NCBI GenBank assembly: GCA_017381715.1
Contig: JAFOBR010000050.1
Coordinates: forward strand, 1-63,266
Source of the DNA: Clostridia bacterium
GTDB lineage: Bacteria > Bacillota > Clostridia > Oscillospirales > CAG-382
DNA: 63,266 nucleotides
Direction of reading: 5' to 3'
Shown: piece by piece, positions 1 to 63,266 of the stretch
Layout: every line of letters begins with the position of its first letter
Numbering within the stretch: the stretch's first letter is position 1
Position numbers and translations under genes: made by a program
The notes under the pieces: model-generated
Database searches by the model: none
Told to the model about the DNA's origin: nothing
Seen by the model: the letters and a program-made list of their open reading frames with translations, nothing else

Positions 1-19
1 GGACTTGGGATTTTTTTAT

Positions 20-211
20 CCAAGCCGTAGGCTTGGCATATCATCACCGCACAACGTGCGGTGTATATCATCAGCCCCTCGGGGCTGTATCTCATCACGC
101 GCCAGCGTGCATTTTCTTGCGGCTTGATGATATACAATGCTTCGCATTGATGATATACCGCAATAAGTTGCGGATGATATCCACGCCTTCGGCGTGATGT
201 GCGCTTCGCGC
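20..211. repeat. Hairpin-linker array 1: eight different GC-rich stem-loops joined by a conserved A/T-rich linker, arranged as two mutually inverted blocks
   Basis: Stem-loops at 20-36 (CCAAGCC/GTA/GGCTTGG), 47-61 (CCGCAC/AAC/GTGCGG), 74-85, 96-109, 135-149 (CAATGC/TTC/GCATTG), 158-173 (CCGCAA/TAAG/TTGCGG), 182-196 (CACGCC/TTC/GGCGTG), 201-211. Linkers CATATCATCA 37-46, TGTATATCATCA 62-73, TGTATCTCATCA 86-97, then the reverse complement TGATGATATA at 125-134 and 148-157 and GGATGATAT at 172-180. Period 23-27 nt. Confidence 0.85.
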
Positions 212-234
212 AAACGGATTTTTCACCTCGTGTC

Positions 235-262
235 TTGAAAAACACCGAAAATGTGCTATAAT
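235..262 (+). promoter_or_regulatory. Sigma-A type promoter for the lipoprotein gene
   Basis: TTGAAA 235-240, 16 nt spacer ending in TGC (extended -10), TATAAT 257-262. Confidence 0.5.
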
Positions 263-286
263 GAATCCAAGAAAGGCGGTGGAGCT

Positions 287-730
287 ATGAAAAAAAGTAT
301 TTTTATTGCGGTACTTTGTCTTTTATCGGTTTTATTGGTTTCATGCACTGTTCCATATTCCTTTATGCATGGCGAGCCGGACATTGATACGATCAAAATT
401 GAGATCGTTAATTTGGAAACAGAGATGGGAAATCATGCCGGCTCCCCTTACAACGAGGAGAATACTTCGGTTATAAAGGTTATAGAAACCGATAAAAATG
501 AAGAATTTCTTTCCGATTTTAAGAAGATCAAGAGTTATCAACCGTATTTTGGTAGCAGGATAGATAGCATTACCGGAGAGGCAATTCGTATCACTTACGC
601 CAATGGAGATATTGAGTTGATCACACACCATGGCACTGCTACAGTAACGAACGGAGAAATTTGGAATCAAACAATAACCTTTGATTTAGATGCTTTTTCT
701 GAATTAATAGATAAATATTCTAAAAATTAA
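287..730 (+). CDS. Small hypothetical lipoprotein
   Basis: ATG at 287 behind GGTGGAG; signal peptide MKKSIFIAVLCLLSVLLVSC with lipobox; the upstream part of ORF 251..730 overlaps the promoter. Confidence 0.75.
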   Translation: MKKSIFIAVLCLLSVLLVSCTVPYSFMHGEPDIDTIKIEIVNLETEMGNHAGSPYNEENTSVIKVIETDKNEEFLSDFKKIKSYQPYFGSRIDSITGEAIRITYANGDIELITHHGTATVTNGEIWNQTITFDLDAFSELIDKYSKN

Positions 731-757
731 TTAGCATCTTTTCTGTCAACACGTGCC

Positions 758-792
758 AAAAAATCCTGAAAGCATCGCTTTCAGGATTTTTT
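758..792 (+). terminator. Intrinsic terminator
   Basis: TCCTGAAAGC/ATC/GCTTTCAGGA stem 764-786 followed by TTTTTT. Confidence 0.85.
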
Positions 793-797
793 CATTA

Positions 798-866
798 GTG
801 CCGCAAGGCACAACATCATTTGCGTGCAACGCACGCAACATCATTTAGCCGAAGGCTAACATCTTT
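798..866. repeat. Hairpin-linker array 2: three different stem-loops each followed by AACATCATT(T)
   Basis: GTGCC/GCAA/GGCAC 798-811, TGCGTGC/AAC/GCACGCA 821-837, AGCC/GAA/GGCT 847-857; linkers AACATCATT 812-820, AACATCATTT 837-846, degenerate AACATCTTT 858-866. Confidence 0.8.
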
Positions 867-883
867 CGCTTATCATAAATCGA

Positions 884-911
884 TTGACAATCTGCCGCTT
901 TATGATATAAT
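884..911 (+). promoter_or_regulatory. Sigma-A type promoter for the MFS gene
   Basis: TTGACA 884-889, 16 nt spacer with TGA, TATAAT 906-911. Confidence 0.55.
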
Positions 912-932
912 AATACAAAAGGCGGTGAAGTA

Positions 933-2150
933 ATGAAAAAGTTGTGGAATAAGGATTTCGTTTTGCTTTTGCAGGGCAACGCTGTGAGTACTCTCGGGGA
1001 CGTAATATACAGCGTGGCTATCGGCTTCTGGGTATATCAGACCACCGGCTCCAGCGCATTGATGGGAATTATGTCCTCGATCTCGATGTTTATAACTATG
1101 TTCTTTTCGCCGTTCTGCGGCAGTATCGTTGATAAAAGCAACAGAAAATGGCTGATCGTTACCATAGATACGGTTCAGGGCGTCGTTATGCTTACGGTGG
1201 GCGTTCTGGCATATATGAACGCGCTTAACATTCCCGTAGTTCTGATCGCCGCTTTATTGGCTGCTTTCGGAAGCGTATTTTATTCTCCCGCAATAAGCAC
1301 CATAATGCTGGATATAATCCCCCGCGACGATATGGTCAGGGGGCAATCCATACATTCAGGTATCGGATCGTTTATAAATCTTATCGGCTCTGCCTTCGGC
1401 GGAGCGATGGTTGCCTTTCTCGGAGTGCCTTTCGTCGTGATAATCAACGGCTTCAGCAACCTTTATTCCGCTTTTACCGAGCTTTTTGTGCGTATACCAA
1501 AGACGGTAAAGCAGGGGGAAGCTGTTACCGTAAAAGGCTTGCTCGGCGACCTGCAGAGCGCAATGAAGATAATTTTTTCGGATAAATGCCTTAAGATATT
1601 CGTTCCTTCCGCGCTTATTCTCAATCTTCTCGCGGCGGGACCGCTTGCGCTTACTCTTCCGTTTTGTATGGAAAAAGGCTTTTCCGTAGACGCATACGGA
1701 TATCTGGTTTCCATATTTTCGGCGGCGTACGTTGTGGGCGCCTTGGCTTTGGGCGCGGTAAAGCTTAAGCCCAAAACACGCTTTTGGGTTATGAGCCTCG
1801 GCTTTTCCTTGTCCGTTCCTTGCTTTATCGGTATTTATTTTTCAAATTCCTTTCTTCCTATGAGCATCTTCGCCTTTGCGGCAGGTCTTTTGAATATTGC
1901 AGGTAACTCTGTGTTCAACGCCGCGATGATGCTTGCGTTGCCCGAAGAAAACCGAAGCGCAATTCTGGGCTTTATCAGCTCTGCTTCCGTGGGAGGCACC
2001 GCACTTTCCGCATTGATCTACGGCTTTTTGGGCGAATTTTTCCCCTTGTATATCATCTTTGCCATCGGCAACGCCATTTCTCTCGTTCCGATGCTGTATG
2101 TGTGCTTTCACCCCGAGACCAAGCGTTTCGTGCTGGAGCATTGCGAGTAA
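933..2150 (+). CDS. MFS transporter (MFS_3/EntS-like)
   Basis: 405 aa, about 12 hydrophobic helices, N-terminus typical of MFS_3 exporters. Confidence 0.85.
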   Translation: MKKLWNKDFVLLLQGNAVSTLGDVIYSVAIGFWVYQTTGSSALMGIMSSISMFITMFFSPFCGSIVDKSNRKWLIVTIDTVQGVVMLTVGVLAYMNALNIPVVLIAALLAAFGSVFYSPAISTIMLDIIPRDDMVRGQSIHSGIGSFINLIGSAFGGAMVAFLGVPFVVIINGFSNLYSAFTELFVRIPKTVKQGEAVTVKGLLGDLQSAMKIIFSDKCLKIFVPSALILNLLAAGPLALTLPFCMEKGFSVDAYGYLVSIFSAAYVVGALALGAVKLKPKTRFWVMSLGFSLSVPCFIGIYFSNSFLPMSIFAFAAGLLNIAGNSVFNAAMMLALPEENRSAILGFISSASVGGTALSALIYGFLGEFFPLYIIFAIGNAISLVPMLYVCFHPETKRFVLEHCE

Positions 2151-2171
2151 AAACTACCTTTTAACGGCGGT

Positions 2172-2867
2172 GTGAATATGAAGATATATTTTGTCCGTCA
2201 CGGACATCCCGATTATAAAACAGATTCCCTTACTGAGCTTGGCAAAAAACAAGCGGAGGCTGCGGCGGAACGGCTTAAAAACTGTAATATAGAACGTGTT
2301 TTCGCATCCTCAAAGGGCAGAGCCGTTCAAACAGCGGAATACACCGCTAAGCTGTTCGGGCTTGAGGTGATACAATGCGATTTTATACGGGAGATCGGCT
2401 GGGGTAGCGCAGACGGAGAGCCTATGTTCGGCAACGGTCAGCCCTGGGTCATATCCGAAAAGTACATATCCGAAGGAAAAAGCATTTCGGAAAAAGACTG
2501 GCAGAATGACGAGCTTTTCAAAAATAACGTTGTTGTCGATAGTTATAAAACCGTAGCGGAGGGCTTGGACGAATGGCTGAAGCAGCTCGGATATAAAAGG
2601 GAAGGGGATTACTATCGCGTAACCGGAGAAAACGTCTGCCGAAACGTTGCGATGTTCAGCCACGCAGGTTCCTCTTCGGCGGCGCTTTCCCATATGTTTA
2701 ATATTCCTTTTCCCCGGATGTGCGGAATAATAGATATCGAATGTACCTCCGTAACCGTGGTCGAGCTTTCCGGTAAAACCGGCGACCTCGTTTCACCCAA
2801 GCTCCGCATCGTAAACGATGCAAAGCATACGGAAGGCATTTGCGTCGATAATTTTTACGGAAACTGA
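2172..2867 (+). CDS. Histidine phosphatase family protein (phosphoglycerate mutase-like)
   Basis: N-terminal IYFVRHGHPDY (RHG motif); the start may be ATG 2178 rather than GTG 2172. Confidence 0.85.
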   Translation: MNMKIYFVRHGHPDYKTDSLTELGKKQAEAAAERLKNCNIERVFASSKGRAVQTAEYTAKLFGLEVIQCDFIREIGWGSADGEPMFGNGQPWVISEKYISEGKSISEKDWQNDELFKNNVVVDSYKTVAEGLDEWLKQLGYKREGDYYRVTGENVCRNVAMFSHAGSSSAALSHMFNIPFPRMCGIIDIECTSVTVVELSGKTGDLVSPKLRIVNDAKHTEGICVDNFYGN

Positions 2868-2888
2868 TTAAAGAAAGGAAACTGTGAA

Positions 2889-3398
2889 ATGAGCAAGGAT
2901 TACAACGTGTTTTTAAAATATCCCGAAAATATCAAAGCTTCGGATTTTGAATCCTTTGCATACAAGCAGGGCTATTTTATAAGGGTATTTCCTTCGGAAA
3001 ATTATACCGCTCATTCCGGATTCCTGCCCTTTAACCTTTATTTGAATTTCATTGACCGGATTTTACCGTACGATTCTTTCGTTTCCGGCTTTGAGACGTA
3101 TTTTTCCGATTACCGTTCACAGGATTATGACGGGGAGTTTAACTCTTTGGTCAACAATCCCAAATCCGTAATGTTAATGTGTATAAGCGATATGGATTCT
3201 CTTGAAGAACTGTCCGCTTTGATCTGGGCTGAATATCTGTGCGAATATTGCGGCGGCGTTCTTTACGATCCTCAGACCGATACTTTGTATTCCGATCCGT
3301 CTGTAATAGACGCGCTTATATATCGGCAAAAAGAGGAATTGATAAGATTATCTGCACAAAACGCATTGAAGCTTCATGAGTTTACCGGCTGGAGGTAG
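2889..3398 (+). CDS. Hypothetical protein
   Basis: 169 aa ORF with GGAAA-type RBS; no motif recognised. Confidence 0.6.
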   Translation: MSKDYNVFLKYPENIKASDFESFAYKQGYFIRVFPSENYTAHSGFLPFNLYLNFIDRILPYDSFVSGFETYFSDYRSQDYDGEFNSLVNNPKSVMLMCISDMDSLEELSALIWAEYLCEYCGGVLYDPQTDTLYSDPSVIDALIYRQKEELIRLSAQNALKLHEFTGWR

Positions 3399-3464
3399 AC
3401 GATATATCGATTAATACGCTTCAATGTATCGTCCTGACATTTAATTCAGAAAGTCGGTGAAACC

Positions 3465-4238
3465 TTGTATTCTTTCTTACATAAACTTTTATCTGATAAA
3501 AAGGGCGGAGAAATTTTTACCTTATTTGGCGCTTGGCATTTTTTATATATTGGATTAACGCTGTTTACGGTCATCGCCGTTCTGCTGTGTTTTAAGAACA
3601 AAAACGCCGATTTAAAACAAAAAGCAACCCGTATTTTTATAAATATAGGCTTCGGTCTGTATATTTTAGACATCTTTTTGATGCCTCTCGCTTATGGAGA
3701 GATTGATATCGAGAAGTTGCCTTTTCACGCCTGCACGGCTATGTGTCTTATGTGTTTTTTAAGTTATCACATCCGTTTTCTTGAAAAGTACAGGCGGTCT
3801 TTCGTTCTGCTCGGCTTTATATCCAATCTCGTTTATCTTATATATCCCGCAGGCGTTATGTGGCACGCTGTGCATCCGCTTTCCTACAGAGTAATACAAA
3901 CTTTGCTTTTTCATAGTGTTATGACGATATACGGCTTCCTTACTTTAATTTTTGAGTGCGAAAAAATCAACCTCAGAAAATGGTATCGTGATCTATCTGT
4001 CATTGTCTGTATGACATTATGGGCAATTCTTGGGAACTATGTGTATAACGGAACTTCGGACAGATACTCCCACTTCTATAATTGGTTTTTCGTTGTGCGT
4101 GATCCGTTTTATGCGATTCCCGAATCGGTTTCGCCTTTCATAATGCCGTTTTTGAATATAGCATTGTTTTTTACGGCAGAAATAATCATCTGTTTAATTC
4201 TCCGCGGAATAAGAGGTATAAAGACATATGACAAATAA
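3465..4238 (+). CDS. Integral membrane protein, tentatively YwaF/TIGR02206-like
   Basis: 257 aa, about 7 TM helices, TTG start; the family call is from memory of the N-terminal FxLFxxxH pattern only. Confidence 0.6.
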   Translation: MYSFLHKLLSDKKGGEIFTLFGAWHFLYIGLTLFTVIAVLLCFKNKNADLKQKATRIFINIGFGLYILDIFLMPLAYGEIDIEKLPFHACTAMCLMCFLSYHIRFLEKYRRSFVLLGFISNLVYLIYPAGVMWHAVHPLSYRVIQTLLFHSVMTIYGFLTLIFECEKINLRKWYRDLSVIVCMTLWAILGNYVYNGTSDRYSHFYNWFFVVRDPFYAIPESVSPFIMPFLNIALFFTAEIIICLILRGIRGIKTYDK

Positions 4239-4737
4239 CCAGATAATGAAAAAGCATTTGGAGCTTAACGTCATAGGTCCGCTTCTGTCACAAGGATTCA
4301 CAGGGAAATATCCCCATTTCAGACGAGTAAAAGAAGACTGTATTGAGCTTATTTCTTTTCAAACCAATAAACACGGCGGCTCTTTTACCGTTGAGGTTTC
4401 TGCAGTTTTCCCCGACAAGGAAAATAAAAATTACGTTTCAGGCAACAACTTGTCCGTAAATGAATTAACCGTGTGGGACACTAACGAACGTTATCGCTTA
4501 AAAGGAATGTATGACGGTTGGTTTTTTTACCGTGATCTGTATTCCAAATATATTTTGGGGTTCGGCAAGGACTATATTGATATGAGTGAAAATACCGCAG
4601 ATCCCACCGTCCCGAAAGGGTATAAGCTTGTTCAACGGTTTAACGAAGATACCGCAGAACGGATCTGTAAAGAGGTCAATAAGCAGCTTATTAAGGCTTT
4701 TAAGTGGCTTCATAAATTTGAAAAATGCAGCCTGTGA
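4228..4737 (+). CDS. Hypothetical protein, tentatively DUF4304-like
   Basis: 169 aa; GFTGKYPHFRRV...ISFQTNKHGGSFTVEV resembles the DUF4304 pattern; overlaps the previous gene by 11 nt. Confidence 0.6.
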   Translation: MTNNQIMKKHLELNVIGPLLSQGFTGKYPHFRRVKEDCIELISFQTNKHGGSFTVEVSAVFPDKENKNYVSGNNLSVNELTVWDTNERYRLKGMYDGWFFYRDLYSKYILGFGKDYIDMSENTADPTVPKGYKLVQRFNEDTAERICKEVNKQLIKAFKWLHKFEKCSL

Positions 4738-4750
4738 AGGAGGTACAAAT

Positions 4751-5095
4751 ATGAAAAAAGCTTTTACGATTGTTTCTTTATCTTTTCAAGGTTTGCATAC
4801 TTTTGTATGTCTGCTGCAGATTACACTTTGCCTTATATACAAAAATACCGCTAACGCTGCTATTACAGATGGTTTACTTTCTGTCATGATCTTACTCCTT
4901 TTGCCGGTAACCTTTACTCTCGTACCCTTACTTATCAGTTTTGTCTTTAACGTTATTAAAACCGTCTTGTGCTTTATAGACAAATCTCCTCGACGCATTT
5001 TGTGGCTGATCTGGATTTTTCTTTCCCCAATTCTTTATATTGCCTGTTTTTGGCCCGCCGCTGGTCTTTTTGTTACCGTAACCGGCGGAGTATGA
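4751..5095 (+). CDS. Small membrane protein
   Basis: ATG 4751 behind GGAGG; 114 aa with 3-4 hydrophobic helices; the upstream part of ORF 4586.. overlaps the previous gene. Confidence 0.6.
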   Translation: MKKAFTIVSLSFQGLHTFVCLLQITLCLIYKNTANAAITDGLLSVMILLLLPVTFTLVPLLISFVFNVIKTVLCFIDKSPRRILWLIWIFLSPILYIACFWPAAGLFVTVTGGV

Positions 5096-5122
5096 TTTCT
5101 TTTTAATTGTATGGAGGCTTAT

Positions 5123-5698
5123 ATGAACTACTGCGAAAAATGTTATAATCTTTGCGAAGACAGCGTTTGCGAATTTTGCGGCAATAAAAAGCTTCGAACT
5201 GTCAGCGCCGATGATTATTGTTTTCTTGTTGAAACGGAGCAGACCAACGGAGAAATGATCTGCGATATTTTTGAACAAGAAGGCATTAAACATACGGTTA
5301 TCCCCACGGGAAACGGTGTGAGGTCCAATTTCGGATTGAGCCTTGAGAATTACGAGATATACGTTCAATATAAATCTCTTGACTTAGCAAACGAAATAGT
5401 GAATTCTTTCGCAGAACAGGCGGTTTCCGTTTATAAAAACGAGCTTTTGGATAATTTTGAAAAATGGTTTATTGCAAAGCCGAAATACGAAGAAAAATGG
5501 AAAAAGAAGCTGGGTTTAAGGGATATAAATATTATCGACTTTTCCAAATCCTGTGTTGAGGATGCAGAGCAGATTGTTGACGGCGGTATGGTTTTAAGCA
5601 GTACCGTTGGCGGCCATTATTACACAGTGTATGCGAAAAAAGCGGTAATTCTGTTCAACTCCGCATCCTTTGAGATACTGTCTGTTGAAAAGGCTTAA
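5123..5698 (+). CDS. Hypothetical protein with N-terminal zinc-ribbon (CxxC...CxxC)
   Basis: ATG 5123 five nt after TGGAGG; MNYCEKCYNLCEDSVCEFCGNKK. Confidence 0.65.
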   Translation: MNYCEKCYNLCEDSVCEFCGNKKLRTVSADDYCFLVETEQTNGEMICDIFEQEGIKHTVIPTGNGVRSNFGLSLENYEIYVQYKSLDLANEIVNSFAEQAVSVYKNELLDNFEKWFIAKPKYEEKWKKKLGLRDINIIDFSKSCVEDAEQIVDGGMVLSSTVGGHYYTVYAKKAVILFNSASFEILSVEKA

Positions 5699-6303
5699 AT
5701 ATCCATTCTTTTCAGTTCCGTTAATATGTTTTCCTGACGGTGTGCGTCTATAGGCGTATACCGTCCTTTTTGTCCTATTTCCAGTATTTTTCCTACGTGC
5801 TTATATCCCAAAACTGCGGGTGGCAGGTGAGTAACCGCATCGTCGATATTTCGCACTACAGTAAAGTTATCCCAACGGTTATCGGGAATTTCTCCCCATA
5901 TCACACGGGGGCATCCGAAACCGTAACCAAAGATATTTTCTCGCAGGTCGGGACGGTTAAACCAAACGTTTTCATAACACAGCACCGCGATTGCGGCACC
6001 GTGGGAATATCCCACGCAGGTAATTCCTTCAATTTTTTTATTAAAAATATCAGCTTTCACCTTTTCTTCTATCTCTTTCCACACTTTTAAAAATCCTCGG
6101 TGAGCAAACCACACCGTTTTTCCCATTCTGCGGTAAGGAACTGCGGGAAAATCGAAATTTATCTTCCAATCGTTTTCACCATCGGATTTTTCGAAATATA
6201 AATAAAGTTTACCCTCTTTTATTTCAGTTGTGTAATTTGCGCTTTTTCCTGTCTGAAAATAGGGAATATATAAACATCTTTTAAAAAGCTCGTAAAGTTT
6301 CAT
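5695..6303 (-). CDS. Class 3 lipase family protein
   Basis: GYSHGAAIA (GxSxG nucleophile elbow), 202 aa, no signal peptide. Confidence 0.75.
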   Translation of the reverse strand: MKLYELFKRCLYIPYFQTGKSANYTTEIKEGKLYLYFEKSDGENDWKINFDFPAVPYRRMGKTVWFAHRGFLKVWKEIEEKVKADIFNKKIEGITCVGYSHGAAIAVLCYENVWFNRPDLRENIFGYGFGCPRVIWGEIPDNRWDNFTVVRNIDDAVTHLPPAVLGYKHVGKILEIGQKGRYTPIDAHRQENILTELKRMDI

Positions 6304-6415
6304 ATCTATCTGCTTTCCAATGTTTTTATATTCAGTTTATGTTTAAATATATTTTTTGTTGAATTTCGGTAAAATTTCTGCTATAATGTTGCAAGTTTAA
6401 ATTCAGGTGGCAGAT

Positions 6416-7177
6416 ATGAGTGATAATAAAACAAAAAAAATAACACCGGTCTCGGTGCTTCATTGTATAAAGCTTGTGGGCAGAACCGCTTTGCTCGTTT
6501 CCGCAATATGCGTTTATATTTACAGCCGTATAAACTTTCCCGGCGAGCTGTTTGCGGGAATCGAAAACAACAAGCTGTTTTTACTTTCCTTGTGGATAAT
6601 ATTTTTTGTGGAAATGCTGTTCCGCTTTTTGCCCTCACGTCTTGAGAGTCCGGGGTGCCAGAAGGTGTTTAAAAAACGGTTTGTTCCCACTGAAACTCCC
6701 AAAACAAAGCTTACCTCCCGGCGTTCAACCCTTGCGGTATTTTTAGCTTGGGTCGGCTTAAACGGCATATTCGGTGCTCTTTATTTAATCGGTGTTATTG
6801 ATGCCGGTATACTTATTCTTATAAGCCTTGCATATTCGGTGTGCGACATGATATGCATACTGTTCTTCTGTCCTTTTCAGACATGGTTTATGAAAAACCG
6901 TTGCTGCGTAACCTGTCGTATATATAATTGGGATTACGCTATGATGTTTACTCCCTTGGTATTTATTGGTAACTTTTTTGCCATAAGCCTTTTTGCTGTA
7001 TCTATGATATTGGTTTTAGTATGGGAAATAACTGTGCGTACGCATCCTGAACGTTTTTCCGAAACCACAAACGCTTGTCTTTCCTGCGCCAATTGTACGG
7101 AAAAGCTTTGTCGGCACAAAAAACAGCTTCGTGGCTTTATAAAGAAGAACAAGGACATTTTGTTCCCCAAAAAATAA
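6416..7177 (+). CDS. Cys-rich multi-pass membrane protein (uncharacterised)
   Basis: ATG 6416 after CAGGTGG; 5-6 TM helices; CPFQ...NRCCVTC and C-terminal CLSCANCTEKLC. Confidence 0.7.
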   Translation: MSDNKTKKITPVSVLHCIKLVGRTALLVSAICVYIYSRINFPGELFAGIENNKLFLLSLWIIFFVEMLFRFLPSRLESPGCQKVFKKRFVPTETPKTKLTSRRSTLAVFLAWVGLNGIFGALYLIGVIDAGILILISLAYSVCDMICILFFCPFQTWFMKNRCCVTCRIYNWDYAMMFTPLVFIGNFFAISLFAVSMILVLVWEITVRTHPERFSETTNACLSCANCTEKLCRHKKQLRGFIKKNKDILFPKK

Positions 7178-7269
7178 TAGTTTTTTATGCACTCCTTTAA
7201 AGGCAGTGCATATTTTTTACTTTTTTGGGAAAAACTTACTGTGTACTAACAGAAAGTGAGGTAAATTCA

Positions 7270-7443
7270 ATGTCACCCAAAGAACTTCTTTATATCGAAG
7301 ATGCGCTCGGTCACGAAAAACAGATCAAAGCAACATGTACCCAGTGTGCCGAGATCATTCAGGACAAACAGCTTAAAGAATTGGTTTCCGAAATAGCAAG
7401 TAAGCACGCAAATACCTTTACTGATCTTTACCGGCTGCTTTAA
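7270..7443 (+). CDS. Small protein usually paired with CotF-like coat protein
   Basis: ATG 7270 after GTGAGG; 57 aa; directly upstream of the coat-F domain gene. Confidence 0.6.
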   Translation: MSPKELLYIEDALGHEKQIKATCTQCAEIIQDKQLKELVSEIASKHANTFTDLYRLL

Positions 7444-7457
7444 AAGGAGGCGAAAAT

Positions 7458-7709
7458 ATGCTTGACGACAGACAGTTAATGGAAAATCTTTTGCTAAATT
7501 TAAAAGGTGAATGCGATCTTTTAATGCACGGTGCGGTGGAATCCTCCACTCCTCAGGTTCATTCGGCGTTTTCAAAGGCATTTAACGATACCTTGAAAAT
7601 GCAGAACGAGGTGTACGCCGCTATGGCGAACAAGGGCTGGTATCCTTCTACAAAAGCGGAACAACAGCAGATAGATACCTTAAAGCAAAAATACAGCTCG
7701 GGATGTTAA
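7458..7709 (+). CDS. Spore coat protein F (Coat_F domain) family
   Basis: MLDDRQLMENLLLNLKGECDLLMHGAVESSTPQV...MQNEVYAAMANKGWYP matches the Coat F pattern. Confidence 0.75.
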   Translation: MLDDRQLMENLLLNLKGECDLLMHGAVESSTPQVHSAFSKAFNDTLKMQNEVYAAMANKGWYPSTKAEQQQIDTLKQKYSSGC

Positions 7710-7813
7710 ATGTTAATATCTGAAGTCGGTCATACCGGCTTCTTTTTTATAAAACTTTGCATAAGTACTTGAATTTTATGAAAAAATGTTTATTATATAC
7801 TTGTAAATAAATA

Positions 7814-7927
7814 CGGAAAGTACGAGTAGAGCACAGTGCGTTAAGTATCGGCAGGATGGGAGTGAGGCCGCCGGGCGAAGGAGTTTACTCCGCGGTACTG
7901 TGTTCGCATCCGCGTTCGGCTTTTCCG
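7814..7927 (+). promoter_or_regulatory. THF (tetrahydrofolate) riboswitch aptamer
   Basis: GAGUAG...GCGUUAAGU...GGAUGGGA...CGAAG...CGCGGU...CGCAUCCGC blocks in the order of the folT-motif consensus (compared with the Eubacterium siraeum THF aptamer from memory); upstream of folT. Confidence 0.85.
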
Positions 7928-7934
7928 TTTCCTC

Positions 7935-7965
7935 CCTCCTCTCATTTTGAAAAGGAGGCTTTTTT
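7935..7965 (+). terminator. Riboswitch expression platform: hairpin that pairs the RBS, followed by a T-tract
   Basis: CCTCCT 7935-7940 pairs with AGGAGG 7953-7958 (the folT SD); CTTTTTT 7959-7965 runs into ATG 7966. Confidence 0.7.
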
Positions 7966-8529
7966 ATGCCCAAATCCAAAAAAAGCACGCTGTTTTCTCT
8001 GCGTACTATGGTATGTTGTGCGATGATGATCGCTATCGCCGTTGTAATGGCACGTCTTATGTCCATCGTGCCGGAGGAATCCAGCCGTTTTTCTCTTGAA
8101 GCGGTGCCGATTTTCGTTTCCGGCATGCTGTTCGGTCCAGTTGCGGGAGCGGCTGTGGGATTTCTTTCCGATCTTATCGGCTGTCTGTTTTCGCCTTTCG
8201 GGTACAATCCGCTGTTTTGTCTGCCCCCGGTTATCTGTGGTTTGACAGCGGGATTGTTCAGAAGATATCTTGTTAAAAAGACAAGCATTTTCCGAATCGC
8301 CGTTGCATATTTGCCTTATATTCTTTTGGCTTGTATACTGTGGCAAAGCTTTGCTCTTGCCTTGGTTTACGGCGGAGATGCAAAAACAGCATATTTTCTT
8401 ACAAAACTTGCCACCCGTTCCGTTCAATACGGCATAACTTATGTTATCGACGTGATTTTGGTGTGGATCTTATATAAATCCAAAGTATTTACCGCCGCCA
8501 AGCTTTGGCAAGGAGAAAAGGAATCATAA
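7966..8529 (+). CDS. folT: Folate ECF transporter S component
   Basis: 187 aa, 5-6 TM helices, FolT-like sequence, preceded by the THF riboswitch and followed by folC. Confidence 0.85.
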   Translation: MPKSKKSTLFSLRTMVCCAMMIAIAVVMARLMSIVPEESSRFSLEAVPIFVSGMLFGPVAGAAVGFLSDLIGCLFSPFGYNPLFCLPPVICGLTAGLFRRYLVKKTSIFRIAVAYLPYILLACILWQSFALALVYGGDAKTAYFLTKLATRSVQYGITYVIDVILVWILYKSKVFTAAKLWQGEKES

Positions 8530-8530
8530 A

Positions 8531-9802
8531 ATGAATTATATCGAAGCTCTTGAATATATACATTCCGTATGCTGGAAGGGAAGTGTACCGGGACTTTCCA
8601 GAATAAGCAAACTGCTGTCTCTTATGGGAAATCCCGAACAAAAGCTTAAATACGTTCATATCGTCGGAACCAACGGGAAAGGCTCTACCGCATCCATTAT
8701 TACTTCCGTGCTTAAATCGGCGGGATATAAAGCGGGAATGTACACTTCTCCTTTTATCGTTTCCTTTAATGAACGTATACAGATAAACGGTCAAATGATC
8801 TCCGATGAATGCCTTGCGGAAATAACCGAATATATCAAGCCCTTTGCGGATTCCATGGAAGATCGCCCCACGGAATTTGAATTGGTTACCGCCGTAGCCT
8901 TTGAATATTTTTACCGCTGTAAGTGCGATATCGTTGTGCTCGAAGCTGGTATGGGCGGTGAATTTGATGCGACAAACGTAATTCCTTCGCCCGAAGTCGC
9001 TGTTTTTACAAATATAGGGCTTGACCATACCGATTATTTGGGCGATACTGTTGAGAAGATCGCTTTAACAAAATCGGGAATTCTCAAAAAGGGAAGCGAG
9101 TGCGTAATATATCCCTCCCACCCGAGCGCTGTAGAGGTTATAAAACAAAAATGCGAATCTCTTGATATTCCGTATACCGTAGTTGATTTCGGTTCGATCA
9201 ATCCCGTTTCCGCATCCATTGACGGTCAGATATTTGATTGGGCAGAATATAAATCACTTTCCACCGGACTTTTGGGCGCACATCAGCGCTGTAACGCCGC
9301 TACAGCTCTTACTGCGGTTAAAAAGCTTGCAGAAAGAGGATTTTCCATTTCCGAAGAAAACGTCCGTAACGGGCTTTTAAACGCCGTGTGGCAGGGAAGA
9401 TTTGAGGTGCTGCGTAAAAAACCGTTGTTTATCGTCGACGGCGGTCATAATCCGCAGTGTATGGAAGCGTTGGCAGAGAACATACGCGCTTATTTTCCCG
9501 ATACACGTTTGACGGTTTTGACCGGAGTTCTGGCAGATAAGGATTACGCCGCTATGTACGATCTTATCGCCCCCTACGTAAAGGAGTTTATCCTTGTAAC
9601 TCCGCCTTCTCCCCGTGCACTTCCCGCCAAAGAGCTTGGAGAAAAGCTTTTGGTGTACGGAAAGCCCATTATTGTCTGCGAGACTGTTTGTGAAGGTGTT
9701 GAAAAAGCTGTTTCCGCAGTTGAATCTGAAGGTGCAGTTCTTGCTTTCGGCTCCCTTTATATGATCGGCGATATAAAACAAGCTGTAGATAATATTATTT
9801 AA
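8531..9802 (+). CDS. folC: Folylpolyglutamate synthase / dihydrofolate synthase
   Basis: GTNGKGST P-loop, Mur-ligase architecture, 423 aa. Confidence 0.9.
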   Translation: MNYIEALEYIHSVCWKGSVPGLSRISKLLSLMGNPEQKLKYVHIVGTNGKGSTASIITSVLKSAGYKAGMYTSPFIVSFNERIQINGQMISDECLAEITEYIKPFADSMEDRPTEFELVTAVAFEYFYRCKCDIVVLEAGMGGEFDATNVIPSPEVAVFTNIGLDHTDYLGDTVEKIALTKSGILKKGSECVIYPSHPSAVEVIKQKCESLDIPYTVVDFGSINPVSASIDGQIFDWAEYKSLSTGLLGAHQRCNAATALTAVKKLAERGFSISEENVRNGLLNAVWQGRFEVLRKKPLFIVDGGHNPQCMEALAENIRAYFPDTRLTVLTGVLADKDYAAMYDLIAPYVKEFILVTPPSPRALPAKELGEKLLVYGKPIIVCETVCEGVEKAVSAVESEGAVLAFGSLYMIGDIKQAVDNII

Positions 9803-9812
9803 AGTAAAATTC

Positions 9813-9836
9813 GGGCAATTTTTTGCCCTTTTTTCT
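9813..9836 (+). terminator. Intrinsic terminator after folC
   Basis: GGGCA/ATTTTT/TGCCC followed by TTTTTTC. Confidence 0.6.
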
Positions 9837-9841
9837 TTTTT

Positions 9842-9867
9842 TGAACCTTTTCCTTATTTCAAGCGAC
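9842..9867 (+). promoter_or_regulatory. ECF-type promoter candidate (TGAACC-N16-CGAC)
   Basis: TGAACC 9842-9847, 16 nt, CGACTAT 9864-9870, 44 nt upstream of the sigma gene start. Confidence 0.35.
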
Positions 9868-9913
9868 TATATTAATGAAAACCGGTTTTTAATTTTTGAA
9901 AAGGAGGGATGAT

Positions 9914-11200
9914 GTGGATACAGTTTTTGAAAAGCTTTATTCGGAGCACTACCGTGCCGTTGAACGGTATGTTCGTTTCAAGGTATCGGATAAGTTCGAC
10001 AGCGACGATATTCTCCAAGAAATTCATATTGCCGCTTATCGAAGCTTTGGCGGGCTTAAAAGCAATGACGCATTTAAAAGTTGGCTGTTAAGTATTGCAC
10101 GGAATAAACTAAACGATTATTTCCGTAAAAAAGCAAGCAGGCTTGATATCCCCTTAGATAATCTTACGGATATCCGCCCGTTGGGTTCAATGCTGTGCAG
10201 AAGCAGTATTCCTGCAGTAACCGATACTCTCGAAAAATTGGGAGATAAGGATAAACAAATACTTTACCTTTATTTCTGGAAGCAGTATTCCCAATCAGAA
10301 ATTGCACAAAAGCTCGGTGTACCGTTAGGCACGGTAAAAAGCAGATTATCTTCGGCAAAAGCACATTTTAAAGAAAAATACCCTTATCATCCGAAACAAA
10401 AAGGAGAAACTGATATGAAAACTTTACCTGAAATTTTACCCGAATTTAAAATAAAAAAGATAGATAAACCGCCCTTTGAAGTTAAATGGGAAGAGCTTAT
10501 GGGCTGGTTTTTGGTGCCCAAAGAAGGAGAAAAGCTTTCCTGGGCGATGTACGATATGCCGCACAAAAAGCGCGGCGAAGTATGCCGAATGAGTGTTGTG
10601 GGCAAAGCCGAGGTGCACGGAATAGAAGGCGTGGAGATACATGCGGTGGAAACAAATCCTATGGGATGCAACAGCGCCGGAGGACAAAATAAGGTAGAGC
10701 GCAGCTTTGTCGCCCAGCTTACCGATACGCATTGCAGACTTCTTGCCGAAAGCCACACGGAGAACGGAGTAAAAAGGTATTATACCTTCCTTGACGGCGA
10801 TCCTTTTTTGGCAAATTGGGGATTCGGAGAGGACAACTGCGGCAACGAGGTAAATATCGCTCCAAAAGGAAATATTGTTTTTAAAAACGGCGAATATTTC
10901 GCAAAAGAAAAGGATTTTCTTTTGGACGTTGTGGGACGGTATGATGTCACGGTAAACGGCAAGACATACGATACCGTTTGCGTAATGGATTGCTATACTT
11001 ATATTGACGGCGCCGCTTCGCTTCAATTTATTGATAAGAACGGAAAAACAGTTCTGTGGCGCCGTTTCAACAGAAACGACTGGGCTTTCAACCGTTACGG
11101 TAAGCTATGGACAGAAATTCTGCCCAAAAGCGAAAAGATAGTAGTTAACGGTGATATCTATGTTAATTGGTATGATTGCATTACAGACTATATAATTTAA
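9914..11200 (+). CDS. ECF-like sigma-70 family factor with about 265 aa soluble C-terminal extension
   Basis: GTG 9914 six nt after AAGGAGGG; sigma region 2 (FKSWLLSIARNKLNDYFRK) and region 4 (SQSEIAQKLGVPLGTVKSRLSSAK); the remainder has no TM segment. Confidence 0.8.
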   Translation: MDTVFEKLYSEHYRAVERYVRFKVSDKFDSDDILQEIHIAAYRSFGGLKSNDAFKSWLLSIARNKLNDYFRKKASRLDIPLDNLTDIRPLGSMLCRSSIPAVTDTLEKLGDKDKQILYLYFWKQYSQSEIAQKLGVPLGTVKSRLSSAKAHFKEKYPYHPKQKGETDMKTLPEILPEFKIKKIDKPPFEVKWEELMGWFLVPKEGEKLSWAMYDMPHKKRGEVCRMSVVGKAEVHGIEGVEIHAVETNPMGCNSAGGQNKVERSFVAQLTDTHCRLLAESHTENGVKRYYTFLDGDPFLANWGFGEDNCGNEVNIAPKGNIVFKNGEYFAKEKDFLLDVVGRYDVTVNGKTYDTVCVMDCYTYIDGAASLQFIDKNGKTVLWRRFNRNDWAFNRYGKLWTEILPKSEKIVVNGDIYVNWYDCITDYII

Positions 11201-11217
11201 CTTAATTTAACTTTTTT

Positions 11218-11249
11218 ACATCGGCTGTGTTTTCAGCCGATGTTTTTTA
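11218..11249 (+). terminator. Intrinsic terminator
   Basis: ACATCGGCTG/TGTTTT/CAGCCGATGT followed by TTTTTT. Confidence 0.85.
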
Positions 11250-11324
11250 TTTCTTTTATTATGTTTTCTTAAAAAATGGGAATAACTTAAATATGAGCGA
11301 AAAAAGATTTATAAGAGGTAAAAA

Positions 11325-12596
11325 ATGAAAAAATATTTTAAAATCATTTCGTTTCTTTTGCTGTGTGTAATAACTGTAAGCATGCTGACAGCTTGTTTCG
11401 GCAGGGGAAACGATAGTTCGGAAGATTCCCAAACTACCAAAAAAAGTGAAATACGTGTATGGGTGCCTGAGGAAGTGGTAAAACTAACCCGTGATGCAGT
11501 TAACGGTTGGCTAGAAAAGGGCGGCAAGCAATACGCAGGCAAATATACTGTAACCGTAACCGCTATGAGCGAGGATAATTCAGCAACGCAGATGCTTACC
11601 GATGTTGAAGCCGGTGCGGATATATTCGGTTTCGCACAGGATCAGTTAGCACGTCTTGTTGCGGCAGGCGCCCTTTCGCCTTTGGGAGGAGATTTCCTTA
11701 CCGCCGTTCAAAATAACAATGACGAAGGCTCCGTTAAAGCCGCCACCTTGCAGGATAAGGTCTATGCTTATCCCCAGACGTCCGATAACGGATATTTTAT
11801 GTATTACGATAAGTCTGTTATAAAAGACCCCACGACGCTTGAAAATATCCTTGAAGACTGTAGATCAGCAGGAAAGAAATTTTATATGAATATGCAAAGC
11901 GGCTGGTATAATGTAACATTTTTCTTCGGTGCAGGTGCGGAAATAAGTTATGACGTTGGTAAAAGCGGAAATATCACCAACTGTAACAGCACCTTGGCAA
12001 CAGAAAAAGGTGTTACCGCTTTAAAAGGAATGGTTGCGTTGACCTCTCATCCTGCCTATGCCCAAAGCGAAAACGCATCTTCAAAGTTCAATCCAAACGG
12101 CGGGGATGCTGCGGCGCTTATTTCCGGCGTATGGGATTCCGAGGTTATTTCAAAGTTTTTGGGTGAAAACTACGGTGCCGCAAAACTGCCCACTTATACC
12201 GTTGACGGTACGAAATATCAGATGGGCAGCTTCGGCGGTTATAAAATGATCGGCGTAAAACCCCAGAAGGATTCGGAAAAGCTTGTGTTCTGCCATGCGC
12301 TGGCTGCCTTCCTTTCCGGTGAGGAAATGCAAACTCTTCGTTTTAAAGAAAAAGGCTGGGGTCCTTCAAATAAAAATGCCCAGTCATTGCAAGCCGTAAA
12401 AGAAAATATTGCTCTTTCCGCACTTGCATCACAGCTTGAGCATTCTGTTGCCCAAGGTCAGTATCCCAACGAATTCTGGAACATTATGGAAGCATTCGGT
12501 ACAGACCTTAACAGCGGAAAATTCGCCGCAAACACAGATGAACAGCTTTTGAATGCACTGAAATCTTTGGAAAACGACTTAAAAGGTGCCAAATAA
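11325..12596 (+). CDS. Sugar ABC transporter substrate-binding lipoprotein (MalE-like)
   Basis: Lipobox LTAC, 423 aa, family 1 solute-binding protein features, followed by two permeases and an ATPase. Confidence 0.85.
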   Translation: MKKYFKIISFLLLCVITVSMLTACFGRGNDSSEDSQTTKKSEIRVWVPEEVVKLTRDAVNGWLEKGGKQYAGKYTVTVTAMSEDNSATQMLTDVEAGADIFGFAQDQLARLVAAGALSPLGGDFLTAVQNNNDEGSVKAATLQDKVYAYPQTSDNGYFMYYDKSVIKDPTTLENILEDCRSAGKKFYMNMQSGWYNVTFFFGAGAEISYDVGKSGNITNCNSTLATEKGVTALKGMVALTSHPAYAQSENASSKFNPNGGDAAALISGVWDSEVISKFLGENYGAAKLPTYTVDGTKYQMGSFGGYKMIGVKPQKDSEKLVFCHALAAFLSGEEMQTLRFKEKGWGPSNKNAQSLQAVKENIALSALASQLEHSVAQGQYPNEFWNIMEAFGTDLNSGKFAANTDEQLLNALKSLENDLKGAK

Positions 12597-12605
12597 CACT
12601 GTTTT

Positions 12606-12635
12606 ACAGACAGCCGTAAACTTACGGCTGTCTGT
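12606..12635 (+). other. Intercistronic 14 bp perfect hairpin (no T-tract) between the binding-protein and permease genes
   Basis: ACAGACAGCCGTAA/AC/TTACGGCTGTCTGT; the position suggests an mRNA-stabilising or partial-attenuating element that sets binding-protein/permease stoichiometry. Confidence 0.6.
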
Positions 12636-12653
12636 ATCGGAAGGATACATCAT

Positions 12654-14165
12654 ATGTTGAACCGTGATTTATTGGAATTTTATAAACTTAACGGTCTGCA
12701 AAAAGCTTTTTATAAAATTTTGTGGTTTATTACCGCCATACCGAAAACAACAGTAAATTTATTTAAAAAAATCTTTTATTCTGTAAAAGGATTTATATTA
12801 AAAACGTTTTCGGTGTTCAGAAATATCGTACGTATTTTTAAAGAAGGGGATATATATACAAGAATATCCTATTTTATAATGGGATTCGGGCAGTTTTTTC
12901 GTAAACAGCCGTTAAGAGGAATTCTGTTTTTGGTTTTTCAGCTGGTTTTCACTCTTTATATGCTTTTATTCGGCGTAAATCATATCGGCAAGCTGGATAA
13001 CCTCGGTGATGTTGCGGCTGTAACAGTTATAAATGAATACGGACTTGAAGTTATTGAATACAAAGATAACAGCTTGCAGATACTTTTGTACGGCGTGCTC
13101 ACTTTATTTTTCTGTCTTGGATTTATATATACATGGTATGTTAACGTAAAACAAAATTGGGTTGCCCAAAATCTTATAGCAAAAGGATCAAAGCCCAAAA
13201 ATGCGGTGGAGGACATTCATTCTCTCGCAGACGAGCAATACCACAAAACTTTGTTGACGTTGCCCCTTGCCGGGATACTGGTGTTTACCGTAATACCGTT
13301 ATTATTTATGGTTTTAGTGGCGTTTACCAACTACGATTACACCCATCTTCCGCCTTCAAAGCTGTTTACTTGGGTAGGGCTTGATAATTTTAAAAGTCTT
13401 TTGGGCGTGCAGGTTGCAGACGGAAAGTTTGCTTTTACCTTTGGCGAAATACTTGTCTGGACACTTATATGGGCGTTTTTTGCCACCTTTACCAATTATT
13501 TTTTGGGTATTCTTGTGGCAATGCTCATTAATAAAAAAGGTATTAGATTCAAAAAGGGATTCCGCACCCTGCTTATATTTACCATAGCCGTGCCACAGTT
13601 TGTTTCGCTTTTGCTCATTTCAAAAATGCTGGCGGATGACGGTGCGATAAACGGTATTCTTTTTCAGTTGGGATTAATAAAAGAAAACATTAAATGGCTA
13701 ACCGATCCGATACTTGCAAGAGTAACGGTAATTTTGGTAAATATATGGCTGGGAATTCCGTATACTATGCTTATAGCTACGGGTATACTCATAAATATTC
13801 CTGCCGACCTTTACGAATCCGCACGTATCGACGGTGCAAGCGGTATAAAAAGGTTTACTAAAATAACAATGCCTTATATGCTTTTTGTTACCGGTCCTTA
13901 TCTGCTTACTACCTTTGTGGGAAATATAAATAACTTTAACGTTATATATCTTCTTACCGGCGGTGCGCCCAAAACTACGGATTTTACCGGCGGAGCAGGG
14001 TATACGGACCTGCTTATAACATGGCTGTATAAGCTTACACTTACGGATAACGATTACAAAATGGCGGCGGTGATAGGTATAATGACCTTTGTGGTTGTGG
14101 CAGGTATTTCCCTTGTGGTTTATAATCTTTCGCCTTCTGTTAAAAACGAGGAAAGCTTCCAATGA
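12654..14165 (+). CDS. Sugar ABC transporter permease (MalF-like, long N-terminus)
   Basis: 503 aa, multi-TM, EAA-loop-like YESARIDGASGIKRF. Confidence 0.85.
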   Translation: MLNRDLLEFYKLNGLQKAFYKILWFITAIPKTTVNLFKKIFYSVKGFILKTFSVFRNIVRIFKEGDIYTRISYFIMGFGQFFRKQPLRGILFLVFQLVFTLYMLLFGVNHIGKLDNLGDVAAVTVINEYGLEVIEYKDNSLQILLYGVLTLFFCLGFIYTWYVNVKQNWVAQNLIAKGSKPKNAVEDIHSLADEQYHKTLLTLPLAGILVFTVIPLLFMVLVAFTNYDYTHLPPSKLFTWVGLDNFKSLLGVQVADGKFAFTFGEILVWTLIWAFFATFTNYFLGILVAMLINKKGIRFKKGFRTLLIFTIAVPQFVSLLLISKMLADDGAINGILFQLGLIKENIKWLTDPILARVTVILVNIWLGIPYTMLIATGILINIPADLYESARIDGASGIKRFTKITMPYMLFVTGPYLLTTFVGNINNFNVIYLLTGGAPKTTDFTGGAGYTDLLITWLYKLTLTDNDYKMAAVIGIMTFVVVAGISLVVYNLSPSVKNEESFQ

Positions 14166-15022
14166 AAACAATGGTATCAAGCGTTTCAAAAAAGCATAAA
14201 ATATCAAACCTATTGGTTTATATCTTGCTTATATTTATATGTGTAGTATGGCTTATGCCCTTTGTTTATCTTATCTTTCAGGCTTTCAGAGGTGAATCGA
14301 GAGGTATGGTAAGCTATATACTGCCCAAAGAATGGTCGCTTGCGAATTTCAAAATACTGTTTAACGAAACCAATTTTGTGAATTGGTATCTCAATACCGT
14401 AATTATCGCGCTTTTTACCGCTTTTTTCCAGACTGTCATCGTCCTTTCCGTAAGCTACACTCTTTCAAGGCTTCGCTTCAGAGGAAGACGACTGCTTATG
14501 AATATGATACTGGTTTTGGAAATGTTCCCCGGTTTCCTTTCAATGATCGCCGTATACTTTATTTTAAAGCTTATCGGATTTACGGGGCCGGGCTCGGTGC
14601 CCGGGCTTATATTGGTATATATCGGTAGTTCGGGAATGGGATATTACGTAGCAAAGGGATTTTTCGATACGATTCCCCGTTCCCTTGATGAAGCCGCGCG
14701 GATAGACGGCGCCAGCAGGGCAAGGGTATTTTATAAAATTATACTTCCTATGGCAAAGCCGATAATCATATATACCGTAATGATGGCTTTTATCGCGCCA
14801 TGGGGCGACTATATGTTTGCTTCCTTAATAACCTTTGGTTACGAAGAGGCGTACAACGTAGCGGTGGGATTATTTACTTTTCTTGACCGAGAGCATATAA
14901 ATAACTACTTCACTGTGTTCTGCGCAGGTGGACTGCTGGTGGCACTACCTATAACCGTTTTGTTTATGATGCTGCAGAAATATTACGTAGAAGGCGTAAC
15001 CGGCGGCGCGGTAAAAGGTTAA
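14162..15022 (+). CDS. Sugar ABC transporter permease (MalG-like)
   Basis: 286 aa, EAA loop LDEAARIDGASRARVF, ATGA overlap with the upstream permease. Confidence 0.88.
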   Translation: MKTMVSSVSKKHKISNLLVYILLIFICVVWLMPFVYLIFQAFRGESRGMVSYILPKEWSLANFKILFNETNFVNWYLNTVIIALFTAFFQTVIVLSVSYTLSRLRFRGRRLLMNMILVLEMFPGFLSMIAVYFILKLIGFTGPGSVPGLILVYIGSSGMGYYVAKGFFDTIPRSLDEAARIDGASRARVFYKIILPMAKPIIIYTVMMAFIAPWGDYMFASLITFGYEEAYNVAVGLFTFLDREHINNYFTVFCAGGLLVALPITVLFMMLQKYYVEGVTGGAVKG

Positions 15023-15042
15023 AAAGCAAGGGGGAGTATTTT

Positions 15043-16167
15043 TTGGCAAGCGTGGTTTTAAACGGCGTTAAAAAAATATATAAAGGCGGCTTTACCGCGG
15101 TAAAAAACTTTGATCTGGAGATAAAGGACAAAGAGTTTGTGGTGTTTGTCGGTCCTTCGGGATGCGGAAAAAGCACCACTCTGCGGATGATCGCAGGTCT
15201 TGAAGAGATATCCGAAGGGAAAATATATATAGACGGAAAGTGCGTTAACGATACCGAACCAAAGGACAGAGATATAGCCATGGTATTTCAAAATTACGCA
15301 CTTTATCCCCACATGTCCGTATATGAAAATATGGCGTTTGGTCTTGTTTTGCGACGTGTTAATAAAGAAGAGATACACCGCCGTGTGCTTGAAGCGGCGG
15401 AGATACTGGGCATATCGGATCTGCTTGGCAGAACGCCCCGCGCACTTTCCGGCGGACAGCGGCAGAGAGTAGCAATAGGACGTGCTATAGTGCGCGTTCC
15501 CCGCGTTTTTTTAATGGACGAGCCCTTGTCCAACCTTGATGCAAAACTGCGTAATCAGATGCGTACGGAGATTATGCTGCTGCGTGAAAAGATAGATACT
15601 ACCTTTGTGTACGTTACCCACGACCAGACAGAAGCAATGACGCTGGGAGACCGTATCGTTATTATGAAGGACGGGTATATCCAGCAAGTAGGCACACCGA
15701 GAGAGGTGTTTGAAGCTCCTGCAAATACCTTTGTGGCAGGGTTTATCGGCTCGCCTCCGATGAACTTTTTTAAAGCCGGTATTACTGGAGGCAAAGAAAA
15801 ACCTTATTTATCTATCTGCGGAACGGAAATACCCGTTTCAAAAAAAGTTTTGGAAAACATCAATTTGCCCGAAGATAAAAAGGTGCTTTTGGGCATCCGT
15901 CCGGAACACATTTATATTGCCTCGGGAGAGGGCATTTCCGGGGAAATAAAGGTTTCGGAAATGATGGGAAGCGAGCTTCACGTACATCTTATCACCGAAG
16001 ATGGCACAAATGTAGTGGTTCGCGTACCCACACTTGAACTTTCCGAAAAGGATAAATCACTTCTTCTTCCGCATAACACCGTTAATTTCAGTCTGCGAGA
16101 ACAGGCGCTTCACTTTTTTGATACGAAAACCGGAATGAATATTAATAAAACGAGCAGCTATCAATAG
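15043..16167 (+). CDS. Sugar ABC transporter ATP-binding protein (MsmK/MalK/UgpC type)
   Basis: Walker A GPSGCGKST, signature LSGGQRQR, Walker B FLMDEP; TTG start after GGGGGAG. Confidence 0.9.
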   Translation: MASVVLNGVKKIYKGGFTAVKNFDLEIKDKEFVVFVGPSGCGKSTTLRMIAGLEEISEGKIYIDGKCVNDTEPKDRDIAMVFQNYALYPHMSVYENMAFGLVLRRVNKEEIHRRVLEAAEILGISDLLGRTPRALSGGQRQRVAIGRAIVRVPRVFLMDEPLSNLDAKLRNQMRTEIMLLREKIDTTFVYVTHDQTEAMTLGDRIVIMKDGYIQQVGTPREVFEAPANTFVAGFIGSPPMNFFKAGITGGKEKPYLSICGTEIPVSKKVLENINLPEDKKVLLGIRPEHIYIASGEGISGEIKVSEMMGSELHVHLITEDGTNVVVRVPTLELSEKDKSLLLPHNTVNFSLREQALHFFDTKTGMNINKTSSYQ

Positions 16168-16195
16168 TGATAACTGCTCATTGTTTGTTGTATTA

Positions 16196-16759
16196 TTACT
16201 TATTTTCTTCGATCTTTTTGATAGTATCTTTGTTGATTTCAGCTTTAAGCTCTTTTGTCCATTCCGACCACGCCACGTTTTCTTCGCCATACGTGAGATT
16301 GAGAGAGTACTCCAGAGGGAGCCATGTGCTTATATCGGATTCGTTGTGAGCGATGACCGCCTCCATATTATCCAGAGATTTCCAAAGCTTCGCTTCAGGT
16401 GTTTCAAGCTTTTCCATTTCGTCAAACAGGGCGGAAAGCTCTTTTTCTACGGTGGCGGGAAGTCTTTTAAGCAGTTTATCTATAGCTTTCTCTTCTGTAT
16501 CCTCGTGTTCCTCCGTTTTATAAAAAGCGGGGATATCTCCCGTGACCGCCTCTCCGAAATCGTGAACAAGACACATTTTTATAACCTTATCAATATCAAC
16601 TTCGGGAAATTCATCCTTGCACAGCATTGCCATAAGAGCTATTCGCCAAGAATGGTCGGCAACGCTTTCCGGACGGTTTTCTGCGGTATAACAATGTCTG
16701 TAGGTAGTTTTAAGCTTTCCGATAAATGTTGTAAAATCTATAAGTTCTCTGGGTGTCAT
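16196..16759 (-). CDS. HD domain protein (YfbR-like 5'-deoxynucleotidase family)
   Basis: ADHSWR...LVHDFGEAVTGDIP HD motif, 187 aa. Confidence 0.8.
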   Translation of the reverse strand: MTPRELIDFTTFIGKLKTTYRHCYTAENRPESVADHSWRIALMAMLCKDEFPEVDIDKVIKMCLVHDFGEAVTGDIPAFYKTEEHEDTEEKAIDKLLKRLPATVEKELSALFDEMEKLETPEAKLWKSLDNMEAVIAHNESDISTWLPLEYSLNLTYGEENVAWSEWTKELKAEINKDTIKKIEENK

Positions 16760-16948
16760 CGTACTGCTCCTTCTAAATAGATTATCTCCATAGTTATTAT
16801 ATCATAAACCTGCGTATTTGTCAGCATAAAATATAAATTATTTCTCGTTACGGCTATATAAAGTATATAAAAGCAATTGGTTTTCCCTTGACTTTTTCTT
16901 TTATTTATATTATACTATGTGCCGTTCCTTAAAAACATTTCATAATTT

Positions 16949-17025
16949 CGGGGTGTGGCTCAGTTTGGTAGAGCGCTTGGTTCGGGACCAAGAGGCCGGA
17001 GGTTCAAATCCTCTCACTCCGACCA
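16949..17025 (+). tRNA. tRNA-Pro (anticodon CGG), CCA encoded
   Basis: Acceptor CGGGGTG/CACTCCG, anticodon stem CTTGG/CCAAG with loop TTCGGGA, T-arm GGAGGTTCAAATCCTCT, 77 nt. Confidence 0.9.
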
Positions 17026-17028
17026 AAA

Positions 17029-17057
17029 ATCGACAGGTTTCAACCTGTCGATTTTTT
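17029..17057 (+). terminator. Intrinsic terminator after tRNA-Pro
   Basis: ATCGACAGG/TTTCAA/CCTGTCGAT followed by TTTTT. Confidence 0.85.
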
Positions 17058-17134
17058 ATCTATTGCAAAGAACTGTATTTTGCTTTCGCAATATGTTATA
17101 ATACTTAAAAAAGCGAATAATTTTTAAAAACACC

Positions 17135-17157
17135 GAACCTTTTTCAAATTACGCGAC
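17135..17157 (+). promoter_or_regulatory. ECF-type promoter candidate (GAACC-N14-CGAC)
   Basis: GAACCTTTTT 17135-17144 and CGACC 17154-17158; shares GAACCTTTT...CGAC with 9842-9867, but the spacer is 2 nt shorter. Confidence 0.3.
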
Positions 17158-17191
17158 CTTGTAAACGAAAGCTTTCAAAAGAGGTACCAAA

Positions 17192-18874
17192 ATGCAAAAC
17201 AAGCAACTTGAATCACAAATTGAATTTTTGCTGTCGGCTGCTTTAAAAAAGTGCGGTAATATGCAGGATGCAGAGGATCTTACGCAGGAAACCTTGCTGT
17301 GTGCTTTGTCTTATTTGGCAAAGGGCGGAATAATTAACGATATGCGCGGCTGGCTCCTTACCGTTTTAAGCAACAAATGGAACAATATGCTTCGCAAGAA
17401 ATACCGTCAGCCTATTGTGGCAATAGGGGAAGGATTTGATATTATTGACGAAACTGCCTGCATTCCCGATGAAGAGGAAAATGACCGCGCCGAGCAAGTT
17501 CGTAAAACTGTGGCGTATATGGCAAAAACATACCGCGAGGTGATCGTGCGCCATTATATGAACGGGGAAAGCGTGGCTGAAATTTCCAAATCTATGGGAA
17601 TACCCGAGGGTACCGTAAAAAGCAGACTTCACAGCGGAAGAAACCGTATGAAAGAGGAAATGAAATTTATGAAAAGTTATTCTAACCAAAGCTATCGTCC
17701 AATCACATTATGGATAGCTAACAGCGGAAACAACGGCAGAAACAACGAGCCCGGCTCTCTTGTAAAAGGCGATCTGCTTGCGCAAAATCTACTTTGGACT
17801 GCATACGAAAATCCGGTTACGGCAGAAGCGCTTGCAAAAAGCATAGGCGTTCCCACAGCCTATGTTGAACCTATACTTGAACGGCTTGTTGATGGGGAAT
17901 TGATGGTTAAAACAGGCAATAAATATTACACCGATTTTATTATTTACACCGTTGAAGACAAAGAAAAGCACATTCCCGCCCAGAAAGAATTTGTAAAAAA
18001 CAATTTTACGCTTATTTGGAAGCATATTGAAAACGGTCTTTGCAAACTAAGGGAGCAGGATTTTTACAAAAACCTTAATTTTGACCAAAAAAATTCTTTG
18101 GAAATGTACTTTGCCTTTAACTGCCTAGATTACGGAATTTGTCGTATCATAAGTAATATTCTGGGTGAAGATCAACAGTTTCCTTACAGAAAAGACGGCG
18201 GACGATGGATAGCCTTTGCAACGGTGAATTTTAAGGAATTCAACCCAATGGAACATCTGGATTTAATGATGCATTCGTATTCAGGCGAACGGCACACATA
18301 TTTTGAAAAATTCACAAACCGTATGGTGTGCCAGCACGTATATTCTGCAGACGGATTTCCCAACTATTCCTATTACGCTTCGCCCGATTACGATTTTATA
18401 AAAGCAGGAGAAGACGTAGACGAGATTATTACAAAGCTGTTGTTTATTCTTCATATGGGTATTCCTGCGGAACACGTAGGCTTTAACGAAGAATACTTAA
18501 AGATGATCCCTCATCTTGTAAAATGCAAGATATTACGTGAAGAAAACGGTGACATCTTCGTGAATATTCCTGTTATAAACCAAAAAGAATCCGATATTCT
18601 ATACGAAATCCTTACCGAAGCAAAGCAGGGGATGGCAAATGATAAAGAGCTGAAAACACTTTTTTCGGAGTTTGTAAGTGATAAAGAAACCAAGTGTCCT
18701 TCTCATATAAACAGTATTCCTGTGTTTAAACGCTATATGTGCCCTCTAAACGCTATGCTGTTTTCCTGCGTGCGGGAGGCTATGAAGAACGGTATGCTTT
18801 ATGACGGCGATTACGATAATGACGAAGCAAAAGTAAATCAGCATCCTTGTCCGATGATATTGGTAATCGAATAA
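17192..18874 (+). CDS. ECF-like sigma-70 family factor with about 400 aa soluble C-terminal extension
   Basis: Region 2 (DAEDLTQETLLCAL...WLLTVLSNKWNNMLRK) and region 4 (ESVAEISKSMGIPEGTVKSRLHSGR) in the first 160 aa; 560 aa in total, no TM segment. Confidence 0.8.
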   Translation: MQNKQLESQIEFLLSAALKKCGNMQDAEDLTQETLLCALSYLAKGGIINDMRGWLLTVLSNKWNNMLRKKYRQPIVAIGEGFDIIDETACIPDEEENDRAEQVRKTVAYMAKTYREVIVRHYMNGESVAEISKSMGIPEGTVKSRLHSGRNRMKEEMKFMKSYSNQSYRPITLWIANSGNNGRNNEPGSLVKGDLLAQNLLWTAYENPVTAEALAKSIGVPTAYVEPILERLVDGELMVKTGNKYYTDFIIYTVEDKEKHIPAQKEFVKNNFTLIWKHIENGLCKLREQDFYKNLNFDQKNSLEMYFAFNCLDYGICRIISNILGEDQQFPYRKDGGRWIAFATVNFKEFNPMEHLDLMMHSYSGERHTYFEKFTNRMVCQHVYSADGFPNYSYYASPDYDFIKAGEDVDEIITKLLFILHMGIPAEHVGFNEEYLKMIPHLVKCKILREENGDIFVNIPVINQKESDILYEILTEAKQGMANDKELKTLFSEFVSDKETKCPSHINSIPVFKRYMCPLNAMLFSCVREAMKNGMLYDGDYDNDEAKVNQHPCPMILVIE

Positions 18875-18881
18875 GCAAAAC

Positions 18882-18909
18882 AAAAATCCTCCTTAACGGA
18901 GGATTTTTT
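18882..18909. terminator. Bidirectional intrinsic terminator
   Basis: ATCCTCC/TTAAC/GGAGGAT flanked by AAAAA and TTTTT, between convergent genes. Confidence 0.8.
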
Positions 18910-18912
18910 GAA

Positions 18913-19326
18913 CTATTTTTTCTTGCTGTCAAGCCAGCTTTGCAGAATTATTTGTGCGGACAGGGTATCGATAACGTTTCTACGCTTTTTGCCGTTAAAT
19001 TCTGTGGCGTTAAGATATCTGTATGCTTCCATTGTGGAAAGACGTTCATCCATAAACTCGTATTCAAGTCCGGTTGCCTCTTTAAGCATTTCTGCAAAAC
19101 GCTGTGTTCTTTCGGCACGGTATGAAAGAGATCCGTCCATATTTTTGGGAAGCCCGATAACAAGCTTTTCCGCACCGAGGGCAATCGCTTTTTCGCATAC
19201 CTTTTGAACCGCATCATTGATACCGCTTACCTTTATTGTTCCTTGCGCAGTTGCCAGAGTTTCACCGTAATCGGAGGTTGCAACACCTACGCGGGCATCT
19301 CCGAAGTCTATTCCCAATACTTTCAT
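18913..19326 (-). CDS. ruvX: Holliday junction resolvase RuvX (YqgF family)
   Basis: MKVLGIDFGDARVGVATSD start at 19326; 137 aa; the longer ORF to 19584 is unsupported. Confidence 0.88.
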   Translation of the reverse strand: MKVLGIDFGDARVGVATSDYGETLATAQGTIKVSGINDAVQKVCEKAIALGAEKLVIGLPKNMDGSLSYRAERTQRFAEMLKEATGLEYEFMDERLSTMEAYRYLNATEFNGKKRRNVIDTLSAQIILQSWLDSKKK

Positions 19327-19427
19327 TTTTTTAAAACCTTTTTTTCCAATTTTTTCTCTTTGCTTTTTAGTCATAATTTCTTCACATTCGGTAATAATAC
19401 TATTGCCCCCAAAAAGGAGCGAAAATA

Positions 19428-19667
19428 ATGAATGATAAAAAGCAATCAAAACAAAACGGCAGACAAAGATATCTTTTCGGTGAAAACCGTTTCGGATATC
19501 CCAAAATGCCGGAGATAGAAGTCCCCAACGTATTATATCCCATCGGTTATCCGGAACCGCTGATAGGAATGGATATGCTCTCACGCGATACCGACCCTAA
19601 CGGAAGTTATACCGGAACACCGATAGAAAGAAGTGAACAACCTGTTCAGGATGCGGACGATCTTTAA
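19428..19667 (+). CDS. Small hypothetical protein
   Basis: 79 aa, good RBS AAAGGAG, no motif recognised. Confidence 0.55.
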   Translation: MNDKKQSKQNGRQRYLFGENRFGYPKMPEIEVPNVLYPIGYPEPLIGMDMLSRDTDPNGSYTGTPIERSEQPVQDADDL

Positions 19668-19714
19668 AGCCGCGTCCCGACAGTTTCAAACGGCTGTCTT
19701 ATGGCAGCCGCTAC

Positions 19715-20734
19715 TTATTTTGTTAAAATTTTTTCGATATTTTCAATCATTTTCTTTGCCATAAAATACATTCCCAGATCATTGGGATGGAGATAATCCA
19801 CAAAGCAAAGATCGCTCATTTCCTTGGGGAAATATTCTCTTCCATCAAGGAAATATACATTTTTATCACCCTCTGCCAAGGCACGTTCAAAGGTGGTCTT
19901 AACTATCTCTATGCGCTTAAGATCGTTTTCGGAGGTAGGCCAGCAATAGGGGTGAGTGCACATAAGCACGGGAGTTTCGGGATGAGCGTTTCTGAAGGTT
20001 TTGTAAAAGGGATAATGAGTGGTCTCCAGTTCTTCCAAAGAGCGGGCGTTAAACACGTAATCCATTACGAACAAGCCGATATCGTCTCTTGTTGCCATAT
20101 ATTCGGCTACGGATTGCTCACCGAAAGCAGAGCCGGAAAAACCAAGGTTAATACAGTCTGCATCGAAATGACGGCAAACGATATTGGCAAAAGCAGTACC
20201 CGCACGGGATGCACATCCGCCCTGCGTAATGGATGAGCCGTAAAAAGCTATGGGAGCGGTAGTTCTTTCCGCAGGGGCCTTGAGTGTGGCTCTCTCGGGA
20301 ATACCCACTTCAATGTCCTCGATGCCTGCGTACAAAGGCATATAGATAAGTACTTCGTTTTCGCCTTCGGGAAGATTTACTTCGTTTTCGTTTTGCTCGG
20401 TGCTGTCGGCAAAGGTCTGCATAATTTTACCGCAGTATTCTCGGTTTTTGCCGCTGCCTACCAAAAGATCAAGTCCCCACACGCCTCTGTGAGTAAAATG
20501 GTTCATACCAACGGTTACCACACGGAGTTTATTACGGATGCATATAGTATTTGCATCCGTTACAAATCGTACAGTACCGCCGGAGGTCTGGTGTGCAAGC
20601 CCGCTGTTGGCGCCGGAATAAATATCCTTTTTGCTTGCATCAAGTCTGTAATATTCGCCGTAGTTTTTATCGGGGTGGAGAATACCGCCGATAACAAAGG
20701 GCTCGTTTTTAACGTTTGTAAAAATGTAATCCAT
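19715..20734 (-). CDS. SGNH/GDSL hydrolase family protein
   Basis: FYGSSITQG block I serine; C-terminal DYLHPND (DxxH); 339 aa. Confidence 0.8.
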   Translation of the reverse strand: MDYIFTNVKNEPFVIGGILHPDKNYGEYYRLDASKKDIYSGANSGLAHQTSGGTVRFVTDANTICIRNKLRVVTVGMNHFTHRGVWGLDLLVGSGKNREYCGKIMQTFADSTEQNENEVNLPEGENEVLIYMPLYAGIEDIEVGIPERATLKAPAERTTAPIAFYGSSITQGGCASRAGTAFANIVCRHFDADCINLGFSGSAFGEQSVAEYMATRDDIGLFVMDYVFNARSLEELETTHYPFYKTFRNAHPETPVLMCTHPYCWPTSENDLKRIEIVKTTFERALAEGDKNVYFLDGREYFPKEMSDLCFVDYLHPNDLGMYFMAKKMIENIEKILTK

Positions 20735-20745
20735 AAGTATATACC

Positions 20746-20922
20746 TCAGTTCTGTTTTCGTACAGTTTTATATTCGTCATAAGGGTTGTAATAGGGGCAT
20801 CCGTTTTTTGCGCTGAGGAGAGCGACCATTTCGTCTTCGTCAAAATCCGCATCGCAAACGTAGGTGTCGGTATATTCGTCGTATGCGTAATACATACAAT
20901 TTTCGCAAAGATTATCGGGCAT
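20746..20922 (-). CDS. Small Cys-containing acidic protein (uncharacterised clostridial family)
   Basis: ATG 20922 nine nt after AGGAG; MPDNLCENCMYYAYDEY...CPYYNPYDEY; 58 aa. Confidence 0.6.
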   Translation of the reverse strand: MPDNLCENCMYYAYDEYTDTYVCDADFDEDEMVALLSAKNGCPYYNPYDEYKTVRKQN

Positions 20923-21009
20923 ATTAAATATCTCCTTTAAAATTACTTGCAATTCACGGAAAAAGAGGTTATAATCTAAAAACAAAGTTTAAAAAGAGGA
21001 GTTATTTTA

Positions 21010-21501
21010 ATGAAAGCATTAATAAAAGTAAAAGATCTCGGCGTAATGACAGCCGAATTATACCCTGAAAAAGCACCCAAGACCGTAGAAAACTTCGTTT
21101 CTCTTGCAAAAAGCGGCTTTTACAAAGGACTTATCTTCCACCGCGTTATCGAAGGATTTATGATTCAGGGCGGCGGTTTTTATCCCGATTTCGAGCACAA
21201 GGATGCAAAGGCAATAAAGGGTGAATTCGCAGGAAACGGCTTTGCCGGTAACGATATCGCTCATACCCGCGGTGTTTTGTCCATGGCTCGTACAATGGAC
21301 CCCAACTCCGCCTCTTCCCAGTTCTTTGTAATGCATCAGAACGCACCTCACCTTAACGGTCAGTACGCCGCATTCGGCTGCCTTACCGACGGGTTCGACG
21401 TGCTTGACACCATTGCAGGTACAGATACCGGCAGATACGGTTATTATTCCGATGTTCCCAGAACCGCAATAGTTATTGAAGATATTGAAATAGTTGATTA
21501 A
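21010..21501 (+). CDS. Peptidylprolyl isomerase, cyclophilin type
   Basis: FHRVIEGFMIQGG and SQFFV motifs, 163 aa. Confidence 0.92.
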   Translation: MKALIKVKDLGVMTAELYPEKAPKTVENFVSLAKSGFYKGLIFHRVIEGFMIQGGGFYPDFEHKDAKAIKGEFAGNGFAGNDIAHTRGVLSMARTMDPNSASSQFFVMHQNAPHLNGQYAAFGCLTDGFDVLDTIAGTDTGRYGYYSDVPRTAIVIEDIEIVD

Positions 21502-21508
21502 TCTTTTT

Positions 21509-21537
21509 GCCCGGCTTTAAGTCGGGCTTTCTTTTTT
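21509..21537 (+). terminator. Intrinsic terminator
   Basis: GCCCGG/CTTTAAG/TCGGGC followed by TTTCTTTTTT. Confidence 0.7.
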
Positions 21538-22135
21538 AAATCAATCCTCTTTTTTCTTTCTTTAGTGTGGTCTTCGGACCGTGTCCGGGATAAACTGTGT
21601 AATCGCGATCCAAAGCAAAAAGTTTGCGTATGGAATTATATTCTTCCATTGTATCACCGCCGTAAAGGTCTGTTCTGCCGATACCGCTTCTGAATAGTGT
21701 ATCGCCGGAAATCAGAATATCTCCGCAGATAAAGCAGCTGCTTCCTTTGGTGTGCCCGGGCGTATGAAGAACGCTGAGGTGTATATCACCAAAGTACATA
21801 TCGTTATCACCGTCAAAAAATTTCGGCGGGGTAGTGCATATTATATTACTTTCGGGAAGCAGAAACGAAGCGTTCTTGTGGGGATCTTCAAGCATTTCTG
21901 CATCCAACACGTTTATATACAGATCTGTGCCTGTTTCGCGGCAGATATCGTCTACTGCACCTATATGGTCAAAATGCCCGTGAGTAAGTATTACGGCGCG
22001 GAGATCGTATCCTTCAAGCAGGGAATATATTTTATCTTTTTCCCCGTCGGGATCAAATACTACCGCATCTGTACCCTCGGTAAGTATATAGCAGTTTGTT
22101 CCGAGCAAACCGCAATTAATCGTTTTTATTTCCAT
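21536..22135 (-). CDS. MBL-fold metallo-hydrolase (glyoxalase II-like)
   Basis: THGHFDHIG motif; ATG 22135 preferred over TTG 22153; overlaps the end of the upstream gene by 20 nt. Confidence 0.85.
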   Translation of the reverse strand: MEIKTINCGLLGTNCYILTEGTDAVVFDPDGEKDKIYSLLEGYDLRAVILTHGHFDHIGAVDDICRETGTDLYINVLDAEMLEDPHKNASFLLPESNIICTTPPKFFDGDNDMYFGDIHLSVLHTPGHTKGSSCFICGDILISGDTLFRSGIGRTDLYGGDTMEEYNSIRKLFALDRDYTVYPGHGPKTTLKKEKRGLI

Positions 22136-23285
22136 TTTCGTGAATCCTGTCAAGTAAAGTTACCCATTTTACCGCCGTTCTCATATCCGGCATCGGATGG
22201 ATATAAACAAGCTTGTTTTTATGATATACGTCAAATGCAGAGCCTACGGTGATAGGGAAGCCGCCCAGCTTATCAATGGGATAAAAAGCTTCCAGTTCTT
22301 CTCCGAAAATTTCGCCCTTCATATAAAAACCGGTTTTATCAAGTCTTACAAAGCCTTTTCCTGCATTGTGGTCTATATTGCCTTTTTCGTTTTTGGTGCC
22401 GAATACAGCTTCGCTTTCCAAAACCTCGTTTTCGGGGTCAAGGCATTGCTTTTGCCAATCCATCCACTCGTTTATTCTTGAAAAACGCGAACCGCTGAAA
22501 CGGTATTTATTATCCAGAACCGCGTCTGCACCGCATACGGAGCAGGTAATATGATTGTTTTTGGCAGTCATTTTGAATTCGCTCATGCATTCGGGGCATT
22601 TATATATAATTCCGTCAAGCCCTTCTGTCATATCCTTGCAGCGGTATTTTGTTCCTGCCATAGCCAATTCGTCATCGTGAAGAATTGCGCTGTCAATACG
22701 TGCGCTTATTTCCTCAAGAGAAAGCGTTTTGATCTCGTCTGCCGCAAACAGCTTTGATGTGGTAATGTTGATTTTACCTTTGCGGTTCTTCTTTCTCCAT
22801 TTGGGGAAGGTAAGATACGCACCGTTTCCGGTAACGGTATAGACGTCAACACCGCAGCTTTTAACAAGCTCTGCGGTTCCCTGTGTTACAGCAAGGGAAT
22901 GACCGTACCATGTAAGTCGGCCTTCGGGAAACAAAACTATGGTGTTTCCGCATTTCAAAGCACGGCGGATGTTCATAATAGTGCCCACGTCTGCGCAGAA
23001 CATCTTTTTGGTAATAACACGCATCATCTTCATAACGGGACGCAGTATGGGAAATCCCGCAAAATGCTCACTCATTACAAAGGTAGGGCGGTGGGGAAAC
23101 AGACCAAAGGCTGTTAAAAAATGGTCGCTGTTAGACAAATGAGGGCATAAAACGATGGATGCTCCCTTCATATCCTTAATTCCGCTTCTGTCAACGGTAA
23201 CTCCGTATGCCAGACGGTAATATATACGCATTATAAAGTATGCCGGATAATATATCAGTGCCGGCGGCTTTTTGAATTTTTTCAT
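22116..23285 (-). CDS. PlsC-type acyltransferase with C-terminal zinc-ribbon-containing extension
   Basis: HLSNSD (HxxxxD) and FPEGR motifs in the N-terminal half; CPECMSEF...CSVCGA in the C-terminal half; 389 aa. Confidence 0.75.
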   Translation of the reverse strand: MKKFKKPPALIYYPAYFIMRIYYRLAYGVTVDRSGIKDMKGASIVLCPHLSNSDHFLTAFGLFPHRPTFVMSEHFAGFPILRPVMKMMRVITKKMFCADVGTIMNIRRALKCGNTIVLFPEGRLTWYGHSLAVTQGTAELVKSCGVDVYTVTGNGAYLTFPKWRKKNRKGKINITTSKLFAADEIKTLSLEEISARIDSAILHDDELAMAGTKYRCKDMTEGLDGIIYKCPECMSEFKMTAKNNHITCSVCGADAVLDNKYRFSGSRFSRINEWMDWQKQCLDPENEVLESEAVFGTKNEKGNIDHNAGKGFVRLDKTGFYMKGEIFGEELEAFYPIDKLGGFPITVGSAFDVYHKNKLVYIHPMPDMRTAVKWVTLLDRIHENGNKND

Positions 23286-23354
23286 ATTTCATCAACTCCT
23301 AACAAATTATACCATATATTTGTTTTTTGTCAATGAGATAAAACCTCTTAATAC

Positions 23355-23383
23355 TTGACAAAAAGTATATGTGAATATATAAT
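23355..23383 (+). promoter_or_regulatory. Sigma-A type promoter for the GH20 gene
   Basis: TTGACA 23355-23360, 17 nt, TATAAT 23378-23383. Confidence 0.6.
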
Positions 23384-23418
23384 TACTTTAGAAAATAATG
23401 TTGTTTTGGAGGAACAAT

Positions 23419-25194
23419 ATGAACGTAATCCCTTGTCCGAAAATGATTGAATCTGATGAATCTACCGTTTATATCGGCGGTTGGAACATTGTTATGAACC
23501 CTCTGTGCGACAGCCGTATATTCAAGGCTTGTCAGACCCTCAAAGCAGAGCTTGAAAAAGAAACTTCCGTTGCATCCAAGATAAACAAAGCCTTCGGCGC
23601 GGAAAATATGACAAAATGCATCAGCGTATGCGCCGGTAACGAAGAAAACAGCGAAAAATACACGCTCGTTTGTACCGAAGATGCCGTAAGAATTTCTGCT
23701 CCCTCTCTTGCAGGTGCTTTCTACGGTATTCAGACACTTCGTCAGCTTCTCCGTTCTTCCGACGGACGTATTGCTCTGTGCAATATCGATGACGAACCCG
23801 ATATGCCTCACAGAGGCTTTTATCACGACGTTTCCCGCGGCAGAGTTCCTACCGTAGACGGTGTTAAAAAGCTTATAGATTTTATCGCTTACTACAAAAT
23901 GAACTCTCTCCAGCTTTATATTGAGCACGCATTCGATTTTAACGAATACCGTTGCTTCCTTGAACCCCACGGCTATCTCACCGCAGAAGAAATTCTGGAG
24001 CTTGATGATTACTGCTACGAAAACTTTATAGATTTCATTCCTTCTCTTTCCACCTTTGGTCATCTTTACAGACTTTTGGAAACCAAAGAATACAAGCATC
24101 TTTGCGAGCTTGATGAGTTTACTCCCGATCCCAATTTGTGGCTCAACCGTATGCTTCACCATACCATTGACGCTTCCAATCCCGAATCCTTTGAACTTAT
24201 AAAGTCGCTTATTGACCAATACATACCTTTGTTCAGAAGCAAATACTTCAACATCTGCTGTGATGAAACTTTCGACCTTTGCAATGGTAGAAACAAGGGC
24301 AAGGATAAGGGCGCACTTTATCTTGAATTTACCACAAAGCTTATAAACCGCGTATCCTCCCGCGGAAAGACAGTTATGATGTGGGGCGATATAGCGCTGC
24401 ATCACCCCGAAATTCTGGATTCCTTCCCCAAGGATATGATAATGCTTTGCTGGGATTACTGTGATAACCCCAATATCGGCAATATTGAAAAGTTTGCACA
24501 AAGCGGTCTTCCCCAGATAGTATGTCCCGGCACTTCCTGCTGGAACCATTTTTGTGAAGTTATCAACTATGCAAAGCCCAACATTATCGGTATGATCGAT
24601 GGCGGTGTTAAAAACGGCGCACTCGGCTTGCTCAACACCTCTTGGGGCGATTACGGCCATGTTTGCTCGCTTAACTGCACCTTGTACGGTATTGTTCTCG
24701 GTGCCGCAAAGGCTTGGAATAACGCTACCGATGCATATTCCAAGGATTTCGATTGCGACGTAAGCAACCTTCTTTACGATGATCACACAGGAATAACCCT
24801 TTCTATGGTTAAATCCCTTGGTGATTGCGAAATGAAGATGAGCTGGGGTCTGTTCGTTCAGTGGTATCACGGCATGCGCAATTACTGGGGTAAGATGCCC
24901 GAAACCGAGGATGCACCCGAATTTGTTGAAAACGCAGAGCGTTGCTTTGCTATCGCAGATTCCTTCCGCAAGCTTGGAAGCGGTGAAATACTCTTGGATC
25001 TTTCTCTTGCTGCAGAGGCTACTGCATACATCAACCTTGCATTTGCACGACTTCTTGACGGCAGAGAATTAGGTGAATACAGAAGCAACTTCCTCCGCTG
25101 GTGTGAAGAATACGAAACCGCTTGGAGACGTGAAAACAAAACAAGCGAGCTTGTTCTCATAGTTGACCTTATGAAGAGAGCAATGTTTGAATAA
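23419..25194 (+). CDS. Glycoside hydrolase family 20-like (beta-N-acetylhexosaminidase family)
   Basis: ATG 23419 after GGAGG; PHRGFYHDVSRGRVPT and NICCDETFDL resemble the GH20 catalytic core. Confidence 0.75.
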   Translation: MNVIPCPKMIESDESTVYIGGWNIVMNPLCDSRIFKACQTLKAELEKETSVASKINKAFGAENMTKCISVCAGNEENSEKYTLVCTEDAVRISAPSLAGAFYGIQTLRQLLRSSDGRIALCNIDDEPDMPHRGFYHDVSRGRVPTVDGVKKLIDFIAYYKMNSLQLYIEHAFDFNEYRCFLEPHGYLTAEEILELDDYCYENFIDFIPSLSTFGHLYRLLETKEYKHLCELDEFTPDPNLWLNRMLHHTIDASNPESFELIKSLIDQYIPLFRSKYFNICCDETFDLCNGRNKGKDKGALYLEFTTKLINRVSSRGKTVMMWGDIALHHPEILDSFPKDMIMLCWDYCDNPNIGNIEKFAQSGLPQIVCPGTSCWNHFCEVINYAKPNIIGMIDGGVKNGALGLLNTSWGDYGHVCSLNCTLYGIVLGAAKAWNNATDAYSKDFDCDVSNLLYDDHTGITLSMVKSLGDCEMKMSWGLFVQWYHGMRNYWGKMPETEDAPEFVENAERCFAIADSFRKLGSGEILLDLSLAAEATAYINLAFARLLDGRELGEYRSNFLRWCEEYETAWRRENKTSELVLIVDLMKRAMFE

Positions 25195-25205
25195 TAAACA
25201 GTATA

Positions 25206-25243
25206 TAAAAAACGGACGGTGTAACAGCCGTCCGTAATTTTTT
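25206..25243. terminator. Bidirectional intrinsic terminator
   Basis: ACGGACGG/TGTAACAG/CCGTCCGT flanked by AAAAA and TTTTTT. Confidence 0.85.
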
Positions 25244-25259
25244 CTTGTGGTAATTGTGA

Positions 25260-26696
25260 TTATATTTTAATTTTTGCCCATTTTTCGCCTTTAAAGCGAA
25301 GCCAGCAAATAAACAGTCTGAAGTAATGATCCACCAGTAAAGCGCCGTATGCTCCCACAACACCGAATCCCAAAGGATATGCAAACAGATATGTGAACAA
25401 CGGACGGATGATAGTGATGGATAGCAGGGAACTGATAGCAACAAAGAAAGTATCTCCTGCGCCTCGTAAGCAACCGCTGTAAACCACCATAGAGATCTGT
25501 GCGGGCATAGTGAGGGCGAGGAGTATCATAATATATTCCGCCGCCTTCATAATAAATTCGCCGTTAGGGTCACCTGCGGGCACGAACCAGCTAACCATAT
25601 TAGTACCGTATGTAAAGAACAGCACCATAAACATTGCCGAACATATCGCACCAACGCGCTGTCCGATGCTACCGTACAGCAAAGAAAGGTCTTTTCTTTT
25701 TTTGCCAAGATTCATTCCCACAAGAGCCGAGGTGCCAACTCCCAATCCATCTCCCAGACAGAAAGACAAAGTAAGAATATTCATACAAATAGTGTTGGTG
25801 GCCGTTGATTCTTCACCCAGCTCATTTACCATCACCGCAGTAAGGAAAAAGCCTATTCTTAAAAATATCTGCTCAATGGCAGCGTTTCTGCTGACGCTTG
25901 CGTGTAGCTTAAGGATATCCTTTCGTATGACGAAGCATTCCTTGAGCTTGATATGTATTACCGATTTTTTATCAAAAAATACTGTCCATATAGACATAAG
26001 ACAGGATACCGCATTACCGATAAGAGTTGCAATTGCGGCACCTTTTATTCCCATAGGGGAAATGTTCAAAGCGCCGTTCAAAAAGTTTTCGCTTATAAGA
26101 ATAAAATTAAACAGGCAGTTGATAAGATTTGCTGTTATATTCGTAACCATAGAGATACGTGTTCGTCCGGTACCTCTGTGCGCGGCGTTTATGGTCATAC
26201 CGATACTGGTGAACAGCATACCTGCCATAGTAATTCTGAAATACATTGCAGAATCGTCAATATATGATTCTGCTGCCCCCGCAAGGTCAACAAGCGGTTT
26301 CGCAAAGCCTATAGCTATGGAACACAGAACGATTCCGAGAATTGCTGTTAAAGATATGGACTGAGCAAGACAGTTTTTGGCGCCCTCCATATCCTCCTGG
26401 CCCGTTCTGCGGCTTACAATAGCGGTTACACCGATATTGATAGCAAAAAAGACGGCATAAAAGATCATTCTCGGCTGGCCGGTCACACCAACGGCGGCAA
26501 CCGCATCTGTACCGATAACGGAAACCATCTGGGTGTCTATAAAAGCAACGAGGCTTATAAGGATGCTTTCAAGCATAGAGGGCCATGCAACTTTAAAAAA
26601 TTGAGCAAGTGCGCTTTTAGTGTTTGGAAGCTCGCCCAAAACTTCTTTTTTTCTTAATATATATTTGGGATTGAAATATCCCGTTAATAAATTCAT
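25260..26696 (-). CDS. MATE family efflux transporter
   Basis: 478 aa, 12 TM helices, MATE-like N-terminus (FFKVAWPSMLESILISL). Confidence 0.88.
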   Translation of the reverse strand: MNLLTGYFNPKYILRKKEVLGELPNTKSALAQFFKVAWPSMLESILISLVAFIDTQMVSVIGTDAVAAVGVTGQPRMIFYAVFFAINIGVTAIVSRRTGQEDMEGAKNCLAQSISLTAILGIVLCSIAIGFAKPLVDLAGAAESYIDDSAMYFRITMAGMLFTSIGMTINAAHRGTGRTRISMVTNITANLINCLFNFILISENFLNGALNISPMGIKGAAIATLIGNAVSCLMSIWTVFFDKKSVIHIKLKECFVIRKDILKLHASVSRNAAIEQIFLRIGFFLTAVMVNELGEESTATNTICMNILTLSFCLGDGLGVGTSALVGMNLGKKRKDLSLLYGSIGQRVGAICSAMFMVLFFTYGTNMVSWFVPAGDPNGEFIMKAAEYIMILLALTMPAQISMVVYSGCLRGAGDTFFVAISSLLSITIIRPLFTYLFAYPLGFGVVGAYGALLVDHYFRLFICWLRFKGEKWAKIKI

Positions 26697-26759
26697 TTTT
26701 TAATCACCGCATTTCCGCATGGTAGTTTAGCACTTTTATTCATCAAAATCAATAATTTC

Positions 26760-26788
26760 TTGACATTTTTTCAAAATTCAGTTATAAT
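26760..26788 (+). promoter_or_regulatory. Sigma-A type promoter for the lipoprotein pair
   Basis: TTGACA 26760-26765, 17 nt, TATAAT 26783-26788. Confidence 0.6.
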
Positions 26789-26829
26789 AATACGGTAAAG
26801 GTATTACAGATGTGAAAGACGGGCTTTTT

Positions 26830-28392
26830 ATGAGATTAAAGACGGTTTTATGTATATGTATATTAATATGTGTTTCTTTGTCTTCGTGTGTATTTCTGCC
26901 TTTTGAAGATATATTGCAAAACAATAGATCAGAAGTTTCGAAAACGGAAAGCCTTGCGGAATTACCCGAAACATCTGAAAATTCAATCCCCAAATATTCA
27001 ACAGAGCCGGATACCGAGCCTGTTGCCTCTCCATATGAAACCTACGTTACCGCATACGAAAAAGTTGATTTTATCGAAAGCTTTGAAAAAACACTCGAAA
27101 CGAAGACAGTAGTTGAGTTTAACGGACAAAAAGAGTCCTTCTCTTCTACGATGAATCACAAAGCCACCGGGTATTTTTCCGATAACCCTTTAACTTATAT
27201 TACGTTTGTCACGCCCGATGATCCTGAAGGTGTGTCTTTCAGATTTACTTCGGGAACGGGTTATTTTGAAGATGGTAAGAGTAAGTTAAAATTTTCTTGC
27301 TCCTTTGAGGATTTCGAAGGCTTTGCATACAATTACATGTATCCGTACGATCCGGAGCAGGGAGAAGTCGATCTGTACGAGGTTTTTAAGGATAACGTAA
27401 CCGTTGTAGAAAACGAGAACGGTATGCAAGTTCATAAGGTCACAGGAGTAATTAAAGACGAAAAGATCAAAAAAGATCTGCTTGGCTCTACATATGTTTC
27501 GGCGGATACAGTCAGCGATGTTATTGTGGATATTACCGTTAATATAAACAAAGACCTTTATATTACCCTTTATAAAACCGAGTTGAAATTCAACATAACA
27601 GACAAAAACGGCGAATATCGTTATGAAGCTATGAACGCTTTCTCGTTTAGCCGTATAAACGAAGATTTCAATATAGCAATGCATATGCTCGGCTATGATG
27701 ATATCGGCTCTTTTGATTCCTTGTATGCTTTTGATGCTTATTATTCTCTTGATTCCTTGCCCGGTTATAAGGCTACTGCCACGCGCGACATTTATATTAC
27801 CGAGTCCGATTACGCTTGCCACGACGTTATTACCGACGTTTTGACTTGTATTCAGGGAGATAAAACCGTATTTGCCTCCGAAACCGTGTTTGAATATCTT
27901 ACGGACAATCTCAAATACGTTAACCGTTTTTACTATGAAGACGGCGTGTTTTACGAAAAATACGGAAATGAAACCTATGAAACCGATACAGGTGAGGATT
28001 TATCACCGTTGTACGCCTGGACCTATTACATTCTTTCTCCCAACTGCGGATATAATTACGTGCATACCGATAACGGCGACGGCACAGCTACTCTGGAGTT
28101 TACCTATACAGATGAATGTGTCAAGTTTATTGCCGCCAATTATGCCTATATTAATTACACCGAAGAGTATTACGATATGTTCAATAATCTGTTTCAGGTG
28201 TCTTCGGCAAAATGCAGAATAATCTACGATTTGGATACGTATGCACTTATTAATCATTCCTATGGTATCCAAGCTAAGTTTACCTACAATAACGAAACTA
28301 TTGAATTCGTGGAGATTTTCGAAACAGTGATCGAAACCGAGAATGTCTCCGTTCCCGCAAGAAACATATTTATCGGAACCTCTGATTTTTGA
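26830..28392 (+). CDS. Hypothetical lipoprotein, paralog A
   Basis: MRLKTVLCICILICVSLSSC lipobox; shares GYFEDGKSKLKFSC and DNGDGTATLEF blocks with the next gene. Confidence 0.75.
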   Translation: MRLKTVLCICILICVSLSSCVFLPFEDILQNNRSEVSKTESLAELPETSENSIPKYSTEPDTEPVASPYETYVTAYEKVDFIESFEKTLETKTVVEFNGQKESFSSTMNHKATGYFSDNPLTYITFVTPDDPEGVSFRFTSGTGYFEDGKSKLKFSCSFEDFEGFAYNYMYPYDPEQGEVDLYEVFKDNVTVVENENGMQVHKVTGVIKDEKIKKDLLGSTYVSADTVSDVIVDITVNINKDLYITLYKTELKFNITDKNGEYRYEAMNAFSFSRINEDFNIAMHMLGYDDIGSFDSLYAFDAYYSLDSLPGYKATATRDIYITESDYACHDVITDVLTCIQGDKTVFASETVFEYLTDNLKYVNRFYYEDGVFYEKYGNETYETDTGEDLSPLYAWTYYILSPNCGYNYVHTDNGDGTATLEFTYTDECVKFIAANYAYINYTEEYYDMFNNLFQVSSAKCRIIYDLDTYALINHSYGIQAKFTYNNETIEFVEIFETVIETENVSVPARNIFIGTSDF

Positions 28393-28412
28393 TTTAACGA
28401 AAGGAGTTAAAA

Positions 28413-29984
28413 ATGAAACAGTTTAAACTTTTGGCAATTGTGCTTTTGATTGCAATTCTGGCGACTGCGTGCGTCACAAAAATTCCCGAAGAAAGTACAC
28501 CCGTGAAAGACGCAAGCGGCACCGTATCCGAAGCATCCCCCGATGTATCCGTAGATGAAAACTCTGTTACCGATGAAAGCGATTCTGTTGTTCTCTCTGA
28601 GCTTTCTGCCGCGGAATTATATGAATATGCCGAACTTCTTACCGATGAGTACGTAAATTATACCATTGATACCGATATGGATATGCTTTCCACGGTTCAG
28701 GGCGAACAAAGCTCGTATTCTTCTAATTTCACGGTAAAAGTAAAAGATTCCGGTACTGATGAAGAAAAAGTAAGCATTGCGATAACAGACACTTCCGACG
28801 GAACAAACCTGATGATGTATTATCACAAAAATGTAGGCTATTACAGTGACGGTGTCAGCCGCCTCTCCTTCTCCTGTGATGCGGAGCAGTTTCAAGAGAT
28901 TGCGGTTTTTATCCGTTCAGGCAGGGAAGACAGCGATTTAAACGATGAATATTTGGTAGAAAACGCGGAGGTTTCGGTAGCAGAAAACGGAGATCTGATC
29001 ATCTGCTATAAAGATATTATTACAGATACAGTTCTGATAAAAGAAATATTCGGTTTTGCCGATGACGAAACGGTAACCATAAATAATATGGATATCGAAT
29101 GGACCTTTACTATGGATTCCAAAGGTCATCCCAAATCAGATCTTGCTGTTGTAAAATTTGATATGGTTCCCAATATAGAAGGAATAGGTGACTTCAATGC
29201 ATCGTCTACCATGACGGTATCCTGCACGTATAATATAAGTGATAACATAAATATCGTTATTCCCGATGTTGAGTATACTGATATCGGCGATTATAAGTCG
29301 CTTTACGTCACCGATTGTGTTGAAGTGCTGGAAAAAACCGATTACTACACAGCAAAAACTACCATTGATTATGATTGCACAGCTAACGGAGTTTCCGATA
29401 AGCTTAAGATGAATCTTGATTTTTATTACGATAATACGGATTCGCTTAAATTCGCAATGAAGGAGCAATATATAGTTGATGCTCAAAAAATTCTTTACAG
29501 CACGTATTTTGCAAACGGCGTCTACTCTTTAAACGACGGAACGGGAGTTAAGGAACAGGAAATAGACGAAATGTACTTTGATTCCGCAACTCTTGTGGAT
29601 TCCTGTATGCCTATTGATTTTGATTGGACATACGGCGAAAACTTTACTTACACCGATAACGGCGACGGTACCGCAACTCTCGCATTTAACTTCAGAAAAA
29701 ACATTGTTACCGAATTTGCAGATGCATTTGCACTTACAATGTACGGTCAGGAATATGCCGAATTTTTCAGCGGTGCCTCCTCGGTAACAGTTAAAAACGC
29801 TTCTGCCGAGCTTGTAGTTAATGTTGAAACTGGTATGATGATCGAATACAACTTTAATGTTGATGCAGCCTTCGTTATTGATAATATGACTGTAAACTTT
29901 AAAGAAAACACAGCTACCGCCATCAGCACGGAAACATATACTTTCCCGCTTAAAGGCGCTTTTCTCGGTTCTTCCGCAATGTAA
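28413..29984 (+). CDS. Hypothetical lipoprotein, paralog B
   Basis: MKQFKLLAIVLLIAILATAC lipobox; GYYSDGVSRLSFSC and DNGDGTATLAF blocks. Confidence 0.75.
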   Translation: MKQFKLLAIVLLIAILATACVTKIPEESTPVKDASGTVSEASPDVSVDENSVTDESDSVVLSELSAAELYEYAELLTDEYVNYTIDTDMDMLSTVQGEQSSYSSNFTVKVKDSGTDEEKVSIAITDTSDGTNLMMYYHKNVGYYSDGVSRLSFSCDAEQFQEIAVFIRSGREDSDLNDEYLVENAEVSVAENGDLIICYKDIITDTVLIKEIFGFADDETVTINNMDIEWTFTMDSKGHPKSDLAVVKFDMVPNIEGIGDFNASSTMTVSCTYNISDNINIVIPDVEYTDIGDYKSLYVTDCVEVLEKTDYYTAKTTIDYDCTANGVSDKLKMNLDFYYDNTDSLKFAMKEQYIVDAQKILYSTYFANGVYSLNDGTGVKEQEIDEMYFDSATLVDSCMPIDFDWTYGENFTYTDNGDGTATLAFNFRKNIVTEFADAFALTMYGQEYAEFFSGASSVTVKNASAELVVNVETGMMIEYNFNVDAAFVIDNMTVNFKENTATAISTETYTFPLKGAFLGSSAM

Positions 29985-29992
29985 ATAAGTTT

Positions 29993-30020
29993 AAAAACGG
30001 CACCTGTTAAGGTGCCGTTT
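29993..30020. terminator. Terminator hairpin between convergent genes
   Basis: ACGGCACC/TGTTAA/GGTGCCGT; the A-tract upstream gives a good T-tract for the minus-strand GH35 gene, weaker on the plus strand. Confidence 0.65.
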
Positions 30021-30034
30021 AATATTACATGTTT

Positions 30035-31774
30035 TTATCCCAGATCGTGTACGTCGGTAAATTCGATCACACAGTCGCTTACAGAATCGGTTTCAAAAAC
30101 AATAATTTCGTTTTTGCCTTTTTTAAGGAAAGGTGCAGGTATGTACAGTGTTTTCTGCGGTCCTCTTTCGTTATAATATCTGCCGATATTTATTCCGTTA
30201 ACGGAAATAAAACCGTGAGAAAAGCCGCTTGGCTTAAGGAAAGTATCACAAGGCTCATCGTTTATTTCAAGTGTACCCTTGAAAAACGCAGGCAATTGTG
30301 TACCGCTGTCATTAAGGTTGCCAAGCTTTCGCATATCAAGAGGGTAAATCTCCCAGCCAAACAAATGCTGAAGATCCAGCATAACCTTATTAAGACCCTT
30401 TTTGTCGCCTACATTCATACCGTAATTAACTCTGCCCATATTTTCGGTAAGAATATCAAGCGTATAAATATCAGATGTGTGTTCGTCGAGCCGTATATCG
30501 TCGGACAAATAACCGTTCTCGGCTTTTCCTATCCGCTTACCGTTAAGGTAAACTATTGCTCTGTCACGCATTCCGGGCATTGATAAGGGTTGGTTGTAAA
30601 AAGGTCCTTTAACTTTTGTACGGTAAAGGGTGTATCCGTAATCCTGCCCTATATCTTCCATATATTTCGGTGCGGGGAAACATAACTTTTTTGAAATGTT
30701 TTCAAGATTATTCCACAGATCACCGCAATGACTCAGTTTTAAGGTGCCGTACGCCTTTTTAACCGAATTTTTTACGGTGAGGGGAGGCAGAGTACCAAAG
30801 TGCTTTTCGTTCACTTCACGGAGCTTATAATAGCATTCTGTCAAATCACCCGCCTCGGAAAGCGGAGCGTAATAATCGTAGCTTGTTACTGTAGGATCGT
30901 ATTTTTCATGGTGATTTGCACCGTTCATAAAGCCGAAGTTTGTTCCGCCGTGGAACATATAAAAATTAATACTTCCGCCGAGTTTTAACAATCTGTCGTA
31001 ATTATCGGCAACGTCATCTGCGCTTCGGGCGTGTCTCTGTTCGCCCCAATGCTCAAACCAACCGCACCAGAACTCGCTGCACATAGGAGGCTGATCATTG
31101 CGGAATTGTTGGAGTACCTCAAAAGCACCTTCGGGATTGGAGCCGAAATTTACGGTAGCAAGCACATTGTCAACCGCACCGCCCTTGAGCATCCAATAAG
31201 AAGGACCGTCGGAAGTGCACAGCAGACAGGTGGCACCGTATTCAATATATTTGCTTTTTATCCATTCAAGATATTTTTTGTCATTACCGTAAGAGCCGTA
31301 TTCGTTCTCGATCTGCATCATCACGATATTGCCGCCGTTTTCTGCCATTCTGGGACGGGCTATCTCTAATATTTTTTCAAGGTAAACGTCTACCTTTCCG
31401 AGATAAGCTTCGTCATAACAGCGCAAAGCCATATTTGGATATTTGTGAAGCCAGTAGGGAAGTCCGCCGAATTCCCATTCAGCGCAGATATAAGGACCGG
31501 GACGGAGATACACATCCAGCCCTACAGATTTTGCTTCGTCTATGTATGCACCGAGATCCAGATTTCCGGTAAAATCGAAAACACCCTCTTCAGGCTCGTG
31601 CAGATTCCAACAAACGTATGTCTCTACCGTGTTAAAACCGCACTGGCGCAGTTTTTCAAGGCGGTCACGCCAGTATTCTCTGGGAATACGGAAATAATGC
31701 ATAGCGCCGGATAAAACGCGGTGTTCTTTTCCGTTTTTTAAAAACATATCGTTTTTGAAGCTCAAAACGCTCAT
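30035..31774 (-). CDS. Beta-galactosidase, glycoside hydrolase family 35
   Basis: QIENEYG acid/base and SEFWCGWFEHWG nucleophile motifs; ATG 31774 (GTG 31783 is possible). Confidence 0.9.
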   Translation of the reverse strand: MSVLSFKNDMFLKNGKEHRVLSGAMHYFRIPREYWRDRLEKLRQCGFNTVETYVCWNLHEPEEGVFDFTGNLDLGAYIDEAKSVGLDVYLRPGPYICAEWEFGGLPYWLHKYPNMALRCYDEAYLGKVDVYLEKILEIARPRMAENGGNIVMMQIENEYGSYGNDKKYLEWIKSKYIEYGATCLLCTSDGPSYWMLKGGAVDNVLATVNFGSNPEGAFEVLQQFRNDQPPMCSEFWCGWFEHWGEQRHARSADDVADNYDRLLKLGGSINFYMFHGGTNFGFMNGANHHEKYDPTVTSYDYYAPLSEAGDLTECYYKLREVNEKHFGTLPPLTVKNSVKKAYGTLKLSHCGDLWNNLENISKKLCFPAPKYMEDIGQDYGYTLYRTKVKGPFYNQPLSMPGMRDRAIVYLNGKRIGKAENGYLSDDIRLDEHTSDIYTLDILTENMGRVNYGMNVGDKKGLNKVMLDLQHLFGWEIYPLDMRKLGNLNDSGTQLPAFFKGTLEINDEPCDTFLKPSGFSHGFISVNGINIGRYYNERGPQKTLYIPAPFLKKGKNEIIVFETDSVSDCVIEFTDVHDLG

Positions 31775-31840
31775 TATATTCACAACCTTTATGTAACTTT
31801 TTTTGAGAGTCTAACATTTATAATCCTTTTTGTCAAGGTA

Positions 31841-31869
31841 TTGAAAAAATATATAAAATATTGTATAAT
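31841..31869 (+). promoter_or_regulatory. Sigma-A type promoter
   Basis: TTGAAA 31841-31846, 17 nt, TATAAT 31864-31869; this is why the ORF start at 31841 is rejected. Confidence 0.55.
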
Positions 31870-31897
31870 AATATATCAAAATATTAAGGATATATTC

Positions 31898-32962
31898 ATG
31901 AACCGTAATTCTAAAAATGCTTTTTTAAGAAAAAAGCTCAGGCGTATATGGAGCATACCTATTGTACGTATAATTTCCGTACTGCTTGGTATTGCCATTG
32001 TAGCCGTATCGCTTATTTCAGTTTTTAATAAAAACGCCGAGCCTGCAGAGGAATCCTTGTTAACCGACATTTCCGAAGCTGAGTCCGCGAACATTCCCGA
32101 AAGCGTGCCCGAAGAGGTTTCCGAAGAACCCGTTATCGCGCTTCCCACACCTTGGCGTTTTACAGGTGCGGATAATTTAAATTCTGTAATTGCATCGGAT
32201 TACGGTATTATCATCAACGCTACCACGCGTCAGGTACTGGGCGGCAAAAACTATACACAGCGAATATATCCCGCTTCAATGACCAAAATAATGACGCTTA
32301 TCGTTGCTGTGCAAAGCGACGTGCATATTAATACCGAATATTTGATGGATTACCGTCTTATAAACAAATATTACCTCGCCGGAGCCAGTATGTCGGGTAT
32401 TTTGGCAGGGGATACGGTTACATTTAAAGATCTGCTATACGGTGCGGTATTGCTTTCTGCTGCGGATGCAACTGCCGCAATAGCGGAAATGGTTGCGGGC
32501 AGTGAGGAAGAATACGTTAAGCTTATGAACTCCACGGCTGCCGAAATAGGCTGCTCCGACTCTCATTTTACGAATACCAGCGGTTTATATGATACTGCTA
32601 ATTATTCCACGCTCGGCGATATAGCACTTATGCTGGATTATGCTATGTCCATTCCTCTTGCACGTGAAATTCTTTCCACTGCGGATTATACCACTCCGCC
32701 GACCGATAAAAATCCGGAAGGTTACTACTTTTTCAGCACCATGTTTACGAGGATAGACCACGATTCCGTTCCGGGGATGACAGTTCTCGGCGGGAAGACG
32801 GGATATCTCGCAGAAACAAAACATTGTCTTGCCAGTATGGCTGTGGGCGATAACGGAGAAAAATTCATCGTCGTTACCGCCGGCGGTGCAAAATATGATC
32901 CTATTGACGATTGCATTGATCTATATACCCGATATTATGGAGAAAGCAGTGAAACAAGATAA
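31898..32962 (+). CDS. D-alanyl-D-alanine carboxypeptidase (S11 serine peptidase), membrane-anchored
   Basis: SxxK (PASMTKIM), KTG (GGKTGYL), N-terminal TM helix; ATG 31898 after AAGGA. Confidence 0.85.
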   Translation: MNRNSKNAFLRKKLRRIWSIPIVRIISVLLGIAIVAVSLISVFNKNAEPAEESLLTDISEAESANIPESVPEEVSEEPVIALPTPWRFTGADNLNSVIASDYGIIINATTRQVLGGKNYTQRIYPASMTKIMTLIVAVQSDVHINTEYLMDYRLINKYYLAGASMSGILAGDTVTFKDLLYGAVLLSAADATAAIAEMVAGSEEEYVKLMNSTAAEIGCSDSHFTNTSGLYDTANYSTLGDIALMLDYAMSIPLAREILSTADYTTPPTDKNPEGYYFFSTMFTRIDHDSVPGMTVLGGKTGYLAETKHCLASMAVGDNGEKFIVVTAGGAKYDPIDDCIDLYTRYYGESSETR

Positions 32963-33002
32963 AGCGAGACGGTCCGGTGATCTTAAAAAAAGTTTGATAT
33001 TT

Positions 33003-33722
33003 CTATTCTGAAATAACTTCTGTCAGAACCGCGTGAACGATAATTCTTTTTTCTCCCAGCCCGAAGCTGCTTTCGCAGGTTACAAGGGTGAGCAGAGAGG
33101 GATTTTCTCCCGGTGCGGTGCCAAAATCAATAATAGATTTGTCTTTTCCGTCTTTGGCATATTTTTTCAGTTCTTCTTCGTTATCAAAAGCGGTTTTTAT
33201 ATATCCGTTACCGCTTTCGATATATGCGGCGTAGGGCTTGTATATTGCCAGCTTTCCGTTTGAATATATCTCTATATCGGCGTTTATGAATTTTTCGGGA
33301 TTTTTAAGATATGCAAACATGTTTCCCGAAGCCATGTTATGACCGTAAAGTATAATGTTTCTGTTTTCGGTTAAAGATGATTTTAACCTGTAATCAACGA
33401 TAATTGACCCGTTTTTATCGTAGGAACCGTCATAGGCTTTACGGACATAATATTCGTTATCTGTGGTAAGCAGCAGAGGATAGCTTATTTTCGTGCCCTC
33501 CACGTTTATCCAGCCGCAGATATCGGGATATTTATTTGCAAGATTTTCCATCATACCGCCGTAAATTTCGTATTTTTTGTTTGTGTTTTTCCCCGCTTCT
33601 CTTATTACCGGTAAATACTCTTGTGCGTTTACATGGTTTTTTCCGTTTAATAAAGCTGTGCTAAAAAAGCATAAAGCGGATATACAGAATGCTATGAGCG
33701 TAAACAAAACATATTTTTTCAT
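33003..33722 (-). CDS. srtB: Class B sortase
   Basis: NIILYGHNM and LLTLVTCESS (TLxTC) motifs, N-terminal TM helix; ATG 33722. Confidence 0.85.
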   Translation of the reverse strand: MKKYVLFTLIAFCISALCFFSTALLNGKNHVNAQEYLPVIREAGKNTNKKYEIYGGMMENLANKYPDICGWINVEGTKISYPLLLTTDNEYYVRKAYDGSYDKNGSIIVDYRLKSSLTENRNIILYGHNMASGNMFAYLKNPEKFINADIEIYSNGKLAIYKPYAAYIESGNGYIKTAFDNEEELKKYAKDGKDKSIIDFGTAPGENPSLLTLVTCESSFGLGEKRIIVHAVLTEVISE

Positions 33723-33774
33723 TAATAAATCACCCGGACATATTATATCCGAAAAAAGGGAAGTGATACTTAAA

Positions 33775-33969
33775 ATGAGCAGACTTGTAGGTACTCTTGT
33801 GCTTGACGGGGGCGAAACCGTAATTATCCGTTGGTCGGACGGCACGGAAACCGAAGCTAAATATATCGAAACCTACGGTTATACCAATCTTTTTGATGCG
33901 AACGGAAAAGAAATACGTTTATCCAACCACTTTATGCGTATGAAAGGGATAAAACTTTCTTTGAAATGA
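33775..33969 (+). CDS. Possible small hypothetical protein
   Basis: 64 aa ORF, weak RBS; the only non-overlapping part of ORF 33577..33969. Confidence 0.3.
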   Translation: MSRLVGTLVLDGGETVIIRWSDGTETEAKYIETYGYTNLFDANGKEIRLSNHFMRMKGIKLSLK

Positions 33970-33991
33970 CTTTTAGATTCAAAAAAAGTAT

Positions 33992-34031
33992 AAAAAACGA
34001 AAGAGTGGACTTATTTCAGTCCACTCTTTTT
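33992..34031. terminator. Bidirectional intrinsic terminator
   Basis: AAGAGTGGAC/TTATTTCA/GTCCACTCTT flanked by an A-tract and a T-tract. Confidence 0.85.
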
Positions 34032-34035
34032 AGTA

Positions 34036-36438
34036 TTATTTGCTGTTTTTCTTCTTTCTGTCTGCAATAACGATAATTGCGCCGGCAACCGCAAGTACAA
34101 TAACGCCTGCAACAGCGTATCCCCACGTGGGGAACGCAAATTCGGATGAATCGGTGTTGTCTTCGCTTGAATCATTTTCGGTAACCTGATTAAAGGTGCG
34201 GTGATTGTCCTTGTTGTTTACAACGATCTTTTTAAGCAGTTTGAAATCTTTTTCAAGCGCAGATGCGGCATTTTTATCGGAAACGGCGGGAATTTCATTT
34301 GCCAGCTTCAGGATATCCTGTCCGCTTGCGGAAAGCTTGCCGCTTTCCAGAACGGTAATAAGGGAATTAACCTTTTCCTTGAATTCGTTAAGCTTTTCCG
34401 CTTCGGGAATATCCTGCATAAGTTCAATTCTTTTTACTATAGCTTTAAGCTGTGCAAGAGTTGCGGCTTTGCAGTTAAAGGTAGGGGATAATGCGGGTGT
34501 TTTAAGAATGGTTGAAGCAATTTTATCTCCGTAATTTCCCGCAACGTATTGGGCGTAGGAGAAGAAGGCAAAACCGTCCGCTCCCGTGTATCTGCTTTCC
34601 AAAATTTGGTTTATAAAGGTTTCGGTACCGTAATCACCCAATCCAATATACGCAAATACGTCATCGCCGCAGGCTTCAACTGTATATCCGCCGTACATCT
34701 GTACTACGTTGGCGCCGTATGCCATGGGGAACGCCATGTTTATCAAGCCTTCCTCCATCCAAAACTTCGAGTTCTGCAGGTGGGATTCCTTGCTGTCAGC
34801 CAGATTTGGAGCAACGTCGCAGGAAACGGTGGTCATGGGGGAAAGTTTATTTGCAAGATCAACTATTTGTTTTACAAAGGACGTTACGTGGTTGCCGCGG
34901 TATTCAACCCACTCTTCCCACAGATCTCCGCCTTTGGAAAAATTAATGGGGTCTTTACCGTACTGCTTTTTGAATTCGTTTCTTGCGATTTCTGTATATC
35001 CGAAATCTTCGCCCGTTGCGAAGGGATAACGTATGTAATCGAGCTGAAGACCGTCAAGCTTATAGTTTTTGAGCAAATATTCATATACAGAAAGCAGATA
35101 TGCGCTCGCTTCTTTATTGGCAGGGTCTATAAAATATCCGTTGCCGTATTCGTTGGAAACGTAATCCACGCCTTTTTGACTCACACACAGCCACTGGGGC
35201 ATTTTGTAAGCAAGGCTTTCTTTGTAATAAGTACTGGTGGAATAGCTTACTCTGTAAACGGGAAGCCAGCCATGTAATTCCACACCTTGCAAAGCACATT
35301 CATCAATAAACGCCTGCAAAAGATCAAAGCCGTTAAGGGTGGGATTCTGAATAAAATATCCGTCCTCGGGCAGGGGACATATAAAGGTGCTGTCATAGAA
35401 AAGTTCAAGACAAATAATATTAAAGCCCATTTGCTTTATCTCCGAAATACGCTCAGCTACAGCGGCTTTGCTTGTAAGACCGGAGGGACGGAGCCACATT
35501 GCTCTGCCTTCAACAACGGGTGTTTCTTCAAGAAGGAGGTAAAGTGAATCGTAATAACGGTTAAAATTGTTTTCAAACACAACCGCTTTGGCAACGTTGC
35601 CGTTTTCCAGTCCTTCGCATACGCTATCATAATATCCGCGCAATTCTTCAATACGCTCTTCCGCAGCTTTATAATCTATCAAAAGATACTTTTCTTTTGC
35701 GTTTTCAAAGCGTTTTTCTGCATCTTCGAGCTTAATTCTTACGGATGCTTTCAGGCTTTCTTGGTTATATGCAAAGGTTATCGTCTTTTTGCTGTTGTCA
35801 ACCTTAACCTGCAAGCCCACAGCGGCAGCACCGTTAAGCTCTGCAATTCTGTCAGCTCCGACAGCGCTGATTACAAATCCGCCTTCAGGTATCTTGTTGT
35901 CGTTACCGCCAACGGAAATAATGAAGCCGTCTTTATCAACACAAGCTTCGTTACCCCAGATATTTGTACCTGTGCTTTCGCCGGTGTTATATATAACGAT
36001 TGTGTTTGCGGTTCGAGTACCATTGTATTTATCGAACTTAATAGACTTTTCAAAAAAAGGATTATAATTTTCGCCTGCAATTAAAATAACCGAATTTTCA
36101 AAATCAATAATGCAGTAATCGCCCTTTTGAATTTCCTTAAGTTTGTTTTTGTAGCGTTCACCTTTTGCGGCAATAACGTATCCGTTTTCGGAAATAGAAT
36201 TGTTGTTTCCGCCAACGGAAGCAACACAGCCATTTTCTACCACAACTTCGTAATATTCTTCATCGGTTCCGGTGGATTTTCCGTATTCGCTGTCAAGCAC
36301 GGTAATTCCGGTGGAAGAGAGTAATTTATTGTGCTGGTTGAACTTGATCTCGTTATCTTCGCTTTCCGCAAAGGAAACGATATTAATGCTTGAGAATATA
36401 AAAGTAAATATAAGCGAAAAAATAATTATTTTCTTCAT
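34036..36438 (-). CDS. Secreted, C-terminally membrane-anchored glycoside hydrolase-like protein (GHL10/DUF187 core)
   Basis: Signal peptide; duplicated N-terminal module (NGYVIAAKGER / GGFVISAVGADR); central AMWLRP...GFNIICLE...ELHGWLPVY TIM-barrel-like core; C-terminal TM helix plus DRKKKNSK. Confidence 0.7.
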   Translation of the reverse strand: MKKIIIFSLIFTFIFSSINIVSFAESEDNEIKFNQHNKLLSSTGITVLDSEYGKSTGTDEEYYEVVVENGCVASVGGNNNSISENGYVIAAKGERYKNKLKEIQKGDYCIIDFENSVILIAGENYNPFFEKSIKFDKYNGTRTANTIVIYNTGESTGTNIWGNEACVDKDGFIISVGGNDNKIPEGGFVISAVGADRIAELNGAAAVGLQVKVDNSKKTITFAYNQESLKASVRIKLEDAEKRFENAKEKYLLIDYKAAEERIEELRGYYDSVCEGLENGNVAKAVVFENNFNRYYDSLYLLLEETPVVEGRAMWLRPSGLTSKAAVAERISEIKQMGFNIICLELFYDSTFICPLPEDGYFIQNPTLNGFDLLQAFIDECALQGVELHGWLPVYRVSYSTSTYYKESLAYKMPQWLCVSQKGVDYVSNEYGNGYFIDPANKEASAYLLSVYEYLLKNYKLDGLQLDYIRYPFATGEDFGYTEIARNEFKKQYGKDPINFSKGGDLWEEWVEYRGNHVTSFVKQIVDLANKLSPMTTVSCDVAPNLADSKESHLQNSKFWMEEGLINMAFPMAYGANVVQMYGGYTVEACGDDVFAYIGLGDYGTETFINQILESRYTGADGFAFFSYAQYVAGNYGDKIASTILKTPALSPTFNCKAATLAQLKAIVKRIELMQDIPEAEKLNEFKEKVNSLITVLESGKLSASGQDILKLANEIPAVSDKNAASALEKDFKLLKKIVVNNKDNHRTFNQVTENDSSEDNTDSSEFAFPTWGYAVAGVIVLAVAGAIIVIADRKKKNSK

Positions 36439-36490
36439 AAAGCACCTCCGTGTATTTAATTATAACACATGATATATCGTTGTCAAGGCA

Positions 36491-37288
36491 TTATCTGTCA
36501 CCCATTCTTTTTAAATATACGTTTATTTCTCCGCCGATCAAGAGTATATACATGCATACGTACAGCCACAGCATAGTCAACATCACCGTGCTTAGTGAAC
36601 CGTATATATCGGTATCGGTTAAAGAAACATAGATCGAATATAATTCCGTAAAAATTACCCATCCGCAAGCAGACAATACGGCGCCGGGCAGGTGCAGGGA
36701 AATAGGCATTTTCTCCGCAGGAAGAAAATAGTATATAACTCCAAACAAAACCGAAAGCACCGCCGCTTGAGTTATCATTTTTACAGCAACCAACAATGCT
36801 TTATATCCGAATTTAACAATTGTTTCTTCGATAAACCATTTTCCCATAAGCATAAGTCCTATGGTAAATACCAGTGCGGCAATAAAAACAACGGTATACA
36901 ATACCGCGCACGCCCGTCTTTTGAAATAATTGCGTTTTTCATTACATTCGTATACTTCGTTCAACCCACGCATAAGCGAATAAATTCCTTTTGAGGATGA
37001 CCATAATGCAGCAATGGCAGATACGGGTATCAGCTTTGCCTGTTTTGAATACAGTCCGTTGATTATATTCTTTACGGCAGGTCCGATGGAAGATGGAGTA
37101 ATGGAAAGTATAAGCGCAGAAAATTCCTCTTTATCGAAGGGAAGGTATTTAAGTGTTTCCAAAACTATCATACAAAACGGAAAGAAGGCAAGCAGTACAA
37201 AAAACGCTGTTTGCGCCGCATAAGCGGATAAATTGTGTTTGCCTATGCTTTTAACGAAATGGTTTATTCGACTTATAAAGCCGTTCAT
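36491..37288 (-). CDS. YihY/BrkB family membrane protein
   Basis: 265 aa, 6 TM helices, N-terminal HNLSAYAAQTAFFVLLAFFP typical of YihY. Confidence 0.8.
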   Translation of the reverse strand: MNGFISRINHFVKSIGKHNLSAYAAQTAFFVLLAFFPFCMIVLETLKYLPFDKEEFSALILSITPSSIGPAVKNIINGLYSKQAKLIPVSAIAALWSSSKGIYSLMRGLNEVYECNEKRNYFKRRACAVLYTVVFIAALVFTIGLMLMGKWFIEETIVKFGYKALLVAVKMITQAAVLSVLFGVIYYFLPAEKMPISLHLPGAVLSACGWVIFTELYSIYVSLTDTDIYGSLSTVMLTMLWLYVCMYILLIGGEINVYLKRMGDR

Positions 37289-37390
37289 TTTTTCTCCTTA
37301 TTTGTGAAAATTTTTCATTGACTAAAGGAAATTACTGTGTTATTATATATCAAATACAAACATTTATCGATTTTTGTTTGTTTTTAATGA

Positions 37391-38908
<1,518 letters not shown>

Positions 38909-38933
38909 TTCCCACTTTTTAACGGAGGATAAA

Positions 38934-40175
38934 ATGTACAGCAAAACTGATCTTAATTACCTTTCAAGCGTAACCGAAACCGTTGCCGCTTCCTCTCCCG
39001 AAGTTGCAGCAATTATCAATAAAGAGCTTGAGCGTCAACGTGATAACGTTTGTCTTATTGCCAGCGAAAACTTTACCAGCGCCGCAGTTATGGCGGCTAC
39101 CGGAAGCTGTCTTACCAACAAGTATTCCGAAGGTATGGTTGGTAAACGTTACTACAGCGGCTGTTCCGTTGTTGATGAAATGGAGCTTTTCTGCCGTGAA
39201 AAGTGGCTTGAGGTTTTCGGCGTTTCCGAAACTTACCACGTAAACGTGCAGCCTCACAGCGGTTCTCAGGCTAATTTTACAGCATATACCGCATTTCTTA
39301 CCAAAGGCGACACCGTTCTCAGTATGTCTCTTGCCAACGGCGGACATCTTACCCACGGTTCTCCCGTAAACAACAGCGGTAAGCTTTACAACTTCGTTCA
39401 TTACGAGGTTGATGAAGAAGGCTTTATTCAGTACGATGATATTGCCGCAAAGCTTCGTGAGCACAATCCCAAGCTGGTTGTTGCAGGCGCAAGCTCCTAT
39501 TCCCGTATTATTGATTTTGCCCGTATCAGAAGCATTATAGATGAATATACCGCAGAAACCGGCAACACCGTGTTCTTTATGGCAGATATCGCTCATATCG
39601 CAGGTCTTGTTGTTGCAGGAGTTCATCCCACACCTTTCGGTGTTTGTGATGTTGTAACTCTTACAACCCATAAGACACTCCGCGGAGCACGCGGCGGTCT
39701 TACCTTTGCCAAGAAGGAATATGCCAAGAAGATTGACAGTGCCGCATTCCCCGGTACTCAGGGCGGTCCCTTGCAGCACGTTATCGCAGGTAAGGCAGTA
39801 AGCGCTGTTGAATGTCTTAAGCCTGAGTATAAGACCTATATCGAAAACGTAGTTGCAAACTGCAAAGTTATGTGCGATGAATTCATCAAGATGGGTTACA
39901 AGGTAGTTACCGGCGGAACGGACAACCACTTGTTCCTCGTTGACCTTACTCCCAACAATGTATCCGGTCTTGCTGTTCAGAACGAGCTGGAAAGACGTGG
40001 TATTATTCTTAACCGTAATTGCGTACCCGGTGAAAAGCGTTCTGCTTACGAAACCAGCGGTATCCGTATCGGTACTGCACCCGAAACAACCCGCGGCTTT
40101 ACCGCAGAGGATTTTGTTAAGGTTGCTCACAGAATTGATGAAGCTATAAAAGACCTTATGGCGCAGAACAACTAA
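38934..40175 (+). CDS. glyA: Serine hydroxymethyltransferase
   Basis: ATG 38934 after GGAGGA; TTHKTLRG PLP-lysine motif; 413 aa. Confidence 0.95.
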   Translation: MYSKTDLNYLSSVTETVAASSPEVAAIINKELERQRDNVCLIASENFTSAAVMAATGSCLTNKYSEGMVGKRYYSGCSVVDEMELFCREKWLEVFGVSETYHVNVQPHSGSQANFTAYTAFLTKGDTVLSMSLANGGHLTHGSPVNNSGKLYNFVHYEVDEEGFIQYDDIAAKLREHNPKLVVAGASSYSRIIDFARIRSIIDEYTAETGNTVFFMADIAHIAGLVVAGVHPTPFGVCDVVTLTTHKTLRGARGGLTFAKKEYAKKIDSAAFPGTQGGPLQHVIAGKAVSAVECLKPEYKTYIENVVANCKVMCDEFIKMGYKVVTGGTDNHLFLVDLTPNNVSGLAVQNELERRGIILNRNCVPGEKRSAYETSGIRIGTAPETTRGFTAEDFVKVAHRIDEAIKDLMAQNN

Positions 40176-40184
40176 AAACTAAAC

Positions 40185-40229
40185 AAAAAATTACACCGTA
40201 GTTTTTTCGACTACGGTGTATATTTTTAT
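40185..40229. terminator. Bidirectional intrinsic terminator
   Basis: TACACCGTAG/TTTTTTCGA/CTACGGTGTA flanked by AAAAAA and TTTTT. Confidence 0.85.
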
Positions 40230-41914
40230 TCTTCTATTGCAGCTTTTTTGTTCAAAGCGCTTTTAAATAATTCGGGGTCGGCTTTAGGCTGTCTGTCGTA
40301 GGTAAAGAGCCCGTTCTTTTCCTGCTCGATATCATAAAGCTGTGTATAGCAAAGACCGCATATACGTTTATTACGCATCAATACGTCGGCAAGGGAAGTA
40401 AACCTTTCCACCAGATCTTCGGCGCTTACGGCGCAGTTACCGTATCCCCAAGCACCTTCTTCGGGATTAACTGCTGTTCCTCCGTATTCGCTCATAAATA
40501 CGGGAAGAACTCCGTCATAATTCTGTCTGCCGTTGTAAATGTCAAACAAGGAGCCATTTTCAAAGAAAGCATCATATCTTTCCGAATATACTTTGGGATC
40601 TTGTTCGTAATCGTGAAGATCGTAGCAATCGGTTTCATAATGGATACCGCCGCTCGCATCAATGCACGGACGGGTAGGGTCATATTCCTTGGTGAAACGG
40701 TATATTTCTCTTGTGTTTTCCCCTTGTTTTTCACCTGCATTCTGATCATTCATCGGATCATACATAGTTTCGTTGAGAGGACACCAACCGATAATTGATG
40801 GATGGTTGAAATCTCTGTCAATAATCTGTTTCCATTCATCAAGCAGGTTATTCTTCGCCTCGTCATCTGCAACACTTATACCCCAGCTGGGATATTCGCC
40901 CCAAACTATATAACCCTGCATATCGCAGATATAGAGGAAAAGGGGCTCAAACACCTTCTGGTGCAGTCTTGCTCCGTTAAATCCGCACTTTTTGGATATA
41001 AGAATATCATTTTCAAGGGCTTCCTTTGTGGGAGCAGTGTATATTCCGTCGGGATAAAAGCCTTGGTCAAGAACAAGTCGCTGGAAAACACTTTCGCCGT
41101 TAAACAGGTATTTTCCATCCTTGAATTCGGTGCTACGGAGTCCGACGTAAGAAAGCACTCTGTCTTTTCCGCATCTTATGGTAGCGTAATAAACGCCGCC
41201 TTTGCCGATTTCCCAGAAATGCACTTCGGTTAACTTGATTATGTATGAATCTTTTCCTTTGCCGTAACCGCAAAGCTTACCATTCCAATAAAGCTGAACC
41301 TCAACTTCGTCATCGGCAACAACTTCAACACGTACTGTTCCGTTTGCGGCATCGGGATAAAATTTAAAGGAATGGAGATATTTTTCGGGAACGAATTCCA
41401 GCCAAACCGTCTGCCATATGCCTGTGGTGCGGGTATAATAACAGCCATGGGATTCGGGCTTCATGGATTGTTTTCCGCTGGGCTGTAACTGTGAACAAGT
41501 GTCATCGTCTGCACAGACGGTAATAACGTTTTCTCCGTTGTTAAGATATTCTGTTATATCGTATGTAAAAGAGGATTGTCCGCCGTAGTGTTTTTCGAGC
41601 TGTGTATCGTTTATCCAGACGGTTGTTTCGTAATCGCATGCGCCGAAATTAAGCAAAGTTCGCATATCGTGCGCAGTGCTTACATGAAAGCTCCTGCGGT
41701 ACCATATTCTCTTTATGAAATCAGTATTTGCTATTCCTGAAAGTTTGCTTTCGGGAGCAAAAGGTACGTTTATTTTAAGAGGAAAAACGCTGTTTTTATC
41801 AAGCATTTTTTCATTATCTATCGCACATTCCCAAACACCGTTAAGATTGTGCCAGCTATCCCTTATGCACATAGGGTTCGGATGCTCTGCTCTGGGTATT
41901 TTATTAATAATCAT
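40226..41914 (-). CDS. Glycoside hydrolase family 2 protein
   Basis: WCPLNET (acid/base NE) and MSEYGG (nucleophile) motifs, sugar-binding N-terminal domain; 562 aa. Confidence 0.8.
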   Translation of the reverse strand: MIINKIPRAEHPNPMCIRDSWHNLNGVWECAIDNEKMLDKNSVFPLKINVPFAPESKLSGIANTDFIKRIWYRRSFHVSTAHDMRTLLNFGACDYETTVWINDTQLEKHYGGQSSFTYDITEYLNNGENVITVCADDDTCSQLQPSGKQSMKPESHGCYYTRTTGIWQTVWLEFVPEKYLHSFKFYPDAANGTVRVEVVADDEVEVQLYWNGKLCGYGKGKDSYIIKLTEVHFWEIGKGGVYYATIRCGKDRVLSYVGLRSTEFKDGKYLFNGESVFQRLVLDQGFYPDGIYTAPTKEALENDILISKKCGFNGARLHQKVFEPLFLYICDMQGYIVWGEYPSWGISVADDEAKNNLLDEWKQIIDRDFNHPSIIGWCPLNETMYDPMNDQNAGEKQGENTREIYRFTKEYDPTRPCIDASGGIHYETDCYDLHDYEQDPKVYSERYDAFFENGSLFDIYNGRQNYDGVLPVFMSEYGGTAVNPEEGAWGYGNCAVSAEDLVERFTSLADVLMRNKRICGLCYTQLYDIEQEKNGLFTYDRQPKADPELFKSALNKKAAIEE

Positions 41915-42019
41915 AAAATATTACTCCTTTGGTTGGTTAGTTTATTCTATCCTCTTTTTTATGGGTTGTCAATAGCTTTTTTGTGTGCTATAATAGCTTA
42001 TCGAAAAGAGGTTTTGAAT

Positions 42020-42487
42020 ATGCTGTTCAGAAAAGCAGTTAAAGATGACTCGGCGTTTATAGCCGAATCTCTAAAGGCAATTTTATCACTGCACGCAAAG
42101 GGAAGGGAAGATATATTCCGCTCTTCGGGTGCGAAATATACCGCAGAAGATATAGAAAATATGCTTTCTGATACGGATACGCATATATTCGTTGCGGAGA
42201 AAAACGGCGTTCTGTACGGCTATGCCATTTGTTATAAGTTAATAAAAAAAGACGATCCCGTGCTTATGGACCGTGCGGTATTTTATCTTGATGATCTGTA
42301 TGTTGTTCCCGAAACCCGGGGCAATGGAATAGGTCATAAATTTATGGATTTCCTGTTTGGTTACGCAAAAGAATGCGGATGTCAGTCCTTTGAGCTAAAC
42401 GTGTGGGAATTCGACGGCAGTGCCACCGGATTTTACGAAAAATGCGGCATGACCACACAAAGAAGAACAATGGAAAAGAAGTTATAA
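42020..42487 (+). CDS. GNAT family N-acetyltransferase
   Basis: ATG 42020 after AAGAGG; RGNGIGHKFMDF acetyl-CoA motif; 155 aa. Confidence 0.85.
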   Translation: MLFRKAVKDDSAFIAESLKAILSLHAKGREDIFRSSGAKYTAEDIENMLSDTDTHIFVAEKNGVLYGYAICYKLIKKDDPVLMDRAVFYLDDLYVVPETRGNGIGHKFMDFLFGYAKECGCQSFELNVWEFDGSATGFYEKCGMTTQRRTMEKKL

Positions 42488-42494
42488 TTACCGA

Positions 42495-42537
42495 TAAAAA
42501 AAGCCTATGAATCATAAGAAATTCATAGGCTTTTTTA
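42495..42537. terminator. Bidirectional intrinsic terminator
   Basis: AGCCTATGAAT/...loop.../ATTCATAGGCT flanked by AAAAAA and TTTTTT. Confidence 0.85.
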
Positions 42538-42548
42538 TGTTTAATTAA

Positions 42549-43271
42549 TTAACCGTTGTAAGCGTCCTTATCGCAGATAAGTACAACGTCGGGGTGAACC
42601 TTGAGCAGAGTTGCGGGGCACTGGGTAGTGATACGGTCGTCCTGCATCTTAACGATAACGTCGTGCTTGCCCTTGCCGCTTGCAAGAACGATGATCTTCT
42701 TTGCCTGCATAATGGAGCCGATACCCATGGTTACTGCCTGAGTGGGAACGTCTGCCTTGGAAGCAAAGAAACGGGAGTTAGCTTCGATAGTGCTGTCGGT
42801 AAGACCGGTGAGGTGGGTACCAACGTAAAGCTCATCTTCGGGTTCGTTGAAAGCGATATGTCCGTTGGGGCCGAGACCGAGAACCTGAAGGTCGATACCG
42901 CCTGCAGCTCTTATAGCTTCGTCATAAGCCTTGCCCATAGCAGCGGGATCTTCAGCCAGACCGTCGGGTACGTTGGTGTTAGCCTTGTCGATATCGATAT
43001 TATCGAACAGATTGTGGTTCATAAAGTAACGGTAGCTCTGATCGTGATCGGGAGCGAGGGGATAATATTCATCAAGGTTATAAGAAGTAACGTCCTTAAA
43101 GGTGATTTCACCTGCTTTGTTCATTTCGGTAAGGCACTTGTACATACCTACGGGAGTAGAACCGGTAGCAAGACCGAGTACGCAGGAAGGATTAGCCTTA
43201 ACGGTTTCCGCGATTATTTCTGCGCCCGCTTTGGACATTTCTTCGTAGTTTTCGCAAACAATAATTTTCAT
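42549..43271 (-). CDS. nagB: Glucosamine-6-phosphate deaminase
   Basis: 240 aa, LGLATGSTP motif and typical NagB length and sequence. Confidence 0.92.
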   Translation of the reverse strand: MKIIVCENYEEMSKAGAEIIAETVKANPSCVLGLATGSTPVGMYKCLTEMNKAGEITFKDVTSYNLDEYYPLAPDHDQSYRYFMNHNLFDNIDIDKANTNVPDGLAEDPAAMGKAYDEAIRAAGGIDLQVLGLGPNGHIAFNEPEDELYVGTHLTGLTDSTIEANSRFFASKADVPTQAVTMGIGSIMQAKKIIVLASGKGKHDVIVKMQDDRITTQCPATLLKVHPDVVLICDKDAYNG

Positions 43272-43312
43272 AACAAAAGTTTCCTCCGTTTATGTTTGAA
43301 TTTACAAACAGG

Positions 43313-43341
43313 ATTTTAACACATTCTTTAATATATTTCAA
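43313..43341 (-). promoter_or_regulatory. Sigma-A type promoter for nagB
   Basis: Minus strand: TTGAAA (43336-43341), 17 nt, TAAAAT (43313-43318). Confidence 0.5.
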
Positions 43342-43361
43342 GATATATGGGCAAATTTTGT

Positions 43362-43403
43362 AAAAATAATGCCGGCACATTTTCTGTGCCGGCAAATATT
43401 TTT
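43362..43403. terminator. Intrinsic terminator ending the decarboxylase-pump operon
   Basis: TGCCGGCACA/TTTTC/TGTGCCGGCA with T-rich tracts on both strands. Confidence 0.85.
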
Positions 43404-43710
43404 AAGCTTTTTTATCCTTAAAGAGGGTGAGAAGGTACATTACACAAACGATTATAGCGGTTACAAGGAAAATACCGAACATACCGAATCCCATAATTTC
43501 AAGAGATCTGATAGTATTTGCATACTTACCGTCTTCATTTTCTTCGGAAACTTCTTCGCTTACCGTTTCGGACACTTCATCAACAACTTCGGAAGATTCG
43601 TTAACGGAAACTTCGGCTTCGCTGCCTTCTGCAAAAGCGGGAACAGCAAAAGAAGAAAGCAGGGAAAGAGTAAGAATAGCTATGAACAATGCAGAAATTA
43701 TTTTTTTCAT
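43402..43710 (-). CDS. Small secreted/anchored protein with OadG-like C-terminal TM helix
   Basis: Signal peptide ending AFA-EG, acidic Ser/Glu/Val-rich linker, then LEIMGFGMFGIFLVTAIIVCVMYLL, which resembles the OAD_gamma helix; 102 aa. Confidence 0.55.
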   Translation of the reverse strand: MKKIISALFIAILTLSLLSSFAVPAFAEGSEAEVSVNESSEVVDEVSETVSEEVSEENEDGKYANTIRSLEIMGFGMFGIFLVTAIIVCVMYLLTLFKDKKA

Positions 43711-43725
43711 ATCAAGTCTCCTCCT

Positions 43726-44850
43726 TTAACCCAAAATACTGAGGATTATACCGCCCGCAATAACGGAAGCAACCTGACCGGAAACATTTACTCCGATAGA
43801 ATGCATAAGCAAGAAGTTCTGGGGATCTTCTTTAAGACCCATCTTATGAACAACGCGTGCGGACATAGGGAAAGCGGAAATACCGGACGCGCCGATCATG
43901 GGATTAACCTTCTTCTTGGTGAAAAGGTTAAGGAATTTAGCAAACAGAACGCCGCCTGCGGTATCAAAGATAAATGCAACAAGACCGAGACCGATAACGA
44001 TAAGGGTATCCCAACGGAGGAAATCGCTTGCTTTCATAGTGAACGCAACAACGATACCGAGAAGCAGGGTAACGAGGTTTGCAAGAACCTTCTGCGCGGT
44101 TTCGGAAAGGGAATCAAGTCTTCCGCATTCACGGATAAGGTTACCGAACATAAGGAATCCGATAAGGGATACACACTCGGGAGCGATAAGACCAACGACA
44201 ATAGTTACGATAATGGGGAAGAATATACGAGTTTTTCTGGAAACACCCTTGGGAGAATATTCCATACGTATAAGTCTTTCCTTTTTGGTAGTAAGAAGCT
44301 TGATAACGGGAGGCTGAACGATGGGAACAAGCGCCATATAAGAATATGCGGCAACTATAATTGCGCCGATATACTTCGTTCCGAACTGTCCTGCAACGAA
44401 AATACTGGTAGGACCGTCAGCGGCACCGATAATTGCTATTGATGCAGCGTCTGTGATGAGGAATCCTTCGCCAAACAGACCAAGGTCACCAAGCAAAGCG
44501 GCGAGAAACAAGGTCATAAATATACCGAACTGTGCTGATGCACCGAACAGCATAAGCTTGGGATTGGAAAGAAGAGGACCAAAGTCGATCATAGCGCCGA
44601 TACCGATAAACAGCAAAAGGGGTAAAAGCTCGTTTTCGATAGTAGCGCTGTAAAGTGTTTCGATAACCTCGGGTGCACCGGCCACGGGAAGGTTTACAAG
44701 TATTGCGCCGAAACCCATGGGCAAAAGCAGGGTAGGCTCCATATCAAATTTGATAGCAAGGAAAATAAGAAATGCGCCTATAATCCACATTGCTATCATT
44801 CCGGGCTGTTCCATTACGATTTTAACGGCATTTTCGTAGATAAATTCCAA
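43726..44850 (-). CDS. Sodium ion-translocating decarboxylase beta subunit (OadB/GcdB/MmdB family)
   Basis: LAIKFDMEPTLLLPMGFGAILVNLP and multi-TM body typical of OadB; TTG 44850 ten nt after AAGGAG (ATG 44814 is an alternative). Confidence 0.85.
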   Translation of the reverse strand: MEFIYENAVKIVMEQPGMIAMWIIGAFLIFLAIKFDMEPTLLLPMGFGAILVNLPVAGAPEVIETLYSATIENELLPLLLFIGIGAMIDFGPLLSNPKLMLFGASAQFGIFMTLFLAALLGDLGLFGEGFLITDAASIAIIGAADGPTSIFVAGQFGTKYIGAIIVAAYSYMALVPIVQPPVIKLLTTKKERLIRMEYSPKGVSRKTRIFFPIIVTIVVGLIAPECVSLIGFLMFGNLIRECGRLDSLSETAQKVLANLVTLLLGIVVAFTMKASDFLRWDTLIVIGLGLVAFIFDTAGGVLFAKFLNLFTKKKVNPMIGASGISAFPMSARVVHKMGLKEDPQNFLLMHSIGVNVSGQVASVIAGGIILSILG

Positions 44851-44865
44851 AAAATCACATCTCCT

Positions 44866-44911
44866 TAAATAAAAATAGACCTTTACCGTCAACAAAAGAC
44901 GGTAAAAGTCT
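44866..44911 (-). terminator. Leader intrinsic terminator directly upstream of the decarboxylase beta RBS
   Basis: Minus strand: AGACTTTTACCGTC/TTTTGTT/GACGGTAAAGGTCT (14 bp with one G-U) followed by ATTTTTATTT, then AAGGAG. Confidence 0.8.
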
Positions 44912-44995
44912 TGCAATTGAATGTCTGCGCGGACCGTTTCGGCCGTATTGACGCTGTAGACAACGGCATACGCCGCCTGCTACTCCCTTTTACTT
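44912..44995 (-). promoter_or_regulatory. Structured 5' leader (candidate riboswitch or attenuator sensor, class not identified)
   Basis: Lies between the predicted TSS and the leader terminator. Possible hairpins (minus strand): GGCGGC/GTAT/GCCGTT, and TGTCT..GCG..GGCCG/AAA/CGGTCC..CGC..AGACA. Confidence 0.4.
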
Positions 44996-45001
44996 CGCCG
45001 A

Positions 45002-45030
45002 ATTATACCATATCGAAACCTGTTTGTAAA
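45002..45030 (-). promoter_or_regulatory. Sigma-A type promoter for the decarboxylase-pump operon
   Basis: Minus strand: TTTACA (45025-45030), 17 nt, TATAAT (45002-45007) preceded by TGG. Confidence 0.55.
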
Positions 45031-45104
45031 TACTTTATACAAAAAATATTTACTTAATATGTAATTTATGTTATAATAAAAATAATAAAATTCAGGAGAT
45101 TAAA

Positions 45105-46154
45105 ATGCACAATTCTCAAGGAAAAAAACCATCGTCCAAGCTTACGGCGGTATATATCGGAATCATTGCTCTTATAATCATAGGAGTTGCCGTATATATT
45201 GCTGTTAAGTACGATGCCGTTGAAGTTCTATCTACGATTAAAAATATAGATCCTGTTTTCGTTTTATTGGGAATATCTATGATCTTTTTTCAACTATATT
45301 CCGAAGCGGGATGTTTAAAAATACTTTTTTCCCTTTTAGGCAGAAAAATATCCTTTTTTTCCGCTTCCGGTTATGCGGGAACTGATCTGTTGTATTCTAA
45401 TATTTCTCCTGCACAGCTTGCCGGCCTCCCTGCAGCAGGATACTCAATGTACAAAGACGGAATTGACACACCATCTGCTTGCAACGTGCTTGCCATTTAT
45501 TCAATGTGTAACCGTATCGCTGTTGTCATCGTAGCAACCGCCGCTGTTTGTATCTTTCCTTTATTGCTAAGTACCGGCTCAGCCCTTTTTATCTCTTTAT
45601 TTATTTACGGATCTGTTGTTAATCTGTGCATAGTTGCCGTATTTGCCATCGCTTTATTTGCCCCTTCCTTTGCAAGAAAACTCATTCCCGGTACCGTTCG
45701 CTTTTTCACCCGTTTTAAAATATTTCGTATTACCGAAGCTACCGTTGAAAGATCCGTTCAAAGCGCAGAGGATTATATTTCCGCTTCCAGGATCATTCGC
45801 TCTTCCCCCCTTACGGTGTTTGCGGTGTTATTCATCTGTATAGTTAAGCGAATTATCAACTTTTCAATCGTTTACTTTGCTTATCTTGCCTTCGGTTTAA
45901 GAAACGAATCCTTTATTTATATTGTTTCTGTACAATCGGTGTTGGCTGTTTCTTCGGAATCGGTTCCCATTCCCGGTTCTGCGGGCGTAGCGGAAAACGT
46001 TTTTACCATACTTTACAGCGGTGTTTTCGGCCCCAGACTGTATATTCCTGCTATGATCGTCACCCGTGCTCTTAATTTCTTTGCATTGCTGGTAGTTAGC
46101 GGCGCTCACTCTTTGTTATATAGTTTTATGAACAGAAAGGAAAAACAAAAATGA
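45105..46154 (+). CDS. Flippase-like membrane protein (LPG_synthase_TM / UPF0104, YbhN-like)
   Basis: 349 aa, 8 TM helices, N-terminal K-rich segment then typical UPF0104 helices. Confidence 0.7.
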   Translation: MHNSQGKKPSSKLTAVYIGIIALIIIGVAVYIAVKYDAVEVLSTIKNIDPVFVLLGISMIFFQLYSEAGCLKILFSLLGRKISFFSASGYAGTDLLYSNISPAQLAGLPAAGYSMYKDGIDTPSACNVLAIYSMCNRIAVVIVATAAVCIFPLLLSTGSALFISLFIYGSVVNLCIVAVFAIALFAPSFARKLIPGTVRFFTRFKIFRITEATVERSVQSAEDYISASRIIRSSPLTVFAVLFICIVKRIINFSIVYFAYLAFGLRNESFIYIVSVQSVLAVSSESVPIPGSAGVAENVFTILYSGVFGPRLYIPAMIVTRALNFFALLVVSGAHSLLYSFMNRKEKQK

Positions 46155-48541
46155 AGAAAACATTTTTAATTATATTTTCTTTTATCTTAATAATATCCGG
46201 AGTAAATTTCCGTGTTTTTGCCGACAATGAAGTAGTGGTGAATATAAACGAAGGCGATACGGTTTCCGGTGCGTTTGAATTCATGGCACACGGTATGGAA
46301 AATCTGCAGATAAGCATAGATGGTATCTCTATCGGTGCAGGTATAGGAAAACCTTATTTTTCATTTAAAGCCGAAGGTCTTGATTACGGTGGAGGAAATG
46401 TATATTACGGTGACGTTTCCTTAACATCTTTGCCCTCCGCCTCCGGTACCTTTAAAATGGTATTTGATGAGAATATTTTGGAAAACGGTGATGCGGCGCT
46501 GACTTATATAGCTGCATCAGGCGGATTCACTTACCCGGAATTGCCGGTATACGGTACTTATAATCTTGACGATCAATCTATCGCAAACGTTTCTGTAATT
46601 TTACCTAACGGTAAGCCCGTTGCCCCTTCTTCCGTTATCCTTTATTATCCCGTTGAAGGAACGAACCAAGTAACAGAGGTTACCGAAGAATACGACTCTT
46701 CGAAGGCTTATAACATCGGTGACGGATGGAACGCTTCCACCAACCTTGGAGGAAGTACACCCAACACCCCCATTTACGTTTCTTTTGTATTTGCGGACCT
46801 GCTTAATGAGATCAAAAACCAGACGGGATCTGTTGCGGTATTCGACACATCAACGCTTGAAGACGGAGAGCACACTTTAACCGTTACCTGCGAAGGTAAA
46901 AAAGTTAAGGAAATTAAATTCATTACCGATAACACCGGTCCGTCCATCAATTTTGATTTTAAATTCGGAACGGTTATTTACAAAGACACGGTTTTTGAAT
47001 TTTCTGCAGAAGATTTATCGGGCGAAGCAAAGATAAAAGCTGATATTGACGGTGAATTTTATCATTCCGGGCGCACACTCGAATGGATATCAGAAGGCAG
47101 ACATCTGCTCACTCTTACCGCAACGGATAAATACGGAAACAAATCAACATTTTGCACCGAATTCGTAATGTGTGATCGTGGAGACAGTATTATTAACGAA
47201 GGTATGCAAATGCAGACTTCTTCTCCCGTTATTGACGGCAGGGGAGAGGAATATACTTTCGATATAGGAAATTCAAAATATTTTGTTTTTAAATACAAGG
47301 GCTCCACTTCGGAGAACAGATCGGTATCCTTATCGGCATACGATTGGGAGGCCGAGCAGTACGTACAGATAGGAACCGCACAAAGCGGCGCCGAAACAGA
47401 AATTCGTATTGAGGATTTTAAGTATATTTCCGACGGAAAGGTTAAAATAATCGTTAAGCCCGATATATACGTTTCTGAATCGAATACCGTGGTTTGGATT
47501 ACCGATACACAATATTATTCCAATTTCGAGGATCTCAACAATGTGTATGAGTTGATACTCAATTACAGCGTTGATCTTTATAAAAATGGCAAAGCGGGAT
47601 ATCTTATTCATACCGGTGATATAGTTGATACTTACATTCCTGCAGACAAGGCACAAAGCGAATGGAGATTTGCGGATAAGATACATAAAATTCTTGATGA
47701 CGCAAATATGCCAAACGGTGTTCTTGCGGGAAATCACGATACCGGCAACACTCCCGCCGATCTATCGTATTTTACCCGATATTTCGGAAAAGGCAGATTC
47801 TTCAGAAATAATTGGTACGGCGGCAGTTTGGATAACAATTCCTGCCATTACGATCTTGTTACAATTGCAGGCACAGATTATCTGTTTTTGTTTATCAGTA
47901 ACGGTATAGAAGCTGATGAACGCACCGTCGCCTGGGCAAATGCGGTATGCAAAGCTTATCCCGACAGAGCGGTTATCCTGTGTACTCACTCTTATCTCGA
48001 TACCGACGGTACGTATGTAAGCAATCTTCAGGATGTAAATGCATACAACCATTCCCGCGCAAAAGAAATTATGGAAAACATTATCGTTCCCAATGAAAAT
48101 ATCGTCGCCGTTCTCTGCGGCCACGTTCACGGAACCTGCCGTGTTCAAAGAGATCTCGGTAACGGCAGATACGTGTGGGAAATACTTTCGGATTACCAGT
48201 ACGCAGAAACCGGTACGCCTCCCACACATACTGCAAACGGATGCGATCTTGATGGAGAAGGGTATATACGTCTCATTTCCTTTGGCGAAAACGGTAAGAT
48301 GTATCAGACCACATATTCGCCTCTCCACGATGATTATAATTTCTTTAAAGAAGAAGACGATACATTTGAAGTAACGTTACAGACAAAAGACGGCGCGGTT
48401 AAGCTTATAACAGAAACAGCAGAAATTTATTTTGAACCCGAAGCCGAATTCAATACTGCCGTATTAGTTATAATTATCGGTGCGGCATTGATCATCAGCA
48501 TAATATCCGCGCGTATAATTCGCAAAAAAAGAAAGGGGTAA
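46151..48541 (+). CDS. Secreted, C-terminally anchored metallophosphoesterase with Ig-like N-terminal region
   Basis: Signal peptide; GDIVD, GNHD, LCTHS and CGHVHG calcineurin-like motifs; C-terminal TM helix plus RKKRKG; ATGA overlap with the upstream gene. Confidence 0.8.
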   Translation: MKKTFLIIFSFILIISGVNFRVFADNEVVVNINEGDTVSGAFEFMAHGMENLQISIDGISIGAGIGKPYFSFKAEGLDYGGGNVYYGDVSLTSLPSASGTFKMVFDENILENGDAALTYIAASGGFTYPELPVYGTYNLDDQSIANVSVILPNGKPVAPSSVILYYPVEGTNQVTEVTEEYDSSKAYNIGDGWNASTNLGGSTPNTPIYVSFVFADLLNEIKNQTGSVAVFDTSTLEDGEHTLTVTCEGKKVKEIKFITDNTGPSINFDFKFGTVIYKDTVFEFSAEDLSGEAKIKADIDGEFYHSGRTLEWISEGRHLLTLTATDKYGNKSTFCTEFVMCDRGDSIINEGMQMQTSSPVIDGRGEEYTFDIGNSKYFVFKYKGSTSENRSVSLSAYDWEAEQYVQIGTAQSGAETEIRIEDFKYISDGKVKIIVKPDIYVSESNTVVWITDTQYYSNFEDLNNVYELILNYSVDLYKNGKAGYLIHTGDIVDTYIPADKAQSEWRFADKIHKILDDANMPNGVLAGNHDTGNTPADLSYFTRYFGKGRFFRNNWYGGSLDNNSCHYDLVTIAGTDYLFLFISNGIEADERTVAWANAVCKAYPDRAVILCTHSYLDTDGTYVSNLQDVNAYNHSRAKEIMENIIVPNENIVAVLCGHVHGTCRVQRDLGNGRYVWEILSDYQYAETGTPPTHTANGCDLDGEGYIRLISFGENGKMYQTTYSPLHDDYNFFKEEDDTFEVTLQTKDGAVKLITETAEIYFEPEAEFNTAVLVIIIGAALIISIISARIIRKKRKG

Positions 48542-48544
48542 TTT

Positions 48545-49870
48545 ATGATCGGACATAGTGCAATAAACGAAATAGTCAATACTTATACAGATCTTTGCGT
48601 TTCGAACACCTCTACCGATCCCTCCTTGTTTGAAAAATATGACGTTAAGCGCGGATTGAGAGATATTAACGGTGTGGGCGTTCTCACCGGCCTTACCGGT
48701 ATATCCGACGTCCGCAACGAAGGACAGCTTTTATACCGCGGAATAGATGTTAAGGATATGGTAGCGGGTTTTACCAAAGAAAACAGATTAGGTTTTGAAG
48801 AGGTAATTTATCTGCTTTTAATGGGAAAACAGCCTACCGCAGATCAGCTTAAGGAATTCAAAAAGGTATTGGCGGAATACCGGATTCTGCCCCGTAATTT
48901 TGTGCGTGACGTTGTGCTCAAAGCTCCCACCGCAGATATAATGAATGCCCTTTCCAGAGAAGTGCTTACACTTTATTCCTACGATAAAGCACCCGAGGAT
49001 GTATCTCTTTCCAACGTAATGCGCCAATGCTTACAGCTTATATCCGTATTCCCTCAGCTTGCTGTCTATTCTTTTCATTCATATAACTACAAAAAGAAAG
49101 GCAAAAGCCTTATAATCCATATTACCGATCCCCATCGTTCTATTGCCGAAGATATACTTGCATTGCTTCGTAACGATGAGCAGTATACTCCTTTGGAAGC
49201 ACAGGTGCTGGACACAGCATTGGTCCTTCACGCAGAGCACGGCGGCGGTAATAACTCCACCTTCACCACTCGAGTCGTTTCTTCTACCGGCACGGATACT
49301 TATTCTGCTATCGCTTCCTCTTTATGTTCACTTAAAGGTCCCAAGCACGGCGGTGCTTCACTTAAAGTTATGGAAATGTTTGATAACATCCGTAAAAACG
49401 TAGAAAATTGGAATGATGAAGAGGAAATACGTGAATACCTTTCCAAAATGCTGGATAAGCAGGTATTCGACCGTACAGGGCTTATTTACGGTGTAGGCCA
49501 CGCCGTGTACTCAAAAGCAGATCCCCGTGCAGAGGTATTCCGATCCTGTGTCGAATCGCTTGCCAACGAAAAAGGAAAAACAAAGGATTATAATTTGTAC
49601 CGTGCTGTAGAAAAGCACGCAATAGATCTTATATCCCGGAAGCGCCGTATATACAAGGGTGTTGTTACCAACGTGGATTTTTACAGCGGACTTGCATACA
49701 GTATGCTGGGATTGCCCAAGGAATTATATATACCCATCTTCGCAACCTCCCGTCTGGCAGGATGGTCAGCTCACAGAATGGAAGAACTTATCAACGCCAG
49801 CAAGATAATCCGTCCCGCTTATCACACCACCTGTGAAGAACAGAGCTATATTCCTCTTGCAGAAAGATAA
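48545..49870 (+). CDS. Citrate synthase
   Basis: HAEHGGGNNSTF, GPKHGGA, GYGHAVY-like (GVGHAVY) and VDFYSG motifs; 441 aa. Confidence 0.9.
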   Translation: MIGHSAINEIVNTYTDLCVSNTSTDPSLFEKYDVKRGLRDINGVGVLTGLTGISDVRNEGQLLYRGIDVKDMVAGFTKENRLGFEEVIYLLLMGKQPTADQLKEFKKVLAEYRILPRNFVRDVVLKAPTADIMNALSREVLTLYSYDKAPEDVSLSNVMRQCLQLISVFPQLAVYSFHSYNYKKKGKSLIIHITDPHRSIAEDILALLRNDEQYTPLEAQVLDTALVLHAEHGGGNNSTFTTRVVSSTGTDTYSAIASSLCSLKGPKHGGASLKVMEMFDNIRKNVENWNDEEEIREYLSKMLDKQVFDRTGLIYGVGHAVYSKADPRAEVFRSCVESLANEKGKTKDYNLYRAVEKHAIDLISRKRRIYKGVVTNVDFYSGLAYSMLGLPKELYIPIFATSRLAGWSAHRMEELINASKIIRPAYHTTCEEQSYIPLAER

Positions 49871-49873
49871 TTA

Positions 49874-49902
49874 TTGACAAGTGGTAATCCCAGTGATATA
49901 AT
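49874..49902 (+). promoter_or_regulatory. Canonical sigma-A promoter
   Basis: TTGACA 49874-49879, 17 nt, TATAAT 49897-49902. Confidence 0.7.
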
Positions 49903-49931
49903 CAAGCAAATTTTAAAAAACGAGGAACGAT

Positions 49932-50051
49932 ATGTTTATTAACACAATAGCATTTAATGTTAATAACTCCATTCAGCGCGCTTTTGCGACCAGACGTTGG
50001 CAGCATATCGCGCTTATGCCGTTATACTCGTTTTCTCGACTATTCGCATAG
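49932..50051 (+). CDS. Putative 39-codon leader peptide (MFINTIAFNVNNSIQRAFATRRWQHIALMPLYSFSRLFA)
   Basis: ATG five nt after GAGGA, 30 nt downstream of the -10; the ORF covers the antiterminator segment and stops 18 nt before the terminator stem. Confidence 0.5.
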   Translation: MFINTIAFNVNNSIQRAFATRRWQHIALMPLYSFSRLFA

Positions 50052-50069
50052 TCTTTTTGTTAAACGAAA

Positions 50070-50116
50070 ACAGCGGTATAAGCATTTGTAGTGCTTATAC
50101 CGCTGTATTTTTATTT
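50070..50116 (+). terminator. Attenuator terminator in the methyltransferase leader
   Basis: ACAGCGGTATAAGCA/TTTGTAG/TGCTTATACCGCTGT (15 bp perfect) followed by ATTTTTATTT; the RBS AGGAG follows at 50120. Confidence 0.85.
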
Positions 50117-50131
50117 ATTAGGAGTAAAATT

Positions 50132-50920
50132 ATGGATACATTTGAATCACTTACCAACTATTACAATACCAAAGATGAGCACCTTCGATTATCTACGCGC
50201 CACGGTAGCGTTGAATTTCTTACAACTGTAAGATACGTGGAAAAATACCTTTCGGAAAACCACCGCATTTTGGAGATAGGCGCCGCTACAGGCAAATATT
50301 CTCATTATTTCGCACAAAAAGGATATAAAGTAGATGCAATAGAATTAGTGCAACACAATATTGACGTGTTTAATTCATTAACCTTACCGGAAGAAAAAGT
50401 AACAGTAAGGCAAGGTAACGCTCTTGATCTCTCCCATATTCAAGACGAAACATACGATATTACGTTATTACTCGGTCCGATGTATCATTTATACACGGTT
50501 GAGGAACAATTAAAAGCTCTTTCGGAAGCCATACGCGTAACCAAACCAAAAGGAAAAATATTTGCGGCATACTGCAACACAGATATGACGGTTTATCAAT
50601 ATTGCTTCAAACGCAATATGGTAAAATACGAGCTTGACAGGGGAATGATCGAGGCAGAAACTTTCAAGCTTTATTCAACGCCGGAAGAAATATTTCAAAT
50701 GCATCGCAAAGAAGAAGTATATAAACTTACCGAACAATTTAATGTTACACGTCTTCACTATGTGGGAACGGATATGTTGACCAGATTAATTGACGAAACG
50801 GTCGATAATATGGACGATTCCACATTCGATCTGTATATGAAATACCATTTTCTTGTATGCGAAAGAGAAGATATGGTAGGTGTTACCAACCATATGCTTG
50901 ATATACTGGAAAAAAACTAA
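50132..50920 (+). CDS. Class I SAM-dependent methyltransferase (substrate unknown)
   Basis: ATG 50132 after AGGAG; ILEIGAATGKYS (motif I), VDAIELV (motif II), LLLGPMYHL; 262 aa. Confidence 0.8.
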   Translation: MDTFESLTNYYNTKDEHLRLSTRHGSVEFLTTVRYVEKYLSENHRILEIGAATGKYSHYFAQKGYKVDAIELVQHNIDVFNSLTLPEEKVTVRQGNALDLSHIQDETYDITLLLGPMYHLYTVEEQLKALSEAIRVTKPKGKIFAAYCNTDMTVYQYCFKRNMVKYELDRGMIEAETFKLYSTPEEIFQMHRKEEVYKLTEQFNVTRLHYVGTDMLTRLIDETVDNMDDSTFDLYMKYHFLVCEREDMVGVTNHMLDILEKN

Positions 50921-51375
50921 ATTATACCGTTCTGTTTCAGATATTCATCAAGAATTTCCGTGGCGGTTCTTATGCAATCAACACAGCAGACTCTTTTGGA
51001 GTAATATTCAGAAGTTCTTTCACCGGGAACGGGGGTAGTGGACTTTCCTTCTGCGCCCAGTATCTCTCTGCAGGTGTAGCTGCCGTTGATTTCGGCGAAT
51101 TTCTTTACAAGCGACTGAATGGTTGCGTAATGATCGGTCTTTGCCTTTCTGTCGTTTATATCGTCATACCCGAAAATCGCCCCCGCCGCAAGACACATGC
51201 CCAGACACGCTCCGCAGGTTTCACGTAGTCTGCTTATACCGCCGCCAAACGAAGATGCCAATCTGAAAGACGTTTTTTCGTCAAATCCGGTAATATCTCC
51301 GAAGGATGCAAACACCGCTTGAGAGCAATTTGCGCCTTTCAAGAACAGATTAACAGCAGTTTCAGAACGTTTCAT
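50917..51375 (-). CDS. C_GCAxxG_C_C family redox-associated protein
   Basis: NCSQAV...ETCGACLGMCLAAG...CCVDC pattern; ATG 51375; stop codons of the convergent genes overlap (CTAA). Confidence 0.75.
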   Translation of the reverse strand: MKRSETAVNLFLKGANCSQAVFASFGDITGFDEKTSFRLASSFGGGISRLRETCGACLGMCLAAGAIFGYDDINDRKAKTDHYATIQSLVKKFAEINGSYTCREILGAEGKSTTPVPGERTSEYYSKRVCCVDCIRTATEILDEYLKQNGII

Positions 51376-51550
51376 AACACAAAATCCTTTTAAACACATA
51401 AAATTATTAATTTAATTATACATAAAAGTAAAAATAAGTCAAATATATGTTGAAAATAATAATAAATTGTGTTATACTCTAATGTCGAGATGTTATGTGC
51501 ATCGTATTTATTAGGTTAATAAAATTTATCATATTTTTAGAGGTGTTATT

Positions 51551-52825
51551 ATGCTTACAGCAATTGCCGGTATCAACTGGGGAGACGAAGGAAAGGGGAG
51601 AATGGTTGACCTTCTCAGCGAAGACTATGATATAGTCGTTCGTTATCAGGGCGGTAACAACGCAGGTCATACCGTTGTTAACGAAAGAGGTAAATTCATA
51701 CTTAATCTTTTGCCTTCCGGTATTCTTCGCACCACCACCGTTAACGTAATGGGTAACGGTATGGTTATAGACCTTAAGCATCTTTGCGAGGAGATTGGCC
51801 GTCTTCGTGATGGCGGAATCGAAATCACTCCCGAAAATCTTAAAATAAGCGACCGCGCAGTTATCTGTATGCCTTACCACGTGCGTATGGACTGTCTTGA
51901 GGAAGAGCGCCTTGCAGACAAAAAGTTTGGTTCTACCCGCCGCGGTATTGCACCCGTATATGCAGATAAGTACTATAAAAAAGCCTTCCGTATGGGCGAT
52001 CTCAGAAACATTGCTGCTCTTGCTTCCAAGGCAGATTCCATTGCAGAGTGGAAAAACCTTACCGTAGCTTCCGGTTACGGCGATACTCCCGTAAAAGGCG
52101 AAGAGATCATTGCATATCTTCAGGAATACGGAACTCCTCTCCTTCCTCACGTTTGTGATACCGGTCTGTATCTCCACAACGCAAACGAGCATGGTAAAAA
52201 GATCATGTTCGAAGCACAGCTCGGTGCACTTCGTGATATAGATTTCGGCATATATCCTTATACCTCTTCTTCCAACACTATCGCAGGCTATGCACCCGTT
52301 GGTGCAGGCGTACCCGGTCTTAAGCTCGATTGCGTTATCGGTATTATGAAAGCATATTCCTCCTGCGTAGGTGAAGGTCCTTTCACTTGCGAAATGTTCG
52401 GTGTCGAAGCTCACAAGCTTCGTGAAGCAGGCGGAGAATACGGTGCAGCTACCGGCCGTCCCAGAAGAGTCGGCGGATTTGACGCTGTTGCTTCCCGTTA
52501 CGGCGTAAGAATGCAGGGCGCAGATGTTCTTGCTCTTACCAAAATGGACGTACTTTCCTGCTTTGATAAAATCCCCGTTTGCGTTGCTTACAAGGTTGAC
52601 GGAGAATTGGTATACGATTTCCCTGTAGGTGAAGCGCTTGACAAAGCCGAGCCCGTATACGAATATTACGAAGGCTGGGGCTGTGATATAAGCGGATGCC
52701 GTAAGTTCGACGAGCTTCCCGAAGCAGCTCAGGCTTACGTTCGCAAGATAGAAGAGCTTTCCGGTTGCCGTATTGGTTACGTTTCCGTCGGCGCAGGCAG
52801 AGAGCAGTATATCGTTTGCGAATAA
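51551..52825 (+). CDS. purA: Adenylosuccinate synthase
   Basis: GINWGDEGKGRMVD P-loop, GGNNAGHT, 424 aa. Confidence 0.95.
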   Translation: MLTAIAGINWGDEGKGRMVDLLSEDYDIVVRYQGGNNAGHTVVNERGKFILNLLPSGILRTTTVNVMGNGMVIDLKHLCEEIGRLRDGGIEITPENLKISDRAVICMPYHVRMDCLEEERLADKKFGSTRRGIAPVYADKYYKKAFRMGDLRNIAALASKADSIAEWKNLTVASGYGDTPVKGEEIIAYLQEYGTPLLPHVCDTGLYLHNANEHGKKIMFEAQLGALRDIDFGIYPYTSSSNTIAGYAPVGAGVPGLKLDCVIGIMKAYSSCVGEGPFTCEMFGVEAHKLREAGGEYGAATGRPRRVGGFDAVASRYGVRMQGADVLALTKMDVLSCFDKIPVCVAYKVDGELVYDFPVGEALDKAEPVYEYYEGWGCDISGCRKFDELPEAAQAYVRKIEELSGCRIGYVSVGAGREQYIVCE

Positions 52826-52844
52826 TTTTACGGAGTTTTTTGAA

Positions 52845-54329
52845 ATGTACAAAATTGGATTTGATAATAAAAAATATATCACTCTCCAATCCCAGCAAAT
52901 TCGTGACCGTATAAACCATTTTGGCGGAAAGCTTTATCTCGAATTCGGCGGAAAGCTTTTTGATGATTACCACGCAGCCCGTGTTCTGCCCGGATTCGAG
53001 CCGGACAGTAAGCTTCAGATGCTTCTTTCTCTCAAGGACGAAGCCGAAGTCGTTATTGTTATCTCCGCTGACGATATAGAAAAGAATAAAGTACGCGGCG
53101 ATCTCGGCATTACTTATGATGCCGAAGTGCTCCGTCTTATAGATGCATTCCGTTTGTGCGGTCTGTACGTAGGCAGCGTTGTATTTACACAATACTCTTT
53201 ACAGCCTGCCGTTGTCGCCTTTGAAAAACGCCTTGAACGGCTCGGAATCAAGACCTACCGTCATTACCGTATAGAAGGTTATCCTTCTAATACTGCGCTT
53301 ATAGTAAGCGATGAGGGTTACGGCAGAAACGATTATATAGAAACCTCTCGTTCTCTCGTTGTGGTTACCGCACCGGGGCCGGGAAGCGGTAAAATGGCTG
53401 TCTGCTTATCTCAGCTGTACCACGAGCATCGCCACGGTGTTAAGGCGGGTTATGCAAAGTTTGAAACCTTCCCCGTATGGAATTTACCTTTGCGTCATCC
53501 CGTTAATATTGCCTACGAAGCGGCAACCACCGATCTTGACGATGTTAATATGATCGACCCCTTCCATCTGGATGCATACGGAAAAACCTGCGTCAACTAT
53601 AACAGAGATATAGAAATTTTCCCTGTATTACACGCTATCTTCCAAAAAATATACGGTGAATGCCCTTATAAATCTCCCACGGATATGGGAGTAAATATGG
53701 CAGGATACTGTATCTTTGACGATGATGCGGTATGCGAAGCATCCCGTCAGGAAGTAATTCGCCGTTATTTTGCTGCTATGTGCCAGCAAAAGAAGGCTAT
53801 GGGCGATAATGACACTGTTTTCAAAAATGAGCTTTTGATGAACCGTTGCGATCTTCACGTGAGCGACAGAAATGTCGTTACCGCTGCACGCGCAAAAGCA
53901 GAGTCGACAGGTATGCCTGCGGCAGCCCTCGAATTGCCTGACGGTAAGTTGATAACCGGAAAAACTTCTGATCTTCTCGGCGCTTCCAGCGCAATGCTGC
54001 TGAATGCACTCAAACATCTCGCAGGGCTGGATGATGATCTTTTGCTTATTTCCCGAGAAATAATCGAACCCATCGCAGAGCTGAAAGTCGGTCATCTGGG
54101 CAACAGAAACCCCAGACTTCATACCGATGAGGTTTTGATCGCTCTTTCCATTTGCGCGGTTACTGATGAAAACGCAAAGAAAGCTTTGGATATGCTTTCA
54201 AAGCTCAGAAATGCAGATATGCATTCATCCGTTATACTCTCGCAGGTTGACGAAAGCTTGCTGAAAAAGCTTGGTATTAACCTTACCTGCGAACCTATAT
54301 ATCAGACAAAAAAGCTTTACCATAAATAA
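52845..54329 (+). CDS. DUF1846 (UPF0371) family protein
   Basis: ATG 52845; MYKIGFDNKKYITLQSQQIRDRI...FDDYHAARVLPGF is the typical UPF0371 N-terminus. Confidence 0.8.
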   Translation: MYKIGFDNKKYITLQSQQIRDRINHFGGKLYLEFGGKLFDDYHAARVLPGFEPDSKLQMLLSLKDEAEVVIVISADDIEKNKVRGDLGITYDAEVLRLIDAFRLCGLYVGSVVFTQYSLQPAVVAFEKRLERLGIKTYRHYRIEGYPSNTALIVSDEGYGRNDYIETSRSLVVVTAPGPGSGKMAVCLSQLYHEHRHGVKAGYAKFETFPVWNLPLRHPVNIAYEAATTDLDDVNMIDPFHLDAYGKTCVNYNRDIEIFPVLHAIFQKIYGECPYKSPTDMGVNMAGYCIFDDDAVCEASRQEVIRRYFAAMCQQKKAMGDNDTVFKNELLMNRCDLHVSDRNVVTAARAKAESTGMPAAALELPDGKLITGKTSDLLGASSAMLLNALKHLAGLDDDLLLISREIIEPIAELKVGHLGNRNPRLHTDEVLIALSICAVTDENAKKALDMLSKLRNADMHSSVILSQVDESLLKKLGINLTCEPIYQTKKLYHK

Positions 54330-54340
54330 GGAGCTGTCTT

Positions 54341-56416
54341 ATGAATAAGATTACCGAATATTTCGGCACAATGGTATTTAACGATAACGTACGTAAAGAA
54401 ATGCTTCCTCCCGAAGCTTATAAGAGCCTGCAGGAAACTATCGAAAACGGTACGAGCCTTGATATTTCTCTGGCAAACGTTGTCGCTTCCGCAATGAAAG
54501 AGTGGGCTATTGAAAAAGGCGCTACTCATTATACCCATTGGTTCCAGCCGATGACAGGTATTACCGCGGAAAAGCACGATTCCTTCTTCTCTTTGGAAAA
54601 GGGAACGGGTAAGATAATTGTCGGCTTTTCCGGTAAGGATCTTATTACAAGCGAGCCCGATGCATCATCTTTCCCTTCGGGTGGTCTCCGTGCAACCTTC
54701 GAAGCTCGTGGATGTACCGCTTGGGACCCCACGTCTGATGCGTTCGTTAAAAACGATACTCTTTATATTCCCTCCGCTTTTTGTTCTTACGGCGGTGAGT
54801 GTCTTGACAGAAAAACTCCATTGCTCCGTTCTATTCAGGCTTTGGATGTTCAGGCTAAGCGTTTGCTCAAGCACTTTGGGATAGATGCACGCCGCGTTGT
54901 TCCTATGGTTGGCGGCGAGCAGGAATATTTTCTTATAGACGAAGAGTATTACCACAAGCGTGAAGATCTTAAAATCACCGGAAAGACCTTATTTGGAGCC
55001 ACAGCTCCCAAGGGTCAGGAACTGGATGATCATTACTTTGGTGTTATTCCTTTCAAGGTTAAAAACTTTATGACAACACTTGATAGGGAATTATGGATGA
55101 GAGGCATCCCTGCAAAGACCGAACACAATGAAGCAGCACCTTGTCAGTACGAATTGGCACCCATCTTCACTGACTGTAACCGTGCTATCGACCAGAATCA
55201 GCTCACTATGGATATAATGAAAAAGGCTGCAAAAGAAAACGGACTTCGTTGTCTGCTTGCTGAAAAGCCTTTCAATTCCGTTAACGGCAGCGGTAAGCAC
55301 AACAACTGGTCTCTTTCTGCAGACGGCAAAAATCTTCTTGCTCCCGGCAAGGATATGCCCAACAACAAACTTTTCTTGTTGATGATATGTGCAGTTCTTA
55401 AAGGTGTAGATACTTATCAGGATCTTATCCGCATCTCCGTTGCTACTGCAGGAAACGATAAGCGTCTCGGCGGTTACGAAGCACCTCCCGCTATCATTTC
55501 AATATTCCTCGGCAAACGTATTACAGATGCTCTTAAATCATTTGTAAACGGTTCAAGCGTAGCTGCAGACGAAAGCCAGCAGCTTCCTTTGGGCGTTAAC
55601 GTTCTGCCCCAGTTCGCTAATGACGGCGAGGACAGAAACCGTACTTCTCCTTTTGCTTTTACCGGAAACAAGTTTGAATTCAGAATGCCCGGTTCTTCTA
55701 TGTCCATAGCGATGTGTAACACTGTTATCAATACTGTAGTTGCTGAATCTCTTTGCGAATTCGCAAACATACTCGATAACGCTGATGACGTTTCCAAAAC
55801 TATAGATTCCATTATTGCTGACACATATTATAACCACAAGCGTATTATTTTCAACGGCAACAACTATTCAGAAGAATGGGTTAGAGAAGCTGAGCGACGC
55901 GGTTTGCTCAATCTTTCCAACACCGCTATGGCGCTTCCGCACTATGTTGCCGAAAAGAACGTTAAACTCTTTGGAAAGCATGGAATACTTAACGAAAAAG
56001 AAATGCTCTCACGATATGACGTTATGCTTGACGAGTATTCAAAAACTGTTAATGTAGACGGTGCCACTATGGTACACATGGCACGCCGCCGCATTTTACC
56101 TGCAGTTTCTTCATACGTTGCTTCTGTTTGCGATAACGCAGAGAAGAAGAAAGCTATGACTCTTTCTTATCAAGTAGAATATGAGCTTGCATTAAAGCTT
56201 AATGATTGTGCCGTTTCTATTTACAATGAGTGCGAAAGTCTTTCTGTTTTGCTTGACAAGGCAAAGGACGTTTCGGACAAGCTTGAAAAAGCACAGCTTT
56301 TTGCTTCCCAGATCATTCCTTGTATGGACAGACTGCGAGCAGCCGCTGACACAGCAGAACTGTATGTTCCCAAAGACGTATGGCCTTTCCCCACATATAC
56401 CGAAATACTGCTTTAA
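54341..56416 (+). CDS. Glutamine synthetase, type III
   Basis: 691 aa; GSIII-type N-terminus and HNEAAPCQYELAP / SGKHNNWS core motifs. Confidence 0.9.
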   Translation: MNKITEYFGTMVFNDNVRKEMLPPEAYKSLQETIENGTSLDISLANVVASAMKEWAIEKGATHYTHWFQPMTGITAEKHDSFFSLEKGTGKIIVGFSGKDLITSEPDASSFPSGGLRATFEARGCTAWDPTSDAFVKNDTLYIPSAFCSYGGECLDRKTPLLRSIQALDVQAKRLLKHFGIDARRVVPMVGGEQEYFLIDEEYYHKREDLKITGKTLFGATAPKGQELDDHYFGVIPFKVKNFMTTLDRELWMRGIPAKTEHNEAAPCQYELAPIFTDCNRAIDQNQLTMDIMKKAAKENGLRCLLAEKPFNSVNGSGKHNNWSLSADGKNLLAPGKDMPNNKLFLLMICAVLKGVDTYQDLIRISVATAGNDKRLGGYEAPPAIISIFLGKRITDALKSFVNGSSVAADESQQLPLGVNVLPQFANDGEDRNRTSPFAFTGNKFEFRMPGSSMSIAMCNTVINTVVAESLCEFANILDNADDVSKTIDSIIADTYYNHKRIIFNGNNYSEEWVREAERRGLLNLSNTAMALPHYVAEKNVKLFGKHGILNEKEMLSRYDVMLDEYSKTVNVDGATMVHMARRRILPAVSSYVASVCDNAEKKKAMTLSYQVEYELALKLNDCAVSIYNECESLSVLLDKAKDVSDKLEKAQLFASQIIPCMDRLRAAADTAELYVPKDVWPFPTYTEILL

Positions 56417-56423
56417 TATTTTC

Positions 56424-56457
56424 AAATCTCCGGTAAAAAATACCGGAGATTTTTTTA
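56424..56457 (+). terminator. Intrinsic terminator
   Basis: ATCTCCGGTA/AAAAA/TACCGGAGAT followed by TTTTTTT. Confidence 0.88.
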
Positions 56458-56524
56458 TGATATTCATATTGTGCTTGAAAAGTTCATAATTAAATGGTAC
56501 AATATAATTACAGGAGGGAGAAAT

Positions 56525-56932
56525 ATGAATATTTTCCAGTTCCTTACGCCAAAAAGCAACGTCGCGTATGTAGAAATTAATTGCACACTTCGTCAAGCTC
56601 TTGAAAAAATGCGGTTTCACGGTTATACTGCTTTGCCTGTTATTGATAGCGAGGGAAGATACGTCGGCACTGTAAACGAAGGAGATTTTCTCTGGGATAT
56701 TGTTAACCGCAACGAGTCTGATCTGAAGAGTCAGGAAAAGAGACCGGTATCCGAAATTCTCCGTACAGATTGGAATCCGCCTATCGACATTACTGCTTCG
56801 CCGGAAGAACTGCTTCACAAAGTGCAAGCGCGGAATTTTTTGCCGGTTATCGATGCCAGAGGAGTTTTTGTAGGTATCATTACCAGAGGACGTATTATTA
56901 AATACTTTACCGGCACTTATCTTACTGTATAA
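56525..56932 (+). CDS. CBS domain pair protein
   Basis: ATG 56525 after GGAGGGAG; two CBS-like repeats (ALPVIDSEGRYVGTV, FLPVIDARGVFVGII); 135 aa. Confidence 0.8.
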   Translation: MNIFQFLTPKSNVAYVEINCTLRQALEKMRFHGYTALPVIDSEGRYVGTVNEGDFLWDIVNRNESDLKSQEKRPVSEILRTDWNPPIDITASPEELLHKVQARNFLPVIDARGVFVGIITRGRIIKYFTGTYLTV

Positions 56933-57000
56933 ATCATTAAAAATTTTCACCCCAAGAAGCAGATTGCCATCTTGGGGTGATCGGTTAAAAAGGAATGTTT

Positions 57001-57405
57001 ATGGTATTACTGAGTGAAAAAGAATTCGGTTCAATAAAGGAACTCACGCTTTTTGTAAAAGAGCAATTGGAAACACTCTCATACGAGGTTATCTGTGCCG
57101 CATACCTTGATAATGAAAACAATTTAATATCGCTGGTTGAGTTGGGTGCAGGAACAAGCAATAACGTTGATACCGGTGCAGAACAGCTTATAAGATACGC
57201 CCATGCAATCATGTGCAAAAGGGTAGTGGTGTATCATAATCATCCTTCAGGAGATTCCGCTCCATCCGAATCGGATATTGTTGCCACCAAGCGATTATAC
57301 AAGCTAATGTTTATAAACGGAATTGACCTTGTAGACCATATAGTGGTATCCAAAAGCGGATATCATTCCATATTTTCAGTTTCACCCGATATTACCTTGT
57401 GGTAA
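57001..57405 (+). CDS. RadC-like JAB (JAMM) domain protein, short form
   Basis: HNHPSGDSAPSESD JAMM motif; ATG 57001 six nt after AAGGA; 134 aa, lacking the N-terminal HhH part of full-length RadC. Confidence 0.75.
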   Translation: MVLLSEKEFGSIKELTLFVKEQLETLSYEVICAAYLDNENNLISLVELGAGTSNNVDTGAEQLIRYAHAIMCKRVVVYHNHPSGDSAPSESDIVATKRLYKLMFINGIDLVDHIVVSKSGYHSIFSVSPDITLW

Positions 57406-57872
57406 GCGATACGTTCTTCACCGTTTTCAAGATATATTATTCCGCATTCAACAAAACCGTGCTTACGCAAAAAGCTTCTCATGGGAATATTATCCTCGTG
57501 AGTGTCGATACGCAGATTTTTATATTTCTTTTCACCGTATTTTATACATTCGGATGCTACACCTCGTCTGTTGCTGTTTACGGCAATACGATGGATCACG
57601 CCGTACTCTTCGTCGTTTACCCAACCGTTTCCTTTAATATATGAATATGTTTTATCAGGACCGTCAAGCAGAGAAAATACGCCTACAATTTCTGTGTCTT
57701 CCTCGCAAATAAGACACACCCCTGCGTTAATATCGTTAATTATCGTGCTTTCAAACGGATATCCGTTTGCCCACTGCTTTGTGTTTCCGTTTTTCCGCAT
57801 ATATGCTCGGGCGTTATCGAATATTTTTTTAATTGTATCAATATCACTTATTTTCGCTTTTCTGATGTTCAT
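57363..57872 (-). CDS. GNAT family N-acetyltransferase
   Basis: RRGVASECIKYG acetyl-CoA motif; 169 aa. Confidence 0.85.
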   Translation of the reverse strand: MNIRKAKISDIDTIKKIFDNARAYMRKNGNTKQWANGYPFESTIINDINAGVCLICEEDTEIVGVFSLLDGPDKTYSYIKGNGWVNDEEYGVIHRIAVNSNRRGVASECIKYGEKKYKNLRIDTHEDNIPMRSFLRKHGFVECGIIYLENGEERIAYHKVISGETENME

Positions 57873-57905
57873 TTTAACTCCATAATATATTATATAAGGA
57901 TTTTT

Positions 57906-58589
57906 ATGAAATATAAAAATATTACCTTTGGAACCTTTTTGGAAAGGTCAAACAGATTTGTGGGCACCGTTGAAATAGACGGAACACCACAAACCGTACA
58001 TATAAAAAACACCGGTCGTTGCAAAGAGCTTCTTGTTCCCGAAGCACGCACGGTTTTGGCTGTTTCGGATAATCCGAACAGAAAAACAAAATACGATCTT
58101 ATTGCAGTTTACAAGCACGGCACACTTTTGATCAATATGGATTCTCAGCTTCCCAATGATCTTGTGTGGGAATGGCTGCCTAAAAGCGGCATTTTTTCAA
58201 AAAATGCTGTATATAGCAGGGAAGTAACCTACGGAAATTCAAGGTTCGATCATTGCGTTAAAGACGAAGAAAGCACAGCTTTTATCGAAGTAAAGGGTGT
58301 TACACTTGAAGAAAACGGATATTGCCGTTTTCCGGATGCGCCTACCGAACGGGGTCTTAAGCACATTAATGAATTAACAAAGTGCGTTGATAAAGGTTAT
58401 AAGGCATATATAATCTTTGTAGCGCAATTTTACGGTGCTAAAAGCGTATCTCCAAACTACGATACTCATCCCGAGTTCGGAGATGCGCTGAAGAATGCAA
58501 TTTCAAAAGGAGTCAAGGTTATTGCTGTGGATTGCAAGGTTGCTCCGGATGAAGTGTTCATTAATAAAGAAATTACGTTTAATGCATAA
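57906..58589 (+). CDS. sfsA: Sugar fermentation stimulation protein A homolog
   Basis: RFVGTVEIDG...HIKNTGRCKELL...FIEVKGVTL...FPDAPTERGLKH are typical SfsA blocks. Confidence 0.9.
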   Translation: MKYKNITFGTFLERSNRFVGTVEIDGTPQTVHIKNTGRCKELLVPEARTVLAVSDNPNRKTKYDLIAVYKHGTLLINMDSQLPNDLVWEWLPKSGIFSKNAVYSREVTYGNSRFDHCVKDEESTAFIEVKGVTLEENGYCRFPDAPTERGLKHINELTKCVDKGYKAYIIFVAQFYGAKSVSPNYDTHPEFGDALKNAISKGVKVIAVDCKVAPDEVFINKEITFNA

Positions 58590-58601
58590 AGGAAAAAATA
58601 T

Positions 58602-59768
58602 ATGTATTCGCTTTTATTGTCTTTGATATATCTTTCTTTTGTAAGCCTCGGTCTGCCGGATTCACTCCTTGGCGCAGGATGGCCGATTATGCATTCCGAA
58701 TTCGGAGTCCCCATATCTTATATGGGCTTGGTTACAATGATAATATCCGGAAGCACTATCGTTTCCAGTCTGTTCTCTCACAAGGTTATACGTAAATTCG
58801 GTACACCCATTGTTACTACAGTTAGTGTTTTTCTCACAGCAGTAGCTTTGCTTGGTTTTTCCTTGTCTTCCGCATATTGGATGCTTCTTATCTTTGCAAT
58901 ACCATACGGGCTCGGCGCAGGGGCGATAGATGCAGCGCTTAACAATTACGTGGCGCTTCAATATTCTTCAAAACACATGAGCTGGCTGCACTGTTTTTGG
59001 GGTGTAGGCACTATTATAAGCCCCTTTATAATGAGTAACGCACTTTCAACTTCAACGTGGAATAGCGGTTACAGAAACGTTATGTATGTTCAGATTATTA
59101 TCGGACTTATACTGCTGACCACAATACCGGTATGGAAAATAAACCAGGGGAAAGAACAGACAGAAATATCGGAAAAAAAGATTGGTTTGCTTGATGTATT
59201 TAAAATAAAAGGCGTACCTTTTATTTTGCTGGGTTTCTTTGCATACTGTGCCGCTGAATCTACGGCTATGGGCTGGGCAAGTACGTATTTTACTCAAGTA
59301 AAAGGCATAGACGGCGAAACCGCAGCGGCCTATGCCTCTCTTGTATTTATAGGTTTGACAGTCGGAAGATTTTTTGCAGGTTTTCTTATGGATAAAATAG
59401 GCGACCGCAAAATGATACTTCTTGGCACTGCCATTACGGTTGTTGGTATTGCTTTGTTATTATTACCAATCAAAAACAACGTCTGCTCTATAAGTGGTTT
59501 TGTTATTATCGGTCTCGGATATGCGCCCATTTATCCTTGTATTATCCATTCTACTCCCCTTAATTTCGGTGCGGAAAATTCCGGTGCCATTATTGGTATT
59601 CAAATGGCAGGAGCATACCTTGGCTCGACTTTTATGCCGCCCCTTTACGGAGTTCTGGGGAAATGGATCGGATATGAAATGATGCCTGCATATCTTTTGA
59701 TCTTCATGATCTTTATGGTTGTTATGACAGAAAGAACCTTTAAAATTGCCGCAAGGACAAAGGCTTAG
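58602..59768 (+). CDS. MFS transporter
   Basis: 388 aa, 12 TM helices. Confidence 0.85.
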   Translation: MYSLLLSLIYLSFVSLGLPDSLLGAGWPIMHSEFGVPISYMGLVTMIISGSTIVSSLFSHKVIRKFGTPIVTTVSVFLTAVALLGFSLSSAYWMLLIFAIPYGLGAGAIDAALNNYVALQYSSKHMSWLHCFWGVGTIISPFIMSNALSTSTWNSGYRNVMYVQIIIGLILLTTIPVWKINQGKEQTEISEKKIGLLDVFKIKGVPFILLGFFAYCAAESTAMGWASTYFTQVKGIDGETAAAYASLVFIGLTVGRFFAGFLMDKIGDRKMILLGTAITVVGIALLLLPIKNNVCSISGFVIIGLGYAPIYPCIIHSTPLNFGAENSGAIIGIQMAGAYLGSTFMPPLYGVLGKWIGYEMMPAYLLIFMIFMVVMTERTFKIAARTKA

Positions 59769-60637
59769 GCATTTTTGATCATATTGTCAAGACGTTTTGC
59801 GGATTCTGCAAGCTCACAAACGCACTTTAACACCTCTGCTTCGGTGCGTACACCTTGATATGCCAGATATTTGTCTGCTTCGAGAGTGAGGTAGCCGCTG
59901 TATCCTATTTTCTTAAGTGAGGCGGCAACAGCGCCGAAATCTATCTGCATAGAAAACGGTATGTTGTGCGAATCATACTTTTTGTCATTATCGTGAATAT
60001 GGAGCGCCTGCAGATGATGTCCCAGCGCTTCTATCATTTGAGAAGCTGACGTATCTTTTCCCATCATCTCTGCGTGTCCGATATCCAGACAAGCAACAAA
60101 ATATTCGTCATTTACTGCGTTAAGATGGGCAAGAAAGCTTTCTGCAGTTGAACAGGCGGCGTGATCCGCGCAGTCTTTTGCATCAGACCAATTCCACATA
60201 TTCTCGGTTGCTATCTTCACACCGTGCTCTTTTGCAAAAGGCAAAAGCTCTAAGTACATTTCTGCATTTTCTTCGGGTGTACGGTAGTTATCGGGGTGGA
60301 TAACGCAAATACTTCCGCCTGCCTCTGCAGTGCATTCTATGGCTCTTTTGCATCTGTCCCTAATCTCTTTGCAGTATACGGGAAAAGGCGCATGGGATTG
60401 ATTACAATGGATACCGTAATCCTCACCGATACGTTTAAGCTTTCTCGCAAAAGCCAGATATTCGTTACCGCTTAAAGGGTGATCAATATTCTTCAAGCAT
60501 TTATTGGTCCAATCATAAGCGCCCATTTTGAACATGGAGAAATCCCAAGCGTCAAAGCCCGCCTTTCCCACAAGCTCAACAGCCTTTTCTTCGCCTACAA
60601 TGTTGGCAATAGAGCCGATCTCGGTAGATATAAGCAT
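59765..60637 (-). CDS. Sugar phosphate isomerase/epimerase (xylose isomerase-like TIM barrel)
   Basis: 290 aa, AP_endonuc_2-like pattern (ENMW..., DIGHA..., HIHDN). Confidence 0.8.
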   Translation of the reverse strand: MLISTEIGSIANIVGEEKAVELVGKAGFDAWDFSMFKMGAYDWTNKCLKNIDHPLSGNEYLAFARKLKRIGEDYGIHCNQSHAPFPVYCKEIRDRCKRAIECTAEAGGSICVIHPDNYRTPEENAEMYLELLPFAKEHGVKIATENMWNWSDAKDCADHAACSTAESFLAHLNAVNDEYFVACLDIGHAEMMGKDTSASQMIEALGHHLQALHIHDNDKKYDSHNIPFSMQIDFGAVAASLKKIGYSGYLTLEADKYLAYQGVRTEAEVLKCVCELAESAKRLDNMIKNA

Positions 60638-60714
60638 ATGTACACCTCATTTGTTTGTTTTTTATAATTTTACCAAAACTATATATTTAAGTCAAGAATT
60701 AAAGGAGAATTTAT

Positions 60715-61179
60715 ATGTTAACTGTTGGTACAAAAGCACCTGATTTCACTTTATTGGATAAAGAGGGGAATACCGTTTCTTTATCTGATTTTTTTGGAAA
60801 AAAGATAATTTTATATTTTTACCCCAAGGATAATACTCCCGGTTGTACAAAACAAGCCTGTGCCTTTGCAAGTGCATACGATGACTTTAAATCCAAGGAT
60901 ATTACAGTCATCGGTATTAGCAAGGACAGCGTTGCATCTCACAAAAAGTTTGCGGAAAAATATTCTCTTCCCTATGTACTGCTTTCCGATCCGGAGCTTG
61001 TCGCTATAAAAGCATATGACGTATGGCAGGAAAAGAAGATGTGCGGCAAAGTGGGTATGGGAGTTGTCCGTACTACATTTATTATTGATGAAAACGGTAA
61101 TATCGAAAAAATTATGCCCAAAGTAAAACCCGATACAAACGCCGGGGAAATACTTGAATATCTTGCAACTAAAAAATAA
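60715..61179 (+). CDS. bcp: Thioredoxin-dependent thiol peroxidase (BCP-type peroxiredoxin)
   Basis: YFYPKDNTPGCTKQAC active site; 154 aa. Confidence 0.92.
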   Translation: MLTVGTKAPDFTLLDKEGNTVSLSDFFGKKIILYFYPKDNTPGCTKQACAFASAYDDFKSKDITVIGISKDSVASHKKFAEKYSLPYVLLSDPELVAIKAYDVWQEKKMCGKVGMGVVRTTFIIDENGNIEKIMPKVKPDTNAGEILEYLATKK

Positions 61180-61186
61180 AATATCG

Positions 61187-61224
61187 TATACCGAGAGTAC
61201 CTTAAAGACTCTCGGTATATTTTG
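61187..61224 (+). terminator. Intrinsic terminator after bcp
   Basis: TATACCGAGAGT/ACCTTAAAG/ACTCTCGGTATA followed by TTTTG. Confidence 0.8.
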
Positions 61225-61241
61225 TCACTTCACTGAACTTA

Positions 61242-61279
61242 TAAAAATTACCCCGAGAAATACCGGTTCTCGGGGTAAT
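61242..61279 (-). terminator. Intrinsic terminator of the minus-strand lipoprotein gene
   Basis: ATTACCCCGAGAA/ATACCGG/TTCTCGGGGTAAT; the A-tract on the plus strand gives a T-tract on the minus strand. Confidence 0.8.
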
Positions 61280-61287
61280 TACGTTTA

Positions 61288-62610
61288 TTATTCATAATAG
61301 CAACAGCAAAACAGCCAAGCGTATTCCTGGTACTCATAAACAGGCGTATCTCCGAAAATATAGCCGTATGAATCGGGGGAAGACCACCACTGTTTATATT
61401 CGCCTACATTTTTGATCATTTCAGCAAGCTGGGGGTTAAGAGGACAAACACCGTTATCATCGCAACTTTCTTTATATTGGTAAATAAGATCGTTATACCG
61501 TTCTCTGTATTGAAAGGTGCCGTCGTTATCATAAAAGTAAGCGCCAAAGGTACTGGTATCGCAAATATCTGCCAAAGAAGCATAAAGGTAATCTATCTGG
61601 GAATCAATACGCACCAAAACCAAAGGTCCGTCTTCAGAACCGAAGTGATAATATCCGTCCTCTTCGTTAAGAACTATGGTAGGTTTCTTCAAAACATCGA
61701 TATTTACAAGTTTTTTATCCTTTTCACCATTATATTTAACAAGATATTTATCGTTTGCAACAGCATCCTGCCAAGGTTCGTCTTCAATTGACCAAGAAGG
61801 TTCGCCGGTACGGTCAACGTGCAAAATACAATTTGTATCACCGCCGTTTTTTGACTTGACTCCTATAACGTAAGACGTGGTGGTATCCTTAGTGGAGCCG
61901 ATATTGTAATCGTGAATATCGAATTTTATCTTACCCTCCACAGGCTCATATAAAGTATCCTGCAGAACAAGGTAAAGGGAACCGTAAAATCCTATTTCTG
62001 TTTCCGTGTCTGTTTCGGCATATATTTCATATGTGCCGGGAAGGGTGGGAACAAAGAGGAAATATGTCATTTCTCCGCCGATAACGGGAGCAAAATACAT
62101 ACCTTCGGTTACTTCGTAATAATCACATTCCATGTATTCATTGGAAGGGGAGTAAGCTTGCAACTGGCCCGAAACGCCGCTTTTCTTTATAAGTGTAAAC
62201 GTAACGGAGCTTTCTTCTGCGGTTAAGGTATATTCATCCCGAGCGCAGTAATATTTATCCGAAACATCAATTTTTACTGTATATTCGTCTTTCTTTGCGG
62301 TAAATTTAGCACTGCCTTTGCTGTTTGTGGTTTTGGTGTCTGTGAATGCAGTTCCCGAAATATGAATTATTATATCCTCAATGGGATTTCCCGTACCGTC
62401 TGTAACGGAAACGGAATATACACATTCTTCATCGGAAACGGAAACGTCAGGCTCCGAAACACTCTCTTCTGCGGAAAATTCTTCGGAAATATCACTTTCA
62501 GTGTCCGAAACGGGTGAAGATGTGTTGCTCGCAGTATCACAAGCGACAAGCAACAGTAAAGTCAGTGTCAAGCACAGTAAAATACGTAAAATATATTTAA
62601 AATCTTTCAT
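61288..62610 (-). CDS. Hypothetical lipoprotein with possible carboxypeptidase-regulatory-like beta-sandwich domain
   Basis: Lipobox LLLVAC, acidic Ser-rich linker, SVSVTDGTGNPIEDIIIHISG...NSKGSAKF module; ends in ...FCCCYYE. Confidence 0.7.
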   Translation of the reverse strand: MKDFKYILRILLCLTLTLLLLVACDTASNTSSPVSDTESDISEEFSAEESVSEPDVSVSDEECVYSVSVTDGTGNPIEDIIIHISGTAFTDTKTTNSKGSAKFTAKKDEYTVKIDVSDKYYCARDEYTLTAEESSVTFTLIKKSGVSGQLQAYSPSNEYMECDYYEVTEGMYFAPVIGGEMTYFLFVPTLPGTYEIYAETDTETEIGFYGSLYLVLQDTLYEPVEGKIKFDIHDYNIGSTKDTTTSYVIGVKSKNGGDTNCILHVDRTGEPSWSIEDEPWQDAVANDKYLVKYNGEKDKKLVNIDVLKKPTIVLNEEDGYYHFGSEDGPLVLVRIDSQIDYLYASLADICDTSTFGAYFYDNDGTFQYRERYNDLIYQYKESCDDNGVCPLNPQLAEMIKNVGEYKQWWSSPDSYGYIFGDTPVYEYQEYAWLFCCCYYE

Positions 62611-62830
62611 AAAAGACCTCTTAAATGTTATTTGGGCAAAATATACGTTTTTTCAAACATATAGATGTATTATGCAGCTTAACCGCCTATATATTGTATC
62701 ATATTCGTTTATGGCAGTCAAGGTTAATAAATTGGAAAACGGTATTTTTTTATTATTTTGTCGTAAAATCCTATGTTGAAATTTGTGAAAAAGTGTGTTA
62801 TTATAAAGAAAACTGTTATGGAGATTTTTG

Positions 62831-63266
62831 ATGTATTACAGACACGGACTTGACTATAAATATCCCGAGCGTTCTGACGAACATATGATTACCGTAAAGC
62901 ACCTGCGGGATACGAATTTTGACGAAAACTATAATTATCTTGACGAAACTCCTTTTAACAAATTCAAGCGGGGCGTTCTGTTTGCTTTGTTAAATACAGT
63001 GGTTTTTCCCGTTGTTACCATACGCCACGGATTGAAAATCCACGATAAAGAAAACTATAAAATGCACAAAGCCGCATACAAAGACGGAGCGATTACTATC
63101 TGCAACCACGTCTTTATGTGGGATTATCTTTGCGTGCTAAAGGCTATGCGACCTCATAGGCAGTATTTTCCCGCTTGGCAAACAAATTTTGAAGGTCCCA
63201 ACGGCCCGCTTATTCGCTGGGTAGGTGGTATGCCCGTTCCCACCCATAATTTCCGCGCACTTGCAA
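62831..63266 (+). CDS. PlsC-type (lysophospholipid) acyltransferase, 3'-truncated by the window edge
   Basis: ATG 62831 seven nt after GGAG; open frame to the end of the window; CNHVFMWD (HxxxxD) motif. Not in the supplied ORF track because there is no stop codon. Confidence 0.75.
   Translation, partial: MYYRHGLDYKYPERSDEHMITVKHLRDTNFDENYNYLDETPFNKFKRGVLFALLNTVVFPVVTIRHGLKIHDKENYKMHKAAYKDGAITICNHVFMWDYLCVLKAMRPHRQYFPAWQTNFEGPNGPLIRWVGGMPVPTHNFRALA

Follow-up and report, generated by a model that had tools for sequence, protein, structure and literature searches.

Among described systems, the repeats studied here most resemble the REP and BIME elements and the REPIN-RAYT systems of Proteobacteria. 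Those elements are multi-copy and extragenic and are situated at the 3′ ends of transcription units. They consist of short GC-rich palindromic units in clusters that contain both orientations and are prone to recombination, and a short conserved single-stranded motif lies at the foot of the hairpin. All of this also holds for the present arrays, which are hosted by Clostridia rather than Proteobacteria. REP palindromes, which are imperfect, keep their sequence within a genome; in the arrays it is the linker that is invariant, whereas the stems vary freely (62 arms). REP units measure 20-40 nt and alternate in orientation, whereas the array units measure 13-25 nt and lie in two blocks, LLL and then RRR. 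At the foot of the REP hairpin is a conserved tetranucleotide of the GTAG type that the RAYT transposase recognises; the array units lack GTAG and have there a conserved motif of their own, CA...TG and then TAT-NNN-AT. REPIN-RAYT systems include a RAYT (Y1 HUH) gene, and none is found among the recurrent ORFs of the approximately 99 8-kb array loci listed. In function the array family may be an analogue of REP/BIME elements, with the construction reversed. A preliminary description of this DNA had set the REP/BIME type aside; the array is indeed not a canonical member, but the type is its closest known analogue.

The window (the whole stretch of 63,266 nucleotides that was analysed) contains one canonical copy of the array, one short variant and one minimal form. 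The canonical copy has three ATATCATC linkers followed by three GATGATAT linkers. The features are as follows.

1..19, + strand: 3′ arm and T-tract of the intrinsic terminator T0, with its 5′ arm and A-tract just before the window
20..36, + strand: first hairpin H0, CCAAGCC GTA GGCTTGG, 7 bp, with the junction (T)ATC ahead
35-46, + strand: left linker L1, GGCATATCATCA (entered in the list of parts as 37..46, CATATCATCA)
45..63, + strand: hairpin hp1, CACCGCAC AAC GTGCGGTG, 8 bp
62..73, + strand: left linker L2, TGTATATCATCA
72..87, + strand: hairpin hp2, CAGCCC CTCG GGGCTG, 6 bp
86..97, + strand: left linker L3, the CTC variant TGTATCTCATCA
96..109, + strand: hairpin hp3, CACGC GCCA GCGTG, 5 bp
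110..125, + strand: centre with the orientation switch, made up of the truncated linker CAT, then a T-rich spacer, then CTTGCGGCTT at 116-125
124..136, - strand: right linker R1, TTGATGATATACA on the + strand and TGTATATCATCAA on the - strand
135..149, - strand: hairpin hpR1, CAATGC TTC GCATTG, 6 bp
148..159, - strand: right linker R2, reverse complement of the left-linker motif
158..173, - strand: hairpin hpR2, CCGCAA TAAG TTGCGG, 6 bp
172..183, - strand: right linker R3, GGATGATATCCA
182..196, - strand: hairpin hpR3, CACGCC TTC GGCGTG, 6 bp
197..212, - strand: truncated linker ATG and extra hairpin TGCGC TTC GCGCA (200-212, 5 bp)
235..262, + strand: sigma-70-type promoter of a lipoprotein gene (287-730), outside the repeat and marking its right boundary
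798..859, + strand: second, short, one-directional array of 3 hairpins with the loops GCAA, AAC and GAA and the linker CATCAT
17058..17093, + strand: minimal relative, ATC TATTGCAAAG AACTGTATTTTG CTTTCGCAATA

The eight stem-loops of the preliminary description are all present where it had placed them, and they span 20-212. Their pairing is perfect, as it held, but the stems measure 5-8 bp instead of 4-7 bp because the CA...TG of the linker extends each of them. The linkers are also as described, three on the + strand and three as the reverse complement (125-136, 148-159 and 172-183), and the complementarity between left and right linkers is borne out by the inverted-repeat pairs I8, I10, I5 and I19. 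The promoter at 235-262 was found as TTGAAA-16-TATAAT, with a TG ahead of the -10 hexamer. The 193 nt of the array contain 8 non-overlapping perfect hairpins, compared with a mean of 0.59 and a maximum of 4 in 2000 dinucleotide-preserving shuffles, which excludes chance. Other 193-nt stretches of the window have at most 4, and the one with 4 is the second array at 798-859. The sequence GATGATAT occurs 10 times in the window (2.15 expected), with 5 of the 10 occurrences inside the 20-212 array. Single-strand folding gives z-scores of -8.2 for the + strand as DNA, -7.6 for the - strand as DNA and -7.0 for RNA.

The array corresponds to no named RNA family, as had been noted: Rfam yields no gathering-score match in the window, and nothing relevant at E-values up to 10 for positions 2150-3700 of the near-identical contig L001. 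It had also been held not to be a CRISPR array, and we agree. Constant and variable segments alternate regularly in CRISPR arrays and in plasmid iterons as they do here, but CRISPR arrays have direct repeats of 23-50 nt with unique, non-palindromic spacers beside cas genes or a leader, whereas the constant part of the present arrays is 12 nt, the two blocks are inverted, the spacers are palindromic and there are no cas genes. Iterons are phased direct repeats beside a rep gene or origin; the arrays are unphased and have no rep genes, and their neighbours are tRNA genes and ordinary genes.

A pattern search in related Clostridia, the check that the preliminary description proposed, found further copies. 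In a collection in which each species is represented by one genome, the triple-linker pattern matches at least 120 stretches, and approximately 99 of the 120 matches listed are hairpin/linker arrays. They are carried by Acutalibacteraceae, Oscillospiraceae, Christensenellaceae and related gut MAGs. A strict automatic test, in which both spacers had to be perfect hairpins of at least 5 bp, was passed by 72 of the 120 matches listed and by 0 of the 119 pattern hits in viral contigs. The viral hits include no hairpin arrays and are all coding or AT-rich tandem repeats, and such tandem repeats are left out of the chance estimate of about 0.7 hits. Blastn against plasmid and phage collections revealed no similarity. 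Several loci have 2 copies within 8 kb, and the copies at the approximately 99 loci are all intergenic and follow terminators. The array at 20-212 is one copy of a widespread intergenic repeat family of the Oscillospirales and Christensenellales (gut Clostridia). A full-text literature search for the linker sequences returned primers only, and the element is not described in the literature on REP-like or tRNA-downstream repeats in Clostridia or on the four-helix-bundle family discussed below. As far as could be found, the family is undescribed.

Comparison of the copies supports the earlier statement that the linker, and not the hairpin, is conserved. In the position matrix, 90-100% conservation is seen along G-Y-ATATCATC-A, whereas the 184 perfect units have 62 distinct stem arms, unrelated to each other even inside one array. 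We read the linker as TGTAT-NNN-ATCA, where NNN is mostly ATC, and in this reading of our own, based on the letters, it would be split between the ends of adjoining units. A unit would then be CA, a free stem arm of 4-9 bp, a G(N)NA loop, the second arm and TG, followed by the spacer TAT-NNN-AT. Linker subtypes of the ATC, GTA, GGA and CATCAT types exist. Of 64 family members, 41 have a single CTC-variant linker per element, mostly at the L3 position. An element contains 3-4 top-strand units and then about 3 bottom-strand units, always left before right. Among the matches listed, 53 of the 119 linker clusters are LLLRRR and none has the order RRRLLL. Unequal numbers of left and right units and one-directional arrays are both common, and in no case among the 120 loci listed are the left and right blocks parted by genes. 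The preliminary description offered iterons at 23-27 bp spacing as an alternative, and these do not fit the linker spacing of the family, which in the left block is 19-31 bp, with values up to 48, and shows no helical phasing.

The pairing of the hairpins is kept in spite of unrelated sequence, as had been suggested, with changes on both sides in homologous copies. Hairpin cells are paired in 97.9% of cases versus 77.8% in shuffles, and the covariation score is 0.496 versus 0.131, with 0 of 500 shuffles as high. Both sides are changed in 27 of 40 hairpin pairs, and one-sided changes are almost absent. Much of this covariation is switching within a limited hairpin repertoire (62 arms), and copying or template-switch correction of quasi-palindromes could yield it without selection on structure.

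The stems contain 813 Watson-Crick pairs, 3 G.T pairs, no A.C pairs and 4 other mismatches; as a test of strand use, the asymmetry between G.T and A.C (3 versus 0) involves too few mismatches to decide. The loops are mostly triloops (GAA, GCA, GTA, GGA) and GNNA tetraloops closed by C-G, and most of the tetraloops are not GNRA. In unit orientation, on the strand where the linker follows 3′ of its hairpin, loops of the type G..A outnumber T..C by 98 to 4 in both blocks. This bias indicates that the units are strand-polar and that the two blocks use opposite strands. The near absence of wobble pairs and the types of loop argue for DNA hairpins rather than RNA. The loops match the stable DNA motifs d(cGNAg) and d(cGNNAg), reportedly described by Hirao and colleagues and by Nakano et al. 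in 2002. These mini-hairpins, like d(GCGAAGC), are physico-chemical motifs and not a genetic element, and their link to the arrays is putative. Many units contain exactly GCGAAGC, C-GNA-G or C-GNNA-G on the strand with the linker 3′; in the window, the hpR1 loop is GAA on the - strand and gives a GCGAAGC core.

From these features we infer a mechanism and a function. Our tentatively favoured reading is that the arrays form a REP/BIME-like family of palindromic units that work as hairpins of single-stranded DNA and are recognised at the linker. The units would act as single-stranded DNA mini-hairpins. The hairpin may be needed as a shape only, and the invariant linker at its foot would be a sequence-specific site of recognition, cleavage or recombination, recognised by a putative protein partner. 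Each block would present a recognisable strand to whatever comes in from outside, and the arrays would gain, lose and exchange units through recombination at the linkers. In cis the arrays may, if they have an effect at all, serve as a barrier or insulator downstream of stable-RNA genes, which are very strongly transcribed. The linker may resemble HUH nick sites, such as CTTGAT of pC194 and phiX174 and TTGAT of ISDra2.

Bases 1-19 had been described as the 3′ half of a terminator, and the whole of T0 is visible in contig L001 as CCAAGTC TTCG GACTTGG GATTTTTTT, after five tRNA genes. It is situated at 2700-2735 (AAAAAATTCCAAGTC TTCG GACTTGGGATTTTTTT), directly after tRNA-Cys. In the window's own genome, T0 ends a five-tRNA operon just upstream of base 1. 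Only 4 nt lie between the T-tract and the first hairpin, and the position of H0 is conserved in all oriented elements, always after TTTTTTATCC. All elements follow an A-tract/hairpin/T-tract terminator and the junction ATCC. This terminator is strong and looks bidirectional, ends mRNA transcription units or, more usually, those of a tRNA or tmRNA, and is itself part of the repeated module. Of 64 oriented elements, 32 have a tRNA on the same strand whose end lies 53-63 nt ahead of the first linker, with 18 different anticodons represented, and other elements follow tmRNA 3′ ends or conserved 3′-UTR modules. Some arrays are followed by convergent terminators, and no conserved promoter was found on either side of the arrays.

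The same position could be that of a bidirectional back-up terminator or insulator at the RNA level, an explanation that we consider possible, though doubtful. Each unit would be a weak terminator, a hairpin followed by UGUAUAUCAUCA, so that the left units would stop read-through from the tRNA or tmRNA genes and the right units would stop transcription from the opposite side. The array always comes after a terminator, with its left units facing rightward and its right units facing leftward transcription, and none of the clusters listed is divergent. In a genome of 42% GC, the hairpins are GC-rich, and BIME elements attenuate transcription. Rho-independent bidirectional terminators share with the units the GC-rich hairpins, the loops of 3-4 nt, the A/U-rich tail and the outward direction on both sides. 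With CATTTTCTTG behind it, the fourth hairpin (96-109) has a terminator-like score, but it is the only one of 8 flagged in a terminator scan of the window. Terminators have a U-tract, whereas in the tail of the units only 5 of the 12 bases are U, and its sequence is fixed, with an invariance of 90-100%, far beyond what a U-tract needs. The near absence of G.U pairs and the dominance of triloops and non-GNRA tetraloops are also unlike RNA hairpins. A strong terminator is already present ahead of the array; it qualifies as such, and the units do not.

A gene for a four-helix-bundle protein (Avd-like, "23S rRNA IVS", for intervening sequence) is tightly linked to many array copies. The array ends 62-65 nt before the start codon of the four-helix-bundle homologue in 52 of 52 loci, which are the close homologues with enough upstream sequence and represent at least 20 different upstream contexts. 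This gene and an ABC transporter are the only recurrent neighbours in the approximately 99 8-kb loci among the matches listed, and the recurrent ORFs of these loci include no HUH/RAYT-type, transposase, integrase or other enzyme gene. There is some chance, if a low one, that the arrays belong to a strand-specific repeat system in which the linker is recognised by a dedicated protein, the four-helix-bundle protein is a partner or a passenger, and the arrays mark or insulate tRNA and tmRNA 3′ ends. Of 60 elements, 14 end in a hairpin arm that makes up TTGATT together with ATT, with TATAAT 17 nt further on; a general role of the array as a -35 donor or promoter element was rejected, since this is true of those 14 elements only.

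It is unlikely that the arrays are double-stranded operators or iterons, at which a sequence-specific DNA-binding protein, possibly the four-helix-bundle protein, would sit on the 12-bp linkers as a two-fold symmetric complex and regulate the promoter at the right end. Such an operator would be consistent with the invariant linkers in 3+3 inverted copies, with the promoter-like end of the 14 elements and with the constant distance to the four-helix-bundle gene. However, binding to double-stranded DNA leaves the palindromic spacers and the G..A polarity of the loops unexplained, and the linkers are spaced without phasing. A promoter adjoins only about one quarter of the arrays, and convergent terminators come after some of them. 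The four-helix-bundle family is not known for sequence-specific DNA binding.

Comparison of related loci reveals changes in both units and neighbours. Loci L054 and L124 have near-identical flanks, with the hairpins R1 and R2 swapped for other types. The window array equals array A of L095 up to R3 and array B of L095 from R3 on, and plain recombination in which two identical R3 units took part explains the difference; the truncated linker ATG and the extra hairpin (197..212) are common to the orthologous L095 array. In L075, blocks of three units are seen to be duplicated in tandem. The genes beside the arrays differ, with an indel of the four-helix-bundle gene exactly at the right end and an indel of a gene plus array in L095. 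Four near-identical contigs show no inversion or change in unit number and differ by one SNP only, so that there is no sign of ongoing activity. Base 181, in linker R3, is an A in 3 of 4 near-identical metagenome contigs, which restores the consensus.

The differences in adjoining genes would also fit a miniature transposable element, a MITE made of two transposon ends, or an attC-like folded single-strand recombination site, both of which we regard as quite unlikely. The MITE would have three subterminal transposase-binding sites per end, in the manner of Mu or Tn7, and would home downstream of tRNA and tmRNA genes. The order LLLRRR is the natural layout of such ends: Mu L1-3/R1-3, the Tn7 ends and derived MITEs have 3+3 inverted sites of about 12 bp with TG...CA ends, and each linker of the arrays starts with TG and ends with CA. 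The arrays lie at a fixed distance from tRNA and tmRNA genes and face them in a fixed orientation, which is like the homing of Tn7-like elements downstream of a conserved RNA gene. In contrast to the ends of Mu and Tn7, the array spacers are palindromic. No target-site duplication is seen at the boundaries, no longer autonomous relative was seen, and the recurrent neighbours in the loci listed include no transposase or integrase. The exchange at R3 accounts for the difference between L095 and the window, and the terminator belongs to the repeated module. As in integron attC sites, the structure of the arrays is conserved and the sequence is free, one strand of defined polarity seems to matter, and the location is between genes that vary among strains. 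The attC sites, however, have R''/R' cores (RYYYAAC / GTTRRRY), one long imperfect hairpin and an integrase, whereas the arrays have many small hairpins, no attC core sites visible on reading their sequence, and no integrase gene among the recurrent neighbours.

The preliminary description proposed that the linkers zip the whole array into a ladder of multiway junctions. Such a structured noncoding RNA or single strand, with left and right linkers paired in four-way junctions, is very unlikely. The left:right ladder is the minimum-free-energy fold of the single strand for the window sequence, with z -7 to -8, but its linker pairs do not covary across 44 family members (0.037 versus 0.045 shuffled; 499 of 500 shuffles reach at least this score), and it was rejected on this ground. 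The column 97:144 is unpaired in 22 of the 44 sequences, where variant linkers simply break the pair, and 0 of 41 variant linker 8-mers are compensated. Left and right unit numbers are often unequal, and one-directional arrays exist. The array is placed between a terminator and a promoter with only 4 nt from the T-tract to the first hairpin; a conserved promoter was found on neither side, and Rfam gave no match. The case calls for caution: comparison lent no support to a minimum-energy fold that looked impressive (z = -8) and had mutually complementary linkers.

Long-range covariation does occur between the 5′ arm and loop of H0 and the centre, which form an inverted repeat of 10-15 bp that brackets the left block, with at least 8 covarying sequence types in the family. 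The longest H0:centre complementarity averages 9.4 nt, versus 5.8 with permuted partners. RNAalifold picks this as a 15-pair "big stem" (columns 3-18 with 129-143), in which 8 pairs are changed on both sides. In the window, CTTGCGGCTT at the centre is an inverted partial copy of the 5′ arm and loop of H0, and the loop part of the pairing is G.T-compatible only. In sequence, this closing repeat resembles ATCnAAGCCGACAG and differs from copy to copy. That the H0 and centre repeats bound an invertible segment was considered and rejected, and neither the loci nor the strains yielded an inverted isoform.

A neutral product of local duplication has next to no probability and is refuted by the family-wide recurrence of the architecture: although arrays change through tandem duplication and unit exchange, architecture and linker recur in approximately 99 species-level genomes of several families among the matches listed, the arrays follow at least 18 different tRNAs, and the hairpins are about 98% paired with a loop polarity of 98 versus 4.

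If the reading as single-stranded DNA hairpins with a recognised linker is correct, the Oscillospirales and their relatives, which are abundant and mostly uncultured gut bacteria, would possess their own counterpart of REP/BIME. Its logic would be inverted, with the shape free and the linker fixed, and it would be placed systematically behind stable-RNA genes. The arrays would then offer a handle on how the most strongly transcribed units of such genomes are ended or insulated, would be a source of recombination that moves small genes beside tRNA loci, and would serve as a convenient metagenomic lineage marker. The linkage in 52 of 52 loci would give a concrete hypothesis of function for the four-helix-bundle or 23S rRNA IVS proteins. 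Were the four-helix-bundle protein the partner of the arrays, they would be the first testable ligand for a family that has been functionless for decades.

The second array of the window (798-859) lies directly after a terminator at 758-792 and has the same design as the array at 20-212. Ahead of the minimal relative at 17058..17093 come the other tRNA of the window (16949-17022) and a same-family terminator; the relative itself consists of the big stem alone, with TGTAT in the loop and without hairpin units.

The array in the window contains eight perfect stem-loops between a terminator remnant and a promoter, as reported in the preliminary description; the loops have 3–4 nt, and the stems have 5–8 bp in place of the 4–7 bp first given. 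The motif (TG)TAT(A/C)TCATCA lies directly 3' of each of hairpins 1–3, and its reverse complement TGATGATAT(A) directly before each of hairpins 5–7. The hairpin density is far above chance: 2000 dinucleotide-preserving shuffles gave a mean of 0.59 hairpins and a maximum of 4, and the remaining 193-nt stretches of the 63-kb window never contain more than 4. Single-strand folding of the region gives z-scores of -7 to -8. The sequence before window base 1 is supplied by a near-identical metagenome contig (L001), in which a five-tRNA operon ends in tRNA-Cys, with a complete terminator, AAAAAA-CCAAGTC TTCG GACTTGG-TTTTTTT, directly 3' of it. A second, shorter array follows the same design and polarity rule with another linker.

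Features of the window (forward strand)
1-19: terminator remnant, left border of the array
20-212: array of eight stem-loops
235-262: promoter, right border of the array
758-792: terminator followed by the second array
798-859: second array, three hairpins with loops GCAA, AAC and GAA, joined by a CATCAT linker
17026-17102: terminator of the same family and minimal form without units, after a tRNA (16949-17022)

The window array is no local curiosity but one member of a family that occurs in multiple copies across the lineage, in which strand-polar palindromic units are arrayed on an anchoring terminator. When a collection of one genome per species was searched for three GATGATAT motifs 10–22 nt apart, at least 120 stretches matched; among the 120 matches listed, about 99 are hairpin/linker arrays and the rest are coding or simple tandem repeats. 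The further copies that had been proposed as a check in related Clostridia are therefore present. The array-bearing MAGs are labelled Acutalibacteraceae, Oscillospiraceae, Eubacteriales, Clostridia, Christensenellaceae, Ruminococcus and Ca. Limivicinus, and come from the gut of ruminant, camel, horse and human. A strict automatic test, in which both spacers had to be perfect hairpins of at least 5 bp, was passed by 72 of the 120 listed genome matches versus 0 of 119 viral-contig matches, and nothing similar was found in plasmid and phage collections. Rfam contains no matching family, in line with the earlier remark that the array was not recognized as a named RNA family, and no description of such an array was found in the literature searched. 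Typical arrays were also seen on short contigs from MAGs labelled Spirochaetales (L040) and Kiritimatiellia (L113); for these non-Clostridia phyla, misbinned contigs are a likelier cause than genuine presence.

Anatomy of a typical copy, each copy being oriented on its own terminator before comparison (T0, upstream terminator; H0, first hairpin; hp and hpR, hairpins of the left and right blocks)
Start: ...CCA AAAAAA-[T0 hairpin]-TTTTTTT ATCC-[H0]-T
Left block: [H0]-T ATATCATC A-[hp1]-TGT ATATCATC A-[hp2]-TGT ATCTCATC A-[hp3]-TGYAT
Centre, after hp3-TGYAT: (A/T-rich spacer)-[inverted half copy of H0]
Right block: GATGATAT RCA-[hpR1]-TT GATGATAT GCA-[hpR2]-T GATGATAT ACA-[hpR3]-TGATT...

The copies combine an invariant linker with two blocks on opposite strands. 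With linkers designated L or R by orientation, the commonest order is LLLRRR (53 of 119 linker clusters); LLRRR and LLLLRRR variants occur, RRRLLL was never seen among the 119, and one-directional arrays of 3–9 units (hairpin plus linker) exist. The linker, put in unit orientation, reads G-Y-ATATCATC-A (90–100% conserved), and its ends, CA and TG, add two pairs to every stem. On our own reading of the sequence, it would split as TGTAT-NNN-ATCA. The blocks terminate in truncated linkers (...hp3-TGYAT and ATC(C/A)-hairpin...). Of 64 elements, 41 have a single CTC variant of the linker, mostly at L3, as in the window. Sister arrays of the same design carry other linkers: TATGTAATCA in locus L015 (after tRNA-Asn), TATGGAATC in L066 (2135-2416) and L008 (4905-5100), and (A)TGAAAT(A)/ATTTCAT in the flanks of L065 and L067. 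The TATGTAATCA and TATGGAATC linkers differ only in the middle of TGTAT-NNN-ATCA.

Pairing is maintained. In an alignment of 44 LLLRRR copies, the hairpins and one long-range helix are 97.9% paired, versus 77.8% in column shuffles, with a covariation score of 0.496 versus 0.131; none of 500 shuffles scored as high, in line with the maintained hairpin pairing first described. Changes on both sides were found in 27 of 40 pairs, and sliding the partner column destroyed the pairing. The long-range helix, or big stem, pairs TTAT-CC-[H0 5' arm + H0 loop] with [centre]-TTGATGA, and two-sided changes affect 8 of the 15 pairs, H0-loop positions among them. H0 and the big stem are mutually exclusive pairings of one 5' arm. 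In duplex terms, a covarying inverted repeat of 10–15 bp brackets the left block. The big stem is weaker in the window copy, where its loop part contains G.T at two positions.

The arrays turn over unit by unit. Four near-identical strains are one SNP apart, at window base 181 inside R3, where the window has a non-consensus C and three of four near-identical metagenome contigs have A. Between species, whole units change: L054 and L124, which share a tRNA-Arg locus, have almost identical flanks, the same left block and R3, and other R1/R2 hairpins, and in L075 three-unit blocks are duplicated in tandem. Much of the covariation therefore reflects exchange within a set of about 62 arm types rather than compensation step by step; the set includes the single-base-pair series AAAAC, AAGAC, AAGGC, AATGC and AACAC, all perfectly paired. 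The window array equals the first array of locus L095 up to R3 and its second array from R3 onward, so that the two genomes differ by a gene-plus-terminator-plus-array segment between identical direct R3 units.

Half of the oriented elements (32 of 64) have a same-strand tRNA whose end lies 53–63 nt ahead of the first linker; 18 different anticodons are represented. Of the elements in which no tRNA was detected, several come after conserved 3'-UTR modules or the tRNA-like 3' end of tmRNA (...GCTCCACCA). Within the array loci, a biased sample, an array follows 43 of 61 tRNA/tmRNA cluster ends identified by ARAGORN and is absent from 18; the association is thus strong without being obligatory. 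Since the same terminator types recur behind different tRNAs (CCAAGTC..GACTTGG behind Cys, Arg, Gln, Thr, Leu and Val tRNAs), the terminator itself seems to form part of the repeated module. The minimal form in the window, ATC TATTGCAAAG AACTGTATTTTG CTTTCGCAATA, is the big stem alone; next to it is a promoter of the extended -10 type (TGTTATAAT) belonging to an ECF-sigma-like gene.

Other sequences were seen around these positions. Hairpin-free tandem repeats of the TTCACT / ATTCAT type (e.g. CACTATTCACTCTTCACT) share the post-terminator position in L044, L095 and L115, downstream of tRNA-Tyr / tRNA-Gly terminators. The short conserved 3'-UTR modules GCATCTTTTyTGTCAACACGnGCC and TTGCTATTTTrrnCTGTAAACAC lie directly before the terminator A-tract of array-bearing protein genes (window 733-757; L095, before the second array; L054, L067, L083, L092). 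tRNA T-arm-like fragments (GAGTTCGAAT..., ...GTTCGAACTACCCA) and a shared ATCTTTTTTGTAGCC motif adjoin arrays at the right flank (L020, L022, L029, L057, L058, L108, L110, L120) or upstream (L115, L040, second array of L087), and may be tRNA 3'-end remnants such as integrative elements leave. In L038, L089 and L119 the nearest same-strand ARAGORN tRNA ends 220–286 nt before the array, and the sequence before the terminator has a tRNA-like end (...CCTTCTCCGCCA, ...TTTCCCGCACCA, ...ATGGGTCACCA); ARAGORN may here be missing tRNA genes that are unusual or interrupted.

We tentatively favor a reading in which the units would act as single-stranded DNA hairpins and the linker would serve as a protein recognition site. 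Such arrays would behave like REP/BIME, tolerated or useful behind terminators and recombinogenic, and might form a barrier for transcription or supercoiling. REP/BIME have conserved stems, a GTAG foot and alternating orientation, whereas the Clostridia arrays lack all three; REP/BIME also have a RAYT gene, and none is among the recurrent neighbors at about 99 array loci. Because the first three defining features are missing, the array is placed near REP/BIME and not among them.

The stem pairs comprise 813 Watson-Crick, 3 G.T, 0 A.C and 4 other mismatches; two-sided changes are abundant, and one-sided (wobble) ones hardly occur. In 184 distinct perfect units, read on the strand with the linker after the hairpin, G..A loops number 98 versus 4 for the complementary T..C. 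The commonest loops are GAA, GCA, GCAA, GGA, GTA and GTCA, the closing pair is C-G, and exact GCGAAGC is present in many units. GNA triloops and GNNA tetraloops reportedly form unusually stable DNA mini-hairpins (Hirao and colleagues; Nakano et al. in 2002). GNA triloops with mostly non-GNRA GNNA tetraloops would be a signature of such DNA hairpins rather than of RNA. Loop polarity is the same in both blocks, so the informative strand is the top in the left block and the bottom in the right, and no single transcript can satisfy both. The T-tract is only 4 nt from H0, no conserved promoter was found on either side of the array, and the array lies outside obvious transcription units. A bidirectional back-up terminator at the RNA level, considered for hairpins in this post-terminator position, is unlikely.

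Left-block linker spacing varies from 19 to 31 bp across the family, in place of the fixed 23–27 bp of the iterons first envisaged. Such variation speaks against phased sites for a double-strand-binding protein; it fits a model of hairpins that are extruded while the linkers alone are read. A double-stranded operator array, perhaps for a four-helix-bundle protein, is improbable. The protein in question is encoded, in 12 of the 64 oriented elements, by the first downstream gene, whose start lies 62–93 nt past the last linker (right flanks of L028, L037, L054, L062, L065, L081, L083, L084, L085 and L092 among the arrays). It has about 115 aa and a pI of 8.4, is Avd-like / "23S rRNA IVS", and matches TIGR02436 (E = 1e-20) and PF05635, "23S rRNA intervening sequence protein" (E = 4e-18), with 2RLD as the closest solved structure. 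Relatives sharing 86% identity or more are encoded at 80 metagenome loci (L247-L326) that were surveyed; upstream sequence reaches 300 nt or more in 52 of these, and every one of the 52 carries an array, ending mostly 62–65 nt before the start codon, in at least 20 different upstream contexts (tRNAs or others). The window contains no homologue. The gene is the best lead to a putative protein partner.

Gene and promoter together form an indel placed precisely where the array ends on the right. An account of the array as a miniature transposon or a folded recombination site seems quite improbable.

The RNA ladder of the preliminary description, in which left and right linkers zip together (L1:R3, L2:R2, L3:R1), is the minimum-energy fold of the array, yet comparison gives it no support. 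It is 94.0% paired versus 94.3% in shuffles of the 44-copy alignment, with a covariation score of 0.037 versus 0.045; the variable Y/R position is independent between the proposed partners (Fisher p > 0.5), and 0 of 41 variant linkers are compensated. That the right-orientation linkers are the left ones inverted is enough to explain their complementarity, and we consider the ladder very doubtful. Neutral duplication can practically be dismissed for a family with maintained pairing.

Elsewhere in the window, a THF (tetrahydrofolate) riboswitch (7820-7917, 68.9 bits), an ordinary feature, lies upstream of a membrane protein and a folylpolyglutamate-synthase-like gene.
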